From NCBI GenBank assembly GCA_946185185.1, contig CAMHIV010000001.1, positions 1 through 56,264 on the forward strand: 56,264 bases of DNA. Direction: 5' to 3'. The stretch comes from an uncultured Treponema sp. GTDB taxonomy: Bacteria; Spirochaetota; Spirochaetia; Treponematales; Treponemataceae. The translations under genes were made by a program, and so were the position numbers. Below are positions 1-56,264 of the stretch, piece after piece (position 1 is the stretch's first letter; each line of letters begins with the position of its first letter). The notes beneath the pieces are model-generated. The model saw only the letters and a list, made by a program, of their open reading frames with translations. It made no database searches and had not been told where the DNA came from.

Positions 1-118
1 TCATAAAATATGAAGGCCCTCGTTGTCAGAACGAAAAAGCGTCGGGCTATGCCGGGTGGGATAGGGTCTTTTTTAGATAAGAAGTTTTATCCCTAATATG
101 GCTTGTTTCTGTAAAGTA

Positions 119-313
119 TTACAGCGAAGAAATTTTATCTACTTTAATTCCCTTTACCCATGTTGTCTGAACTGAAGTCAAAATTCCAGAGATTTCTACC
201 TCTTTATTGAGAAGGCTAGAAACAAAATCTTCTGAAAAATCCTGATTTTCTTCAAATTTCAAAGAAGGTCTGCGAAAAGGATAGTTCTGCATTACCAGAT
301 TAATTAAGGTCAT
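119..313 (-). CDS. Small hypothetical protein or gene remnant (64 aa)
   Basis: Start overlaps the cyclase stop codon (ATGA, 310-313), suggesting translational coupling; no recognisable motif. Confidence 0.3.
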   Translation of the reverse strand: MTLINLVMQNYPFRRPSLKFEENQDFSEDFVSSLLNKEVEISGILTSVQTTWVKGIKVDKISSL

Positions 314-1899
314 CCGGCGGAATCATTAACGAAATAAGTTTTCATTTCACCTTTGCCTTTGACTGTGACTTCTACAGGTTCGCTGTAAGAAAAACTGGCT
401 TTGGTCTGGGCGTGGGTGGTTTCGCTTACGTGGATTTTCATTGGTTCGCCTGTGCTTTCCATTCTGCTTGCTACATTTACTGTGTCTCCCCAGATGTCAT
501 AGATAAACTTTGATTTACCGATGACGCCTGCTACCAGGTTTCCGGTGTTGATTCCGATTCTGATCAGAATGTTTGTTTTGTAGTCGGCGTTGAAAGATGC
601 GACATCGTTTAAAAGGCCCCGGGCGAATTCAATCATTTTTGAAGCTCCGTCGTTATCCGGATTTTCTGTCAGGCCTGTGGCTGCCATATATGCATCTCCG
701 ATTGTTTTGATTTTTTCAATACCGCATTTTTTTGCACGTTCGTCAAAAAGGGTAACCATTAAATTGAGCATTTTTACAACATTTTGGGCCGACATTTTTC
801 CGCTCATATTTGTAAAGCCGACGATATCAGTAAAAAGAACTGTTGCATTAGGGTAGGATTTTGCTATGGTTTTGTTCGGGTTTTCGGTAAGTTCGGCGGC
901 AATTTCTTTAGGAAGAATATTCAGGAGAAGACTTTCGCTTCGCTCTTTTTCAAGTTTTAAATCTCGTGTGCGTTCTTCAACTTTCTTTTCCAGTTCCGCA
1001 TTGTATTTTTGCATCATCTGAAGTCTTTCCTGCTGCATGCGGTTTATATCTATGATGTTTTTTACGGTATTTTCGGTCATATTTGAAAAGGAAATATAAA
1101 GATTTTGAACTTCATCGCCGGTGTGTATATCAAGCTTTTTTATTTTTGAAACACATTCGCTCATTCCTTTAATATTTCCGTTTTGGCTCATGAACGAAAC
1201 TGCGTGTCTTGAAATTCTGTTGATAGGTTTTACAAGAAGTATTGTTGAAATCCAAAGACCTGCTGCAAGAAAGATGATTATTGCAGTAAACGAAAGAAGA
1301 ATTGTTCTAAAAAGGAAGTTTAGTTTGTAAGATTTTAAAAGGTTCATCGAGATGTCTACACCAACATAGCAGGCACATTTTCCTTCTGACGTAAAAACTG
1401 GATGATAGTAAGTTAAAAGCCAGCCGTACTGGTCATTTGATTCAAGTGGAGCGATTTCTTTTCCGGCAAGCAAATCCGGTACAAGAGGAAGAAAAGATGG
1501 GTCAAATTCGATTAAATCGTCTACTTTGTAGTCGGCATTTTCTTCATCTACATCAAAAATAATATGACATCCATCCTCTCGAATCTGATAGGCATAAAGA
1601 TATTCGATATCGGGGATTTTTTTCTGTAATTCTTTCAGGTTATTAAAAGTTTCTTTGTACCCAGGTGTATTTCTTCCTTCTATTATATAGCGTTCAACGC
1701 TGTCTGCATCGATGGCCTCGGCAGCTAACGAAGCAACCCCCTGGGCAATTTTAAGATGTGATGATCGTGTGTGCTGCGTAAAAAGTCCAAGAGCCACAAA
1801 AGAAATTGAAATTGTTATGAGCAGGGTTGCTATTGCCAGAAAAAGTGAGATGCGGAAGCGAAGTGAATGAACACCGTTAGTTTTTATTGTTGTTGACAT
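310..1899 (-). CDS. Membrane-bound class III adenylate/guanylate cyclase with extracytoplasmic sensor domain
   Basis: Two TM segments, coiled coil, motifs FTDIVGFT, KIKTIGDAYM, IYDIWGDTVNVASRMES (K/D pair suggests ATP). Start moved to ATG 1899, which follows GGGAG. Confidence 0.92.
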   Translation of the reverse strand: MSTTIKTNGVHSLRFRISLFLAIATLLITISISFVALGLFTQHTRSSHLKIAQGVASLAAEAIDADSVERYIIEGRNTPGYKETFNNLKELQKKIPDIEYLYAYQIREDGCHIIFDVDEENADYKVDDLIEFDPSFLPLVPDLLAGKEIAPLESNDQYGWLLTYYHPVFTSEGKCACYVGVDISMNLLKSYKLNFLFRTILLSFTAIIIFLAAGLWISTILLVKPINRISRHAVSFMSQNGNIKGMSECVSKIKKLDIHTGDEVQNLYISFSNMTENTVKNIIDINRMQQERLQMMQKYNAELEKKVEERTRDLKLEKERSESLLLNILPKEIAAELTENPNKTIAKSYPNATVLFTDIVGFTNMSGKMSAQNVVKMLNLMVTLFDERAKKCGIEKIKTIGDAYMAATGLTENPDNDGASKMIEFARGLLNDVASFNADYKTNILIRIGINTGNLVAGVIGKSKFIYDIWGDTVNVASRMESTGEPMKIHVSETTHAQTKASFSYSEPVEVTVKGKGEMKTYFVNDSAG

Positions 1900-2180
1900 G
1901 TGATAAGTCTCCCAAAAGCCCGAAAAATAACATTTCGATATATTTACCATTATATACTCAAAAATAGAAATTGTTCAGGAAAAAATCAAAAATCAGGCAA
2001 AGTGTCTTACTCTTCTTGGGCTGGACGGTAAGAATCCTGCGTTTGACTGAAAAACAGTTCTGTAATATGGGACTTTATCAGTTTGAAGAAGATTCGCAGG
2101 AAGAAATTGTGGGCGCAGGGGATTTTATTTCGTTGTAACTTGAAAAAAATGCTATATAATAGAACAAAAAAGGTGACGAC

Positions 2181-3026
2181 ATGCAAAAAGGACTTGTGAT
2201 GGAAGGCGGGGCAATGCGCGGGATGTTTACGGCCGGCGTGTGCGATGTGCTTTTGGAAAATGGAATTGATTTTGATGGTGCGATTGGTGTTTCCGCTGGG
2301 GCGACCTTTGGCTGTAATTTTAAGTCTAAGCAGATTGGGCGTGCCATCCGGTATAACAAGCGGTTTGCGCACAACTGGCGATATTGTTCTTTTCGCTCAT
2401 TTTTTTTGACCGGTGATCTTTATGGTGCCGATTTCTGCTACAATCAGCTTCCAAATAAGCTGGATCCTTTTGATTATGAAACTTACGCTTCGAATCCTCT
2501 GAAGTTTTATGCTGTTGCTTCTGACTGCAGAACGGGGCTTCCGGTTATTAAAGAACTCAAAACCTGTGATGAAAAAGATTTGATCTGGATGCGCGCAAGT
2601 GCAAGTATGCCGCTGGTTTCTCATGTCGTAAAAGTTGACGGTTACGAGCTTTTGGACGGTGGCATGACAGAATCCATTCCGCTTAAGGCTTTTGAAAATA
2701 TGGGCTATGAAAAGAATCTTGTTATTCTTACTCAGCCGAGGGATTTCGTAAAAGAACCGAGTTCCTCACTTTCACTGATGAAGTTTGTGCTTAGAAAATA
2801 CCCGAAGATTTACCAGGCAATGCAAAAACGCCACGAAGTTTACAATCAGGAAAAAGCCTATGTCTTTGAACAGGAAAAGGCCGGAAAGTGTTTTGTAATT
2901 TGCCCGGAAACACCGCTTGGAATCAGCCGTACCGAGAAAAATCCGGATGAATTAGAACGCGTTTATCAGTTTGGTCGTGCAGAAATGCAGAAGAAACTCG
3001 ATGAACTTCGAGCGTTCCTTGGGTAA
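2181..3026 (+). CDS. Patatin-like phospholipase
   Basis: GGAMRG oxyanion loop, GVSAG nucleophile elbow, DGG motif. Confidence 0.92.
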   Translation: MQKGLVMEGGAMRGMFTAGVCDVLLENGIDFDGAIGVSAGATFGCNFKSKQIGRAIRYNKRFAHNWRYCSFRSFFLTGDLYGADFCYNQLPNKLDPFDYETYASNPLKFYAVASDCRTGLPVIKELKTCDEKDLIWMRASASMPLVSHVVKVDGYELLDGGMTESIPLKAFENMGYEKNLVILTQPRDFVKEPSSSLSLMKFVLRKYPKIYQAMQKRHEVYNQEKAYVFEQEKAGKCFVICPETPLGISRTEKNPDELERVYQFGRAEMQKKLDELRAFLG

Positions 3027-3082
3027 TTGCGACTGGCGAATAATCATTTTATTTACTATTATTGTTCATGGGAGAAAAAAAC

Positions 3083-3454
3083 ATGGAAATCATTTCAACA
3101 AAAGCTGCCCCGGCTGCAATCGGGCCATATTCACAGGCAATCGTTACAGGAAACCTTATTTACACTTCAGGGCAGATTCCAATCAATCCTGCAAGCGGTA
3201 ATATTGAAGCTTCTGATATTGCTTCTCAGACAGAACAGGCAATCAAAAATCTTAAGGCTGTGCTCGAAGAAGCAGGTTCATCTCTTGAAAAAGTAGTGAA
3301 GACTACCTGTTTTTTGCAGAACATTCAGGATTTTTCAACCTTTAATTCAGTATACGAAAAATATTTCACACTAAAGCCGGCCAGAAGTTGTGTAGAAGTT
3401 GCCGCCTTGCCAAAAGGTGCGTTGGTAGAAATCGAAGTGATAGCAGAAAAATAA
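3083..3454 (+). CDS. ridA: RidA/YjgF family enamine/imine deaminase
   Basis: [36 protein letters not shown]; GGAG upstream of ATG 3083. Confidence 0.93.
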
Positions 3455-3456
3455 AA

Positions 3457-3494
3457 TTGACAGCACGTACTATATGTATTATTTTATACGTATA
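3457..3494 (+). promoter_or_regulatory. Sigma70 promoter and palindromic operator of the TA operon
   Basis: TTGACA (3457-3462), 17 bp, TATTTT (3480-3485); palindrome TATACGTATA at 3485-3494. Confidence 0.6.
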
Positions 3495-3504
3495 AGGTGC
3501 TGTT

Positions 3505-3750
3505 ATGGATGCTAAATTAACTCTGAAATTAAATGATGATTCAATCTCTCGTGCAAAGAAATATGTTTCTTTAATAGGAACATCACTTTCGGCTATTGTT
3601 GAAGAGTTTTTTGACGGGCTTACGTTAAAACAGCAGGAAGATTTTAAATATAGTTCACTTGTAAATGAACTTTCCGGAATTATCAAATTAGAAGAAAAAT
3701 TCGATTATAAGTCCGATTACGCCTCGTATCTGGAGCATAAATATGAATAA
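3505..3750 (+). CDS. Antitoxin, RHH-like (DUF6364-type)
   Basis: N-terminal KLTLKLND..I.RAK.Y....GTSLSAIVE pattern; overlaps the downstream PIN gene. Confidence 0.8.
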   Translation: MDAKLTLKLNDDSISRAKKYVSLIGTSLSAIVEEFFDGLTLKQQEDFKYSSLVNELSGIIKLEEKFDYKSDYASYLEHKYE

Positions 3751-4162
3751 GATTTTTGTGGATACAGATGTAATTCTTGACCTTCTTTCCCGGCGGATTC
3801 CTCATTTTCATTTTTCGGCTGTTCTTTTTACCTTCGCAGAAATGAAAAAACTTGAGCTTTATACAACGCCGCTGATTTTTGCAAATACTTTTTACATTCT
3901 TCGGAAACAATTAGGAAATGAGGAGGCGAAAAAGGCGCTTCGAAAATTAAGGGTGCTTGTTCATATCATTGATTCTTCAGAAGCAGTAATTGATAAAGCT
4001 CTTAATTCGGATTTTTCAGATTTTGAAGATGCTATTCAGTATTATACTTCGCAGGAAAACGGTATTGATATTCTTTTAACTAGAAACTTGCGTGATTATA
4101 AAAACGCATCACTTATAGTACAGACACCAGAAGTATTTCTGGTGTCCAACAATTTAATTTAG
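3743..4162 (+). CDS. PIN-domain toxin (VapC-like)
   Basis: IFVDTDVILD, DFEDAIQY, LLTRNLRDY acidic motifs; 139 aa; follows the antitoxin. Confidence 0.88.
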   Translation: MNKIFVDTDVILDLLSRRIPHFHFSAVLFTFAEMKKLELYTTPLIFANTFYILRKQLGNEEAKKALRKLRVLVHIIDSSEAVIDKALNSDFSDFEDAIQYYTSQENGIDILLTRNLRDYKNASLIVQTPEVFLVSNNLI

Positions 4163-4169
4163 TTTCCTC

Positions 4170-5231
4170 CTATTGTTTTAGAGGTAATTTAACTTGCCAG
4201 CTGAAAGGAATATTCAATCCTTTGTAGCCGGTGTCGTCGTCAAAGAATACGCGTACACCTGAGCGGAATGTTCCGTACTTTGTTTTGTAATCGAAGTATG
4301 GATAAACTGTAACGGTTGTTACATTGTCATCTTCTGCAAGGATATGATTAACTTTTACGCTTCCGTTTAAATCAAGGGTTTCATTAAATTTATAATTTGC
4401 CCGTAATGCTCCATAAAGCGGGAATCCGGAATCAAGGTCGTTATATTCTTCTGTATCTTCATCATAATTTGAATTGTTATTAAATCCGGTAAGAAGGTCG
4501 GCGTACAATGAAAGTCCAATTTGTTCAATTGTATATCCAACTGAAACCTGGGCAACATGCTGTGCGCCCTGAATGTATGTGCTGTCTGTAAGGTTGTAGG
4601 TATAACCGATATTTAATAGAAGATTTTTTACAGCGTTCAAAGCAAAATAGCCACCTAAAGAGTAGGCAGTTGTGGTTACGTCCTGTGCTGTGGCTCCGAT
4701 TGTAAATAAATCTTTGATTGCGAACTGTGCACCAAAGTTCAAATCAAGTCGTGATTGTGCTCCAACAGCGCCGGCAGCTGTAAATGAAACTTTACTGTCT
4801 GTAGGTACAATATTTATTACAAGTCCACCACCGTTATCATCAGCAAGTTTACCATGATTCAAAATGTCATCGATTGCGGCAAGATATGCACCGGCAGTTG
4901 ACCATTTCCAGAAGAATTTATTTCCGCCAATAAGATTCACCGTTTGTATTGGTCTGAAATTTACATATCCCTGAATTGCATTCGAAAAATTTGTGTCACC
5001 CTTAATGTTTAATCTAATACGGGAATCAATCTTGTTCGAAGCAAGGTCCAGCTGGATTCTGTCTCCAACTACAACATCTGGCTTATCACTGTCATCATCG
5101 AATTTTAAAAAATCCGAAGTTCCAACATTATCGCTGTTTCCACCAAAGGTATTTGTAAGCGAAATCGACTGTGCAGAAAGAGCTGTTACTGCACCCAAAA
5201 CTAATCCAAAGAAAGCAATACTTCTTTTCAT
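4170..5231 (-). CDS. Secreted protein, probable outer-membrane beta-barrel
   Basis: Signal peptide MKRSIAFFGLVLGAVTALSA; many alternating amphipathic strands rich in G/N/Y/F; GAGG before ATG 5231. Confidence 0.6.
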   Translation of the reverse strand: MKRSIAFFGLVLGAVTALSAQSISLTNTFGGNSDNVGTSDFLKFDDDSDKPDVVVGDRIQLDLASNKIDSRIRLNIKGDTNFSNAIQGYVNFRPIQTVNLIGGNKFFWKWSTAGAYLAAIDDILNHGKLADDNGGGLVINIVPTDSKVSFTAAGAVGAQSRLDLNFGAQFAIKDLFTIGATAQDVTTTAYSLGGYFALNAVKNLLLNIGYTYNLTDSTYIQGAQHVAQVSVGYTIEQIGLSLYADLLTGFNNNSNYDEDTEEYNDLDSGFPLYGALRANYKFNETLDLNGSVKVNHILAEDDNVTTVTVYPYFDYKTKYGTFRSGVRVFFDDDTGYKGLNIPFSWQVKLPLKQ

Positions 5232-5244
5232 AAATAACCTCAAG

Positions 5245-5355
5245 TGGCAATGCACAGGGGTTCTCCTTGAGCCCTGTGCATGCCATACAAATTAATGTTC
5301 AGCCGGCAAGTTATGATACGGTTCTCTCTCTAGACCGGAAGGTTCAACCAGCTGA
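5245..5355 (-). promoter_or_regulatory. Structured leader (two hairpins) upstream of the OMP-like gene; could instead be a + strand sRNA
   Basis: Hairpin 5245-5285 (TGGCA-ATGCACAGGG/CCCTGTGCAT-GCCA) and hairpin 5299-5355 (TCAGCCGG/CCAGCTGA with inner CGGT/ACCG). Confidence 0.5.
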
Positions 5356-5505
5356 CGTTTGAAGTTATATAAAATTTTAAAACTTTGGGATAATACAAGT
5401 TTTTTATCTGTGGAAATAAGTTTTTTGTATTAGTACAAATTCCGTTTAAAAATAGTTCAAACAGGTGTATACTGATTTAAGTTGTTTTTTTAAGGAGTTT
5501 GTTTT

Positions 5506-6294
5506 ATGAAATTGAACAAAATCGTTGCAGCTATGATGATTGTAGCTGCTGTTTCTACATTTTCTGTTTCGGCTAAACCAAAGGCTAAGGTTGTGAAACA
5601 GACTACAAAAATGGTTTTGGATTTTCCAGGAATAGAAGAAGGCGTTGGTTATCCAAAATGGGTTTCTGCTGCTCTTAAGCAGGATACAAAAGGAATCGCA
5701 AAGGTTCTTGGCTTAAAAGATCGTCAGGTATTCTTCTTTACAAACAAAGGTCCTGATTTGGATTTCCTTCAGCACTGGACTGACACTGTTGATATGCAGG
5801 CAGAAATTGCTACATCAATGAGCCGTGTTGTAGAACGCGAAGTTGATGCACTTTATCAGGGTGGTTCTGCAGAAGCTCGCAAGGAACTTAAGGACAAGCT
5901 CAATATCAGTTCTAAGGTTCGCCTTTCTGGAATGGTAAAGGAAGCTACATTCTGGGTTAAGTATGCTGCTCCAAAAAATCCTAAACAGAAGATTAAGAAA
6001 GACATGTCTAATGCTGATGTTTACTATCAGTACTATGTAGTTTATTCAATGGACAAAGAAGCGTGGGACAAACAGGTAAAGGCTTCTCTCGGTGATCCAG
6101 CTTTGAACGCAGAAGTGAGCGAATTCATGCTTAAGAATTCCAGCGGGCTTGGAATCAAACCGGAAGATGCAAGCTCTAAAGAAATTGCAAAAGCTATTGC
6201 TAAGACTGCCCGTGAACCTCTTGGCGGCGACGGAACAGACGCTCTTGAAGAAGACGGTTCAGACGCTGAATATTCTTGGCTTGATGAAGACTAA
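5506..6294 (+). CDS. Secreted protein, LPP20-like
   Basis: Signal peptide; PKWV motif and C-terminal FW..Y...YYVVYSMDK pattern; AAGGAG RBS. Confidence 0.55.
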   Translation: MKLNKIVAAMMIVAAVSTFSVSAKPKAKVVKQTTKMVLDFPGIEEGVGYPKWVSAALKQDTKGIAKVLGLKDRQVFFFTNKGPDLDFLQHWTDTVDMQAEIATSMSRVVEREVDALYQGGSAEARKELKDKLNISSKVRLSGMVKEATFWVKYAAPKNPKQKIKKDMSNADVYYQYYVVYSMDKEAWDKQVKASLGDPALNAEVSEFMLKNSSGLGIKPEDASSKEIAKAIAKTAREPLGGDGTDALEEDGSDAEYSWLDED

Positions 6295-6310
6295 TTCTTG
6301 ATTAATTTAT

Positions 6311-6439
6311 AAAAAGGGATGTTCAATAGGTAAGTAGTGCGGTGGTTGAGCCTGTCGAAACCACTGTGCATAGTTGTTTGAGGTCATTTCGACAAGCTCA
6401 ATGACCGTGTGCAACGAACTTATTCGACATCCCTTTTTT
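6311..6439. terminator. Long bidirectional terminator-like stem enclosing a REP doublet
   Basis: AAAAAGGGATGT (6311-6322) pairs with ACATCCCTTTTTT near 6427-6439. Confidence 0.65.
6340..6407. repeat. REP-like inverted doublet of 23-bp units
   Basis: CGGTGGTTGAGCCTGTCGAAACC at 6340-6362 (+) and CGGTCATTGAGCTTGTCGAAATG at 6385-6407 (-). Confidence 0.9.
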
Positions 6440-6461
6440 CATTTAATTACTTTGAGTTGAT

Positions 6462-6935
6462 ATGTTTTTTTTGAAAAAAATATATTTCGTGTTTCTGCTT
6501 TTGTTATTGGCAGTTACATCTGTTGTTTCTGAACCGGTGATTGTAGATTGGCTCGGTAGCGAAGAAGGTGTTCCTGCCGATCCAAAGTGGCTTTGGAAAT
6601 GCGTTGATGAGAACAATGATTCTTTGCTTAGAAAAAGATTTAAGCTTAGAAAAAATGATTTGTTCTTTATCGGAACGGCTGAAGCGGGGCTTGTAGACGA
6701 GTCCGTTAAAGCTGCCGATGTAAAGGCTGTTTCAATGGCTACTGCACTACTAAAAAAAGAGTGTGGTGTGGAGATTTCTGCGGTTGTGGTTTCTGCATTG
6801 GAGCGCAGATTTGTGTTCTGGCAGAAAATCAGCGATTCAGAAGATGAAATTAGCGGCGATTCATATTATAAAGGCTATACTTTATATGTAATTTCTGCTG
6901 AAAACTGGGAAAATCTAAAAGTTCGTTGTAAATAA
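6462..6935 (+). CDS. Secreted protein, short paralogue of 5506-6294
   Basis: IVDWLGSEEGVPADPKWL aligns with VLDFPGIEEGVGYPKWV; FWQK...YTLYVIS.ENW aligns with FWVK...YVVYSMD.EAW. Confidence 0.55.
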   Translation: MFFLKKIYFVFLLLLLAVTSVVSEPVIVDWLGSEEGVPADPKWLWKCVDENNDSLLRKRFKLRKNDLFFIGTAEAGLVDESVKAADVKAVSMATALLKKECGVEISAVVVSALERRFVFWQKISDSEDEISGDSYYKGYTLYVISAENWENLKVRCK

Positions 6936-6949
6936 TATTGGAGGAAAAA

Positions 6950-7558
6950 ATGAAAAAGATTGTTGCTGTATTATGTTTGTTTGCTATGGCTGTAACTTCT
7001 TCTATGGCTGCCGGAAAGGTAAAAAGACTTTCTGAAGACAAGGTTGTTGATCTTAACGGATATTGGAATGAAAACGACGTTAAGATTGTCTGCGATGCTT
7101 TGATTGAAGATTGTGTTCAGTCACCACGAGTTGCAAAATTTGAAGAAAAAAATGGACGTCCTCCTGTAGTTATTCTTGGAACAATCAAAAATGAAAGTGT
7201 AGAACGAATCGATACAAAAATTATTTCTAAGCGAATGCAGAATGCAATTATCAAGACTGGCGTTCTTGAATTCGTTGCCGACAAATCAGAACGAGATGAA
7301 TTGCGGGAAGAAGTTGCTCAGCAGGCAGATCATGCAAGCGAAGATACTGCAAAAGCCATTGATGAAGAAGAAGGTGCTGACTTTATGCTTATGGGCAGCG
7401 TTAGAACAATTGTTCAGCAGGAAGGAAAAAAATCTATCCGTACCTATTATGTAAACGTTCAGCTTATGGATTTGCAGACTCACAGAATTATCTGGAGCGG
7501 CGACAACGAAGAAGCTCCTGTACGCAAGTACTTTAAACAGAAGGCTGTAAAATTATAA
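6950..7558 (+). CDS. LpoB/CsgG-like (penicillin-binding protein activator family) protein
   Basis: DLNGYWNENDV, PVVILGTIKNES.E.IDT, GADFMLMGSV, YYVNVQLMDLQTHRIIW; GAGG before ATG 6950. Confidence 0.75.
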   Translation: MKKIVAVLCLFAMAVTSSMAAGKVKRLSEDKVVDLNGYWNENDVKIVCDALIEDCVQSPRVAKFEEKNGRPPVVILGTIKNESVERIDTKIISKRMQNAIIKTGVLEFVADKSERDELREEVAQQADHASEDTAKAIDEEEGADFMLMGSVRTIVQQEGKKSIRTYYVNVQLMDLQTHRIIWSGDNEEAPVRKYFKQKAVKL

Positions 7559-7578
7559 TCTGTCTGGAGCATTGAATT

Positions 7579-9024
7579 ATGAAGAGAGTTTTATATTTTA
7601 TAAGCGCACTGGCTTTATCGGCCGTTTTGTTTTCTTGTGCAACAACTTCAGGAATTGACGATGGAAGTTCGTACAAACGGATGAAGTACAATGAAAAGGC
7701 TTATAACAAAGCTTTTGACGAAGGCAATTATGATGTTTGTATTTCCATGCTCCGCGGAAGAAACAAAAATGATTCGGATATTAAAGACAATCTTGATATC
7801 GGAATGCTTTGTTTTATGAACGGTGACTATGAAGAGTCGAATCGTGTACTTGATAAAACAGATAGTCTTATGACAGAAGCTTTTACCAAGAGTATTTCCA
7901 GGGAAACTGGAGCCGCTGTGCTAAATGAAAATATCGCGGCTTACGGTGGAAACGTTTACGAGTATCTTCTCATTAATTCTATGAAGGCATTGAATTTTAT
8001 CCAGCTTGGAGATATGGAAAATGCCATTGTTGAATTGAATAGGGGTGCAATGAAAGAAAACCAGTACCTTCAGAAGTATGGCGAAATTATGCTTACTGAT
8101 TCTGTTTCGAAAGAAGAAGACGAAGAATTTAATAAGGCTACTGGAACACTTAAACTTGATTTGACACAGTATAAGTCGGAAACTCCTAAAAAGCCTACGA
8201 AGAATGATTTGTATCAGGATTCGGCTTTGATGAGATATCTTTCGTTGATTCTGTATACGGCAAATGGTGACCGCAGCAGTGCTGAGGTTGATGCAAAGGT
8301 TGTTGCATCTTTGGGAAGTAAAATCGATCTTTCGGAAGATGTAAATATTCCTTCTGGTAAAGGACGACTTGATGTTCTTGCATTAAGCGATTTTATCGGA
8401 CAGCGGCATGAAGCAAAGTTTGAAACGCCAAGAGTATTGCCTTTCTATATTCCCGTAGAAGGCGCGGCTCCAATTTTCTTTAAGTTAAAGTTTGTTTGGC
8501 CGGAATATTCAGGACAGGAGCCTGGTGTTACGGCGATTGTTGCTGAATTGCTGGATTCTGACGAAAAAAAGCAGACTACGGTTATTGAAGATTTTGACCA
8601 GGCTCTTTCAAAAGATGTTCGGCTTAAGGCAAACAAGGCGTTTACCCGCAGTATGATTCGCAGTATCACTAAAAAATCTACAGCTTTGCTTTCTGCTACA
8701 GGTGGTATGGTTGCTGCTAAAAAAATTGCACAGACAGGTGGTCCGGCGGGTATAGCGGCCCAGGCTACTTATCTTTCTTTGTTTCATGCAGCTGACGAAG
8801 TAATCGATCTTATCGATAAATCCGAAACAGCAGATTTGCGTCAGGGTGTATATTTGCCTCGCATTGCAAGCGGTACAGGATTTACGGTTACTCCGGGCTC
8901 ATATTCTGTTCGCGTAACATATTATAAGAACTCTGAAATTGTTCATCAGGAAAATATTTCTGATATTCTGGTTAAGGCTGGAAAGCCAACATTGGTGGTA
9001 TCATCATGCTTAAGAAAAAAATAA
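7579..9024 (+). CDS. COG3014-like TPR lipoprotein
   Basis: Lipobox LFSC; YGGNVYEYLLINSMKALNF...AIVELNR and ADLRQ..YLP motifs. Confidence 0.7.
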   Translation: MKRVLYFISALALSAVLFSCATTSGIDDGSSYKRMKYNEKAYNKAFDEGNYDVCISMLRGRNKNDSDIKDNLDIGMLCFMNGDYEESNRVLDKTDSLMTEAFTKSISRETGAAVLNENIAAYGGNVYEYLLINSMKALNFIQLGDMENAIVELNRGAMKENQYLQKYGEIMLTDSVSKEEDEEFNKATGTLKLDLTQYKSETPKKPTKNDLYQDSALMRYLSLILYTANGDRSSAEVDAKVVASLGSKIDLSEDVNIPSGKGRLDVLALSDFIGQRHEAKFETPRVLPFYIPVEGAAPIFFKLKFVWPEYSGQEPGVTAIVAELLDSDEKKQTTVIEDFDQALSKDVRLKANKAFTRSMIRSITKKSTALLSATGGMVAAKKIAQTGGPAGIAAQATYLSLFHAADEVIDLIDKSETADLRQGVYLPRIASGTGFTVTPGSYSVRVTYYKNSEIVHQENISDILVKAGKPTLVVSSCLRKK

Positions 9025-10073
9025 TCAGTGGAGTTGTTTTGTTTGCTCTGGCTTTGTCTTTGTGTCAGGCCAAGGCTGCAAAAAATGGTAAATCTGCAAA
9101 GTCCGGTAAAGCTGGTGCTATGCCGGCATGGGTAAATGTTCCGTCTTCTGTGTATCCTTCGGGTGAATACATTGCAGCAGTTGGAAGTGCCCGCGACCGT
9201 TCATCTGCAGAAGTAAAGGCAGTGCAGGCGGTTGCAGCAGTTTTCAATCAGAAAATTGATTCTGCGGAAAAGGCTTCTAACCGCATGATTCAGGCTCGAA
9301 AAGATGGAACTGTAGCTACGGTTCAACTTGCAGAATTTGATCAGCAGGTTTTGCGCTATGTGAATGCGGATGATCTTATTGGAATCGAAGTAAAGGAATT
9401 CTGGAATGATGAAAAGAATTCTACCTGGTACGCAATTGCCGTAATGGAGAAGGCAAAGGGTGCTTCTTTGTATTCGGATTTAATCAAGGCAAATATTTCG
9501 TCTATAAATAGAATGATCGAAAATATAAAAACTGCTTCGATTGATTCCTATGCATATTGTGATTTTGCCATTGAAGTTGCAAAAGTCAACGAAGGCTATT
9601 ATTCACGTCTTTCTGTTATAAAACCGGCTGCTGCAGAGGCTTTAAAGGATGATATGATTTCTTCTAAAAAGCTTCAGGTGCGTGCGCTGGAAATTGCAAA
9701 TTCTATTCCTGTGTGCATTGCTATCGAAAACGATGTTGACGGTCGCTTTGCACAGGCATTTGCGGGCGTTCTTAAGAATCTTGGTTTTAAGACAACCTTT
9801 GATGCTGGTGCACGTTATAAGATTTTAGGAACAGTGTCTTTCTCTGAATCAAAAACTACGGATAATACGAATGTACGCTGCCGATATTCTTTGGACAGCT
9901 ACCTTTTTGATTCTGAAACGCAAAAAAATATAATTCCTTTTACAATCAGCGGGCGCGAAAGTCATACTGTATATTCTGAAGCAAAGGTTAGGGCTGTTCG
10001 TTCAATTGAAAAGAAAATTGCGGAAGACTTTGGCGAAAGCTTACGAAATTATACCAAGCAGTTTTCTAATTAA
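9006..10073 (+). CDS. LPP20-family exported protein
   Basis: Signal peptide; MPAWV..P...YP...YIAAVGSA...AE..A...VA motif. Confidence 0.7.
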   Translation: MLKKKIISGVVLFALALSLCQAKAAKNGKSAKSGKAGAMPAWVNVPSSVYPSGEYIAAVGSARDRSSAEVKAVQAVAAVFNQKIDSAEKASNRMIQARKDGTVATVQLAEFDQQVLRYVNADDLIGIEVKEFWNDEKNSTWYAIAVMEKAKGASLYSDLIKANISSINRMIENIKTASIDSYAYCDFAIEVAKVNEGYYSRLSVIKPAAAEALKDDMISSKKLQVRALEIANSIPVCIAIENDVDGRFAQAFAGVLKNLGFKTTFDAGARYKILGTVSFSESKTTDNTNVRCRYSLDSYLFDSETQKNIIPFTISGRESHTVYSEAKVRAVRSIEKKIAEDFGESLRNYTKQFSN

Positions 10074-12360
10074 CCAAGAATGCCTTTTTGAATTCTTCGG
10101 TTTTGCTCCAATATTTTATGCCCCAGTTTTCAAAATTCCATTCGTCCATGTAGCCGTTGCATTCGTAGTCGATGTAATACAAAAGATTGTTTTGAACCAC
10201 GAAATTGGTCGGATAATAATCTATGTTCAGGCCGGCAGGATAGAGCTTCTGGCACATTTCTTTTAGTTGCCAAAGATAGTTTGTCAGAAGTGAATCCGTT
10301 TTTATAAGTTCCACGACTGTCGGCCCGTCGATATACTCTTTGAGAATGCGTTCGTTTTTTTCATCGATTTCATAGAGCTTTGGAAGGCGGATTCCGATTT
10401 TTGAAAGCCGTTCGTAATCGCTCTTTTCCGCCTGAATTTTGTCGCCGAATTTGTAGTACGGGCAAGGTTCATGGTGAATCTGTTTTAAGACGAAAAGTTT
10501 TCCATCTCGTTCTGCAAGATACGAGTAGCCGCCTTTTCCTTTTCCGAGCAGTTTTTTAATTTTGTAATCCATTCCGTTTACAGAAAGAGTTTTTTCCACC
10601 TGAATAAGAATACTCCCTGCTTTAATTATATCACCTTCAACAGCATTCTGGAAAATTGTCTTTTCCCAGAGAGTTCCGCCGTCTGCAGTAATTTCTAAAT
10701 CTTCGTCCGAGGCATTTATGATTACCCTAAGCTTTTCGCCGTTTGCTTTGTCGCCCTTGATGTATTCAAGGAGCTTTGAGTTTTTGTGAGGAATAAATTC
10801 CAGTTCTTCGGTTCTTGTGGCGCTGTTAGTGTTTCGCACGTTCAAAATCTCTCGGACAGTTTTTAATATCTGCTGACTTTCCGGCTCTTCAAGTTTTTTC
10901 CACGGCATCGGACGGCGGTTGTAAGGCCCGTCACTTCCACCAAGGGCAATTTCTGTTCCGTAGTAAATACACGGTGTTCCCTGCATTGTCATAAGAATCG
11001 TAAGGCGCTGGTAAAACTCGTTTATGTCCTTGCACGAATCGATTAGGCGGCCGGTATCGTGTGTGTCCAGCAGGTTAAAAAGCGCGTCGTTGGTCTGGCG
11101 GTAGTACATGCTGTGAACCCGGTCCAGGGATTCTTTTAAAGGAACGCCGTGCTTGAAAAAACGGCTTACGGCATTTTCAAACGGGTAGTTCATTACAGAA
11201 TGGTATTCATCACCGGAAAGCCACTGAAGTGAATCCGTCCAGATTTCGCCCAAAAGGTATAAGTCCTGGTTTTCTTTTAAAAGTTCGCGGTGAAGTTTTT
11301 TTACGAAGGAGTGGGAAATTTCGTTTGCTACATCAAAACGGATTCCATCAATTTTCCAATTTTTAACCCAGTTACGGCAGATTTCAACAAAATAATCCTG
11401 AACTTCGCTGTTATTCGTATTCAGTTTTGGCATCCCGTGTACAAAGTCGAAAGTGAAGTATCGTCCGTCTTCCGTAGAACTTGTATCATTCGTAACTGGA
11501 AATTTATTGATGAAAAACCAGTCCTTGTATTTAGATTCTTCCTGATTTTTGAGAACATCCTGCCAGTAGATAAAATCTAGTCCGGAATGATTGAAAACGG
11601 CGTCCAGCATAATTCGGATTCCAAGGGAATGAGCTTTTTCAATCAAGGCAATCATTTCTTCTTCTGTGCCGAAGTCCGGGTCAATTTTTGAATAATCGGT
11701 GGTGTTGTATTTGTGGTTTGTAGTTGATTCAAAAATCGGAGTAAGGTAGATTCCCGAAATTCCAAGCTCGTGAAGATATTCGAGTTTGGAAGTGATTCCT
11801 GCAAGGTCACCGCCGTAAAAATCGGTCCATTCCATGTGGCCATCATCGTACCATTCTTTATTTTTGAAACGTTTAAAATGATTTCCAGCCGAGCAGAACC
11901 GTTCCGGGAAGATTTGATACCAGATTGTATCTTTTACCCAGGAAGGAACCTTTACAATGTCGGAAGGATTTATCCACGCCATTTTGAATCTGCTGAAGCC
12001 ATCTGGTGAAGCCTCGTATTCTTCTGCCGGAACGCTTGCGTTTTCAAAAATGTAGTATTTTTCTTTTTTTCCGTCGCTTCTGTTGCAGTGAAGTTCAAAG
12101 TAATATTCTGTTCGCTTATAAGGCGGTTCAACCTTGCAGTTCCAGATATCGTTTTGAGAAAGGGAATATTGTTTTGCCATCGGAACTCTTGCTCCGTTCC
12201 ATATTCCCTTCGTGTGTAAACGATTTGCGGCTGTGTCCTGCCAGATTACAAAAGCTTCAGTTATATCGTGACCAGTTCTAAGATTGATTTCCAGGTGGTC
12301 TTTGTCGTATGCGTAACAGTCATTAAATGAACATCTGTGTGAAATTGCCGAAAGATTCAT
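10066..12360 (-). CDS. GH13 neopullulanase/cyclomaltodextrinase fused to a C-terminal protein-kinase-like domain
   Basis: N-terminal CBM34-like region, WYQIFPERF, DAVFNH, GIRFDVANE, GEIW, DTHD; last ~170 aa carry GKGKGG, VLKQ, DYYPTN, IDYE. Confidence 0.88.
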   Translation of the reverse strand: MNLSAISHRCSFNDCYAYDKDHLEINLRTGHDITEAFVIWQDTAANRLHTKGIWNGARVPMAKQYSLSQNDIWNCKVEPPYKRTEYYFELHCNRSDGKKEKYYIFENASVPAEEYEASPDGFSRFKMAWINPSDIVKVPSWVKDTIWYQIFPERFCSAGNHFKRFKNKEWYDDGHMEWTDFYGGDLAGITSKLEYLHELGISGIYLTPIFESTTNHKYNTTDYSKIDPDFGTEEEMIALIEKAHSLGIRIMLDAVFNHSGLDFIYWQDVLKNQEESKYKDWFFINKFPVTNDTSSTEDGRYFTFDFVHGMPKLNTNNSEVQDYFVEICRNWVKNWKIDGIRFDVANEISHSFVKKLHRELLKENQDLYLLGEIWTDSLQWLSGDEYHSVMNYPFENAVSRFFKHGVPLKESLDRVHSMYYRQTNDALFNLLDTHDTGRLIDSCKDINEFYQRLTILMTMQGTPCIYYGTEIALGGSDGPYNRRPMPWKKLEEPESQQILKTVREILNVRNTNSATRTEELEFIPHKNSKLLEYIKGDKANGEKLRVIINASDEDLEITADGGTLWEKTIFQNAVEGDIIKAGSILIQVEKTLSVNGMDYKIKKLLGKGKGGYSYLAERDGKLFVLKQIHHEPCPYYKFGDKIQAEKSDYERLSKIGIRLPKLYEIDEKNERILKEYIDGPTVVELIKTDSLLTNYLWQLKEMCQKLYPAGLNIDYYPTNFVVQNNLLYYIDYECNGYMDEWNFENWGIKYWSKTEEFKKAFLVN

Positions 12361-12374
12361 AATTACCTCGCCTT

Positions 12375-12421
12375 GTGGTTTCGATTGCCCTTCGAGAGCC
12401 TCAGGGACCGCCCAACCACCG
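12375..12421 (-). repeat. Nested REP-like element
   Basis: Outer GTGGTTTCGATTG...CCCAACCACCG interrupted by the 23-bp unit CCCTTCGAGAGCCTCAGGGACCG (12388-12410). Confidence 0.85.
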
Positions 12422-12517
12422 TATTATTTTTTGCATTTTAATGGCATGACAACAAATAAATCTTGCAATATAATGGCAAAAAATAACATAATAATGTTCT
12501 TTTGTAAGAAGGTTGAG

Positions 12518-13390
12518 ATGTCAAAATTGCAGAACACATATGAAAACAAAATTCACGGGCGCATAGATTTTCCATATATAATTTACAGCGGTCGGCTTCC
12601 AGAATTTTTAAGGTATTTCCCTCTTCACTGGCACGACGAATTTGAACTTATCTGGATTAAAAGCGGAAAGGGATATTTCCGTGTTCTTTCCCAGGAATTT
12701 TTATGTGAAACCGACGACATAATAATCATTCCGCCGGGAGCAATTCATTCTATCCGGCAAATGGACGACGAAGTTTGTATTTATTACAACATTCTTTTTA
12801 AATTTTCACTTTTGGAGCAGGATGAAAAATCTTTTACATATCAAAAATATTTTAAACCTTTTGTGGATGCTGCAAATTTTATTTCATGTGCCCGTTCTGG
12901 AAAGCCTTTGAACAAAAGTCTTCTTCCTGACATAAAATTTCTCATCGATAACCGCCGAGAACATCTTGAAAATAAGGAGTTGATTATAAAATCCCGGCTT
13001 TTTATGATTATGAGCAATTTGCAGTCAGCGTTGATTTCGTCTTCTTCTGAAAATGAAGTAAAAATGCTCGGCCTTGAGCGGCTCAAACCAATTCTTCAAT
13101 ATGTTTCGGATAATTATGGAACTGATATTTCCATTGAAGATGCCGCAGAAATGGCTTCCATGAGTCCAACTTATTTTATGAAGTTTTTCAAAAAACGGCT
13201 GGGAATCACTTTTGTAAATTATCTGAATCAGGTTCGTCTTGAAAATGCCCAGCTTTTCTTAAAAACGAGCGATATGAACATTTCCGAAATTTGCGAAAAA
13301 TGCGGCTTTCACAATTTTTCGTATTTTATTCGTACTTTTAAAAGCGCTTTGGGTTGTACGCCAAAGGATTTCCGAAAGAGAAAAGAATAG
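12518..13390 (+). CDS. AraC family regulator with cupin domain
   Basis: FPLHWHDEFE cupin motif; C-terminal double HTH (CGFHNFSYFIRTFK...TP..FRK); divergent from the GH13 gene. Confidence 0.9.
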   Translation: MSKLQNTYENKIHGRIDFPYIIYSGRLPEFLRYFPLHWHDEFELIWIKSGKGYFRVLSQEFLCETDDIIIIPPGAIHSIRQMDDEVCIYYNILFKFSLLEQDEKSFTYQKYFKPFVDAANFISCARSGKPLNKSLLPDIKFLIDNRREHLENKELIIKSRLFMIMSNLQSALISSSSENEVKMLGLERLKPILQYVSDNYGTDISIEDAAEMASMSPTYFMKFFKKRLGITFVNYLNQVRLENAQLFLKTSDMNISEICEKCGFHNFSYFIRTFKSALGCTPKDFRKRKE

Positions 13391-13411
13391 TCCGTATTCC
13401 TTTGGCTTTAA

Positions 13412-15070
13412 TTATTTTCCTGTGAGCATTTCGTATGTAACGCCGTATTTTTCGGCAATGTCTTTTGCAAAGGAAATGCCTTCCGGAGGGGCAATTTCTA
13501 CTTTGAAAGAACGTTGCCCGTCTTTAGCTTTTACAACGAGAGACGCTGCTTTGAATTTTGGAGAATCTTTGTTAATTTCTTCGATGTCAAAAGCCAGCTT
13601 GTGCATGTGAGTGTTGTAAATTGTTCTGATTCCTTTTGCAAGAATTGCCCGTACAGAATCTTTTGCAATGTAATAGCCTTCTTCAAAAGAGGTTGTTGAA
13701 TAAGTTTCGTTCAAAAGCAGAAGACTTGTTTCTGTGCTTTCTGAATACAGTTCTTTAAAGCGTTTACATTCTTCACCGAGGCGTCCCAAGTCCAGTGTTT
13801 TGTCTTCATCTGCCGGAAAGTGGGTAAAAATTGAATCAACCGGCATAAATTCGAACTTTTTTCCCGGAACGTAGAGTCCTGCCTGTGCTAGCACGAACAG
13901 CAATCCGATTGCCTGGGTGATTGTGGTTTTGCCGCCGCGGTTTGCGCCAGTCAAAATGTAAGCAAGATGTTCTGGTGCAAAGTCCAGGTCGTTGGTAACG
14001 ATTTCTTCCGGGTTTTTATCTTCAAAGGCGGAAACAAGCTTGAAGTTGTATACGCCTTCTGCGTGCATAAAGCATTTTTCTTTGTTTTTCGCAATTTCCG
14101 GCTTGCAGAACTGGAATCCTTTTTTCTGCATGTTTTTTATGTATTCTGCAAAACGGATGTAGAAAATAAATTGAGGAATCAATTCTGTAATTTCTGTAAC
14201 AGGAATGTATACATATTTTTTTAGTGTCGATTTTAATTTGTGAACAATGCTTCCAATCATTGAATTTGCGATTTTATCCATGTGGAAGGTTGCAGTCTGT
14301 GCCCGAGGATCATTTACGCCCGCTATTGCAATCAATTTTGAAAAAATATCGTTGTCTGTTTCCAGTGTATGGAATTTATAATTTTCATCCCAGTTTGTGT
14401 CTTTGTTCAACTGATCTTTTTGAGCGACTTTTTTTACAAATTCGCCGATTACTGTGGAATTTGAAAATGCTTTTTTATTGAACGAAATAAGCCCGATTCC
14501 GTTTGCTTCGTATTTTTCATTCAAGTTGATTCCAAGAGTAATACTTTTAAGATTTTCTGTGGTGGCTTTAAGGGTGGCAACGTCTTTTTTTAGTTCAGCA
14601 AATCCGTTGTCATTGTAGATTTTTGCAACGTGATTCTTAAGGTCGTTCATTCCCTGCGATTTTAGTTGGAAGTCATCAAGACATTCGTGAATGCTTTCTA
14701 CAGATTTGATATAGGTGCTTATCTGCTCCAGATTGTGAAGAAGTTCCCAGGCGGAATTGGTTTCTTCAAAGTGCCCCGAAAATCCGCTGAATCGTTTTTC
14801 GTAATTGATTTTTTCAAGCTGTTCCAAAAGTCTGGAGCTCATCTGCGGATTGTTAAAAATATCGTCAAAAATGTCTGAGCGGTATTTTGTAATTTCCGGA
14901 TTATCAGTCATTTTTGAAAAAATCTGTGAAAACTGCGACCGTTCTTCAGATTTTTCGGTTATTTTGTTGCATATAAAATCGATTCCCAAATCATGAAAGG
15001 ATACGTCTGAAAGGGGTTTGAAGTTTTCTTCTCCGAAAGGAAATAAAAGATTAATTTTGTCCACGCTCAT
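13412..15070 (-). CDS. MutS-related ATPase (domain V, no mismatch-binding domain)
   Basis: ILTGANRGGKTT Walker A, GRLGEE, LLLLNETYSTT, NTHMH, S.AKDIAEKYG. Confidence 0.85.
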   Translation of the reverse strand: MSVDKINLLFPFGEENFKPLSDVSFHDLGIDFICNKITEKSEERSQFSQIFSKMTDNPEITKYRSDIFDDIFNNPQMSSRLLEQLEKINYEKRFSGFSGHFEETNSAWELLHNLEQISTYIKSVESIHECLDDFQLKSQGMNDLKNHVAKIYNDNGFAELKKDVATLKATTENLKSITLGINLNEKYEANGIGLISFNKKAFSNSTVIGEFVKKVAQKDQLNKDTNWDENYKFHTLETDNDIFSKLIAIAGVNDPRAQTATFHMDKIANSMIGSIVHKLKSTLKKYVYIPVTEITELIPQFIFYIRFAEYIKNMQKKGFQFCKPEIAKNKEKCFMHAEGVYNFKLVSAFEDKNPEEIVTNDLDFAPEHLAYILTGANRGGKTTITQAIGLLFVLAQAGLYVPGKKFEFMPVDSIFTHFPADEDKTLDLGRLGEECKRFKELYSESTETSLLLLNETYSTTSFEEGYYIAKDSVRAILAKGIRTIYNTHMHKLAFDIEEINKDSPKFKAASLVVKAKDGQRSFKVEIAPPEGISFAKDIAEKYGVTYEMLTGK

Positions 15071-15107
15071 GGGTATAATCTAGCGTAAAACAGTTTTTGG
15101 TGAAAGG

Positions 15108-15173
15108 GTGAAAGCAAAGGTTATTGACAGTGAAAGCAACGGTCATTGACAGTGAAAGCAACGGTCATTGAGG
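15108..15173. repeat. 22-bp tandem repeat, about 3 copies
   Basis: GTGAAAGCAA(A/C)GGT(T/C)ATTGACA at 15108, 15130 and 15152; the third copy runs into a REP unit. Confidence 0.9.
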
Positions 15174-15248
15174 TTCTCGAAATGACCACGCTGCAAAAAA
15201 AACGGTGGTTTCGGTACTTCGACAAGCTCAGTAACCGCGCAACCACCG
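15162..15248. repeat. REP-like inverted doublet, second member nested
   Basis: CGGTCATTGAGGTTCTCGAAATG at 15162-15184; outer GGTTTCGG...CGCAACCACCG enclosing TACTTCGACAAGCTCAGTAACCG (15215-15237). Confidence 0.88.
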
Positions 15249-15259
15249 TTATTTATTCG

Positions 15260-17623
15260 TTAACAGATTTCGCAGTTATCTGATTTTACAGTTGTAATTG
15301 CTTTGCCGTCGGCAACGAGTTTTACACCGGCAATCTGGGCTGTATGGTCTTTGATTTCGTAGTAACACTTGCAGAACTTGTCGATGTCGATTTTTGCCGG
15401 CTTCTGGAACGATGGATCTGCGCCTTCAAGAACAACTGGTGTTCCGGCTGCAGCCCAAGGAGCTGTCAAAAGTTCAACCTTTTCTTTTCCGTCTTCTGTG
15501 TAATCTGCAGCAAGAAGCATACCGCGGCTTTCAATGCCCTTCATCTTACGTGGAGCAAGGTTAGAAGCAATGATTACGTGCTGACCAAGAAGTTCTTCTT
15601 CTTTAAGATATGGGCGCAAGCCTGACTGAATGATTCTGTCTTCTCCAGAACCGTCATCCATTGTTTCAATATAAAGCTTGTCGCCCTGTGGGTTTGTTTC
15701 TACCTTTTTGATTACAGCAACCTTGAGTTCAACGTGTTCATTAAAGTATGCAGCCTGGTCTTCTGCAAACTTAGGACCTTTTTCCTGAGCAGGAGCTGGT
15801 GCTTTTGGTGCAGGATTTTTTGCAGCAGGTTTTTCTTCTGCTTTAGGTGCTTTCTTTTCTGTTTTTGGAGTAAGCGCCATAAGTTCTTCAAGGTCAAGTT
15901 CGCCACCAATAGCAGGAACTGTGATATTCCAGTTTTCAAGAACCTGTGGATGGATTTCGCCGAATACACCAACCTGTTTGCCGCCTACAGTTACAGCTGC
16001 CTGACGTCCAGGAATAAAGCGTGCATCGTTTGATTCAACAACTTCATATTTGTGATCAAGGAAGTAAAGCAAAGAAGAAACTTCTGCGGCGGCATTGTTA
16101 AAGTTAGCGCCGGCACCAGCTGTTACAAAGCCCATGCACTGTCTTGTGCGTGTACCTGTATTTTCTTCTTCACAAAGATAAGCAACCTTACCGATTTCAA
16201 AAATCTTATGTGGGTAGATTGCGTTTGCCGACTTGCTTTCTGCGCGAAGAAGGCTGCTCAAAATGTCAGAGCGTACAAACTGATAGTTTTCGCTCATCGG
16301 ATTGGCAATTTCAATTACGCGTGCAGGATCAATAAGCATGTTGTCAATAAAGTCTTTCTTTGAGCCGACATAGTTAAAAATCATTTCCTGATAGCCAAGA
16401 CCAACCATCAAAGTTTTTGCCTTGCGTGAATAGTAAGTGATTGGAAGAAGGCGTCCGATTGTAAAGTCATTTGGAGTTTCAGGAGTATAAGTTTCAAGCT
16501 TAGTTCCAATCATAACGTCTTCAATGATGTCTACTTCATGAAGGAAGTCGTTGCGGTATGGAGCCGGGCTGAGAGTAAATACAGAATCGTCATCAACTGA
16601 GCCAGAACCGGTGGTTGAGCTTGTCGAAACCACAACTTTGCTACCCATGCGTGTAAGAGCGTCTACAATTGTTGCATCGTCAAAGTTTGTTCCCAAAAGC
16701 TTATTGATGTGCTTGCGTGTTGCCTTTGTTGTTGGCTGGAAGTAGAACGGAGCAACAACGTTTTTGCCAAAGCAAGTGTCATAAGGATGGCGAACTTCAA
16801 CTGGTTCAATTGAATAACCGCAGTCAGCAAAATCACAAGCAACGATGTTTGCTGCGAGCATAAGGTTTTCCATGTTGTCGCCGGTAAGTTCTACCATAAG
16901 GCCTGTGTCGCCAACCTGTACGTTACCAAGAGTAGCGCTGTTGATGATTGGTGCCATAGAAAGAACTTCGTTTGTATCGTCTGTAAAAAGAGGGAATTTT
17001 TTCAAATCCTGAATAATCCAGCCGAAATCCTTTCCTTTTGGATGTTCTGTCAGAATCTGGCGGCAAGTCATTGGCTGTTCAAAAGTCAAAGGAACAAATG
17101 AAGTCTTGTCCGGGTCTACAGCCTTGTAATGGCAAGGGAATTTGATTTCAGAAACGCGGTAAACGCCCATAGAAATAGACTTGCGTTTGCGTCCAAAGTT
17201 CCAGCAGAGTTTTTCCTGAGTCTGGATGATGTCTTTGAGCATAGGATCGTCGATTGCTTTTCCATTGATTATGAAAGCAACCATGTATGGGCGGATATCT
17301 TTAAGTTCCGGGTCAACTGTAACATAGCGGCCCTTTGTGTCTTTAACGTTGTCTTTTGTAGAAAGGAATGCAGAATAGTCAGTTCCTTTTACACCGCGGT
17401 GAAGTCTGAGCTGGCGTGCAACACCATTTGTAGACCAAAGGTCAGGGCGGTTTGTATCGTTCAATTCGATTTTGATTACGCGTTCGTTTTCTGGCTGTGT
17501 TGTATCAGGCTTTTCATCAAGTTCAGCCTTTGCATATGTAAGTTTCTTTTCAAGTGTTTCGTAGTCGTATTTTTTTTCAAGGAGATTAAAAAAAAGCTGT
17601 TCGTTAACTTCAATCTTTGGCAT
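15260..17623 (-). CDS. pheT: Phenylalanine-tRNA ligase beta subunit (archaeal/spirochete type) with C-terminal tRNA-binding OB domain
   Basis: IELNDTNRPDLWS, QEKLCWNFGRKRKSISMGVY, PYRNDFLHEVDIIEDV, FGEIHPQVLENW; then a K/A/P linker and NLAPRKMKGIESRGMLLAA. Confidence 0.93.
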   Translation of the reverse strand: MPKIEVNEQLFFNLLEKKYDYETLEKKLTYAKAELDEKPDTTQPENERVIKIELNDTNRPDLWSTNGVARQLRLHRGVKGTDYSAFLSTKDNVKDTKGRYVTVDPELKDIRPYMVAFIINGKAIDDPMLKDIIQTQEKLCWNFGRKRKSISMGVYRVSEIKFPCHYKAVDPDKTSFVPLTFEQPMTCRQILTEHPKGKDFGWIIQDLKKFPLFTDDTNEVLSMAPIINSATLGNVQVGDTGLMVELTGDNMENLMLAANIVACDFADCGYSIEPVEVRHPYDTCFGKNVVAPFYFQPTTKATRKHINKLLGTNFDDATIVDALTRMGSKVVVSTSSTTGSGSVDDDSVFTLSPAPYRNDFLHEVDIIEDVMIGTKLETYTPETPNDFTIGRLLPITYYSRKAKTLMVGLGYQEMIFNYVGSKKDFIDNMLIDPARVIEIANPMSENYQFVRSDILSSLLRAESKSANAIYPHKIFEIGKVAYLCEEENTGTRTRQCMGFVTAGAGANFNNAAAEVSSLLYFLDHKYEVVESNDARFIPGRQAAVTVGGKQVGVFGEIHPQVLENWNITVPAIGGELDLEELMALTPKTEKKAPKAEEKPAAKNPAPKAPAPAQEKGPKFAEDQAAYFNEHVELKVAVIKKVETNPQGDKLYIETMDDGSGEDRIIQSGLRPYLKEEELLGQHVIIASNLAPRKMKGIESRGMLLAADYTEDGKEKVELLTAPWAAAGTPVVLEGADPSFQKPAKIDIDKFCKCYYEIKDHTAQIAGVKLVADGKAITTVKSDNCEIC
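16609..16631 (+). repeat. REP-like unit inside the pheT coding sequence
   Basis: CGGTGGTTGAGCTTGTCGAAACC, 22/23 identical to the 6340 unit; read as V-S-T-S-S-T-T-G in PheT. Confidence 0.9.
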
Positions 17624-17665
17624 TTTGTTCCTCGTGTGAGTTCATTATTCAATGTCAATAATTTA

Positions 17666-17745
17666 CGGTCATTGAGCTTGTCGAAATCTGTTTATGTTGC
17701 GAAGGCAACTTCTTTAATATGTGGTTTCGAGAGCCTCAACCACCG
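17666..17745. repeat. REP-like inverted doublet in the pheT 5' UTR
   Basis: CGGTCATTGAGCTTGTCGAAATC (17666-17688, +) and CGGTGGTTGAGGCTCTCGAAACC (17723-17745, -); flanked by the direct repeat TGAGTTCATTATT. Confidence 0.88.
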
Positions 17746-17777
17746 AATGGCATTGAGTTCATTATTTATATGGAAGA

Positions 17778-17806
17778 ATTATAGTTTATTACGCAGAGAG
17801 TTTCAA
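17778..17806 (-). promoter_or_regulatory. Sigma70 promoter of pheT
   Basis: TTGAAA, 17 bp, TATAAT on the minus strand. Confidence 0.75.
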
Positions 17807-17853
17807 TTATTGAACTCTTCTTGATGAGAAAGCATTTTAAACAAATTTCAAAA

Positions 17854-17888
17854 AATATATTGAATTCAATTCGGGAATTCAATATATT
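17854..17888. promoter_or_regulatory. Inverted repeat, candidate MarR operator overlapping the promoter
   Basis: AATATATTGAATTC-N7-GAATTCAATATATT; contains TTGAAT-17-TATATT on both strands. Confidence 0.65.
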
Positions 17889-17928
17889 CAAAAATAGATA
17901 GTTTAATTTTGAATTATTAAATTTTGGA

Positions 17929-18405
17929 ATGTTTATGATTGAAAAGAAATTATACGAACGCGTTGAACCAATGATGAATCACGCGTACATGCAGAAGAAA
18001 TGGTTTGAGGTGCAGTTTAAGCCGATTTGCAAGGAATTTGAAATTAAGAATTCCGAGCTTATGATTATGCTTGCTTTGCACTTAAATCATTCAATTAAGA
18101 CTGCTGTCGACATTGAAAAGTTTGGAGAAATGAAGCGCGGAAATATTTCACTTTGCGTAGATATTTTGTGCCAGCGCGGATATTTGCTTCAGACACTCGA
18201 CGAAAACGACAGACGATTTAAGCATCTTTCTTTAACACCAAAGGCTGATGAAATTCTGGCTAAGTGTGATGAAGTTCTTAATGCCTATTGCTCGTACATT
18301 TTTAAGGATATTCCAAAAGAAGAGCTTGCGGTTTGTGAAGGGGTCTTCAAGAAAATGAATGAAAAACTAAATGAACTTTACGGAAATATTTCGGGGGTAA
18401 AATGA
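17929..18405 (+). CDS. MarR family regulator
   Basis: wHTH with DENDRRFKHLSLTPKA; first gene of the efflux operon. Confidence 0.85.
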   Translation: MFMIEKKLYERVEPMMNHAYMQKKWFEVQFKPICKEFEIKNSELMIMLALHLNHSIKTAVDIEKFGEMKRGNISLCVDILCQRGYLLQTLDENDRRFKHLSLTPKADEILAKCDEVLNAYCSYIFKDIPKEELAVCEGVFKKMNEKLNELYGNISGVK

Positions 18406-19889
18406 AAAATATATTGATTTGTGTAGCTTTCTGTGTGTTTGCCGCTTCTTTAGGTTTTGCAGAAGCAGAAGTTTCTCAGCAGGAAAAATCTGTTCTTTCG
18501 CTTACAGTTGAAGATGCCGTTTCTTATGCACTTAAAAATTCAAAATCGCTTAAAAGCAGCGCCATTGATCTGGAAATTGCAAAGCGTGCATCGGATAATT
18601 CGTGGAATACATTTTTGCCGAGCCTGAGTGCAAGTGCAACTGCAGCCCGACAGAATAATATTGAATCAACTGTAGACAGCGCTAATAGTGGTGCTTTTTC
18701 TGCATTTAAATTGAGAGAATTGGATGTTCGCGTTAACGGAGCTAATTCTACTGATCCATTTGCAATGCTTTATGGTACAGATAATGCGGCGAATTTTTAT
18801 TCATTTAAGTCGGGGCAGCCCGTAATGTCTGATAATGAAACAAATCATTGGGCTGTAATCGGAAACGCATCTGCTCAGTGGAATTTTAATCTTGCGATGA
18901 TTGATGCGATTAAAATTGCTAAAAAGAACTACGAAGCCGGTGAAATAACCTGGGAACAGGTAAGCCGCGAAACAGAAGTGAATATCCGCAAAATGTTTTA
19001 CGGGCTTTTGGTTCAGCAGGAAAATTTGAATATTCAGAAGGATTCGCTTAATAATGCACAGGCACGCTGGAAGCAGGCGGAACGACAGTATAACAACGGT
19101 TCTGTTCCTCGGCTCCAGATGTTGAATGCTCGTGTTACTTACGAAAACAAAAAGCCGGACGTTCTTTCTGCTGAACAGGGATTAAAGCAGAACAAAGACC
19201 TTTTTGCGTTCCTTCTTGGTCTTCCTTATGGTCAGGAAATTGAACTGGTTGGCGGGTTGGAATTTTCTTATGTTGATGTAGACGCAGACAAGCTTTTTAA
19301 GGACTACATCAATCAGAACAAAGATATTCTTTCTTTGCAGAAAAATATGGAAATCCTTGAACTTTCAATCAGAGCAAAAAAACTTTCTACATTCACACCT
19401 AGTCTTTCTATTGGCTGGAGCTATCAGCCGACCTTGTATGCGGCTGGTGAAATGATGAGTGATATTGGTCCATTTCAGAAAAGTGACGGCGGAAACCTTT
19501 CGTTCACGTTGGTTTATTCAAACCTTTTCAATATGCTTCCATTTTCTTCAAACATGCAGGAAATCAAGGATTTGAAGCAGAAATACAACAAGGTTCAACT
19601 TGGAATGGATCAGCTTTATCAGAATTCTGAAATCGAAATTCATAAGCTCTGTGACAAGCTGGATGTTGCAAAAGAAAATATTCAGGCAATGGAACGAAAC
19701 GTAACGCTCGCACAGGAAGCCTATGAATCAACCTTGAAGGCCTATAATGCGGGGCAGACAGAACGCCTTGAACTTCAGGATTCAGAAGAGTCTTTGAATA
19801 AGGCAAAGCTTGGTCTTATGAGCCAGAAGAATGAATATATTTCAACTCTGCTGGATTTGGAAACTAAATTGAACATTTCACTGAAATAG
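18402..19889 (+). CDS. TolC family outer-membrane efflux protein
   Basis: Signal peptide, LTVEDAVSYALKN, two repeats ending YNNG/YNAG...L. Confidence 0.87.
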   Translation: MKNILICVAFCVFAASLGFAEAEVSQQEKSVLSLTVEDAVSYALKNSKSLKSSAIDLEIAKRASDNSWNTFLPSLSASATAARQNNIESTVDSANSGAFSAFKLRELDVRVNGANSTDPFAMLYGTDNAANFYSFKSGQPVMSDNETNHWAVIGNASAQWNFNLAMIDAIKIAKKNYEAGEITWEQVSRETEVNIRKMFYGLLVQQENLNIQKDSLNNAQARWKQAERQYNNGSVPRLQMLNARVTYENKKPDVLSAEQGLKQNKDLFAFLLGLPYGQEIELVGGLEFSYVDVDADKLFKDYINQNKDILSLQKNMEILELSIRAKKLSTFTPSLSIGWSYQPTLYAAGEMMSDIGPFQKSDGGNLSFTLVYSNLFNMLPFSSNMQEIKDLKQKYNKVQLGMDQLYQNSEIEIHKLCDKLDVAKENIQAMERNVTLAQEAYESTLKAYNAGQTERLELQDSEESLNKAKLGLMSQKNEYISTLLDLETKLNISLK

Positions 19890-19901
19890 GAGACATAAAT
19901 T

Positions 19902-20816
19902 ATGAAGAGTACAAAAGTAATTGCAGCTTGTGTTCTTGGAATTTCATTTTCAGGATTATTCTGCAGCTGCGGAAACAAAAAAAAGGATGTTAAAGCAAAT
20001 AATGAACCTGTGGAAACAGTATTTGCGGTAAGTACTTATAAAGCGGTTCCTCGCACATTGGATAATTACCTTGAATTTGGCGGAAACGTTCAGACTTCTT
20101 CAAGTGTTGATATTTTCCCGGATGTGCAGAGCGGTAAGCTTTCTAAAATCAATGTAAAAGTCGGCGATAAGGTAAAAAAAGATCAGGTTGTAGCACTTGT
20201 TGATGCCAGCCGCGCCGGAATGGATTATCAGTCCAGCCCGATTAAAGCTCCTGTTGAAGGAACAATTACATCTTTCCCATATAGCGTTGGTGCAACAGTT
20301 GCGGCTTCTATGTCTGTCGGAAAAATCAGTTCAACTGGAACTTTGGAAATTAAAACAAATGTTGCAGAACGATTCTTGAGCCGTGTAAAGATGAATCAGC
20401 GTGCCGAACTTACTTTTGATGCTTATCCGGGAGTTGTGTTCCCTGCAAAGCTTGTTGAAATCGATCCAATTCTTGATGTAAATACACGAACCCTTGGAGT
20501 AAAGCTTATTCAGACTCCTAGTGATTCAAGACTTCGTGCCGGAATGTATGCGCGAATCAAGTTGATTACAGATACAAAGAAAAACACAATCGTAATTCCA
20601 CACAATGTAATCGTTCGCCGAAATGAACAGGATATTGTTTACATTGTAGATACTCTTACAAATACCGTAAAAGCTAGTCCTGTAAAACGCGGTATCCGTG
20701 TAGATGATAAGCAGGAAGTTGAAATGGGAATCACTCCAGGTGATCTTGTTGTAATCAAGGGACAGGCACTTCTTTCTGATGGTGCAAAGGTTAATGTAGT
20801 TTCAATTGATGAATAG
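19902..20816 (+). CDS. RND efflux periplasmic adaptor (MFP) lipoprotein
   Basis: Lipobox CSCG, VKVGDKVKKDQ lipoyl half, IKAPVEG, LRAGMYA. Confidence 0.9.
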   Translation: MKSTKVIAACVLGISFSGLFCSCGNKKKDVKANNEPVETVFAVSTYKAVPRTLDNYLEFGGNVQTSSSVDIFPDVQSGKLSKINVKVGDKVKKDQVVALVDASRAGMDYQSSPIKAPVEGTITSFPYSVGATVAASMSVGKISSTGTLEIKTNVAERFLSRVKMNQRAELTFDAYPGVVFPAKLVEIDPILDVNTRTLGVKLIQTPSDSRLRAGMYARIKLITDTKKNTIVIPHNVIVRRNEQDIVYIVDTLTNTVKASPVKRGIRVDDKQEVEMGITPGDLVVIKGQALLSDGAKVNVVSIDE

Positions 20817-20921
20817 CGGTGGTTGAGGAACTCGAAACCACCATAATAAGGTCATTTCGACAAGCCCTTCGATACGCCCTTCGACAAGCTCAGGGACCAC
20901 TCAGGGGTCACTCAATGACCG
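20817..20921. repeat. REP-like doublet with a triply nested member
   Basis: Unit at 20817-20839; then GGTCATTTCGACAAG[CCCTTCGATACG[CCCTTCGACAAGCTCAGGGACCA]CTCAGGGGTCA]CTCAATGACCG. Confidence 0.92.
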
Positions 20922-20939
20922 TAGCTTTGGGAGATTCAA

Positions 20940-23900
20940 ATGTCTATTTCTAAATTTGCTGTAAAAAGGCCAACAATGATTCTTATCATTTTTATGCTTT
21001 TGACGGCACTTGGTATTTATTGTACAGTTTCGCTTCCGGTTGATATGTATCCGGAAATGGATATTCCGTACATTCTTGTTTATACAAATTATTCTAACGC
21101 TGGTCCGGAAGAAGTAGAAAGGAGCGTTTCGCGTACGCTGGAAAGTTCCTTGTCAGGTGTTTCCGGTTTGAAAATGTGTAAATCTCGTTCTCAGACGGGT
21201 GCAAGTATTATCATCATGGAGTTTGAGTATGGAACAAACCTTGATGCGGCTTCTAATGAAATTCGAGATAAAGTAGATATGGTGCGAAACTATCTGCCGG
21301 ATGATGCAGATTCGCCGATTATCTTTAAGCTGGACCCTTCCATGATGCCGATTATGCATCTGGTTGTAACTGGGGTGCGAACTCCGGAAGAGCTTAGTTC
21401 TTATGTTGAAGATATTATTCAGCCTCGCCTTGAACAGGTAGACGGCGTTGCTTCTGTAACTGTTGTTGGTAACCGTGAAAAAGCAATTGTAATCGATGTT
21501 CCTCGAGACCGACTGGATGCTTATGGGCTTACATTCTCAAGTATCGCTCAGACAATCGGTATGCAGAACATTACAAGTTCCGGCGGTACAATTGAGCAGG
21601 GGGATTCCAATTATTCTATTTCTGCAGAAGGTACTTATAAATCTGTAGAGGATGTAAAAAATACTGTAGTTTCTCAGCCACGCAAGGCTAACGGCGATAA
21701 AGTTGATGTTCTTTTGCGAGATCTTGCAAATGTATATGAAGGTTACAAGGATACAACCAGCCTTGCTTACTACGGTGATAAACCTTCTATTCTTTTACTT
21801 ATAACAAAACAGTCTGGAAAAAACACTGTAGAAACTGCAAAGAAAATCCGCAAACAGATTCCGGAAATCAAAAAGACTTTGCCAACTGACGTAGAATTGG
21901 TAGAAACTGCAAACAATGCGGATGATATCAACAACACAATCAAAACTGTAGTAAACTCGTTGCTTCAGGGTATTGTTCTTGCGGTTGTAATTCTTTATAT
22001 CTTCCTGCGTTCGTTTAAGAGTACATTTATCATTGCGCTTGCGATTCCAATTTCTGTAATCGTAACTCTTTGTCTCATGTATTTCTGCGGACTATCAATC
22101 AACATGATGACTCTTTCTGGTTTGCTTTTGGGTATAGGTATGCTTGTCGATAACTCAATTGTAATCCTTGAAAATATTTTCAGTTACCGAGAGCGTGATG
22201 CAAAGCCGGAAGTTGCAGCTGTCCTTGGTTCGGAAGAAATGCTTGGTTCCATCACAGGTTCTACTCTTACAACAATTTGTATCTTCCTTCCAATGGTTAT
22301 GCTCAAAACTATGCTTGGTATGATGGGACAGATGTTTATTGCCTTTGCATTCTCTATTATCTTCTCTTTGCTTTGTTCGCTTGGAGTTGCAGCAATCTTC
22401 GTTCCGGTTCTTTCTTCTAAGTATCTTGTAATTGGAAAATCTTCTACGATTTCAAAGAATAAAGTTGCAGCGGCTTTTGACAGTCTTATGGGAAAATTCT
22501 TTACATGGCTTGATAACGTTTATGCTGCAGGAGTTCGCAAGGTATTGCATCATCGAAAACTTACAATTCTTGTGGTTGTAGGATTATTTATTGCTTCGAT
22601 TTATGGAGTTACTGTAGTTGGATTTATCTTTATGCCGGAAGTTCCTTCTACACAGGTTATTGTAGATTTGAGTATGCCTAAGGGAACTACAATCGATGTT
22701 ACTCGTGAAGTTATTTATCAGATGAAGGAAAATGTTCTTCCTGAGCTTAAGGGGGTTAAGTTTACGACAACTTCTGTCGGTGGCTCAAACATGCTCAGCA
22801 GTGCTTCGGATTCGAATACTGCAGAACTCACAGTTACGCTTTATAATGAAAATGAACGTGAACCGGGTTGGGATAACGAAGAATCAGCAAAAGAAAAGTT
22901 CCGAAAATATTTTTCATCGTTCCCTGGCGCTGAATTCACTTTTGGAACCGGAAACATGAATCCTACTCAGTCTGCAATTGATGTAGTTGTTCGTTCTGAT
23001 AACCTTGATTTGGCGCGAACTACTGCCCGGGAAATTCAGCAGATTATTAAAGATTATGCTTCGGATTATGTAAATGAAACTACAATCGATCTTGAAGACG
23101 GGCTCCCGGAACTCAAAATCAACATGGATCGAAACCGCATGTATGAGCTTGGGATAAACGCATATTCTGCCGGTACAGAATTGAATGCCGCAATCAATGG
23201 TAAAACTGCCAGCCGCTTTGATGATCACGGTACTCAGATTGATATGATTGTTCGCCTTGATCCGGCCGATAAACAGAAGTTTGCCGATTTGGAACAGCTT
23301 TATGTTATGAGTTCAACCGGACAGCGAATACCGTTTGCAAGTTTTTCACGCTACGAAGAAACATTGGCTCCGGTTCAGATTCGCCGCGAAAGCCAGACAC
23401 GAACCATTCGTATTTCTTTGCAACCAAAGAAAGGCTTCTCTCTTAATGTTGTTCAGCAGAATGTTGATAAGGTAATTCGAGAACATATTATCCAGGATGA
23501 AAACGTAATTATTTCTTATGACGGTTCATACAAGGACATGGTTGAAGCAATTCAGAAATTCTCCGTTGTAATCATTATGGCGGCTTGTCTTGTATTTGCG
23601 GTAATGGCAAGTCAGTTTGAATCGTTTAAGGATCCGTACATCATCATCTTTACAATTCCACTTTCATTTATCGGGGTTGTATTGATTTACCTTCTTACAG
23701 GAACAATGATGAACGTTGTATCTGTTGTAGGTATGCTGGTATTGGTAGGTACAATCGTAAATAACGGTATCGTTCTTGTAGACTACACGAACCTGCTTAG
23801 AAAGCGAGGTTATAATCTTGAAGAAGGTTGTGTTGAAGCGGCTCGTAACCGTCTGCGACCAATTCTTATGTCTACGCTTACAACAATTTGTTCTCTTATT

Positions 23901-24326
23901 CCTATGGCATTCTTCCCAGGTGAAGGTGGAGCAATGACTCAGCCGATTGGACTTACAGTACTTGGTGGTATGAGCTTTGGTTCTCTTATGACATTGTTTG
24001 TAATGCCGGTAATTTATTACAACTTCAATATCAAGCGTGAACGTAAGATTGTAGAAGAAAGAGCTCGCGAAAAGCTTGAGCACAGTTTTATCGATGATGA
24101 AGAATTTGTAGAAAAAGAAATCTTTAAGACTAGTGAAAAACCTGTTGCAAAAGAAGTTGAAAAAAAGCCGGAAATCGTGCAGGTTCTTGCGGAAAAGGCA
24201 AAGGCTCCTAAGCCGAAGCGCCATAAGGATTTTGCAAAAAAACTAAAGGAACTTCAGACTGCTTTGGCAGATGTTACTGAAATGATTACAAGCGATAATC
24301 AGGAAGGTGAAAATGAAAAGAATTGA
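20940..24326 (+). CDS. RND efflux permease (AcrB/AcrD/AcrF family)
   Basis: GMLVDNSIVILENI, VNNGIVLVD, RLRPILMSTLTT; 12-TM layout plus a charged C-terminal tail. Confidence 0.95.
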   Translation: MSISKFAVKRPTMILIIFMLLTALGIYCTVSLPVDMYPEMDIPYILVYTNYSNAGPEEVERSVSRTLESSLSGVSGLKMCKSRSQTGASIIIMEFEYGTNLDAASNEIRDKVDMVRNYLPDDADSPIIFKLDPSMMPIMHLVVTGVRTPEELSSYVEDIIQPRLEQVDGVASVTVVGNREKAIVIDVPRDRLDAYGLTFSSIAQTIGMQNITSSGGTIEQGDSNYSISAEGTYKSVEDVKNTVVSQPRKANGDKVDVLLRDLANVYEGYKDTTSLAYYGDKPSILLLITKQSGKNTVETAKKIRKQIPEIKKTLPTDVELVETANNADDINNTIKTVVNSLLQGIVLAVVILYIFLRSFKSTFIIALAIPISVIVTLCLMYFCGLSINMMTLSGLLLGIGMLVDNSIVILENIFSYRERDAKPEVAAVLGSEEMLGSITGSTLTTICIFLPMVMLKTMLGMMGQMFIAFAFSIIFSLLCSLGVAAIFVPVLSSKYLVIGKSSTISKNKVAAAFDSLMGKFFTWLDNVYAAGVRKVLHHRKLTILVVVGLFIASIYGVTVVGFIFMPEVPSTQVIVDLSMPKGTTIDVTREVIYQMKENVLPELKGVKFTTTSVGGSNMLSSASDSNTAELTVTLYNENEREPGWDNEESAKEKFRKYFSSFPGAEFTFGTGNMNPTQSAIDVVVRSDNLDLARTTAREIQQIIKDYASDYVNETTIDLEDGLPELKINMDRNRMYELGINAYSAGTELNAAINGKTASRFDDHGTQIDMIVRLDPADKQKFADLEQLYVMSSTGQRIPFASFSRYEETLAPVQIRRESQTRTIRISLQPKKGFSLNVVQQNVDKVIREHIIQDENVIISYDGSYKDMVEAIQKFSVVIIMAACLVFAVMASQFESFKDPYIIIFTIPLSFIGVVLIYLLTGTMMNVVSVVGMLVLVGTIVNNGIVLVDYTNLLRKRGYNLEEGCVEAARNRLRPILMSTLTTICSLIPMAFFPGEGGAMTQPIGLTVLGGMSFGSLMTLFVMPVIYYNFNIKRERKIVEERAREKLEHSFIDDEEFVEKEIFKTSEKPVAKEVEKKPEIVQVLAEKAKAPKPKRHKDFAKKLKELQTALADVTEMITSDNQEGENEKN

Positions 24327-24621
24327 AATTGTGATGACTCAGGCAATTGAGGTAGATTTTGTAAACTTGTGGGAACGAGCCTGCCGAATTGCCGATATAA
24401 AATGCAAATACACAAAAATTGATAACGTCATGGGGCAGGGAAATTCAAATCCAAAACTCGGTGATGCAATCTGGCCGCAGCTTAATGTTATGTTCATTTT
24501 GATTATTGAGGAAAAATATGTAAATATGGTCCGAAATATCATGAAAACCCTTCATACAACTTATGTTGGAGAGGGTGCTGCAGCTTTTATTAGTGATATT
24601 GCTAATATTGAAGAGCTGTAA
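24313..24621 (+). CDS. PII-like transporter-associated protein (PG0541 type)
   Basis: YTKIDNVMGQGNSNPKLGDAIWPQLN; overlaps the end of the RND gene. Confidence 0.7.
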   Translation: MKRIEIVMTQAIEVDFVNLWERACRIADIKCKYTKIDNVMGQGNSNPKLGDAIWPQLNVMFILIIEEKYVNMVRNIMKTLHTTYVGEGAAAFISDIANIEEL

Positions 24622-26742
24622 TTACCTGAAAATCGAAGTGCGGAAAATTTTTATGTGGTTGGCTTTGCTTACGGAGTAGAATCGGATTTCTCCCGTTTTA
24701 TGCACTGCCAGCTTTACTAGCGAATCATTCGACTGTTTGGCGAGCATAAGTGGCTGACCCAGGATTTTTTCCAGTACTTCAGAGTTTTTTTCATCCGGCA
24801 TTGTGAGTTCAATCATGTCGCCGGATTGAATTGCATTTTCCAAAAGGTGCAGTTTTCCTGAATAATTCATACCGTCTGCTTCCAGGATTTCTATTCGTAC
24901 GGTTTCCGGATTCAGCTGTTCTTCATTTAAAATTACTTTGCGCTCGATGCGTGTCATCAAACCTTCGTACTGTTGTTTAGTTAATTCCATTGAATCAAGT
25001 TTTTCAATCAGGCGATTTTTGAATTCCTGCATTTTTTTTGCGGATTCAGAAAAATCAGGTTCTGTGACATCGAGCATTGCGTCGTCAGAAAAATAGTTGG
25101 TTCCATTTTTTACAAGCGGATAATTTATTGTATCAATCTGCTGGGCTGGTGTTTTCAGCGTTCCCATAAAATCCAAGCCGGACAATTTTATAAACGATTC
25201 AGGTTCTTCGGTAAGTGGAATATTTAAAAGGAATACCCCGGGTGCAAGTTCCATTTGAATAAATGGCGCAATCTTTGGATTGTTCTGCACGATGCGTTCC
25301 AGTTTTTCATCAACTTTAAGCACATAGCCCTTGTACAAAAGAGCTGAAGAGTAAGATTTCTGCCATTCTTCGATATTGATTTCAAGGTTCTGTGGGATTT
25401 TGTAATTGTTGTAAAGAAGAAGCTGATCCAGAATCTGATTTTTTGAAAAATTCTTGTCAAAAGCCCGACTGATTGATTTGCGGGTAATTTCAAATTCGGT
25501 AACAGTGCTGGAATTTCGCACATCCATGAATAATACGAGTGGCAAAAGCTCAGCAAGTGAAAGCCCCGGCATTATTGTTATGGAAGTTCCCGCATTAATG
25601 TTCAGGATTCCTTTTTTCTGTTCCGGCGCAAGATTCATCGGGCGATTTAAAAGAACTGCTCCAGGAATAAGAATCGGTTCGTTGTTTTCCGTTTTTCCGG
25701 TTTCTGCAAAAATACCAAAGGCGATTGCGTTTTCGATAATGGCTTCTTCAATTTGACCTGAAAATTCAACTGGTTCGGCTTTTTGCAAATGGCTTTCCAG
25801 AATTCTCGAAAATCTGCTGCGGGCCGGGCGTCTGTCTTCATCTGGTGTTTTGTTGCTAATCAGAAAAGCAATTCGTAAAAGGGAAGATTTTGAAAGCCCG
25901 CTTTGTGGAATTGATGAAGCAACATCCAGTAAAAGTTGTGTCTGGTTTCTGAGTCCTTCGCGACCCAGACGAACTGCTGCTGCGGTACTCAAAAAGGCGT
26001 ATTGCATCAATTCTGAATTTTCAGAAAAAACTTTGAATCGCTTTTCGTCGATTTCTACGGATTTTTCCCCAAGCTTGAGCAGTTTAAGATTTACCATTCC
26101 TTTGAAAAGCAGTTCCAGAATATTCTGCTTTCCCGGAAAAATCTGTTCCAGCCGTTCCAAATCCTTTTTTTTGAATTGCGTATTATTTCGGCATAAATCC
26201 GGGTTTTCATAGATGTAAGAAATGAACGAAGCTATGAAAAGCGGAGAAAGTGCAAAGGGGGTATTAAAATTGTGTTCTGCAAAAACAGGTTCCGGAAGGA
26301 GTTTTTTTACATTGATAAAAGGTTTGAGTGTGTCTTCAAGAATCGGGTTTAGTGCGATTAAACTTTCGTCACGGTCGTTTTTGTAAGAATAAATTATGAG
26401 TCGCTCACTTAAATTTAAAAGCTCTGAATAAATGTCAGAAACAGGGTATTCAGTTTTAAAAAAATCAGTAAGCTTGTCTTTTGTTGCGTCTTTTATTGAT
26501 GCGATTGCTGAAATAATTTTTATGTCGAAATCCGAAAGGTAGGAAATGATTTTTTCTTTGTTCTGTTCTTTGCGAAGAATTGAACTAAGCTGCTCAATCA
26601 ATTTGTCCTTGTTGAACGGAGTGTGAATTTCCCCGATATAAATGCGCATGATTTCAAAAAAGCGTTCGTCGCTAAGTAGAGACATTGTATTGCGCCATCG
26701 GATTATTCGCTGAACTTTTGGATCTTCGTTTTCTATCTGCAT
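24622..26742 (-). CDS. Helicase-associated domain protein (XPB partner)
   Basis: FEITRKSISRAF...IPQNLEINIEEW resembles the Helicase_C_3 domain; 1-bp gap after the XPB gene. Confidence 0.7.
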   Translation of the reverse strand: MQIENEDPKVQRIIRWRNTMSLLSDERFFEIMRIYIGEIHTPFNKDKLIEQLSSILRKEQNKEKIISYLSDFDIKIISAIASIKDATKDKLTDFFKTEYPVSDIYSELLNLSERLIIYSYKNDRDESLIALNPILEDTLKPFINVKKLLPEPVFAEHNFNTPFALSPLFIASFISYIYENPDLCRNNTQFKKKDLERLEQIFPGKQNILELLFKGMVNLKLLKLGEKSVEIDEKRFKVFSENSELMQYAFLSTAAAVRLGREGLRNQTQLLLDVASSIPQSGLSKSSLLRIAFLISNKTPDEDRRPARSRFSRILESHLQKAEPVEFSGQIEEAIIENAIAFGIFAETGKTENNEPILIPGAVLLNRPMNLAPEQKKGILNINAGTSITIMPGLSLAELLPLVLFMDVRNSSTVTEFEITRKSISRAFDKNFSKNQILDQLLLYNNYKIPQNLEINIEEWQKSYSSALLYKGYVLKVDEKLERIVQNNPKIAPFIQMELAPGVFLLNIPLTEEPESFIKLSGLDFMGTLKTPAQQIDTINYPLVKNGTNYFSDDAMLDVTEPDFSESAKKMQEFKNRLIEKLDSMELTKQQYEGLMTRIERKVILNEEQLNPETVRIEILEADGMNYSGKLHLLENAIQSGDMIELTMPDEKNSEVLEKILGQPLMLAKQSNDSLVKLAVHKTGEIRFYSVSKANHIKIFRTSIFR

Positions 26743-26743
26743 T

Positions 26744-28582
26744 CTACTTCCTATCTGGTAAGCAATTGTTTTCAGTCAATTCGTTCAAATCTTCTTCGTT
26801 GGTGTAACGTATGATTCTGTAAGTATATCCTTGTTCTGCAAGAAATTTCTGTCGATTTGAACCAAAATCTTCTTCAACAGTATTGCGTGTAATCAATGTA
26901 AAGAAACGGCTTTTTCGTTCTTTCGGACGCAAGATTCGGCCTAAGCGCTGTGCTTCTTCCTGACGGCTTCCAAAAGTTCCGCTAAGCTGAATTGCGATTG
27001 AAGCGTCAGGTAAATCGATTGCGAAATTGGCAACCTTCGAAACTACAAGCACGTGAATTTTGCCATCCCGGAAATCTTTGTATATTTTATCTCGCTCAGT
27101 GTTAGGCGTTTTGCCGGTAATAATCGGGGCTTTTAATAGTTTTGCGACTTCGTTCAATTGCGCAAGATACTGCCCGATTACAAGAATTTTATCTTCCGGG
27201 AAGCGTTCTATGAGCTGTTTTGTTACTTCCATTTTGAGAGGATTTTCGCTGGAAAGCTTGTGTTTTTCACGTGGACTTGCAACCGCATAGTCGATTTCTT
27301 TTTCTTCCGGCAAATCCAGTCGGATTTCGGCACATTCGGCGCTTGCAATCCATCGGCTTTTTTCGAGTTCTTTCCATGGAACATCGTAGCGTTTTGGCCC
27401 AACAAGACTGAATACATATCCTTCGCAGCCGTCTTCACGGACAAGGGTTGCGGTTAGTCCTACGCGGCGGACAGCCTGAACTTCTGCGACTACACGGAAA
27501 ACCGGAGCAGGGAGCATGTGAACTTCGTCGTAAATTATGAGACCCCATTTCCGTTTTGTGAAAATTGAAAAATGCGGATAAGGACCGTCTTTTTCCGGGC
27601 GCCAGGTAAGAATCTGATAGGTTGCAACTGTAACTGGCGCAAGGGATTTGTTTTCGCCTGTGTATTCGGCAATCTGGTCGTCTTTTAAATTAGTTTTATC
27701 CTTAAGTTCCTGAATCCATTGGTGAACGGCCGAAATATTTGTTGTAATAATCAGAGTGCTGGTTTTAAGCAAATCCATGATTGTGATTCCGACAATTGTT
27801 TTTCCGGCTCCACAAGGAAGTACGATTGTTCCAAATCCTGTTCCTGGACCGCGATTTCCGATTAATGCATTTGCGGCTTCTTTCTGATAATTTCGGATTT
27901 CGAAAGGCTTTCCATTTTTTGTTGTTGAATTCAGGGAAAGTTCCAGAGGTTCGCCGTCTTCAAGCTGTACTTCATCTTTTACAGGCCATAAGGCATTAAG
28001 CAGGATTTGTTTAATTGTTCCGCGGTCGGTGAGCTTTAGCTGGAAGCAGTATTTTTTTTCATCGTCGGTTAGTTCGGCTGGCTTTTCAATTCCTTCTGGA
28101 GAATATTCGCATGGTTCCAGAAGTTTTTTTGCCTGAGGATTTGCTTTTATTTCTAGAAAAACCTGCCGTGAGTTTGCAACAAGATAGAGATACTGCTCTT
28201 CAATAGTTTTTATATCAGCTGATTTTTTTTCTTCGTTTAAAACGTCATAGGCTTTTACTGGAACTGTGATTTTTGGTCCAGGCACGAGTCTGAGTTTTCC
28301 AAATCGTCCTGCAGTTTCTTTAATCCACATCGAAATGTTTTGAGGAACATCGTAGCGTGCGTATTTTTCAAGGACATTTACTGCATCTTCCGGTGTAAGG
28401 CCTGCGCTTGTTGCATTCCACAAAGAAAGCGGAGTAAGCCGATATGTATGAAGATGCTCCGGAGAACGTTCCAATTCTGCAAATGGAATGAGTTCATTTC
28501 TGCATTCATTTGCAAGTGGCGCGTGTACGTCTAAGAGTAAAGTTCTGTCTCCCTGAACAATTAACGGATTATCAAATTGCAT
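26744..28582 (-). CDS. DNA repair helicase XPB (SF2)
   Basis: PLIVQGDRTLLL, LPCGAGKT, DEVH, LTATLVREDG, GSRQEEAQRLGRILRPK. Confidence 0.95.
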   Translation of the reverse strand: MQFDNPLIVQGDRTLLLDVHAPLANECRNELIPFAELERSPEHLHTYRLTPLSLWNATSAGLTPEDAVNVLEKYARYDVPQNISMWIKETAGRFGKLRLVPGPKITVPVKAYDVLNEEKKSADIKTIEEQYLYLVANSRQVFLEIKANPQAKKLLEPCEYSPEGIEKPAELTDDEKKYCFQLKLTDRGTIKQILLNALWPVKDEVQLEDGEPLELSLNSTTKNGKPFEIRNYQKEAANALIGNRGPGTGFGTIVLPCGAGKTIVGITIMDLLKTSTLIITTNISAVHQWIQELKDKTNLKDDQIAEYTGENKSLAPVTVATYQILTWRPEKDGPYPHFSIFTKRKWGLIIYDEVHMLPAPVFRVVAEVQAVRRVGLTATLVREDGCEGYVFSLVGPKRYDVPWKELEKSRWIASAECAEIRLDLPEEKEIDYAVASPREKHKLSSENPLKMEVTKQLIERFPEDKILVIGQYLAQLNEVAKLLKAPIITGKTPNTERDKIYKDFRDGKIHVLVVSKVANFAIDLPDASIAIQLSGTFGSRQEEAQRLGRILRPKERKSRFFTLITRNTVEEDFGSNRQKFLAEQGYTYRIIRYTNEEDLNELTENNCLPDRK

Positions 28583-28629
28583 AGCAGATTATGATACAAT
28601 AATCTGTAAAAGTTCACAATTAGGATTTT

Positions 28630-29730
28630 TTATTTTTCGTATTCCAAAAGAATGTCATCTCCTATCTGCTGAAGTTTTTTCAGTTTGAAGATGAATGCGT
28701 CATCGGGGCTGTCAACACCGCTTCCGATAACCGGAGTTTTTCCTGTTCCGCCGAATATTTTTGGAGCGCAGAAGGCGTAGATTTTTTGAACGATACCGCT
28801 TTCCAGTGCACTGAAATTTAATTCACCGCCGCCTTCGATAAGAATGCTGTCTATTTTTCGTTCGCCCAAAGTTTGAACGAGAAATTTTAAATCAATGTGA
28901 CCATTTTTATCGGCCGGAACTTTAAGAATTTCTGCGCCAGACTCGATTAGCTGCTGTTTTTTTTCTGAATCAGCGCTGGTGCAGGCGATTATGGTTGGAA
29001 TTTCTTTTGCAGTTTTTATTATCTGGCTATCAAGTGGAATTCGTAATTTTGAATCGCAGATGATTCGAACTGGATTTGTTCCGTTTGGAATTCTGCAGTT
29101 CAAAAGCGGATTATCGGCAAGAACTGTTCCAACTCCGCACATTATTCCTGCGTAGCGGTTTCTTAATTGGTGAACAAATTCCCGGCTTTTTTCGCCGGTT
29201 ATCCATTTTGATTTACCGGATTTTGTTGCGATTTTGCCGTCCAGGGTCATTGCGTATTTTAATGCAACGTAAGGTGTTTTTGATGTTATGTAATGAAAGA
29301 AAATCGGATTGAGCTCGTCACATTCTTCCCGCAGAAAATCTTCTACTACTTCAATGCCGTTTTCGCGAAGAAATGCGTTTCCCTTGCCGTGTACGAGTGG
29401 ATTAGGATCCCGGCTTCCAACAAAAACACGTTTTATGCCGCTTTCTAAAATGGCATGAGTACACGGAGGTTGTTTTCCAAAATGGCAGCAGGGTTCCAGG
29501 GTAACATAAATATCGGCGCCTCTTGGATCGTTTTTGCGGCGAAGGCAGTCGGCAAGGGCTTCCCGTTCTGCGTGCAATTCGCCGTATTTTGTGTGAAAAC
29601 CTTGCCCAATTATTATTCCGTCTTTTACGATTACGGCTCCAACAAGTGGATTTGGATTTGTTTTTCCTTCACCTTGGCGGGCAAGTTCTATTGCCTTTCG
29701 CATAAAGATTTCGTTATTCTGTTCTGCCAT
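28630..29730 (-). CDS. ribD: Bifunctional riboflavin deaminase/reductase RibD
   Basis: NPNPLVGAV, HAE, TLEPCCH..KQPPC, AMTLDGKIAT, IEGGG; start moved to 29730 to avoid overlap. Confidence 0.95.
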   Translation of the reverse strand: MAEQNNEIFMRKAIELARQGEGKTNPNPLVGAVIVKDGIIIGQGFHTKYGELHAEREALADCLRRKNDPRGADIYVTLEPCCHFGKQPPCTHAILESGIKRVFVGSRDPNPLVHGKGNAFLRENGIEVVEDFLREECDELNPIFFHYITSKTPYVALKYAMTLDGKIATKSGKSKWITGEKSREFVHQLRNRYAGIMCGVGTVLADNPLLNCRIPNGTNPVRIICDSKLRIPLDSQIIKTAKEIPTIIACTSADSEKKQQLIESGAEILKVPADKNGHIDLKFLVQTLGERKIDSILIEGGGELNFSALESGIVQKIYAFCAPKIFGGTGKTPVIGSGVDSPDDAFIFKLKKLQQIGDDILLEYEK

Positions 29731-29746
29731 TATTTTTTTTCCGGGT

Positions 29747-30202
29747 TTAGTAGCGTTTGTTATCCTTATTTTGTGCATACACTTTAAAAAGTTCAAGGCA
29801 TTTTTCACGTTCGAATTCTGTTTTCTGGAAAATATTATTTTTGCCTGCAAAGCTTTCGTAAAATTTGTCGTCTCGGAAGCCTATTTTATCGGTGTCTGAA
29901 ATTGTGCAGCCGTAGTAGACCTGGGTAATGTTTGCCCAAAGAATTCCGCCAAGGCACATCGGACATGGTTCTGCAGTGGTGTAAAGTTCACAGCCGGAAA
30001 GATCGTGGGTTCCAAGATTTTTGCAGGCGTCGCGGATGGCTTCCATTTCACCGTGACAGGTTGGATCTTTATTCAGAAGAACTCTGTTGTGTCCTCGACC
30101 AACTATCTTTCCATCTTTTACTACAACTGAGCCGAATGGTCCGCCGTGTTTTTTTTCGATTCCTTCGTAGGCTTCTTTCAAAGCTTCGTCCATATAATTC
30201 AT
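29747..30202 (-). CDS. Nucleoside/guanine deaminase (CDA fold)
   Basis: GGPFG, DPTCHGE, EPCPMCLG zinc-binding motifs. Confidence 0.9.
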   Translation of the reverse strand: MNYMDEALKEAYEGIEKKHGGPFGSVVVKDGKIVGRGHNRVLLNKDPTCHGEMEAIRDACKNLGTHDLSGCELYTTAEPCPMCLGGILWANITQVYYGCTISDTDKIGFRDDKFYESFAGKNNIFQKTEFEREKCLELFKVYAQNKDNKRY

Positions 30203-30987
30203 GTTGTTTCTCCTGTCGTATTTTTTGAATTAACTCCCAGACCAAAAAGCGCAAAATCTCCTTTGCACGGGTCGTCTGGCCAGATTTCTTTTAGTTTTTC
30301 TGTAATTATAACAGCAGTTTTTAAGCTTGCGGTGGAATTTTCTGGAATCAGACCTAGATTTTTTGCCTGCTGTAAAACATGGGTATCCAAGGGAATCAGA
30401 AGCTTTGAAGGGGAATACCAGTTCCATAGACCCAAATCAACCGGAGAATTTTTTCGAACCATCCAGCGCAGGTACATTTGAATCCGTTTGTTTGGGGTGC
30501 TTTTTCCTTTTGGGACAATTGTGCATTCCGGAAATGAATCGGAAATAATTTCGGCAAGGCTTTTATTTTTATCTGAGCGTATATTCTTTTCGAAAAGATT
30601 TTTAAAGTGTTCGCCAAGGGAGTTTGATTCTTTGAGAATTTTTAAAAGGGATCGAAAAAGGATTAATAAATCTTCATAAGAATAAAAGCGGTAAAATTTT
30701 TTATCTGGATTACCGTCGGGACTTTTAAAATCCGATTCGAAGCTGGAACTTGTAAGCCATTTTGCAAAACCACCCGCTTTATCTGCAAGCGAAAAGATTT
30801 CTTTGATTTTGGGAATAAATTGTTTTCTGTTCCCAAATGAAAGTAAGGCTGCAACGAATGAAGCAGTTTCTGCGTCTTTTGGCTCTTTGTAGTGATATAA
30901 AAATTGGCTCGGATCTGCGATTATAAAATCTGAGTTTTCGTATTTGTCTGCCAGGGTTATTAGTTGTTGTTTTAGTTCTTCTTTCAT
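30199..30987 (-). CDS. TIGR02757/DUF2400 family protein
   Basis: KRIQMYLRWMVR...VDLGLW, LIPLDTHV, DDPCKGDFALFGLG. Confidence 0.88.
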   Translation of the reverse strand: MKEELKQQLITLADKYENSDFIIADPSQFLYHYKEPKDAETASFVAALLSFGNRKQFIPKIKEIFSLADKAGGFAKWLTSSSFESDFKSPDGNPDKKFYRFYSYEDLLILFRSLLKILKESNSLGEHFKNLFEKNIRSDKNKSLAEIISDSFPECTIVPKGKSTPNKRIQMYLRWMVRKNSPVDLGLWNWYSPSKLLIPLDTHVLQQAKNLGLIPENSTASLKTAVIITEKLKEIWPDDPCKGDFALFGLGVNSKNTTGETT

Positions 30988-30993
30988 TGTAAT

Positions 30994-31036
30994 AAAAAAA
31001 GGCTGCCGGATTAAAATCAATCTTTCTGGCAGCCTC
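30994..31036 (-). terminator. Intrinsic terminator
   Basis: Minus strand AGGCTGCCAGA...TCCGGCAGCCT followed by a T run. Confidence 0.7.
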
Positions 31037-31046
31037 TTGTTTGGAA

Positions 31047-31652
31047 TTATGAATCTCGTCTTTTCAGATATTTTTGTACAAAGTCTGCAATCAAATCTAC
31101 AGTTCCATCAATCCCTAATTTTCCGGAATCTACGCAGAGATCATAAGATGAAGTTTCGCCCCACTTTGAGTGGCAGAAATAATCGTGATATGCCTTGCGT
31201 TTTTTGTCATGGCGTTCGATAGTTTTTACAGCCTCAGATGCAGTCATTCCCCGTTTTTCCATTACGCGTTTAACTTTTGTATCAAGGTCCCCGCGTACAA
31301 AGATTTTAAGAACATCTGCAATTCCCATAAAAATTTCGTCAGAGCAGCGGCCAAGAATTACAAAGGAATCTTCATCGGCTGCTTTCTGTTTCAGAAGAGA
31401 AAACTGCATTTCTGCAATGTTCTGTTCCGGCGAGTTTGTATATCCGCGTACAGTTCTGCTGAAGAACGGATTACGTGGTTTTTCATCGTATTTTTTAAGA
31501 GAATTTGTATCGACGTGCCGAATATTGGCAAGTTCATCCAAAAGGTTTCTGTCGAAAAATTCAAACTCAAGTTTTTCTGCCAGCTTTCTTCCTATTTCGT
31601 GTCCACCACTTCCATACTCTCGGCTGATTGAAATAATAATCTGTTTATTCAT
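31047..31652 (-). CDS. Cytidylate kinase-like family protein
   Basis: ISISREYGSGGHEIG, VILGRCSD, YDLCVDS. Confidence 0.88.
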   Translation of the reverse strand: MNKQIIISISREYGSGGHEIGRKLAEKLEFEFFDRNLLDELANIRHVDTNSLKKYDEKPRNPFFSRTVRGYTNSPEQNIAEMQFSLLKQKAADEDSFVILGRCSDEIFMGIADVLKIFVRGDLDTKVKRVMEKRGMTASEAVKTIERHDKKRKAYHDYFCHSKWGETSSYDLCVDSGKLGIDGTVDLIADFVQKYLKRRDS

Positions 31653-31679
31653 AGCACACCCCCAATCGAAAAGCCTATA

Positions 31680-33062
31680 CTATAAGTATCGCATGAAAAT
31701 TGAAATTGTGCTAACTAATAATACAATTACTGTTGCCGGAGCACAGATTTTGCAGTATTCGCCCCAGCCAACCGGATATCCGGCTTTCTGAGCTACAGAA
31801 GTTCCCACTACATTTGCGGAAGCACCGATTGGAGTTCCTGAACCACCGATATCTGTACCAATAGAAAGTGCCCACGCCATTACAGGAAGCATGCTTGCGC
31901 CCGTTGTGAGGGAAAGATTCTGGATAACTGGTACCATTGTTGCTGCAAACGGAATGTTGTCGATAAATGCAGAAGCGATTGCAGAAACCCAGATGATGAT
32001 AGCAATCATTACATAGATATTTCCTGCAGAAATCTTTTCGATGAATGAAGCAATCAGTTCAAGAATGTGTGTCTGTTCAAGTCCGCCAACAACAACGAAA
32101 AGTCCGATGAAGAACAGAATTGTCTGCCAGTCTACCTTTTTAAGAAGCAGTTTAGCGTGTTTTGCGGAAGTGATAACTGTAATGAGTGCAATGCCAGTTC
32201 CGATTGAAGCAACGCTTAAGTGTGTCTGCGCATGAGTAATGAGAAGAATTACAGCAAGTCCAAAAATTACGCTTGAAATGCCAAAGCCTTTTTTATCAGT
32301 GATTGCAGATTCTGGAGAAGGAAGCCAGTTTATATTCACTGCTTCCTTTGATTTAAGCTGGTTCCTGCAAACGAAATAAAAATATACAAGCATAATTAAA
32401 AGACCAATTCCGGCGATTGCTCCAGTGTTTGTGAGGAAGTCGATGAAAGTGTAATGGAGCTTAGAACCGATGATGATGTTCGGCGGGTCTCCACACATTG
32501 TTGCAGAACCACCAAGATTTGCACAGAAAATTTCGGCAAGAATCATTGGTACCGGATTAAATTTTAAAAGCTGAGAAAGTTCAATTGTTACAGCAGAAAG
32601 GAAAAGTATAACTGTAATTGAATCGATGAACATTGAAAGGAATGCACTCATCAGCATAAAAACGATAAAAATTGGGATAACCTGATATTTTACGGCTTTT
32701 GCAAGTTTAAGACAGAGCCAGCGGAAAAATCCCACGCGAGCCATTCCTTCTACCATTACCATCATACCCATAAGAAATATGATTGTTGCCCAGTCAATTC
32801 CTTTTGATTCTTCTTCGCCAGCAGCAGTATACCAGAATCCTGGTGTAAAGATGTTGTGAATGTTCAGCGTTTCTTTGATTGAAACCAGAGAAGAATATTC
32901 TTTTCCAAATAAATGAATATCCAGCTGCATGCCAAGACCAAAAACAAGCAGCAATGTGAGGGCTCCGCAAACCAGTGTGGTGTACTGTTTTGGGAACCGT
33001 TCTGTAATGATTAATCCGAACATAATCAAAAAGATTGTTACGGCAAAAATCTGCGCAAACAT
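31680..33062 (-). CDS. ArsB/NhaD (SLC13-like) ion transporter
   Basis: ANLGGSATMCGDPPNIII, SAFIDNIPF, GGSGTPIGASANVV; multi-TM. Confidence 0.88.
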   Translation of the reverse strand: MFAQIFAVTIFLIMFGLIITERFPKQYTTLVCGALTLLLVFGLGMQLDIHLFGKEYSSLVSIKETLNIHNIFTPGFWYTAAGEEESKGIDWATIIFLMGMMVMVEGMARVGFFRWLCLKLAKAVKYQVIPIFIVFMLMSAFLSMFIDSITVILFLSAVTIELSQLLKFNPVPMILAEIFCANLGGSATMCGDPPNIIIGSKLHYTFIDFLTNTGAIAGIGLLIMLVYFYFVCRNQLKSKEAVNINWLPSPESAITDKKGFGISSVIFGLAVILLITHAQTHLSVASIGTGIALITVITSAKHAKLLLKKVDWQTILFFIGLFVVVGGLEQTHILELIASFIEKISAGNIYVMIAIIIWVSAIASAFIDNIPFAATMVPVIQNLSLTTGASMLPVMAWALSIGTDIGGSGTPIGASANVVGTSVAQKAGYPVGWGEYCKICAPATVIVLLVSTISIFMRYL

Positions 33063-33153
33063 TTACGCCTCCAATAGGTGATTCCTTAATTGAAGACGAT
33101 TATAGTGATTTGTTCGGATAGATACAATAAAAATGGCTAGTACTAATTTTTAT

Positions 33154-34371
33154 TTACCCTTTACACTTAATATTGAGGCTGTCGAGTTCTGCTTGTACGT
33201 CGGCGCCGTTCCAGATGTTCCAGAGTGCAGAGCCGACTGCTCCCCAGAAGTTACCCATTGCAGGAATTGAAGGCATTGGGAATGCGGCATCTAGCTGCTT
33301 AAGGAAGCCTGCCATGTATTTACTGTTTACTGTTGTGTTTATTGATGGCAGAACTCCAGTTAATTCAAAGCGGAGTTGCTGCATTTCCGGAGTGATAAGG
33401 AAGGCGGCAAAATCGGCAGCTTCTTTCGGGTGTTTTGAATACGAAGTTACGAACATACCGCGGGTTCCACTGAAGGATGAAGCTGGTTTTGATTCTCCTG
33501 GAAGAGAAGGAATTGGTGCAACACCGAAATCAATGCCGGCCTTTTCAAAGGTGCTTACATTCCAAAGACCAGTTATGTGCATTGCCGCATTTCCAGAAGA
33601 AAACATACCGTCGCAAGCCGAAGAACTAAGTTCGATTCCTTCGAGATTGAGCTTTGTTCGCAGAGACTGGAAAAGCTTCATTCCGCTTACCGCAGCAGGT
33701 GTGTTCATGTTCGGATTTGTTGCTTCTGTACCAGATTCGCCGTAAAGTCTGTTTCCGTTTGCGGTTGTAAAAAGAATTGAATAATAACCGTTCGTAACAT
33801 CCATTACAAAACCAAGTTTATTTGGATGAGTTCTGTTAAAATTCTGTACCCAGCGGATAAGTTCTTCCCAGGATTTTGGAACTTCATTTTCTGAAATTAA
33901 TTTTTTGTTGTAGAAAAGTGCATAGGTTTCTGCGCAGGCAGGATATCCGTACATTTTTCCGCCATAGGTAAGAGCTTTTGAACAGGCTCCTAAAACCTTG
34001 CGTGAAACTTCAGATGCATTTTCAGTAGGAAGAATAAGTTTTTTGGAAACAAGTTTTCCAAGACTGTCGTGAGGAGAAGCAATTATATCTGGGCCGATAT
34101 CGTTTGGACCATCTGCTTCCAGCATTGGAATCATATCGTTCAAGCTTACATGAACATAATCAATTACGACATTTGGATTCTTTTCTGTATAAGCTTTTGC
34201 AGCCTGTTTGATAAATTCGTCTACGCCGTTTTTGGTTTCCCATACGCGGATATGAATTTCTTTATCACTTTCAATGGAGGTTCCCTTGTTATTTTTTGAG
34301 CAGCCTGTAAGTGCCAATGTAATCATTGCAAGAGAGGCAAGAATATAAGTTTTGTTTTTCAAAATATTCAT
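33154..34371 (-). CDS. Maltose/maltodextrin-type sugar-binding lipoprotein
   Basis: Lipobox LTGC, GPDI..SPHD.LG, ETYALFYNK, MPSIPAMGNFW. Confidence 0.85.
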   Translation of the reverse strand: MNILKNKTYILASLAMITLALTGCSKNNKGTSIESDKEIHIRVWETKNGVDEFIKQAAKAYTEKNPNVVIDYVHVSLNDMIPMLEADGPNDIGPDIIASPHDSLGKLVSKKLILPTENASEVSRKVLGACSKALTYGGKMYGYPACAETYALFYNKKLISENEVPKSWEELIRWVQNFNRTHPNKLGFVMDVTNGYYSILFTTANGNRLYGESGTEATNPNMNTPAAVSGMKLFQSLRTKLNLEGIELSSSACDGMFSSGNAAMHITGLWNVSTFEKAGIDFGVAPIPSLPGESKPASSFSGTRGMFVTSYSKHPKEAADFAAFLITPEMQQLRFELTGVLPSINTTVNSKYMAGFLKQLDAAFPMPSIPAMGNFWGAVGSALWNIWNGADVQAELDSLNIKCKG

Positions 34372-34384
34372 AATTTTTCTCCCG

Positions 34385-36478
34385 TTATACCTGGAACTGG
34401 TCTACCTGACCGCCGATTTCGTCGATAGAGTCTGTCATTTTTTCAGAAATTTCAGAAAGTGAAGTTCCTGTCTGTTTGATGGTTTCTGCACCATTCTGCA
34501 TTTCTTCCATACTCTTTTTAAGTTCAATTGTAGAATTCTGCAGATTCTGAATTTCTTTCAAAATTGCGGCATTTCCTTCTGACATTTCGTTTACGGCAGA
34601 AAGAACTATTTGTGTACTATCATTCATGCTGCCAAGAGATTCATTGATTTTTTCAGAACCTTTGTGCTGTTCTTCCATTGCGGTTGAAATTTCGCGTACA
34701 AGGTAATCTGTGGACTGAATCTCTTCACTAACATCTTTGAAGGCAATTCGCGATTCGTTTGAAGAAGTAATGATTTCGCGGATTGATTCCTGAATATTGC
34801 TGAGCTGTTCTCCAATTTCTTTCGACTGAGCAGTAGAAGTTTCTGAAAGCTTACGAATTTCGTCTGCTACTACAGAGAATCCCTGTCCGGCGTCACCAGC
34901 GTGAGCGGCTTCAATTGCGGCATTCATAGCAAGAAGGTTTGTCTGACTTGCAATTGCCTGGATTGTTTTGTTCGCATTTCCAAGCATTTGAGACTGTTCA
35001 CCGATGATTTCAATTTTCTTGCTCATGTCATCCTGTTTCAAGACGCCGTTTTCAGCCTTGTGTTCAAGGACTTCGAAGGATTTTGCCATTTTTTCTACAG
35101 ATGCGTTTACTGTAGAAATATTTTTAATCATTGCAGAAACTGCATCGCTGGCTACTTTTACGCCTTCAGATTGAGTTTCTACCATCCGCTCAAGTGATTC
35201 GATGTTTGAAGAAATTTCATGAACGGCAGTTGCAGTCTGGTCAACGCTTGCAAACTGCTGGCTTGTTCCTTCCTGAGTTGATTTGATGTTATCGATAATT
35301 ACGTTGATTGAATTCAGCGTGTCTTCTGTGTTTTTATTCAAAAGTGTCCCGACTTCAAAGAGGGAGTTTTTTGAATCCTTCATGACCGAAATGATTGTCT
35401 GGAGCTTTTGCGTAAAGGTGTTGAAGCCGTTTACAAGTTCTCCGATTTCGTAATCTGCCTTTATTTCGATGCGTTTTGTAAGGTCGGCTTTTCCCGAAGC
35501 GATTTGACCTATGCTGTCGCTTACACGGCGGAGTGGGCGCAGATTGTGTGAAAGAAGGTATCCGCTGAAACAACCTAAGATAATCGAAATTATGGTGATT
35601 ATTACCATGCGTCCCAAAATCATATTAAGAACTGCAAGCGCCTGAGCTTTGTCCTGTATGATTCCAAGATGCCAGGTTCCGCCGTTGATTGATACGAACG
35701 AAAGGAAGTATTGCTTTCCGTCCATGGCGAAGGTTTCGAGTCCAGTTTCGTTTTGAATCATTTTAATTTGAAGGTCGCGGAACTGTCCGAATCTGGTATT
35801 TGGTCCGAATTTTGGATCGTGGATATTGTTTTCCAATGCAGTTTTGTTTCTGTAATCTACACCGGCCATTTTGTCACCGGCATCATTTATGATGAAAATG
35901 AATCCGTTGTAATCAAGCTCGATGGAAGATGTAATCTGGTTTGTAAATGAAGCGTCTGCAACTCCGGAAAGAACGCCGGAAACGCTGCCTTGTCTGTCGT
36001 AAAGAGGACAGCTTACAACGACTACCATTTTCTTGTAGCGCTGGTCGTAAACAAGGTCGGAAATGTTGGATTTACCGGCAAGTGCCTGTCCGTAGTATGC
36101 TCGGTCTCCAACCCAAATGTCGTCACCCTGAGTTGAATGAGCCTGCCCGTTTATGTTACTAACTTCAAAGGATTCAAAACCGATTCGTCTTGCTTCTGCC
36201 TGCAGAATTGGTTTCTGAACTGCCCAGTTCATCTGGCGAATATCAGTCCGCTGTGCAATGGCTTCGACTTCACGGATGTACGCTTCGATGGAAAGTTCAA
36301 TAAGCTTCCCCGCATCGTCGCGACATTTAGTCATGGTACCAACTACTTGATTAGTCTGAATTCTATTTAAAAGATGAATTGAAAATGATGTCTGAACAAC
36401 ACAAATAAGAACGACTAGCAAGGCAATTCGTAATACAATTTTAAATGATAAACTGTTCGTTTTCATGTTTGCCTCCAT
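34385..36478 (-). CDS. Methyl-accepting chemotaxis protein (dCache-HAMP-MA)
   Basis: IASQTNLLAMNAAIEAAHAGDAGQGFSVVADEIRKLSE; Cache motif DRAYY..A..G...ISD. Confidence 0.95.
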   Translation of the reverse strand: MEANMKTNSLSFKIVLRIALLVVLICVVQTSFSIHLLNRIQTNQVVGTMTKCRDDAGKLIELSIEAYIREVEAIAQRTDIRQMNWAVQKPILQAEARRIGFESFEVSNINGQAHSTQGDDIWVGDRAYYGQALAGKSNISDLVYDQRYKKMVVVVSCPLYDRQGSVSGVLSGVADASFTNQITSSIELDYNGFIFIINDAGDKMAGVDYRNKTALENNIHDPKFGPNTRFGQFRDLQIKMIQNETGLETFAMDGKQYFLSFVSINGGTWHLGIIQDKAQALAVLNMILGRMVIITIISIILGCFSGYLLSHNLRPLRRVSDSIGQIASGKADLTKRIEIKADYEIGELVNGFNTFTQKLQTIISVMKDSKNSLFEVGTLLNKNTEDTLNSINVIIDNIKSTQEGTSQQFASVDQTATAVHEISSNIESLERMVETQSEGVKVASDAVSAMIKNISTVNASVEKMAKSFEVLEHKAENGVLKQDDMSKKIEIIGEQSQMLGNANKTIQAIASQTNLLAMNAAIEAAHAGDAGQGFSVVADEIRKLSETSTAQSKEIGEQLSNIQESIREIITSSNESRIAFKDVSEEIQSTDYLVREISTAMEEQHKGSEKINESLGSMNDSTQIVLSAVNEMSEGNAAILKEIQNLQNSTIELKKSMEEMQNGAETIKQTGTSLSEISEKMTDSIDEIGGQVDQFQV

Positions 36479-36619
36479 GCAAAAAAAACAAGTGCAATTT
36501 TTAGTGTATTACACTTTTTAGAATTCCTCAAATTTTATATCGAATAACGAATCTCAATTGACTTCTTTATTTCGACTCATTTGACCGCATAGAATTTGTT
36601 TTGTATAATTTGGAACAGT

Positions 36620-38341
36620 ATGGAAGTTTTTCTAGGTATTTCTGCGGCTGGTGGAACGGCGGTTGGGCAGGCGTTTATTATTCCTGATACGGAAAAAAGA
36701 GTCATTTCTCAAAAGAAAATAAAGGCATCAGAGGTTGATGCCGGATGGGTTCGTTTTGAGAATGCCATAAAAATTGTTACAGACGATGTAAGTAATAAAC
36801 TTTCACTTTTGCCAAAAGAAATTAAAGCAAATGATCTTCAGCGGGAAATTCTTGAAGCTTATATTTTGATGCTGGCAGATCCGGTTTTTTTGAAAGAGCT
36901 TAAGGATTATTATCAGAAAGAACTCTATAACATCGAATATACGATTTATCTTAAGTCAGAAGAATATGCTTCCAAATTAAGAAGTGCCGGAAACGAATAT
37001 CTTGCAGAACGTGCACAGGACATTACTGATGTATTTGGAATGGTTCTGAACGAGATGCAGGGAATCCATCCCTTCGACATAAACAAGGTTCCGGAAAACA
37101 GTATTGTTCTTGCAACTACACTTACACCAACGGATATCATTATTCTTTCAAAAAAGAATTTGCTTGGTCTTGTACTTACAGAAGGCGGGCTTTCTAGTCA
37201 CGTTGTAATTCTTGCGCGCAACTATGGAATTCCAACGCTTCTTGGCGTAAACCGTGCAAGTATCCTTAAAAAAATAAGTAACGGCGAACAGATTGTAATT
37301 GATTCAGAAATCGGTGAAATCCTGGCAGAACCGGATGAAGAAACTCTATGCGAGTATCGAAAGAAGATTGAATCAGAAAAAGAAGAACTTTCGCTTTTAA
37401 ATGAATATCTTGAAAAACCTGCAGTCACAAAGGATGGTGAACAATTCAAGTTGTTTGCAAATATCGGTTCAACAGAAGAAGCTGATATTGCTGCAAAAAG
37501 CGGCGCAGACGGAATAGGTCTTTTCAGAACTGAATTCCTTTACATGAGCATGACGGATGGAACTCCTCGTGTATCGGCAAGAGCCTTTAACGAAGAAGGT
37601 CAGTTTGAAGCTTATAAACATGTTCTGGAAATAATGAAAGGTAAGCCGGTTACAATTCGTACGCTAGATGCCGGCGGAGACAAGTTGATTAATTCGGCTG
37701 ACATTCCTACTTTTACCGAAAAAAATCCATTGATGGGAATGCGGGCTGTTCGTCTTTCTCTTGCTTATCCTCAGATTTTAAAAACACAGCTTAGAGCTTT
37801 GTATCGTGCAAGCGTATACGGAAATCTTAGAATCATGCTTCCGCTTATTACTGCAACAGAGCAGGTTAAGCAGTGTCTTGAAATAGCCGAAAAGGTTCGT
37901 GAAGAATTGGAAAATGAAAATATTCCGTTTAACAAAGATGTTCCTATCGGCATAATGATAGAAACAGCGGCTGCAGCCCTCACAAGTGATTGTCTTGCAA
38001 AAGTTTCGGATTTCTTTTCTCTAGGTACGAATGACCTTACGCAGTACACGCTTGCAGTCGATCGTGAAAATTCAAATGTATCGGCGCTTTACGATGAGTT
38101 TAATCTGGCAGTTTTGCGGCTAATTGATATAACGATTTCTAACGCAAAGAAGGCAAAGATTCCTGTTTCTGTTTGTGGTGAAATGGCAAGCAGAAAAGAT
38201 AGTGTTCTTGTCTTGGGCGGAATGGGAATTCGTAATTTGAGTATGGGTGCAAAACTTATATCAAAAACAAAAAAATTGCTTTCGCAGTTTACAATTGAAG
38301 AACTGAAAGCAATTTCCTCTAAGAAATTAAATCGGTTATAA
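36620..38341 (+). CDS. ptsI: PTS enzyme I
   Basis: GGLSSHVVILAR (phospho-His), GIGLFRTEFLY, SLGTNDLTQY, VCGEMA. Confidence 0.95.
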   Translation: MEVFLGISAAGGTAVGQAFIIPDTEKRVISQKKIKASEVDAGWVRFENAIKIVTDDVSNKLSLLPKEIKANDLQREILEAYILMLADPVFLKELKDYYQKELYNIEYTIYLKSEEYASKLRSAGNEYLAERAQDITDVFGMVLNEMQGIHPFDINKVPENSIVLATTLTPTDIIILSKKNLLGLVLTEGGLSSHVVILARNYGIPTLLGVNRASILKKISNGEQIVIDSEIGEILAEPDEETLCEYRKKIESEKEELSLLNEYLEKPAVTKDGEQFKLFANIGSTEEADIAAKSGADGIGLFRTEFLYMSMTDGTPRVSARAFNEEGQFEAYKHVLEIMKGKPVTIRTLDAGGDKLINSADIPTFTEKNPLMGMRAVRLSLAYPQILKTQLRALYRASVYGNLRIMLPLITATEQVKQCLEIAEKVREELENENIPFNKDVPIGIMIETAAAALTSDCLAKVSDFFSLGTNDLTQYTLAVDRENSNVSALYDEFNLAVLRLIDITISNAKKAKIPVSVCGEMASRKDSVLVLGGMGIRNLSMGAKLISKTKKLLSQFTIEELKAISSKKLNRL

Positions 38342-38383
38342 TCAGCGGGATTTTTCGGCAAAAAAATATCGAAGGAAAGAATA

Positions 38384-39949
38384 ATGGCAAAAAAGAAAAA
38401 GGCAAAGCCGGATTTTTCTAAACCAAAGAATGTTCCAGTTCCAGCAGAAGAAAATTTGGAATCGGAAATTGCGGATATTGCATCGGCTCCAGATCAGGAC
38501 GAATCAGATTCGGATGGTGAAGTTTTTGTATCCGAAGAAGAAAGTGAAATTCCTCAGGAAGAGCGCAAATATGGAATGACAAAAAAACAGTATGCGGGTG
38601 CTCCTCTTTTAGTAATAGCAGGTCGTCCAAATGTTGGTAAGTCTACGCTTTTTAACCGCTTTATGCAGCGGCGTCTTGCTATTGTTGACCCGACACCTGG
38701 TGTTACCCGTGACCCAGTAGAAGGATTTGCGCTTTTTAATGGTAACCCGGTTCATCTTGTGGATACAGGTGGATATAAGCTTCAGCGCGATATTGGAACA
38801 ATGGAAGCAGAATTAGATGAACTTGTAGTAGAAAAATCTATTCAGATGATAGAGCGGGCAGATCTTGTTCTGCTTGTACTCGAAGCGGAAAAAATCACTC
38901 CTGAAGATGAGGAGATGATTCATCAGCTTAGAAAACACTGGAAAAAGCTTATTGCGGTTGTAAACAAAACAGAAGGCGGCCGAAATGAAAATGTTGCCTG
39001 GAACTTTGCACAGTTCGGTTTTGAAGAATTGTTGTTTATTTCCGCAGAGCACGGCGACAACATCAGTGCGCTTTACAAAAAGATTGAAGAACGTCTGGAC
39101 TTTTCGAATGTAAAACTTATTTCAGAAGAAGAGCCGATTCGTGTTGCAATCATGGGTAAACCAAATACCGGAAAATCAACTCTTTCTAACAGACTCACTC
39201 ACACAGAAGCTTCTATCGTTTGTGATTATGCAGGAACAACCCGAGACACTGTCGAAGGCTATTTTGAATTTGAAGGAAAGCATTTTCAGGTTTTGGATAC
39301 CGCCGGAATTCGCCGAAAGGCAAAGGTTCACGAAAATGTTGAATATTATTCCGTAAACCGTGCAATTAAAACTTTGGATCGATGTGACATAGTATTCCTC
39401 ATGATTGATTCACAGGAAGGACTTTCTGAGCAGGATAAAAAAATCTGTAGTCTTGCATACGAACGTGGCCGCGGAATTATTTTTGCATTGAACAAGTGGG
39501 ATTTGAATGAGGATCAGAGTAAGAAGGCTGTAAAAAATATAAAAACCTGGATGAATATTATGTTCGGCCAGATGGAATATGCGCCGATTGTTGCTCTTTC
39601 TGCATTGAAAGGAACGGGTGTAATCGAGCTTTTGCGCGAAGCTGTAGAAATCTATAATCAGCTTACTCATAAGGTCGAAACTGCTGCCTTGAATCTTGCC
39701 TTGAACGACTGGCTCTTTAAGTATCCGCCACCGGCAAGTAAGACTGCGCATTTTAAAATCCGCTACATGACGCAGAAGGGCGTAAATCCTGTGAAATTTT
39801 TGATTTTTGCAACCCGCCCGGAAGTTGTACCGGAAACATACATTACATATCTCAAAAACCGGATCCGCGAAGATTTAGGTTTTGATAAAATTCCTGTTCA
39901 GCTGGAAATGAAAGCCAGCCGCAAAAAGTGGGAAGATCGGGAACGATAA
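38384..39949 (+). CDS. der: Ribosome biogenesis GTPase Der
   Basis: Two G domains (GRPNVGKST, GKPNTGKST, DTGG/DTAG, NKTE/NKWD), KH-like C-terminus. Confidence 0.96.
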   Translation: MAKKKKAKPDFSKPKNVPVPAEENLESEIADIASAPDQDESDSDGEVFVSEEESEIPQEERKYGMTKKQYAGAPLLVIAGRPNVGKSTLFNRFMQRRLAIVDPTPGVTRDPVEGFALFNGNPVHLVDTGGYKLQRDIGTMEAELDELVVEKSIQMIERADLVLLVLEAEKITPEDEEMIHQLRKHWKKLIAVVNKTEGGRNENVAWNFAQFGFEELLFISAEHGDNISALYKKIEERLDFSNVKLISEEEPIRVAIMGKPNTGKSTLSNRLTHTEASIVCDYAGTTRDTVEGYFEFEGKHFQVLDTAGIRRKAKVHENVEYYSVNRAIKTLDRCDIVFLMIDSQEGLSEQDKKICSLAYERGRGIIFALNKWDLNEDQSKKAVKNIKTWMNIMFGQMEYAPIVALSALKGTGVIELLREAVEIYNQLTHKVETAALNLALNDWLFKYPPPASKTAHFKIRYMTQKGVNPVKFLIFATRPEVVPETYITYLKNRIREDLGFDKIPVQLEMKASRKKWEDRER

Positions 39950-40270
39950 ATGCAGTATTCAATCGGCGAAGTTGAAGAACTAACAGGTGTAAAGGCTCAT
40001 GTTCTGCGATACTGGGAAGAAGTAATTCCAGGTATTTCGCCGATGAAGGATATTGGCGGGCGCCGAGCGTATACGCAGCGTGAACTGGAAGTGATAATGC
40101 GCCTGAAGCATTTGATTATCGAACGCAAGTTCACGATTGAAGGGGCTCGGGATCAGATTATTGCAGAAGTTGATGCTGTAAATGAGAACGCAAATTTGAT
40201 AAAGCAACTTCACGATATGAGAGCCGAACTGACTGATTTATATTTTTATGCAAAGAAACATAACCTCTAA
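39950..40270 (+). CDS. MerR family regulator
   Basis: YSIGEVEELTGVKAHVLRYWE, GRRAY. Confidence 0.9.
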   Translation: MQYSIGEVEELTGVKAHVLRYWEEVIPGISPMKDIGGRRAYTQRELEVIMRLKHLIIERKFTIEGARDQIIAEVDAVNENANLIKQLHDMRAELTDLYFYAKKHNL

Positions 40271-40279
40271 GGTTACAAA

Positions 40280-41656
40280 ATGAACGAAGAAAAATTTTAT
40301 TCACGATTTACAGAAAAAAAATCCTCTAAGGCCGAGGCAAAAAATAAACGCCGGGAATTTAACAAGGAACGGGATAAGTATTTTGACGAAAAACGGCGCG
40401 GTCTTGATAAGAAAAAAAAGATAGATTTTGACGGCCAGAAAAAAGTGCCGGTTGATGCAAAAATATTATCTTCTTTCAATTTTCTTGATGATTCAAAATT
40501 ACCGGCAGACGCTGTAAAAGTTCTTGAAGGCTTTGATGCGATTGTTCACTCTGTTCGCCCTATGAACAGCAGACAGCTTTCTGCATTGCCAAAGGATATA
40601 CGTGCACTTTCGCATCTTTTGACTGATGAGCGGGAAGAACGCCATGTACGCTATATGAATGCCACAGAACAGCTTTCTGCTTATCTTAATTATTTTACCT
40701 GGTGGAATCTTGTTCGGCTTACAAGAGTTTTTGCAAACCTTAAAAACGATGCCTTTGAATTGAATGACGGAGATGTTGTTCTTGATATTGGTTCTGGCCC
40801 GCTAACTGCAGTAATAGCTCTCTGGCTTTCCCGCCCTGAACTCCGTGAAAAAAAACTTACTGTTTATTGCGTTGATATTTCTCAGAGTACGATGGCGGTT
40901 GGCGAAGAGATTTATATGTCTGTTGCCGCAAAAGCTCGTCCAAAGTCTGAAAATGCAGAAGGCTTTTGGAAAATTATTCGAGTGAAGGGCGAAATCGGTA
41001 CAGAAATCCGCAAAAAGGCAAACTTCATAATCACCGCAAATATGTTCAACGAGCTTTATCAGAAAGATAAAGAAGTACCTGAAAAAATTGCTGACAGACA
41101 GATTGCTAATCTTTTGCGTTATGCCGCCGACAAGTGTTCTGTTTTTATTGCAGAACCTGGTATGCCGGTTGCGGGACGATTTATCAGTCTTATGCGTGAA
41201 CGTTTTTTAAGCAGGAATTTTTCGATTATGGCACCGTGTCCGCATCAAAAGGAATGTGCAATGAACGGACTTCATGCTCGTTACGGTGGCAGTGCAAAGT
41301 GGTGTAATTTTTCGTTTTCCACAGAAAATGCACCTGCCAAACTGTTGAAGCTTTCAGAATCTGCGGGGCTTCCAAAGGAAAGGGCTGTAATTAGTTTTGT
41401 TTGTGCAAAAAAACTTTCAGCTTCGGAAAAAAATGAAAAATCATCTGACTCGAAGGTTACTATAGTTTCTGATCCGATTTATTTACCTGGAAACCGGCAG
41501 GGCTTTTATTCATGTTCTGAAAATGGAATGCTTCTGGTTTTGAATCCGTATGGAAAGGATTTAAAATCAGGAGACACCCTTTCGCTCAGTCTTTTTACCG
41601 AGTTTTCAAAACTGGAAAAAGACCATAAATCGGGTGCCCCTGAACTTAAGATTTAG
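40280..41656 (+). CDS. Rsm22-like SAM-dependent methyltransferase
   Basis: VLDIGSGPLT, EPG, APCPH..ECAM, WCNFS. Confidence 0.75.
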   Translation: MNEEKFYSRFTEKKSSKAEAKNKRREFNKERDKYFDEKRRGLDKKKKIDFDGQKKVPVDAKILSSFNFLDDSKLPADAVKVLEGFDAIVHSVRPMNSRQLSALPKDIRALSHLLTDEREERHVRYMNATEQLSAYLNYFTWWNLVRLTRVFANLKNDAFELNDGDVVLDIGSGPLTAVIALWLSRPELREKKLTVYCVDISQSTMAVGEEIYMSVAAKARPKSENAEGFWKIIRVKGEIGTEIRKKANFIITANMFNELYQKDKEVPEKIADRQIANLLRYAADKCSVFIAEPGMPVAGRFISLMRERFLSRNFSIMAPCPHQKECAMNGLHARYGGSAKWCNFSFSTENAPAKLLKLSESAGLPKERAVISFVCAKKLSASEKNEKSSDSKVTIVSDPIYLPGNRQGFYSCSENGMLLVLNPYGKDLKSGDTLSLSLFTEFSKLEKDHKSGAPELKI

Positions 41657-41673
41657 ATTTATATTTCTAAAAA

Positions 41674-43602
41674 CTATTCGCTTTTGAATATTTCTTCGAT
41701 TTCTTTCTTGTAGATTTCTGAAAGACGGTATCGCATGATTTCCTGTTTTGCAGAAAGTTCTACACCAACTTCGAAAGGTTTTGTAATCAAAGCAAATTTA
41801 TTGATTCGCTCGAACATTTTGAAGCCGGTTCTTGGATTAATGAGAGTTGTAATTTCGGAATCATATAACTTCTGGATTTCGTCCGATGCAAGCAAAGATT
41901 CGTAACTTTCGTACTGAATACCGTTTTCTGAAGCGTAGGATTTAATTTCTTCTTCATCAGCAAGAATAAGTGCACCAAGATAGCGCTGATCCTGACCTAC
42001 AACAACTGCAGATTTGATGAAGCGTGATTCAGCAAGTTTTGATTCAATCGGTACAGGTTCAACATTTTCGCCACCGAGTAATACGATTGTATCCTTTTTG
42101 CGACCCTTGATAACGATTTCGTCGTGGATAGAAAGAAGACCTAAATCTCCTGTGTCGAACCAGCCGTCTACAGTCATTACTTTTGCAGTTAAATCCGGGC
42201 GTTTGTAATAACCCTTCATTACTGTTCCACCCTTAATCTGAATGGCGCCAAATTGACCGCGTTTTAATACATAGCCGTCTTCCGGGTCTACGATTCGGCA
42301 TTTTACGCCGCGGATTGGTGAACCAACGTTACCGAATACTGGAGAAGCAATCGGGCGAACTGAAATAATAGGTGCTGTTTCTGTAAGTCCGTAACCTTCA
42401 ACGATTTCAATACCGATGGCCCAGAAAAATTCGTCGAGATAGCGTGGATATGCACCGCCGCCTGCAACACCTGCGCGGAAATTTGTTCCAAGCATTGCGC
42501 GGATTTTTTTGAATACGATGATATTTCCCAAAAGTTTTAGCGGCCACAGCAATGCCCATGGAATAAGGAATGCAATCCACCAGGCTGCGGTGTAATATCT
42601 TGTAAAACTTACATCCTGATTGAACATTTTTCGGTGCATTCGGGAGTGAATAATTGCAACCTTTACAAAGAATGTGAACAGAGCGTATACGATTCCGCCT
42701 GTTTTGCGCATTTTTCTCTGGATTCCGTCGTAAACAGCTTCGAATACGCGTGGAACGGCAGGAAGTAATGCTGGATTAACTTTCTGTATATCTGCAAGAA
42801 GAATGCTTCCGATTGGTTTTGAATAACAAAGGGTTGCTGCCTGAATCAAAATTACATATTCAACTTCGCGTTCAAAAACATGCCATACAGGAAGAACAAG
42901 AACTGCTGTATCGCCCGGGTTGAGCATGATTCGTTCCGGAATTTCATCAAGCTGAGTAAGGAAGTTTCCGTGTGTAAGCTGAACGCCTTTTGGAGTTCCT
43001 GTTGTACCAGAAGTAAAAATGATACATGCAAGGTCATCCCATGAACCTTTTTCGAGTTCTTCTTCAACCACATTTTTATTTTCGATTCTGAACTGGCGGC
43101 CAAGCTTCATGAGGTCATCGAAAGTGTAAAGCACGATGTTGCTGTTCTTTGCTTCTTCCTGAACTTCTGGTGTAACTGGATCAAAAGAAATCAATGTAGT
43201 GATTGCAGGAAGCTTCGATTTTATTGAAAGTATTTTCTTTACTTGAGAAGAGTTTTCTGCAATTACAACTTTGCATTCTGTTATTGAAAGGATTGCTTCA
43301 AGGTCATTTGTTGTAGCATCACAGCCACGAGGAACGTCTACAGCACCAATTGCCATAATTCCCATATCAGCCTGAAGCCATTCTTTTCTGTTGTCTGCAA
43401 TAAGACCGACAGGTTCGCCTCGTTTTACATTTATGCTCAAAAGTGCTGCACCAAAATTTAATGACAGGTCATAAAGTTCCCGGTAAGTAACAGGTTTAAA
43501 TTCTCCCTTTTTGTTTTTGCCCAACTGTGCAGTAACTTCAGAATGTTCCGAAGCAACTTTTCGTAACATCTTTGGTACGGTCTGTTCCATAAAAAACTCC
43601 AT
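41674..43602 (-). CDS. Long-chain fatty acid-CoA ligase
   Basis: IFTSGTTGTPKG, EGYGLTET, WFDTGDLG, GRKKDTIV. Confidence 0.92.
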   Translation of the reverse strand: MEFFMEQTVPKMLRKVASEHSEVTAQLGKNKKGEFKPVTYRELYDLSLNFGAALLSINVKRGEPVGLIADNRKEWLQADMGIMAIGAVDVPRGCDATTNDLEAILSITECKVVIAENSSQVKKILSIKSKLPAITTLISFDPVTPEVQEEAKNSNIVLYTFDDLMKLGRQFRIENKNVVEEELEKGSWDDLACIIFTSGTTGTPKGVQLTHGNFLTQLDEIPERIMLNPGDTAVLVLPVWHVFEREVEYVILIQAATLCYSKPIGSILLADIQKVNPALLPAVPRVFEAVYDGIQRKMRKTGGIVYALFTFFVKVAIIHSRMHRKMFNQDVSFTRYYTAAWWIAFLIPWALLWPLKLLGNIIVFKKIRAMLGTNFRAGVAGGGAYPRYLDEFFWAIGIEIVEGYGLTETAPIISVRPIASPVFGNVGSPIRGVKCRIVDPEDGYVLKRGQFGAIQIKGGTVMKGYYKRPDLTAKVMTVDGWFDTGDLGLLSIHDEIVIKGRKKDTIVLLGGENVEPVPIESKLAESRFIKSAVVVGQDQRYLGALILADEEEIKSYASENGIQYESYESLLASDEIQKLYDSEITTLINPRTGFKMFERINKFALITKPFEVGVELSAKQEIMRYRLSEIYKKEIEEIFKSE

Positions 43603-43690
43603 TGTTTATAGGCAAAAATTATATTGGTAAACCATTCTAAAAGCAAGGTTTTAGAATGACACAAAACCTTGGATGTTATATATTTTGGGT

Positions 43691-44095
43691 ATGACAGTAA
43701 TTGAGAAATTCAGATCTGATGTTGAACGTTCGATAAAATTTAATCGTTCTGAAAATAATGGACGATATGATGCAGCAAAAGCCTGCGATTATATTCAGAA
43801 TCTTTTTATCCGTAATTGTGTGATTTCTAGCAGTATTGCGCGGTCAATTATTTTTTACTGGCGCGACGAATATATTGATCATTCGGAAAATTTTGCAAAT
43901 GAACCTAAATCAGAAAATATCGATAAATTGTGCGCATTCCTTTCTTTTTTGAATGGAGCGGACGAAGGCGAAGAAGTTCTTTCTGATGAAGATTTACAGG
44001 AATTGAACGAAGCGATTAACGACGAAGCAGAAACTATGCCGTTGGAACAGCTTCAGTCGTTGATGGGTAAACTGGTGGAACGCGGTGCTCTGTAA
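43691..44095 (+). CDS. Hypothetical acidic protein
   Basis: ORF overlapping the radical SAM gene; ATGACA-17-TATATT ends 6 nt before ATG 43691. Confidence 0.6.
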   Translation: MTVIEKFRSDVERSIKFNRSENNGRYDAAKACDYIQNLFIRNCVISSSIARSIIFYWRDEYIDHSENFANEPKSENIDKLCAFLSFLNGADEGEEVLSDEDLQELNEAINDEAETMPLEQLQSLMGKLVERGAL

Positions 44096-45131
44096 TAATT
44101 TGTATGAATCCTGCAATCAGTGTGCCCGTAATTGTGGTGCTGACCGCTTGCATGGAAAGTGCGGTGTCTGTGGGGAAACTGACGAAGTCAGGGTTGCAGT
44201 TGCATGTCTTCACTTTGGGGAAGAACCTCTGATTACCGTGCATGGCGGAAGCGGAACAATTTTTATCACCGGCTGTACATTGAAATGTGCCTTCTGTCAG
44301 AATTATCAGATTTCGCAGGATGGTATGGGACGGGCTGTTTCCTGCGAAGAATTTGTGGAAATATGTCTGCGCCTTCAAGGCTCTGGAGCAGAAAATATAA
44401 ACATAGTTACAGGAAGTCACGCTATCCCTCGGCTTAGCGAATACATTGCAGCTGCGCAGAAGGCTGGATGTTCGATTCCGTTCTGCTGGAATTCTTCCGC
44501 CTTTGAAAGTGTGGAAATGCTTGAGCTTTTAAAACCGTATGTAAAAATCTGGCTTCCTGATTTAAAAACACTGAACACAGAACTTTCCGCTTCCCTGTTT
44601 TCGGCAAAGGAATATCCGGGCGCAGCTACAAAGGCAATCCGATGGATGCTGGATAATTTTTCGTTGAATATCGAAGAAGTTCCTGCAGAAAAAGATTATG
44701 TTGATTCAAATGGCGAAAACTGGAAAAAGGGTGAAATTAAAGAAAAAATGACAGAAGGGGTGATTATCCGTCATCTTTTTATGCCGGGAAAATTTTCAGA
44801 AACTGCAGACGTTTTGGAATGGCTCAAGCAAAATGCCGACGGAAAAGCCTGCCTTTCGCTTATGAATCAGTATACTCCAGTACCTTTTTCTGAAGATGAA
44901 CAGAAGCTTTTGCGGCGGAAAAAAGCCTTATCCGTTATAGAAAACCGACTCGTTAATAGTGAGGAAGACAGCGATTTGCAGGATTTGATAGAGGCCTATG
45001 ATTTTGACTGGCTTTTTTATCAGGAACTCAGCGATGATACCAGTTGGCTTCCGGATTTTAATAGGCTTCAACCTTTTAGCAATAAGCTTGCAAAACCTGT
45101 ATGGCATTGGGCAAAGGGCTTTATCGAATGA
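44085..45131 (+). CDS. Radical SAM protein, PflX-like
   Basis: CNQCARNC..DR....G.C, HFGEEP, CTLKCAFCQN (CxxxCxxC), IIRHL.MPG. Confidence 0.88.
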   Translation: MLCNNLYESCNQCARNCGADRLHGKCGVCGETDEVRVAVACLHFGEEPLITVHGGSGTIFITGCTLKCAFCQNYQISQDGMGRAVSCEEFVEICLRLQGSGAENINIVTGSHAIPRLSEYIAAAQKAGCSIPFCWNSSAFESVEMLELLKPYVKIWLPDLKTLNTELSASLFSAKEYPGAATKAIRWMLDNFSLNIEEVPAEKDYVDSNGENWKKGEIKEKMTEGVIIRHLFMPGKFSETADVLEWLKQNADGKACLSLMNQYTPVPFSEDEQKLLRRKKALSVIENRLVNSEEDSDLQDLIEAYDFDWLFYQELSDDTSWLPDFNRLQPFSNKLAKPVWHWAKGFIE

Positions 45132-45132
45132 T

Positions 45133-46008
45133 TTACCGGGATTTTTTTACCCGATGCGGCGTGATACCCCATTTCTTTCGGTAACATTTTATAAAGTATG
45201 AAAGGCTTTCAAAGCCGCATGCCGCAGAAACCTGGGAAACGTTCATATCTGTATTTCGCAATAGTTCCTGGGCCTTTTCCAGCCGGAATTCGTTGAGATA
45301 AGAGTTGAATGTAAAACCGAAAGTGTTCTTGAACGATTTCATAAAAAAACTTTCCGAATAATTACAGATTTCGGCGGCCTTTTTTATGGAAATTGCATCA
45401 TGAAAATTAGCGTTCATAAATGAAAGAAGAGGTTTAAATCTTGATGAAGAATCTGTTTTTTTTGCCCCCGTTTGATTTTTCTTTGACATTTCATAAATCT
45501 GTTCAAAAATTATAAACATTCTGGCTTTTATAAAAATCATGTTGTCTTGATGGGGAATAGTCCATTTTTCTGTAAGTCGTTCAATTTGAGGACGGATGAT
45601 TTTGCTTTCCGGCGTATCTGGAGTAAAAAAAACTGGCGGGCGCAGTTCCCCGTCTTCGATGGGCTGACAATATTTTTTGTAAAAAAGAGATTCCTGGTCG
45701 GATTCAAAAAGTGATGGTCTGAAAAGAATGTTGAAGTAGACCATTTTTTCATTGTCTTTCTGGCTTATTCCATGAATTGTGTCCGGCGGAATTAAGATTA
45801 TATCGCCGTAACGACAATCGTAACTTTTTGTATCAACAAAAACAGTTCCATAACCAGAATTTATATAAATTATTTCGAACTCCCTGTGCCAGTGAAGTGG
45901 AAAGCTTTTAAAAGTTTCGGGGATAATTCCTACATAGACTGTGTAGGGAAAATCCAGACGTCCGTGTTGTTTTGTCTCTTTAAATGCAGTTTGCAGGTTG
46001 TATTTCAT
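45133..46008 (-). CDS. AraC family regulator with cupin domain
   Basis: FPLHWHREFE, CGFESLSYFIKCYRKKWGITP; paralogue of 12518-13390. Confidence 0.9.
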   Translation of the reverse strand: MKYNLQTAFKETKQHGRLDFPYTVYVGIIPETFKSFPLHWHREFEIIYINSGYGTVFVDTKSYDCRYGDIILIPPDTIHGISQKDNEKMVYFNILFRPSLFESDQESLFYKKYCQPIEDGELRPPVFFTPDTPESKIIRPQIERLTEKWTIPHQDNMIFIKARMFIIFEQIYEMSKKNQTGAKKTDSSSRFKPLLSFMNANFHDAISIKKAAEICNYSESFFMKSFKNTFGFTFNSYLNEFRLEKAQELLRNTDMNVSQVSAACGFESLSYFIKCYRKKWGITPHRVKKSR

Positions 46009-46121
46009 GTAAAAACCTCAAAATTAAGGTAATTATAATCTAAATAAGATAGTTTTGTTATACTTTTAAGCAGTTTTAAGCAAGAATTTGTAAAAAAACT
46101 ATATTATTTTATTATCTGTAA

Positions 46122-46250
46122 GTACGGTATTAGTAAATCTTTAAGCAGAGTTAATAGCGCGAACACTCTGCGGTGGTAGCACCTGCCAAACAGTTCTCTC
46201 TCTCCGATCAATTCAGACTGTTTGGCAGCGTGTATACTGCTACCTTTTTT
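46122..46250 (+). ncRNA. Candidate small RNA with CU-rich loop and intrinsic terminator
   Basis: TTGTAA-16-TATTAT upstream; hairpins GCAGAGT/ACTCTGC and GGTAGCA..CTGCCAAACAGT/ACTGTTTGGCAG..TGCTACC followed by T6. Confidence 0.55.
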
Positions 46251-46310
46251 AATCTTGTTTTCTGATAAAAAAAATTCCCAAAATTTTGATTTCAGGCTTA
46301 CAATAGGACT

Positions 46311-47153
46311 ATGAATGTTGTGAGCCAAAAAAAAGTTATACTTGTTACAGGTGCCTCTTCTGGAATAGGACTTGATACCGCAATCCGCCTTTTGAAAAAA
46401 GGATGTGTTGTTTACGGGGGTGCCCGACGAACAGAGCTTCTTTCCAAACTGAAAGAATTTGGAGGCCACGCATTATTCTTAGATTTGAATGATGATGCTT
46501 CGATTGAAAATTGTGTTCAGAGTGTAATAAAGAATGAAGGAAAAATTGATATTCTCATAAACAATGCCGGTTATGGTCTTGGCGGTGCAATTGAAACGGT
46601 TTCGATTAAGGATGCAAAAGAGCAGTTTCAGGTGAATGTGTTCGGGCTTGCCCGCCTTTGTCAGCTTGTTATTCCGTATATGCGGGAACAGCATAGTGGC
46701 CGCATAATAAATATTTCTTCGATTGCGGGGCTTTTTTCAAGTCCATATCTCGGCTGGTATCATGCTTCAAAATATAGCGTAGAGGCTTTGAGCGATGCTC
46801 TACGGCTGGAAGTGGCTCAATTTGGAATTAAAGTGTCGATTATTGAACCAGGACTCACAGGAACGAACTGGGGAGTAATTGCCGCAAAAGGAATCCGGAA
46901 AAATTCGGAAAAAACTTTTTATGAACTTTCAGGGGGCAAGGTTGCTCATTTTTACGAGCACTTCTATGAAAACGGAAATAATATTACAAAGGCGAGCTCG
47001 ATTTCAAAAAAAATAGAACATGCCTGTTTTGCGTCGCATCCGAAACTCAGATATCCTGTTGGTAAATTCTCAAAAATGTTTGTTTTGTTCAGCAGAATTT
47101 TTAATGATGTAACTTTGGATTTTTTCAAAAGGCTTATTTTCAGAATCAGGTAA
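46311..47153 (+). CDS. Short-chain dehydrogenase/reductase
   Basis: TGASSGIG, NNAG, YHASK. Confidence 0.93.
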   Translation: MNVVSQKKVILVTGASSGIGLDTAIRLLKKGCVVYGGARRTELLSKLKEFGGHALFLDLNDDASIENCVQSVIKNEGKIDILINNAGYGLGGAIETVSIKDAKEQFQVNVFGLARLCQLVIPYMREQHSGRIINISSIAGLFSSPYLGWYHASKYSVEALSDALRLEVAQFGIKVSIIEPGLTGTNWGVIAAKGIRKNSEKTFYELSGGKVAHFYEHFYENGNNITKASSISKKIEHACFASHPKLRYPVGKFSKMFVLFSRIFNDVTLDFFKRLIFRIR

Positions 47154-47186
47154 CTGCTTTCTGAAGTATAGAGAGGCATAAAGGAA

Positions 47187-48437
47187 TTGAAGCTCAATTT
47201 TCTTGATAAAATTCAAAAAGGTCTCATAGAATTCCGTCACACTCGGGTAATTTCCATTGTTACGGTAATTTTTGCACTTTTGTATCACCTGACCTTCCTT
47301 TTTGTTTTTTACAAGCTGGGCGTAAAACCCATGTTCTTCTATAATTTTTTTAGTGTTACTCTTTTTGCCTGCCTTTCTATTGTTGTACCAAAAGCAAAGT
47401 CTTTTATAGTTCCCTATCTTTTGGCTTTTATAGAAGTTGTGCTTCATCAGATTCTTGCAGATTACTATTTGGGAGGAGAATCCAGTTTTCACTTCTTTAT
47501 CTTGCTTGTTGGCCTGATTCCCATTGTAACGTTTGAAAAAAGTTACCGGCTTTCCGTTATATGCCAGATTTTGGGTTCAACAGGATTTATTATCATGGAA
47601 TGTCTGGATACCCGCCTTATTCCAAAATATGAGATTCCCAAAAATGTCCTTATGGTAATCAAGTCTGTAAATATTTCGCTTACCATGCTGGTCATTTTGT
47701 GCATTCTGTTTATTTTTTCATTTTTCCTTCAGTTGATTCAGGAAGCTCTTGGTTCAAAGCTGGTTGAAAAAACAATTGTCGCCGAGCAGGAAACTGAAAA
47801 GCGACTTAACTTGCAGAATCATATTATTAATAGTCTTTCGAGTCTGGTTGAAAATCGTGATACAGATACTGGGGAACACATTCAGCGGACAAGTGCGTAT
47901 GTAGAAATTATTGCCCGTAAGGCTTATAAATGCGGGGTTTATCCGGATGTGATAAATAAAGAATTTATAGACATAATGAAACGTGCTGCACCAATGCATG
48001 ATATCGGAAAAATAGTTGTTCCTGACAGTGTGCTAAAAAAGCCAGGAAAGCTTACGCCAGAAGAATTTGAACAGATGAGGCAGCATACAATTCAAGGTGG
48101 AAGAATTATCAACGAAATAATTGGTGTTTCAGAAGATAAAGAATATATAACTATGGCTTCTGAGGTGGCAACATATCATCATGAACGCTGGGATGGAATG
48201 GGATATCCGTATAGGCTGCGGGGTACAGAAATTCCTGTGAGCGCAAGAATTATGGCAATTGCAGATGTTTTTGATGCTCTCGTTTCGCCTAGATGTTATA
48301 AAGAACCATTACCTCAAGAAACGGCATTTAAAATTATTCTAGAGGAAGCAGGAAGTCATTTTGATCCGATTCTTACACATTTATTCATAGAAGCCAAAGA
48401 GGAAGCGGAAAAAGTGCTTCACATTTATACAAAATAG
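47187..48437 (+). CDS. Membrane-bound HD-GYP cyclic-dinucleotide phosphodiesterase
   Basis: About 6 TM segments, TGEHIQR, MHDIGK, HHERWDGMGYP, ADVFDAL; TTG start uncertain. Confidence 0.9.
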   Translation: MKLNFLDKIQKGLIEFRHTRVISIVTVIFALLYHLTFLFVFYKLGVKPMFFYNFFSVTLFACLSIVVPKAKSFIVPYLLAFIEVVLHQILADYYLGGESSFHFFILLVGLIPIVTFEKSYRLSVICQILGSTGFIIMECLDTRLIPKYEIPKNVLMVIKSVNISLTMLVILCILFIFSFFLQLIQEALGSKLVEKTIVAEQETEKRLNLQNHIINSLSSLVENRDTDTGEHIQRTSAYVEIIARKAYKCGVYPDVINKEFIDIMKRAAPMHDIGKIVVPDSVLKKPGKLTPEEFEQMRQHTIQGGRIINEIIGVSEDKEYITMASEVATYHHERWDGMGYPYRLRGTEIPVSARIMAIADVFDALVSPRCYKEPLPQETAFKIILEEAGSHFDPILTHLFIEAKEEAEKVLHIYTK

Positions 48438-48459
48438 ATTTTTTTCAGTACAATCTCAG

Positions 48460-49212
48460 GTGATGGAAAATATTCAAATCAACGAAAATGAAGTTTTAGA
48501 AACGCTTAAGCAGAATGGATTTAAAATTATTCAGGATAAAAAACGTTTTTGCTTTGGAATAGATGCAATTCTCCTGGCAAATTATGCGGAAATCAGAAAT
48601 AACGATAATGTGTATGATTTAGGAACTGGGAATGGAATAATTCCACTTTTGCTTGCAAAGTCGGCTCGCTTGAATTCCATTACTGGTCTTGAAATACAAA
48701 CTGAATGCGCTCAAATGGCAGTACGCAGTGTTAAAATTAATTCTCTTGAAAATAAAATAAAAATCGTTAATGGCGATATTAAGAATGTTTCAAAACTGTT
48801 TCCCAAAGCAAAAGCAGATGCAGTTGTTTCTAATCCACCGTATATGATTAATCAGCATGGAAAACAGAATCCTGGGGATAGCAAGGCGATTGCGCGTCAC
48901 GAAGTTTTATGCAGTCTGGACGATGTTGTTTCCGCTGCAGAATATTTGCTTAAGCCTCAGGGGCGATTTTTTATGATTCATCGACCGTTTCGGCTTGCAG
49001 AAATAATTGTGACTCTTTCAAAACATAATCTGGAAACAAAAAGAATCCGCCTGGTGCATCCGTTTGCGGATAAGGAACCAAATATGGTCTTGATCGAAGC
49101 CCGTAAATTTGCAAATTCCCGGGTGACCATAGAAAAACCTCTGGTTGTTTATGACACGCCGGGAAATTACACAGTTGAAGTTCAGAAGATACTGGAACAG
49201 CCTATCTGCTGA
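48460..49212 (+). CDS. tRNA1(Val) A37 N6-methyltransferase family
   Basis: FCFGIDAILLA, DLGTGNG, SNPPY, IARHE. Confidence 0.88.
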   Translation: MMENIQINENEVLETLKQNGFKIIQDKKRFCFGIDAILLANYAEIRNNDNVYDLGTGNGIIPLLLAKSARLNSITGLEIQTECAQMAVRSVKINSLENKIKIVNGDIKNVSKLFPKAKADAVVSNPPYMINQHGKQNPGDSKAIARHEVLCSLDDVVSAAEYLLKPQGRFFMIHRPFRLAEIIVTLSKHNLETKRIRLVHPFADKEPNMVLIEARKFANSRVTIEKPLVVYDTPGNYTVEVQKILEQPIC

Positions 49213-50938
49213 GTTTTCTGTACTGAACGCGTTTTGGAACAGAAGCGTCTTCGCCAAACTGTTCTTTCTTCCATTCTGCGTATTCAGACCAGTTTCCTTC
49301 AAAGAAACGAACTTCTGAATTGTTTTCGAATGCAAGAATGTGGGTACAGATGCGGTCCAGGAACCAGCGGTCGTGGCTTACAACCATTGCACAGCCGGCA
49401 AAGTCTTCAAGAGCTTCTTCAAGGGCGCGGACTGTCTGAACGTCAAGGTCGTTGGTAGGTTCGTCGAAAAGGAGAACGTTTCCGGCTTCCTTAAGCATCA
49501 TACCAAGGTTAAGGCGGTTCTTTTCACCACCGGAAAGAACGCTTACCTTTTTGTTCTGATCGGCACCGCCAAAGTTGAACCATCCGCAGTATGCGTGGGC
49601 ATTTACTTCGCGGACACCGCCTTCAAGAGGACGACCCTTTTCGTCAACGGCACCAAGCTTAATCATATCTGCACCGCCGCCCAAAGTTTCGTAAACGGTT
49701 TTATTTTCATCAAGACCGGTACGCATCTGGTCTACATAAACAAGTTTTACAGTTGAACCGATTTTAATTGTTCCGGCATCAGGCTTTTCTCCGCCTTCAA
49801 GACCAGCTGCATCTACGATGAGTTTGAACAATGTAGTTTTACCGGCTCCGTTAGGACCTACGATACCAACGATGGCACCAGCTGGAATGTGAAGGTCAAG
49901 TTTTTCAAACAAAAGCTTATCGCCAAAGGATTTAGAAACGCCTTCAAAGTCGATAACCTGGTTACCAAGTCGAGGACCGGCAGGAATAGAAATCTGCGTA
50001 TCCTTAAGCTGCTGTTTTGCACCCTGGCTCATAAGTTCGTTGTAGCGGGTAATGTGTTCCTTGTGTTTTGCCTGACGGCCCTTTGCACCCATGTGAATCC
50101 ATTCCAATTCCCGCTGGATTTCTTTCTGGCGGTTAGATTCAGACTTGTTTTCAAGGCGCATTCGTTCTGCCTTCTGTTCAAGCCAGCTGGAATAGTTACC
50201 CTTAAACGGATAGCCTTCGCCGCGGTCAAGTTCCAGAATCCAGCCGGCAACTTCATCAAGGAAGTAACGGTCATGAGTTACGGCAATTACTGTTCCCGGA
50301 TAGTCGTGAAGGTGCTTTTCAAGCCATGCAACGGTTTCTGCATCAAGGTGGTTAGTAGGTTCGTCAAGGAGAAGAATGTCCGGTTTCTGGAGAAGAAGGC
50401 GGCACAAAGCAACACGGCGGCGTTCACCTCCGGAAAGTACGTCTACAACCTGATCTGCAGGTGGACAGCGGAGAGCGTCCATAGCAAGTTCAAGATTGTT
50501 ATCAAGATTCCATGCATCTAAGGCGTCCAATTTCTCCTGAACCTCTCCCTGACGAGCACAAAGCTTATCGATATCTGCATCCGGGTCACCGAATGCTTCG
50601 TTGATTTTATCAAATTCTTCAAGAAGGTCTGTGATTTCTTTTACACCTTCTTTTACTGTTTCCATTACAGTTTTGCCAGGAGTAAGTTCCGGTTCCTGTT
50701 CAAGGTAGCCGATTGTGTATCCTGGAGCCAGGGTTGTTTCGCCGGCAAAGTCTTTGTCTTTTCCTGCAAGAATCTTAAAAAGTGAAGATTTTCCGGAACC
50801 GTTAGGTCCGATTACGCCGATTTTAGCGCCATAATAGTAAGAAATGCTTACGTCTTTTAATACAACTTTAGTTCCATATGCGCGGGTTACGCGATCCATA
50901 GTGTAGATGATTTTTTTGTCGTCGAATGTCTTTGCCAT
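49202..50938 (-). CDS. ettA: ABC-F translation factor EttA
   Basis: IYTMDRV, GAKIGVIGPNGSGKS, AMDALRCPP, LSGGERRRVALC, GNYSSWLEQK, GPRLGNQVI. Confidence 0.95.
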   Translation of the reverse strand: MAKTFDDKKIIYTMDRVTRAYGTKVVLKDVSISYYYGAKIGVIGPNGSGKSSLFKILAGKDKDFAGETTLAPGYTIGYLEQEPELTPGKTVMETVKEGVKEITDLLEEFDKINEAFGDPDADIDKLCARQGEVQEKLDALDAWNLDNNLELAMDALRCPPADQVVDVLSGGERRRVALCRLLLQKPDILLLDEPTNHLDAETVAWLEKHLHDYPGTVIAVTHDRYFLDEVAGWILELDRGEGYPFKGNYSSWLEQKAERMRLENKSESNRQKEIQRELEWIHMGAKGRQAKHKEHITRYNELMSQGAKQQLKDTQISIPAGPRLGNQVIDFEGVSKSFGDKLLFEKLDLHIPAGAIVGIVGPNGAGKTTLFKLIVDAAGLEGGEKPDAGTIKIGSTVKLVYVDQMRTGLDENKTVYETLGGGADMIKLGAVDEKGRPLEGGVREVNAHAYCGWFNFGGADQNKKVSVLSGGEKNRLNLGMMLKEAGNVLLFDEPTNDLDVQTVRALEEALEDFAGCAMVVSHDRWFLDRICTHILAFENNSEVRFFEGNWSEYAEWKKEQFGEDASVPKRVQYRKLSR

Positions 50939-51004
50939 GAAAAATCCTTTAGTATGAGTATAGATGCGCTCGATAAATCTCGCGAGCCGGTTTCTTCGAT
51001 GAAG

Positions 51005-51034
51005 TTAAGGCATATCATCGATTGGTTCAGCCAT
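51005..51034 (-). CDS. Putative leader peptide (uORF) MAEPIDDMP upstream of ettA
   Basis: ATG GCT GAA CCA ATC GAT GAT ATG CCT TAA; TAGAAA-17-TATTAT ends 5 nt before the ATG. Confidence 0.5.
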   Translation of the reverse strand: MAEPIDDMP

Positions 51035-51178
51035 GATTAATAATAATTTAAAAAGCAGATGTTTTCTATAGGTGGATTTTTGGATTTGTTTTAGGGAAAT
51101 TTCCGCAATTTAAAATAATGGTCGCAATTGTGAAAAATCTGCCAAAAAAAATGATGTATTGTTTCATAACTAAGACAT

Positions 51179-51514
51179 ATGCTGTTTTGGAAAAGAGTTG
51201 ATGCCTTATTAAAACTAAGAAAAATTAGCAGAAAAGAATTAGCATTAGCCTGTGATTTTGATGTTTCAAACATAGGCAAGGGAATTGTAAACGAAAATGA
51301 ACCAAAGGTTTCAACAGCATTCAAAATAGCCCGCTTTTTGGGTGTGCCATTGAAAGAACTGATTTGCGAAAAAGAGAATGCAGAAAACTTTGATTATTCA
51401 GTGTTTCAAAAATACGCAGATACGATTCGTTGTTTAGAAATGTTACCACCAGATGTGCGCGAACCAATTCTAGAAATGATAAAATCACAGTCAAGGGTAA
51501 AAGAATCTGAATGA
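51179..51514 (+). CDS. XRE family HTH regulator
   Basis: ISRKELALAC....I....N.NEPKVSTAFKIARFLGVPLKEL. Confidence 0.85.
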   Translation: MLFWKRVDALLKLRKISRKELALACDFDVSNIGKGIVNENEPKVSTAFKIARFLGVPLKELICEKENAENFDYSVFQKYADTIRCLEMLPPDVREPILEMIKSQSRVKESE

Positions 51515-51672
51515 TGAGTTTATAATTATCCAGACTCGAAATTAAGATTAGATGCTATTTTGCAGTTGCGATTTTATTATTTTCTGTTATTGCGCTTGCG
51601 ATTCTTGAATAAAATTATTGCATATGCGACAAATCTTAAGTAAAAATCGCAATAGTGATTCATTCTTTTTGC

Positions 51673-52047
51673 ATGAAAAATAATGAATGTGATTTCTGGC
51701 AGCGTATTGACGATGAGTTGGAATACCGCGGAATTGACAGGAAAGTTTTTGCTCGCGACATAGGAATCAGCGTGAATACAATTGCTTCCGGGATAAGCAG
51801 ACGCAGTAAACCCGATGTAGAAATTGCTCTGAAAAGTTCAAAGTATTTAAAAGTTTCACTGGATTATCTTCTTCATGGTTCAAAAGAACAGGATGAGTCA
51901 CTTGAAGAACCAAAGGAATACCGGATAATGCATAGCCGGGAATTTATTTCTGTTTACCGCCAGTTGGAAATCATTCCGGAAATGACGCGGGAACCGATCA
52001 TAAAAATGATAGGAGAAATTAGCAGTAAGTATGAAAAATCAAAATGA
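51673..52047 (+). CDS. XRE family HTH regulator (paralogue)
   Basis: FWQRID, IDRKVFARDIGISVNTI, PDVEIALK..KYLKVSLDYL; shares C-terminal REPI..MI with the neighbour; start uncertain. Confidence 0.85.
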   Translation: MKNNECDFWQRIDDELEYRGIDRKVFARDIGISVNTIASGISRRSKPDVEIALKSSKYLKVSLDYLLHGSKEQDESLEEPKEYRIMHSREFISVYRQLEIIPEMTREPIIKMIGEISSKYEKSK

Positions 52048-52088
52048 TTTTTCTTGACATATTTTATTACTGTAAATAAACTAGAACT

Positions 52089-52535
52089 ATGGATTTGAGA
52101 ACTGTATTAACAACTGATACTGTAAACCTTCACTTGAAGGGAACAACAAAAGAAGAAATTATTGATGAGATGCTTGATATCCTCGTAAAAGCTGGAAAGG
52201 TTTCTGATAAAGCTGGAGCTCGCGAATGTGTGCTTGACCGTGAACGCAAAATGTCTACTGGTATGAAGCATGGAATCGCTATTCCGCACGGAAAGACTGA
52301 TTCTGTAAGCGACTTGGTAGCCTGCATTGGTATTTCTGATAATCCGGTTGATTTTGATTCGTTGGATCAGGAACCTTGCCGAATTTTCATTATGACTTTG
52401 TCTCCAGTAAACAAGACAGGTCCACACCTTCAGTTCCTTGCTGAAGTAAGCTTGCTCTTCAAGAGTGCAGACAAGCGTCAGCAGATTTTGAGTACTCAGG
52501 ACAAAGCTGAAGTAATCAAGATTCTTACTGAATAG
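52089..52535 (+). CDS. PTS EIIA component (Fru/Ntr type)
   Basis: RERKMSTGMKHGIAIPHGK, FDSLDQEP, HLQFLA. Confidence 0.92.
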   Translation: MDLRTVLTTDTVNLHLKGTTKEEIIDEMLDILVKAGKVSDKAGARECVLDRERKMSTGMKHGIAIPHGKTDSVSDLVACIGISDNPVDFDSLDQEPCRIFIMTLSPVNKTGPHLQFLAEVSLLFKSADKRQQILSTQDKAEVIKILTE

Positions 52536-52558
52536 AATTATTTATAAGATGAACGACC

Positions 52559-52590
52559 AAAAGACCTTTGTTTATCAAAGGTCTTTTTTT
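52559..52590 (+). terminator. Intrinsic terminator
   Basis: AAAAGACCTTTG / CAAAGGTCTTTTTTT. Confidence 0.8.
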
Positions 52591-52612
52591 GTATACGAAA
52601 AAAGGATGAATT

Positions 52613-53176
52613 ATGAAATTTGAACCATTATTTAAATCAGAAAATAATAAACTTGTGAATATTGAAAGCGGCGATATTTATTCAACAGGAAATTTGCACT
52701 GGGTTTACGGAGAAAACATTTCTGCTGCCTGTTTGCCGGATTCAAAGAAAAAGGTTGTTGCCGTTCTGATTAAATGGTCTGCAGTGGAGCTTGAGCCGGG
52801 TGCTTACAACGAAGAATTTCTTGCCACTTTGCGTGATTATCTAAAAACGCTTGAAAATAATGGTTTCTACGCATTTGTTGTTCCGGAAACAGTTCGTCCT
52901 TTGCCAGATGCAGATGCTGTTCAGTCTTATATTGATGCTATGGTTCATTGTGCGCGCCGAATTAAAGATTGTGTAAGTGTTGTTGGTTTTGCAATTCCTG
53001 CAGAATTACTGAAAAAAGATTCTGATTTGGGCGTGAATAGTTATGCTCAGTGGTTTATGAACGAAATGAATGTAAAGCATGCTCATTATGTTTACTTTGC
53101 AGATAAAGCTGTAATCGCGGAAAAAGCTCTTGAAGAAGCATTAAAAGAGTCTGTTTTGATAGAATATGCGAAATAA
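52613..53176 (+). CDS. Hypothetical protein resembling a truncated clan-A glycoside hydrolase barrel
   Basis: IKWSAVELEPGAYNEEFLATLRDYLK, VVGF; no NEP motif. Confidence 0.5.
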   Translation: MKFEPLFKSENNKLVNIESGDIYSTGNLHWVYGENISAACLPDSKKKVVAVLIKWSAVELEPGAYNEEFLATLRDYLKTLENNGFYAFVVPETVRPLPDADAVQSYIDAMVHCARRIKDCVSVVGFAIPAELLKKDSDLGVNSYAQWFMNEMNVKHAHYVYFADKAVIAEKALEEALKESVLIEYAK

Positions 53177-53317
53177 CGTATTATTTGCGAAATATTCAAA
53201 ATAATTCAAAAAAATACAAAAAATTCTTAAAAAATATCGAATTTTCTCTTGATTCAATTGTTTTCTTGTGGCATAGTAATGCGCGTAAGGGTGAGAACGA
53301 AACGTTAGGAGTTAAAA

Positions 53318-54103
53318 ATGAACGAAACGGAAAATGTTTTCCGTAAATCATGTCGTAACTCGCTTGTATTTTGTACTCTGATTCTTGTAGTTACGCTTAT
53401 TGTCGGTAATCTGTTGCCAGCAAAAGAAGATGTAAATTCTGTGCCTGTTGTAAAAGCTACAACTGAAACAGAAAGTGAAGTAATTGCTGATTTTAATATT
53501 CTTATCGAAGAAGCAGGTTTTTCATCGACAAAGGCTACAAATGGGGATTCTGGTCTTGCTCTTTACAGACAGCCTACTTCAAGAACTGCTGTTGAATGGT
53601 TTTATCTTCATGTAACTGGAAATCGCGAAACAGCAATGGCAATTTTGGAAGAAGCTGAAAAAAATGATATCCCTTTGTCATTAGCTTTTGCGTTGGCTTA
53701 TACAGAAAGTCGATACGATGCAAACGCTGTGAATAAAAATAGAAATGCTTCGATTGACCGCGGACTTTTTCAGCTTAATAACCGATCTTTTCCGCAGTTG
53801 AAAGAATCAGATTTCTTTAATCCTGCAATTAGTGCTAAATACGGAATGAGCCACTTGCGATTCTGTATGAATGTTGCAGGAAATGAAGTTGCGGCTTTGG
53901 CTATGTACAATGCCGGAACAAATAAAGTGCGCGCAGATAATACGCCGCAGTCAACATTGAACTATGTTGGAAAAATCAAAGCTTACCAGGAAAAACTGGA
54001 TCGGCTTTTTTCCGAAGAAGTTCTTTCGTACTACGACAATTCTGTTCGCCCGTCAAACGGAATCTCCGTTGCTTTCTTAGGCAACCGACGTTTCGAACGT
54101 TAA
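53318..54103 (+). CDS. SLT-domain lytic transglycosylase
   Basis: TES, DRGLFQLN, AMYNAG; N-terminal TM anchor. Confidence 0.9.
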   Translation: MNETENVFRKSCRNSLVFCTLILVVTLIVGNLLPAKEDVNSVPVVKATTETESEVIADFNILIEEAGFSSTKATNGDSGLALYRQPTSRTAVEWFYLHVTGNRETAMAILEEAEKNDIPLSLAFALAYTESRYDANAVNKNRNASIDRGLFQLNNRSFPQLKESDFFNPAISAKYGMSHLRFCMNVAGNEVAALAMYNAGTNKVRADNTPQSTLNYVGKIKAYQEKLDRLFSEEVLSYYDNSVRPSNGISVAFLGNRRFER

Positions 54104-54122
54104 TTTAGTCCTCCTTATTTTT

Positions 54123-54167
54123 AGGCCCGACCGTTTTCCCATTCTTTTACCGGTCGGGCTTTTTTTT
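54123..54167 (+). terminator. Intrinsic terminator
   Basis: GGCCCGACCG...CGGTCGGGCT followed by a T run. Confidence 0.8.
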
Positions 54168-54187
54168 GTTTTAAGCATGTTTATAAA

Positions 54188-54266
54188 CTGTGAGAAAACT
54201 CACAAAAAACTAGAATTTCCCTTAAATTTGCATTAAATTCGTGTTTTGTGGAACAAATTTGTTCCA
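54188..54266. promoter_or_regulatory. Two palindromes upstream of rex (candidate operators)
   Basis: CTGTGAGAAAACTCACAA (54188-54205) resembles the Rex box TTGTGAA-N4-TTCACAA; perfect palindrome TGGAACAAATTTGTTCCA at 54249-54266. Confidence 0.55.
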
Positions 54267-54300
54267 TATAAAATTGTTACGGATGGCGGGAATTTTTATA

Positions 54301-54927
54301 ATGTCTTCATTACCTGAACAAACAAGAAAGAGGCTTTTGCTGCTTCGGGATTTTCTTGAAACTTTTGAAAAGGCAAAGATTACTTCTAAGGAAATCAGTG
54401 AACTTCTGGGGTGCAAGGATACCCTGGTTCGATGGGATTTTCGTTTTTTGAATCTGGAACGGGGCGTAAAAAACGGCTACGAGGTTCAAAAGCTTCTGGA
54501 GAGTATTAAAAATGCTCTTCTGGTTCAGAGTGATGGGCAGTATAAAAAAATCTGCATTGTGGGGCTGGGACGTCTTGGGGCGGCTTTGCTTGATGATGAG
54601 ATTTTTGAAAAAAGCGGCTTTAAGGTCTGCGCCGGTTTTGATTCAAGTTTGAACCGGGTTGAACTTTTGAGGTCCACTTTTGAACTGTATCCTGCCAGCA
54701 GAATTGAAACTGTTCTGCCCCAGGAAAAAATAGAATACGCTCTTCTGTGTTGTCCCGAAAGGGAGGCGGAAAAAATGGTTGGCCGCCTGGTAAATGCAGG
54801 AGTTAAGGGGATTGTAAATTACACCCGGGCTGTTCTAAAAGTTCCGCCTTCTGTAAAGGTGGAAAATGTTTCGCCGGTTCTGGCGTTACAGATGTGTGTG
54901 AGCCCGCTGGCGGGCTCTGATAAATAG
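54301..54927 (+). CDS. rex: Redox-sensing repressor Rex family
   Basis: ITSKEISELLG...VRWDF, NGYEV, IVGLGRLGAAL, LVNAGVKGIVNY. Confidence 0.8.
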   Translation: MSSLPEQTRKRLLLLRDFLETFEKAKITSKEISELLGCKDTLVRWDFRFLNLERGVKNGYEVQKLLESIKNALLVQSDGQYKKICIVGLGRLGAALLDDEIFEKSGFKVCAGFDSSLNRVELLRSTFELYPASRIETVLPQEKIEYALLCCPEREAEKMVGRLVNAGVKGIVNYTRAVLKVPPSVKVENVSPVLALQMCVSPLAGSDK

Positions 54928-55119
54928 CAGACCGTGAAGAAAATTGCGAAAGCAATTTTTAGGTCTACTTACCTGAAACGAGTTAGCGATGTGAAGGGGC
55001 GGTAGTCGACCGCAGGGAACGGTAGTTGAGCAGGCGAAGCCGTGTCGAAACTGTCGTGAACGAGGACGATGAGCGGATAGCGAACCCCGTAACGTAGCGC
55101 CCGCCGAAGGCGGGAACTC
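54928..55119. repeat. GC-rich multi-hairpin element (MITE-like repeat or structured RNA) containing a REP-like unit
   Basis: AAAATTGC-GAAA-GCAATTTT, GCGGT/ACCGC, CCCGCC-GAA-GGCGGG, outer GAGTT/AACTC; REP variant at 55020-55052. Confidence 0.65.
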
Positions 55120-55158
55120 TGAAAATAAGAGAGAAAAAAATAATTTAAGGGGTTATAA

Positions 55159-56264
55159 ATGTCTAGAGTATGGAATTTTAGTGCAGGACCAAGCTGCCTG
55201 CCGGAAGATGTTCTTAAAGAATGTGCTGCTGAAATGATGGAATACGGCACAACTGGTCAGTCTGTAATGGAAATGAGCCACCGTTCAAAGGCTTATGAAC
55301 CAATTATTCAGGATGCTGAAGCAATGGTTCGCAAGTTGATGAAGGTTCCTGAAAACTACAAAATCCTGTTCGTTCAGGGAGGTGGTTCTACTCAGTTTGC
55401 AATGGTTGCACAGAACCTTGGTATCAAAAACAAGAAAGCTGCTTACATCGAAACTGGTGTTTGGGCAAAAAAAGCTGCTGCTGAAGCAAAAAAACTTGGC
55501 GTTGCTGTTGATGTAATTGCATCTAGCAAGGACAAGAACTATTCATATATCCCAAAAGTTGAAAAAATCGAAGGCGACTATGATTACGCTTACATCTGTT
55601 TTAACAACACAATCATGGGAACACACTACGAATATATCCCTGAAACAGGAAATATTCCTTTGGTAGCTGATATTTCTTCTTGTGTTTTGAGCGAAGAACT
55701 GGACGTTTCTAAGTTCGGTCTTCTTTTTGCAGGTGCTCAGAAGAACCTTGCTCCAGCAGGTGTTACTCTTGTTATCATCCGCGAAGATTTGATCTGCGAA
55801 CCGGAAGCTTGTCTTCCTGGAACTCCAACAATGCTCTGCTACAAAACTCACGCAGACAATGATTCTATGTACAATACTCCTCCATGCTACACAATCTACG
55901 TTCTTGGAAAAGTTCTTCACTGGATTGAAAAGAACGGCGGTGCTGCTGGAATCAATAAGTTGAACGTAGCTAAGGCTGATTTGCTTTACAACTACCTTGA
56001 CAACAACGAAGGAAACTTCTATCACGCAACAGCCGTTAAGGGAAGCCGCTCATTGATGAACGTTCCTTTCCTTACAAAATACTCTACAGCAGAAACTGCT
56101 GCAGCAGCTAAGAAAGACGAAGCTGATCGCACAGACGCTGAAAAAGCCGCTCTTGCAAAAGAAAAGGAAATCAACGACAAGTTCGTAAAAGAAGCAGCTG
56201 CAGCCGGCCTTGTAAACCTCAAAGGTCACCGCCTTGTAGGTGGTATGCGCGCTTCTATCTACAA
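55159..56264 (+). CDS. serC: Phosphoserine aminotransferase, 3'-truncated by the window edge
   Basis: Translated by hand: MSRVWNFSAGPSCLP, SVMEMSHRS, AGAQKNLAPAG, SMYNTPP, GHRLVGGMRASIY; absent from the ORF track because it has no stop in the window. Confidence 0.96.
   Translation, partial: MSRVWNFSAGPSCLPEDVLKECAAEMMEYGTTGQSVMEMSHRSKAYEPIIQDAEAMVRKLMKVPENYKILFVQGGGSTQFAMVAQNLGIKNKKAAYIETGVWAKKAAAEAKKLGVAVDVIASSKDKNYSYIPKVEKIEGDYDYAYICFNNTIMGTHYEYIPETGNIPLVADISSCVLSEELDVSKFGLLFAGAQKNLAPAGVTLVIIREDLICEPEACLPGTPTMLCYKTHADNDSMYNTPPCYTIYVLGKVLHWIEKNGGAAGINKLNVAKADLLYNYLDNNEGNFYHATAVKGSRSLMNVPFLTKYSTAETAAAAKKDEADRTDAEKAALAKEKEINDKFVKEAAAAGLVNLKGHRLVGGMRASIY

Follow-up and report, generated by a model that had tools for sequence, protein, structure and literature searches.

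A self-nested 23-base hairpin in a gut Treponema genome is a member of a REPIN-like family linked with a clade of GIY-YIG proteins

A hairpin of 23 bases in the genome of a gut Treponema was found within the loop of a second copy, which itself lies within a third. This three-deep nest is genuine and not a product of chance, and its units are members of a REPIN-like family with ties to a clade of GIY-YIG proteins distinct from Ssn. Two 23-base units may well have been put sequentially into the loop of a third family member after nicking by such a GIY-YIG protein. The window, that is, the whole stretch of DNA analysed, comprises 56,264 nucleotides, and positions without a contig name refer to it. 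A sequence-only reading of the window had described the nest and proposed, among other checks, a genome-wide pattern search, a comparison of filled and empty alleles and a search for enzyme genes flanked by the units.

The nest and its alleles

The nest and its surroundings consist of the following features:

20817..20921, no strand: whole inverted hairpin doublet, REPIN-like, CGGT tags outward, between the HlyD-type and AcrB-type genes
20817..20842, minus strand: left arm, long-stem unit of the GGT type
20850..20864, plus strand: right arm, which is the outer host, with CAT stem; 5′ half
20865..20876, plus strand: middle 23-nt unit with CCC stem; 5′ half
20877..20899, plus strand: inner, intact 23-nt unit with CCC stem
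20900..20910, plus strand: middle unit, 3′ half
20911..20921, plus strand: outer host, 3′ half
19902..20816, plus strand: upstream flanking gene, HlyD-type membrane-fusion protein (context only)
20940..24326, plus strand: downstream flanking gene, AcrB/AcrD/AcrF efflux transporter (context only)

Excision of 20877-20899 left a 23-nt unit (20865-20876 joined to 20900-20910), and when this middle unit was excised as well, 25 nt identical to 6382-6406 remained. Both junctions are G^CTCA, the orientation is the same and there is no duplication. In all these points the sequence-only reading was exact, including its coordinates. Absent from it was the fact that the host is one arm of the inverted doublet. 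The inner and middle units, both with CCC stems, differ from each other in loop and tail.

Single contigs from the public runs X1, X7, X9 and X12, one of which may be the source of the assembly itself, crossed the nest without gaps, and the nest is therefore not an assembly artefact. A contig of run X3 spans it with gaps (gap places among the matches listed), the contig of X5 breaks at the nest and X17 has no coverage of it. Those runs which hold the stretch and bear a habitat label are animal gut metagenomes.

The allele comparison yielded an empty site. A 12-kb contig of run X16 from a 98%-identical strain (18 differences in 941 flanking bases) lacks the doublet and carries 19 other letters where 20816-20925 stands in the source genome. 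At the doublet site, 154 unrelated letters stand in an X9 contig of a more distant kind, and none of 15 orthologous loci has a unit in the 170 nt preceding the start of the AcrB-type gene. The whole doublet, as an insertion at its site, is what varies between strains; a given site may carry or lack a doublet, and the same holds for the gene cassettes. A partly filled allele, with the doublet but fewer inserts, was not seen among the matches listed for 8 of the 19 runs holding the stretch.

The hairpin family and its insertion points

The family has the consensus abc-TTCGA-N4-CTCA-rc(abc)-ACCR. The proposed genome-wide search was carried out on the 2.39-Mb assembly and yielded 152 core matches; in 117 of them, representing 10 stem types, the two sides of the stem are fully complementary. 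Chance does not account for these units, since three Markov simulations produced 6, 13 and 11 cores, none of them with a perfect stem. Long-stem members form tag-outward doublets in which each arm folds separately with an 11-nt loop. After computational removal of the short-stem units, all 24 doublets had their tags outward and none inward. Target duplication at the doublets was not in excess of shuffled flanks (none at 19 of 24, with 18.3 expected). One doublet subfamily (contigs C1, C19, C25, C95, C108, C139 and C221) has a common spacer of ~34 nt with its own small palindrome, which shows that doublets were copied in their entirety. The 23-mer of the CGGT strand was computed to form a 4-bp hairpin with a 4-nt 5′ tail at about -1.6 kcal/mol. 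No Rfam family matched the window at the gathering score, and one hit at E=6 was at chance level.

Further members in the window are:

6340..6407, no strand: unfilled doublet whose right arm (6382-6406) equals the restored outer host of the nest
12388..12410, plus strand: insert with CCC stem; its GGT host (12374-12421) lacks one loop letter
15215..15237, plus strand: TAC-stem insert in a GGT host (15204-15248) without four loop letters
16609..16631, minus strand: single unit, in frame within pheT
17666..17745, no strand: doublet without inserts, its arms separated by a long spacer

The inserts at 12388-12410 and 15215-15237, which the sequence-only reading had also listed, are real and both lie directly before the equivalent of CTCA. 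The partner arm of the 15204-15248 host is located at 15162-15187 on the minus strand. At 15108-15200, a 22-nt tandem (15108-15151) that is polymorphic among strains is made up of part of the left arm, and 22, 44 and 85 nt are missing there in X7, X3 and X5, respectively. The unit in pheT is situated in a variable loop which is 4-12 residues longer than in seven of nine orthologues, three residues longer than in the eighth and shorter than in the ninth. A phage search with this pheT stretch gave no match.

All short-stem units (CCC, TAC, TCC, CAC, ACC and TGT stems; 22-23 nt by construction) were excised, and the rejoined flanks were scored against the unit profile with the 99.9th percentile of random junctions as null. 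A host was restored above this null in 32 of the 46 insertion events (51 units), which bears out the claim that loops of family members receive the 23-nt unit and that no duplication results. One event had a 5′ half only and 13 had no scored host, some of them because of excision order or decay. No host letter is missing in 26 of the 32 cases; the insert length was thereby confirmed independently of the search pattern. The insert has the orientation of its host in 31 cases and is inverted in one. Counted from the start of the host, the offset is 12 in 18 cases, 8 in seven, 11 in six and 14 in the inverted one, and 21 of the 32 inserts lie directly before the loop CTCA (three of the offset-11 cases have a host one letter short). 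The offset follows the host loop, with 12 in CAAG/CAGG loops, 11 in two GAG/GGG hosts and 8 in others, and the hosts retain their own loop letters despite the insert. Thus, the fixed insertion point that had been claimed holds for the nest with its two G^CTCA junctions, but over the whole genome there is a preference for positions that bracket the variable loop of 4 nt and no fixed site.

Stems are heterologous at most nests, with CCC or TAC in GGT, CAT and GAT hosts and TAC in CCC hosts. The stem types of the inserts (CCC, TAC, TCC, CAC) are almost never those of long-stem hosts in this genome. Two nests with different hosts carry an identical insert, and tandem arrays of units also occur outside clear hosts. 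Products of slippage exist as well, namely, three tandem 12-nt 5′ halves at one site and, in relatives, repeats of a 9-nt tail.

The composite seen most often in ten repeat-rich relatives has its insert at offset 9, and five host letters are missing. In the loci of relatives, the three letters that precede the insert of this five-base-replacement composite are identical for 23 of 33 nested CCC units. A short empty host that matches it was found in none of five genomes, which indicates that the bases were replaced and that the composite was then copied whole. A strictly fixed and precise site is contradicted by this dominant replacement and by the three same-orientation offsets described above. 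Nests also adjoin genes of the GIY-YIG clade in Chloroflexota and other taxa. At four loci of Chloroflexota and Bacteroidota (L076, L097, L102, L104), a unit was apparently inserted within TTCGAA palindromes, a further type of target.

A nest scan of metagenomes gave mostly chance matches (98 of 117 without an inner stem and seven with a host arm) and was excluded from the offsets. The proposal that every 23-mer is a REP with a 7-bp stem minus three bases holds, with the bases in register, where the host is of the GGT or CAT type. Among the free CCC units of relatives, however, pairing of two to three of these bases in register was seen in only 11 of 38, and the proposal is retained as a matter of geometry alone.

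A GIY-YIG gene between hairpins

The search for flanked enzyme genes led to a short GIY-YIG gene (~93 residues, PF01541 match) that lies directly between hairpins in relatives. In GTDB genomes, 80 of 93 distinct genes of this clade lie no more than 300 nt from a hairpin (on both sides in 55 genes, on one side in 25 and on neither in 13), while at control positions 1 kb away none of 62 had it on both sides, four on one and 58 on neither. The nearest units have their tags outward in 34 of the 55 genes flanked on both sides, as in the doublets, and this is the commonest arrangement there. Of the 234 flanking stems, 202 are perfect, and these comprise 21 types. The clade occurs in Spirochaetota, Bacteroidota, Chloroflexota, Ignavibacteriota, Calditrichota, Verrucomicrobiota, Margulisbacteria and others. 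In the active site, Y16, G18, R26, H30 and E63 are the same in all 93 genes, and none of these positions had entered the search patterns. The clade is a putative site-specific nuclease of single-stranded DNA.

The 30 Treponema loci of the clade represent eight genomic contexts. With the gene called present at E<1e-35, and with kinship ignored, the median over the 250 genomes of the genus was 61.5 units for the 30 that carry the gene and 1 for the 220 that do not. At least 100 units were counted in 10 of 30 genomes with the gene and in one of 220 without it. Genomes with only other small GIY-YIG genes (26) did not differ from those with none (194), both with a median of 1. The position of the gene between hairpins and the way in which repeat abundance tracks it make the clade nuclease the likely mover, as a candidate. 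In several genomes of Treponema, the units immediately next to clade genes have CCC stems; insert and enzyme therefore belong to one hairpin family.

The sequence-only reading had found no candidate enzyme in the window, and none was found in the assembly either. The clade gene was not detected in this genome (112 pattern matches, 85% complete assembly) nor in the relative G193 (178 matches, 77% complete). The best tblastn hit for a remnant had an E-value of 0.08, and two sites at which relatives carry the gene, serC-serA and comM-tRNA-Leu, are empty of it. The only GIY-YIG match in the genome is a frame of 657 aa, which is probably UvrC judging from its size. The interval from serC to serA, which in relatives is the place of the nuclease cassette, contains a single-copy GC-rich palindromic stretch of 200 nt of a different kind (contig C170, 5086-5285). 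In five Treponema genomes (loci L121, L122, L131, L132, L134), the serC-serA cassette has no stop and reads in frame through the downstream hairpins. These cassettes run into what we take, from the sequence, to be a D-3-phosphoglycerate-dehydrogenase-like (serA) gene, resulting in frames of 504-540 aa. In a subclade of the nuclease (L022, L041, L045, L046, L059, L127), the 4-nt loop of the flanking units is replaced by an inner hairpin of 13-20 nt, which shows that the loop tolerates extensions.

The best PDB matches of the clade are two UPF0213 proteins. In a quick tree of 119 proteins, a branch of 2.15 (SH-aLRT 99) stood between it and an Ssn-like group of 21 members; three of the 21 Ssn-like members are SRM-flanked, and YazA stood on a long branch without a settled place. 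The clade looks UPF0213-like and separate from the Ssn-like group, and the split in the tree together with the structural matches points away from membership in cd10448. NCBIfam gave no family above its cut-off.

The system resembles Ssn (SsnA, cd10448; NTS/SRM) in its single-domain GIY-YIG gene of ~93 residues and its tagged flanking hairpins, which are also dispersed in the genome. According to the parts of the study that were covered, SsnA cuts single-stranded DNA upstream of its hairpin and tolerates loop extensions, and an IS-like origin of Ssn was proposed by the authors (Chenal et al. 2025, PMC11893778). The Treponema hairpin differs in its tag, which is CGGT and not CGTC, and none of the 117 units matches the degenerate SRM pattern as seen in that study, with four SRM matches in the whole genome. 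Self-nesting and demonstrated mobility are not described in the sections of PMC11893778 covered here. Ssn-like genes also occur in Treponema (L327, L328, L329, L331), with GTCA-tagged hairpins that share the TGAG...TCGAA core, which suggests that the two repeat families are related.

With REP/REPIN-RAYT, as far as described in the portions of Bertels and Rainey 2011 (PMC3116915) consulted, the family shares inverted doublets with a variable spacer, an extragenic location and the absence of target duplication. Both also have a gene for an enzyme between copies of the repeat and, as putative intermediate, a hairpin with a 5′ tail. The family differs in that the enzyme is of the GIY-YIG type and not a Y1 HUH transposase, and in that each arm folds on its own. 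Unlike REPs, for which excision of singlets was not found in the consulted portions of PMC3116915, the single 23-nt unit appears mobile. The system works like Ssn/NTS and REPIN/RAYT but departs from each of them in a defining feature. CGTC/GTAG-tagged REPs are palindromes that form dimers, some of them within other palindromes, according to the part seen of Di Nocera et al. 2013 (PMC3733652), and the CGGT tag sets the present family apart from them. Neither the core letters nor Treponema were found in the text or the four supplements of that paper, with the consensus figures outside the search. The literature covered, that is, without subscription journals and figures, held no description of the hairpin-nuclease pair or of its nesting.

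How the nests may have formed

The best reading is a REPIN-like system with a GIY-YIG nuclease in which the 23-mer is patched into nicked loops, and we infer its mechanism as follows. The hairpin-gene-hairpin cassette would be the autonomous element. The doublets would derive from it by lacking the gene and would stand to it as REPINs do to RAYTs. The small single-strand nuclease would nick folded DNA. The 23-mer of the CGGT strand, folded into its 4-bp hairpin with the 4-nt 5′ tail, would be freed or copied between two nicks, and host polymerase and ligase would join it into a host loop that had been nicked once or twice. A single nick would result in a clean insertion and two nicks in the replacement of the intervening bases. 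Every insert would supply a fresh loop, and nesting could recur. Composites would then be copied whole, with slippage as a secondary editor, and the clade gene may have been lost from the lineage or be missing from the 85%-complete assembly.

Five-base replacements without a short empty host fit nicking and patching better than precise strand transfer. Its weak points are that GIY-YIG enzymes hydrolyse DNA and cannot rejoin it, and that a cut like that of SsnA would be expected at the outer tag and not in the loops, which does not account for loop targeting. The failure to detect the clade gene in this genome and in G193 despite their many units, the 13 events with no scored host and the lack of a partly filled allele among the matches listed also count against it. 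That a UPF0213-like GIY-YIG hydrolase without transposase chemistry mobilises the cassettes as well as a free 23-nt single-stranded hairpin, which is captured in loops of its own family, is put forward only tentatively.

Homing by gene conversion or template switching, in which host repair would copy the insert from a filled copy via the shared arms of 11-12 nt and a nuclease would supply the nick at most, is somewhat unlikely. It requires no integrase and accounts for the exact length, the missing duplication, the common orientation and the recursion. Near-identical composites that recur within and across genomes, such as the 23 of 33 nested CCC units in relatives, and the identical insert in two nests with different hosts are also in line with it. 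The offsets, however, vary with the host loop and the hosts keep their own loop letters, one insert is inverted and tandem arrays occur outside clear hosts. The origin of the first filled copy would still have to be explained.

The SDRs of Nostocaceae, which Elhai et al. reportedly described in 2008, are said to be 21-27 nt long, with a predicted hairpin, precise insertion without duplication and self-nested arrays. By this definition the 23-mer is alike, as a hairpin in the same size range that nests in its own copies without duplication. We know of no enzyme assigned to SDRs. The host here is a spirochaete and not a cyanobacterium. In five Nostocaceae plasmids, used as a proxy, the core was not enriched (11 matches compared with 31 in the control), a result that is uninformative on SDR identity. 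SDRs are also cited in PMC4390886 and PMC5861425. A general route for tiny hairpins of this sort, possibly via RNA and independent of GIY-YIG, with the enzyme moving the doublets only, is distinctly improbable. It would agree with insert stem types that are almost never long-stem hosts in this genome, with abundant nests where the clade gene is missing and with the precise insertion of SDR5 into HIP1 reported in a passage of PMC4390886; against it stands the direct flanking of clade genes by CCC-stem units in several Treponema genomes.

The sequence-only reading had favoured an HUH/Y1 transposase (RAYT or IS200/IS605 TnpA) acting in trans by precise strand transfer. This is largely refuted already and has little probability left. 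The missing target duplication and the REPIN-like architecture agree with it, as does the likeness of hairpin and 5′ tail to the putative REPIN intermediate in the portions of PMC3116915 consulted. PF01797 (Y1) was, however, found in none of six repeat-rich genomes (the present one and five relatives, one of them 99% complete), and the gene between the hairpins encodes a GIY-YIG protein. One fixed target tetranucleotide is also at odds with the variable offsets and the five-base replacements. The family is unlike IS200/IS605 in the same respects, with no Y1 gene, four offsets and five-base replacements in relatives. Replication slippage of hairpin halves alone is the least probable origin of the nests, since the tandem 12-nt halves, the 9-nt tail repeats and the polymorphic 22-nt tandem show that slippage happens, but insert stems differ from host stems at most nests, as the sequence-only reading had argued, and even the CCC-in-CCC pair differs in loop and tail, by which slippage is ruled out as sole cause.

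To our knowledge, the copying of DNA elements of 20-27 bases has been an open question since the cyanobacterial SDRs were described. The hairpin is among the smallest candidate mobile DNAs, with the clade nuclease as its likely, candidate mover. The family offers a candidate enzyme of 93 residues, its cognate hairpin, mapped insert ends and loop positions and a natural empty allele, by which the question can be reduced to an oligonucleotide assay. If a UPF0213-like hydrolase does mobilise both the cassettes and the free 23-mer, bacteria would have a further, new class of mobile element, and self-nesting repeats of SDR size would have been assigned an enzyme for the first time. The family would also provide a widespread UPF0213-like clade with a function and extend the site-specific nucleases of single-stranded DNA beyond Ssn with a new recognition hairpin, and REPIN-like systems would have arisen with a second class of enzyme.
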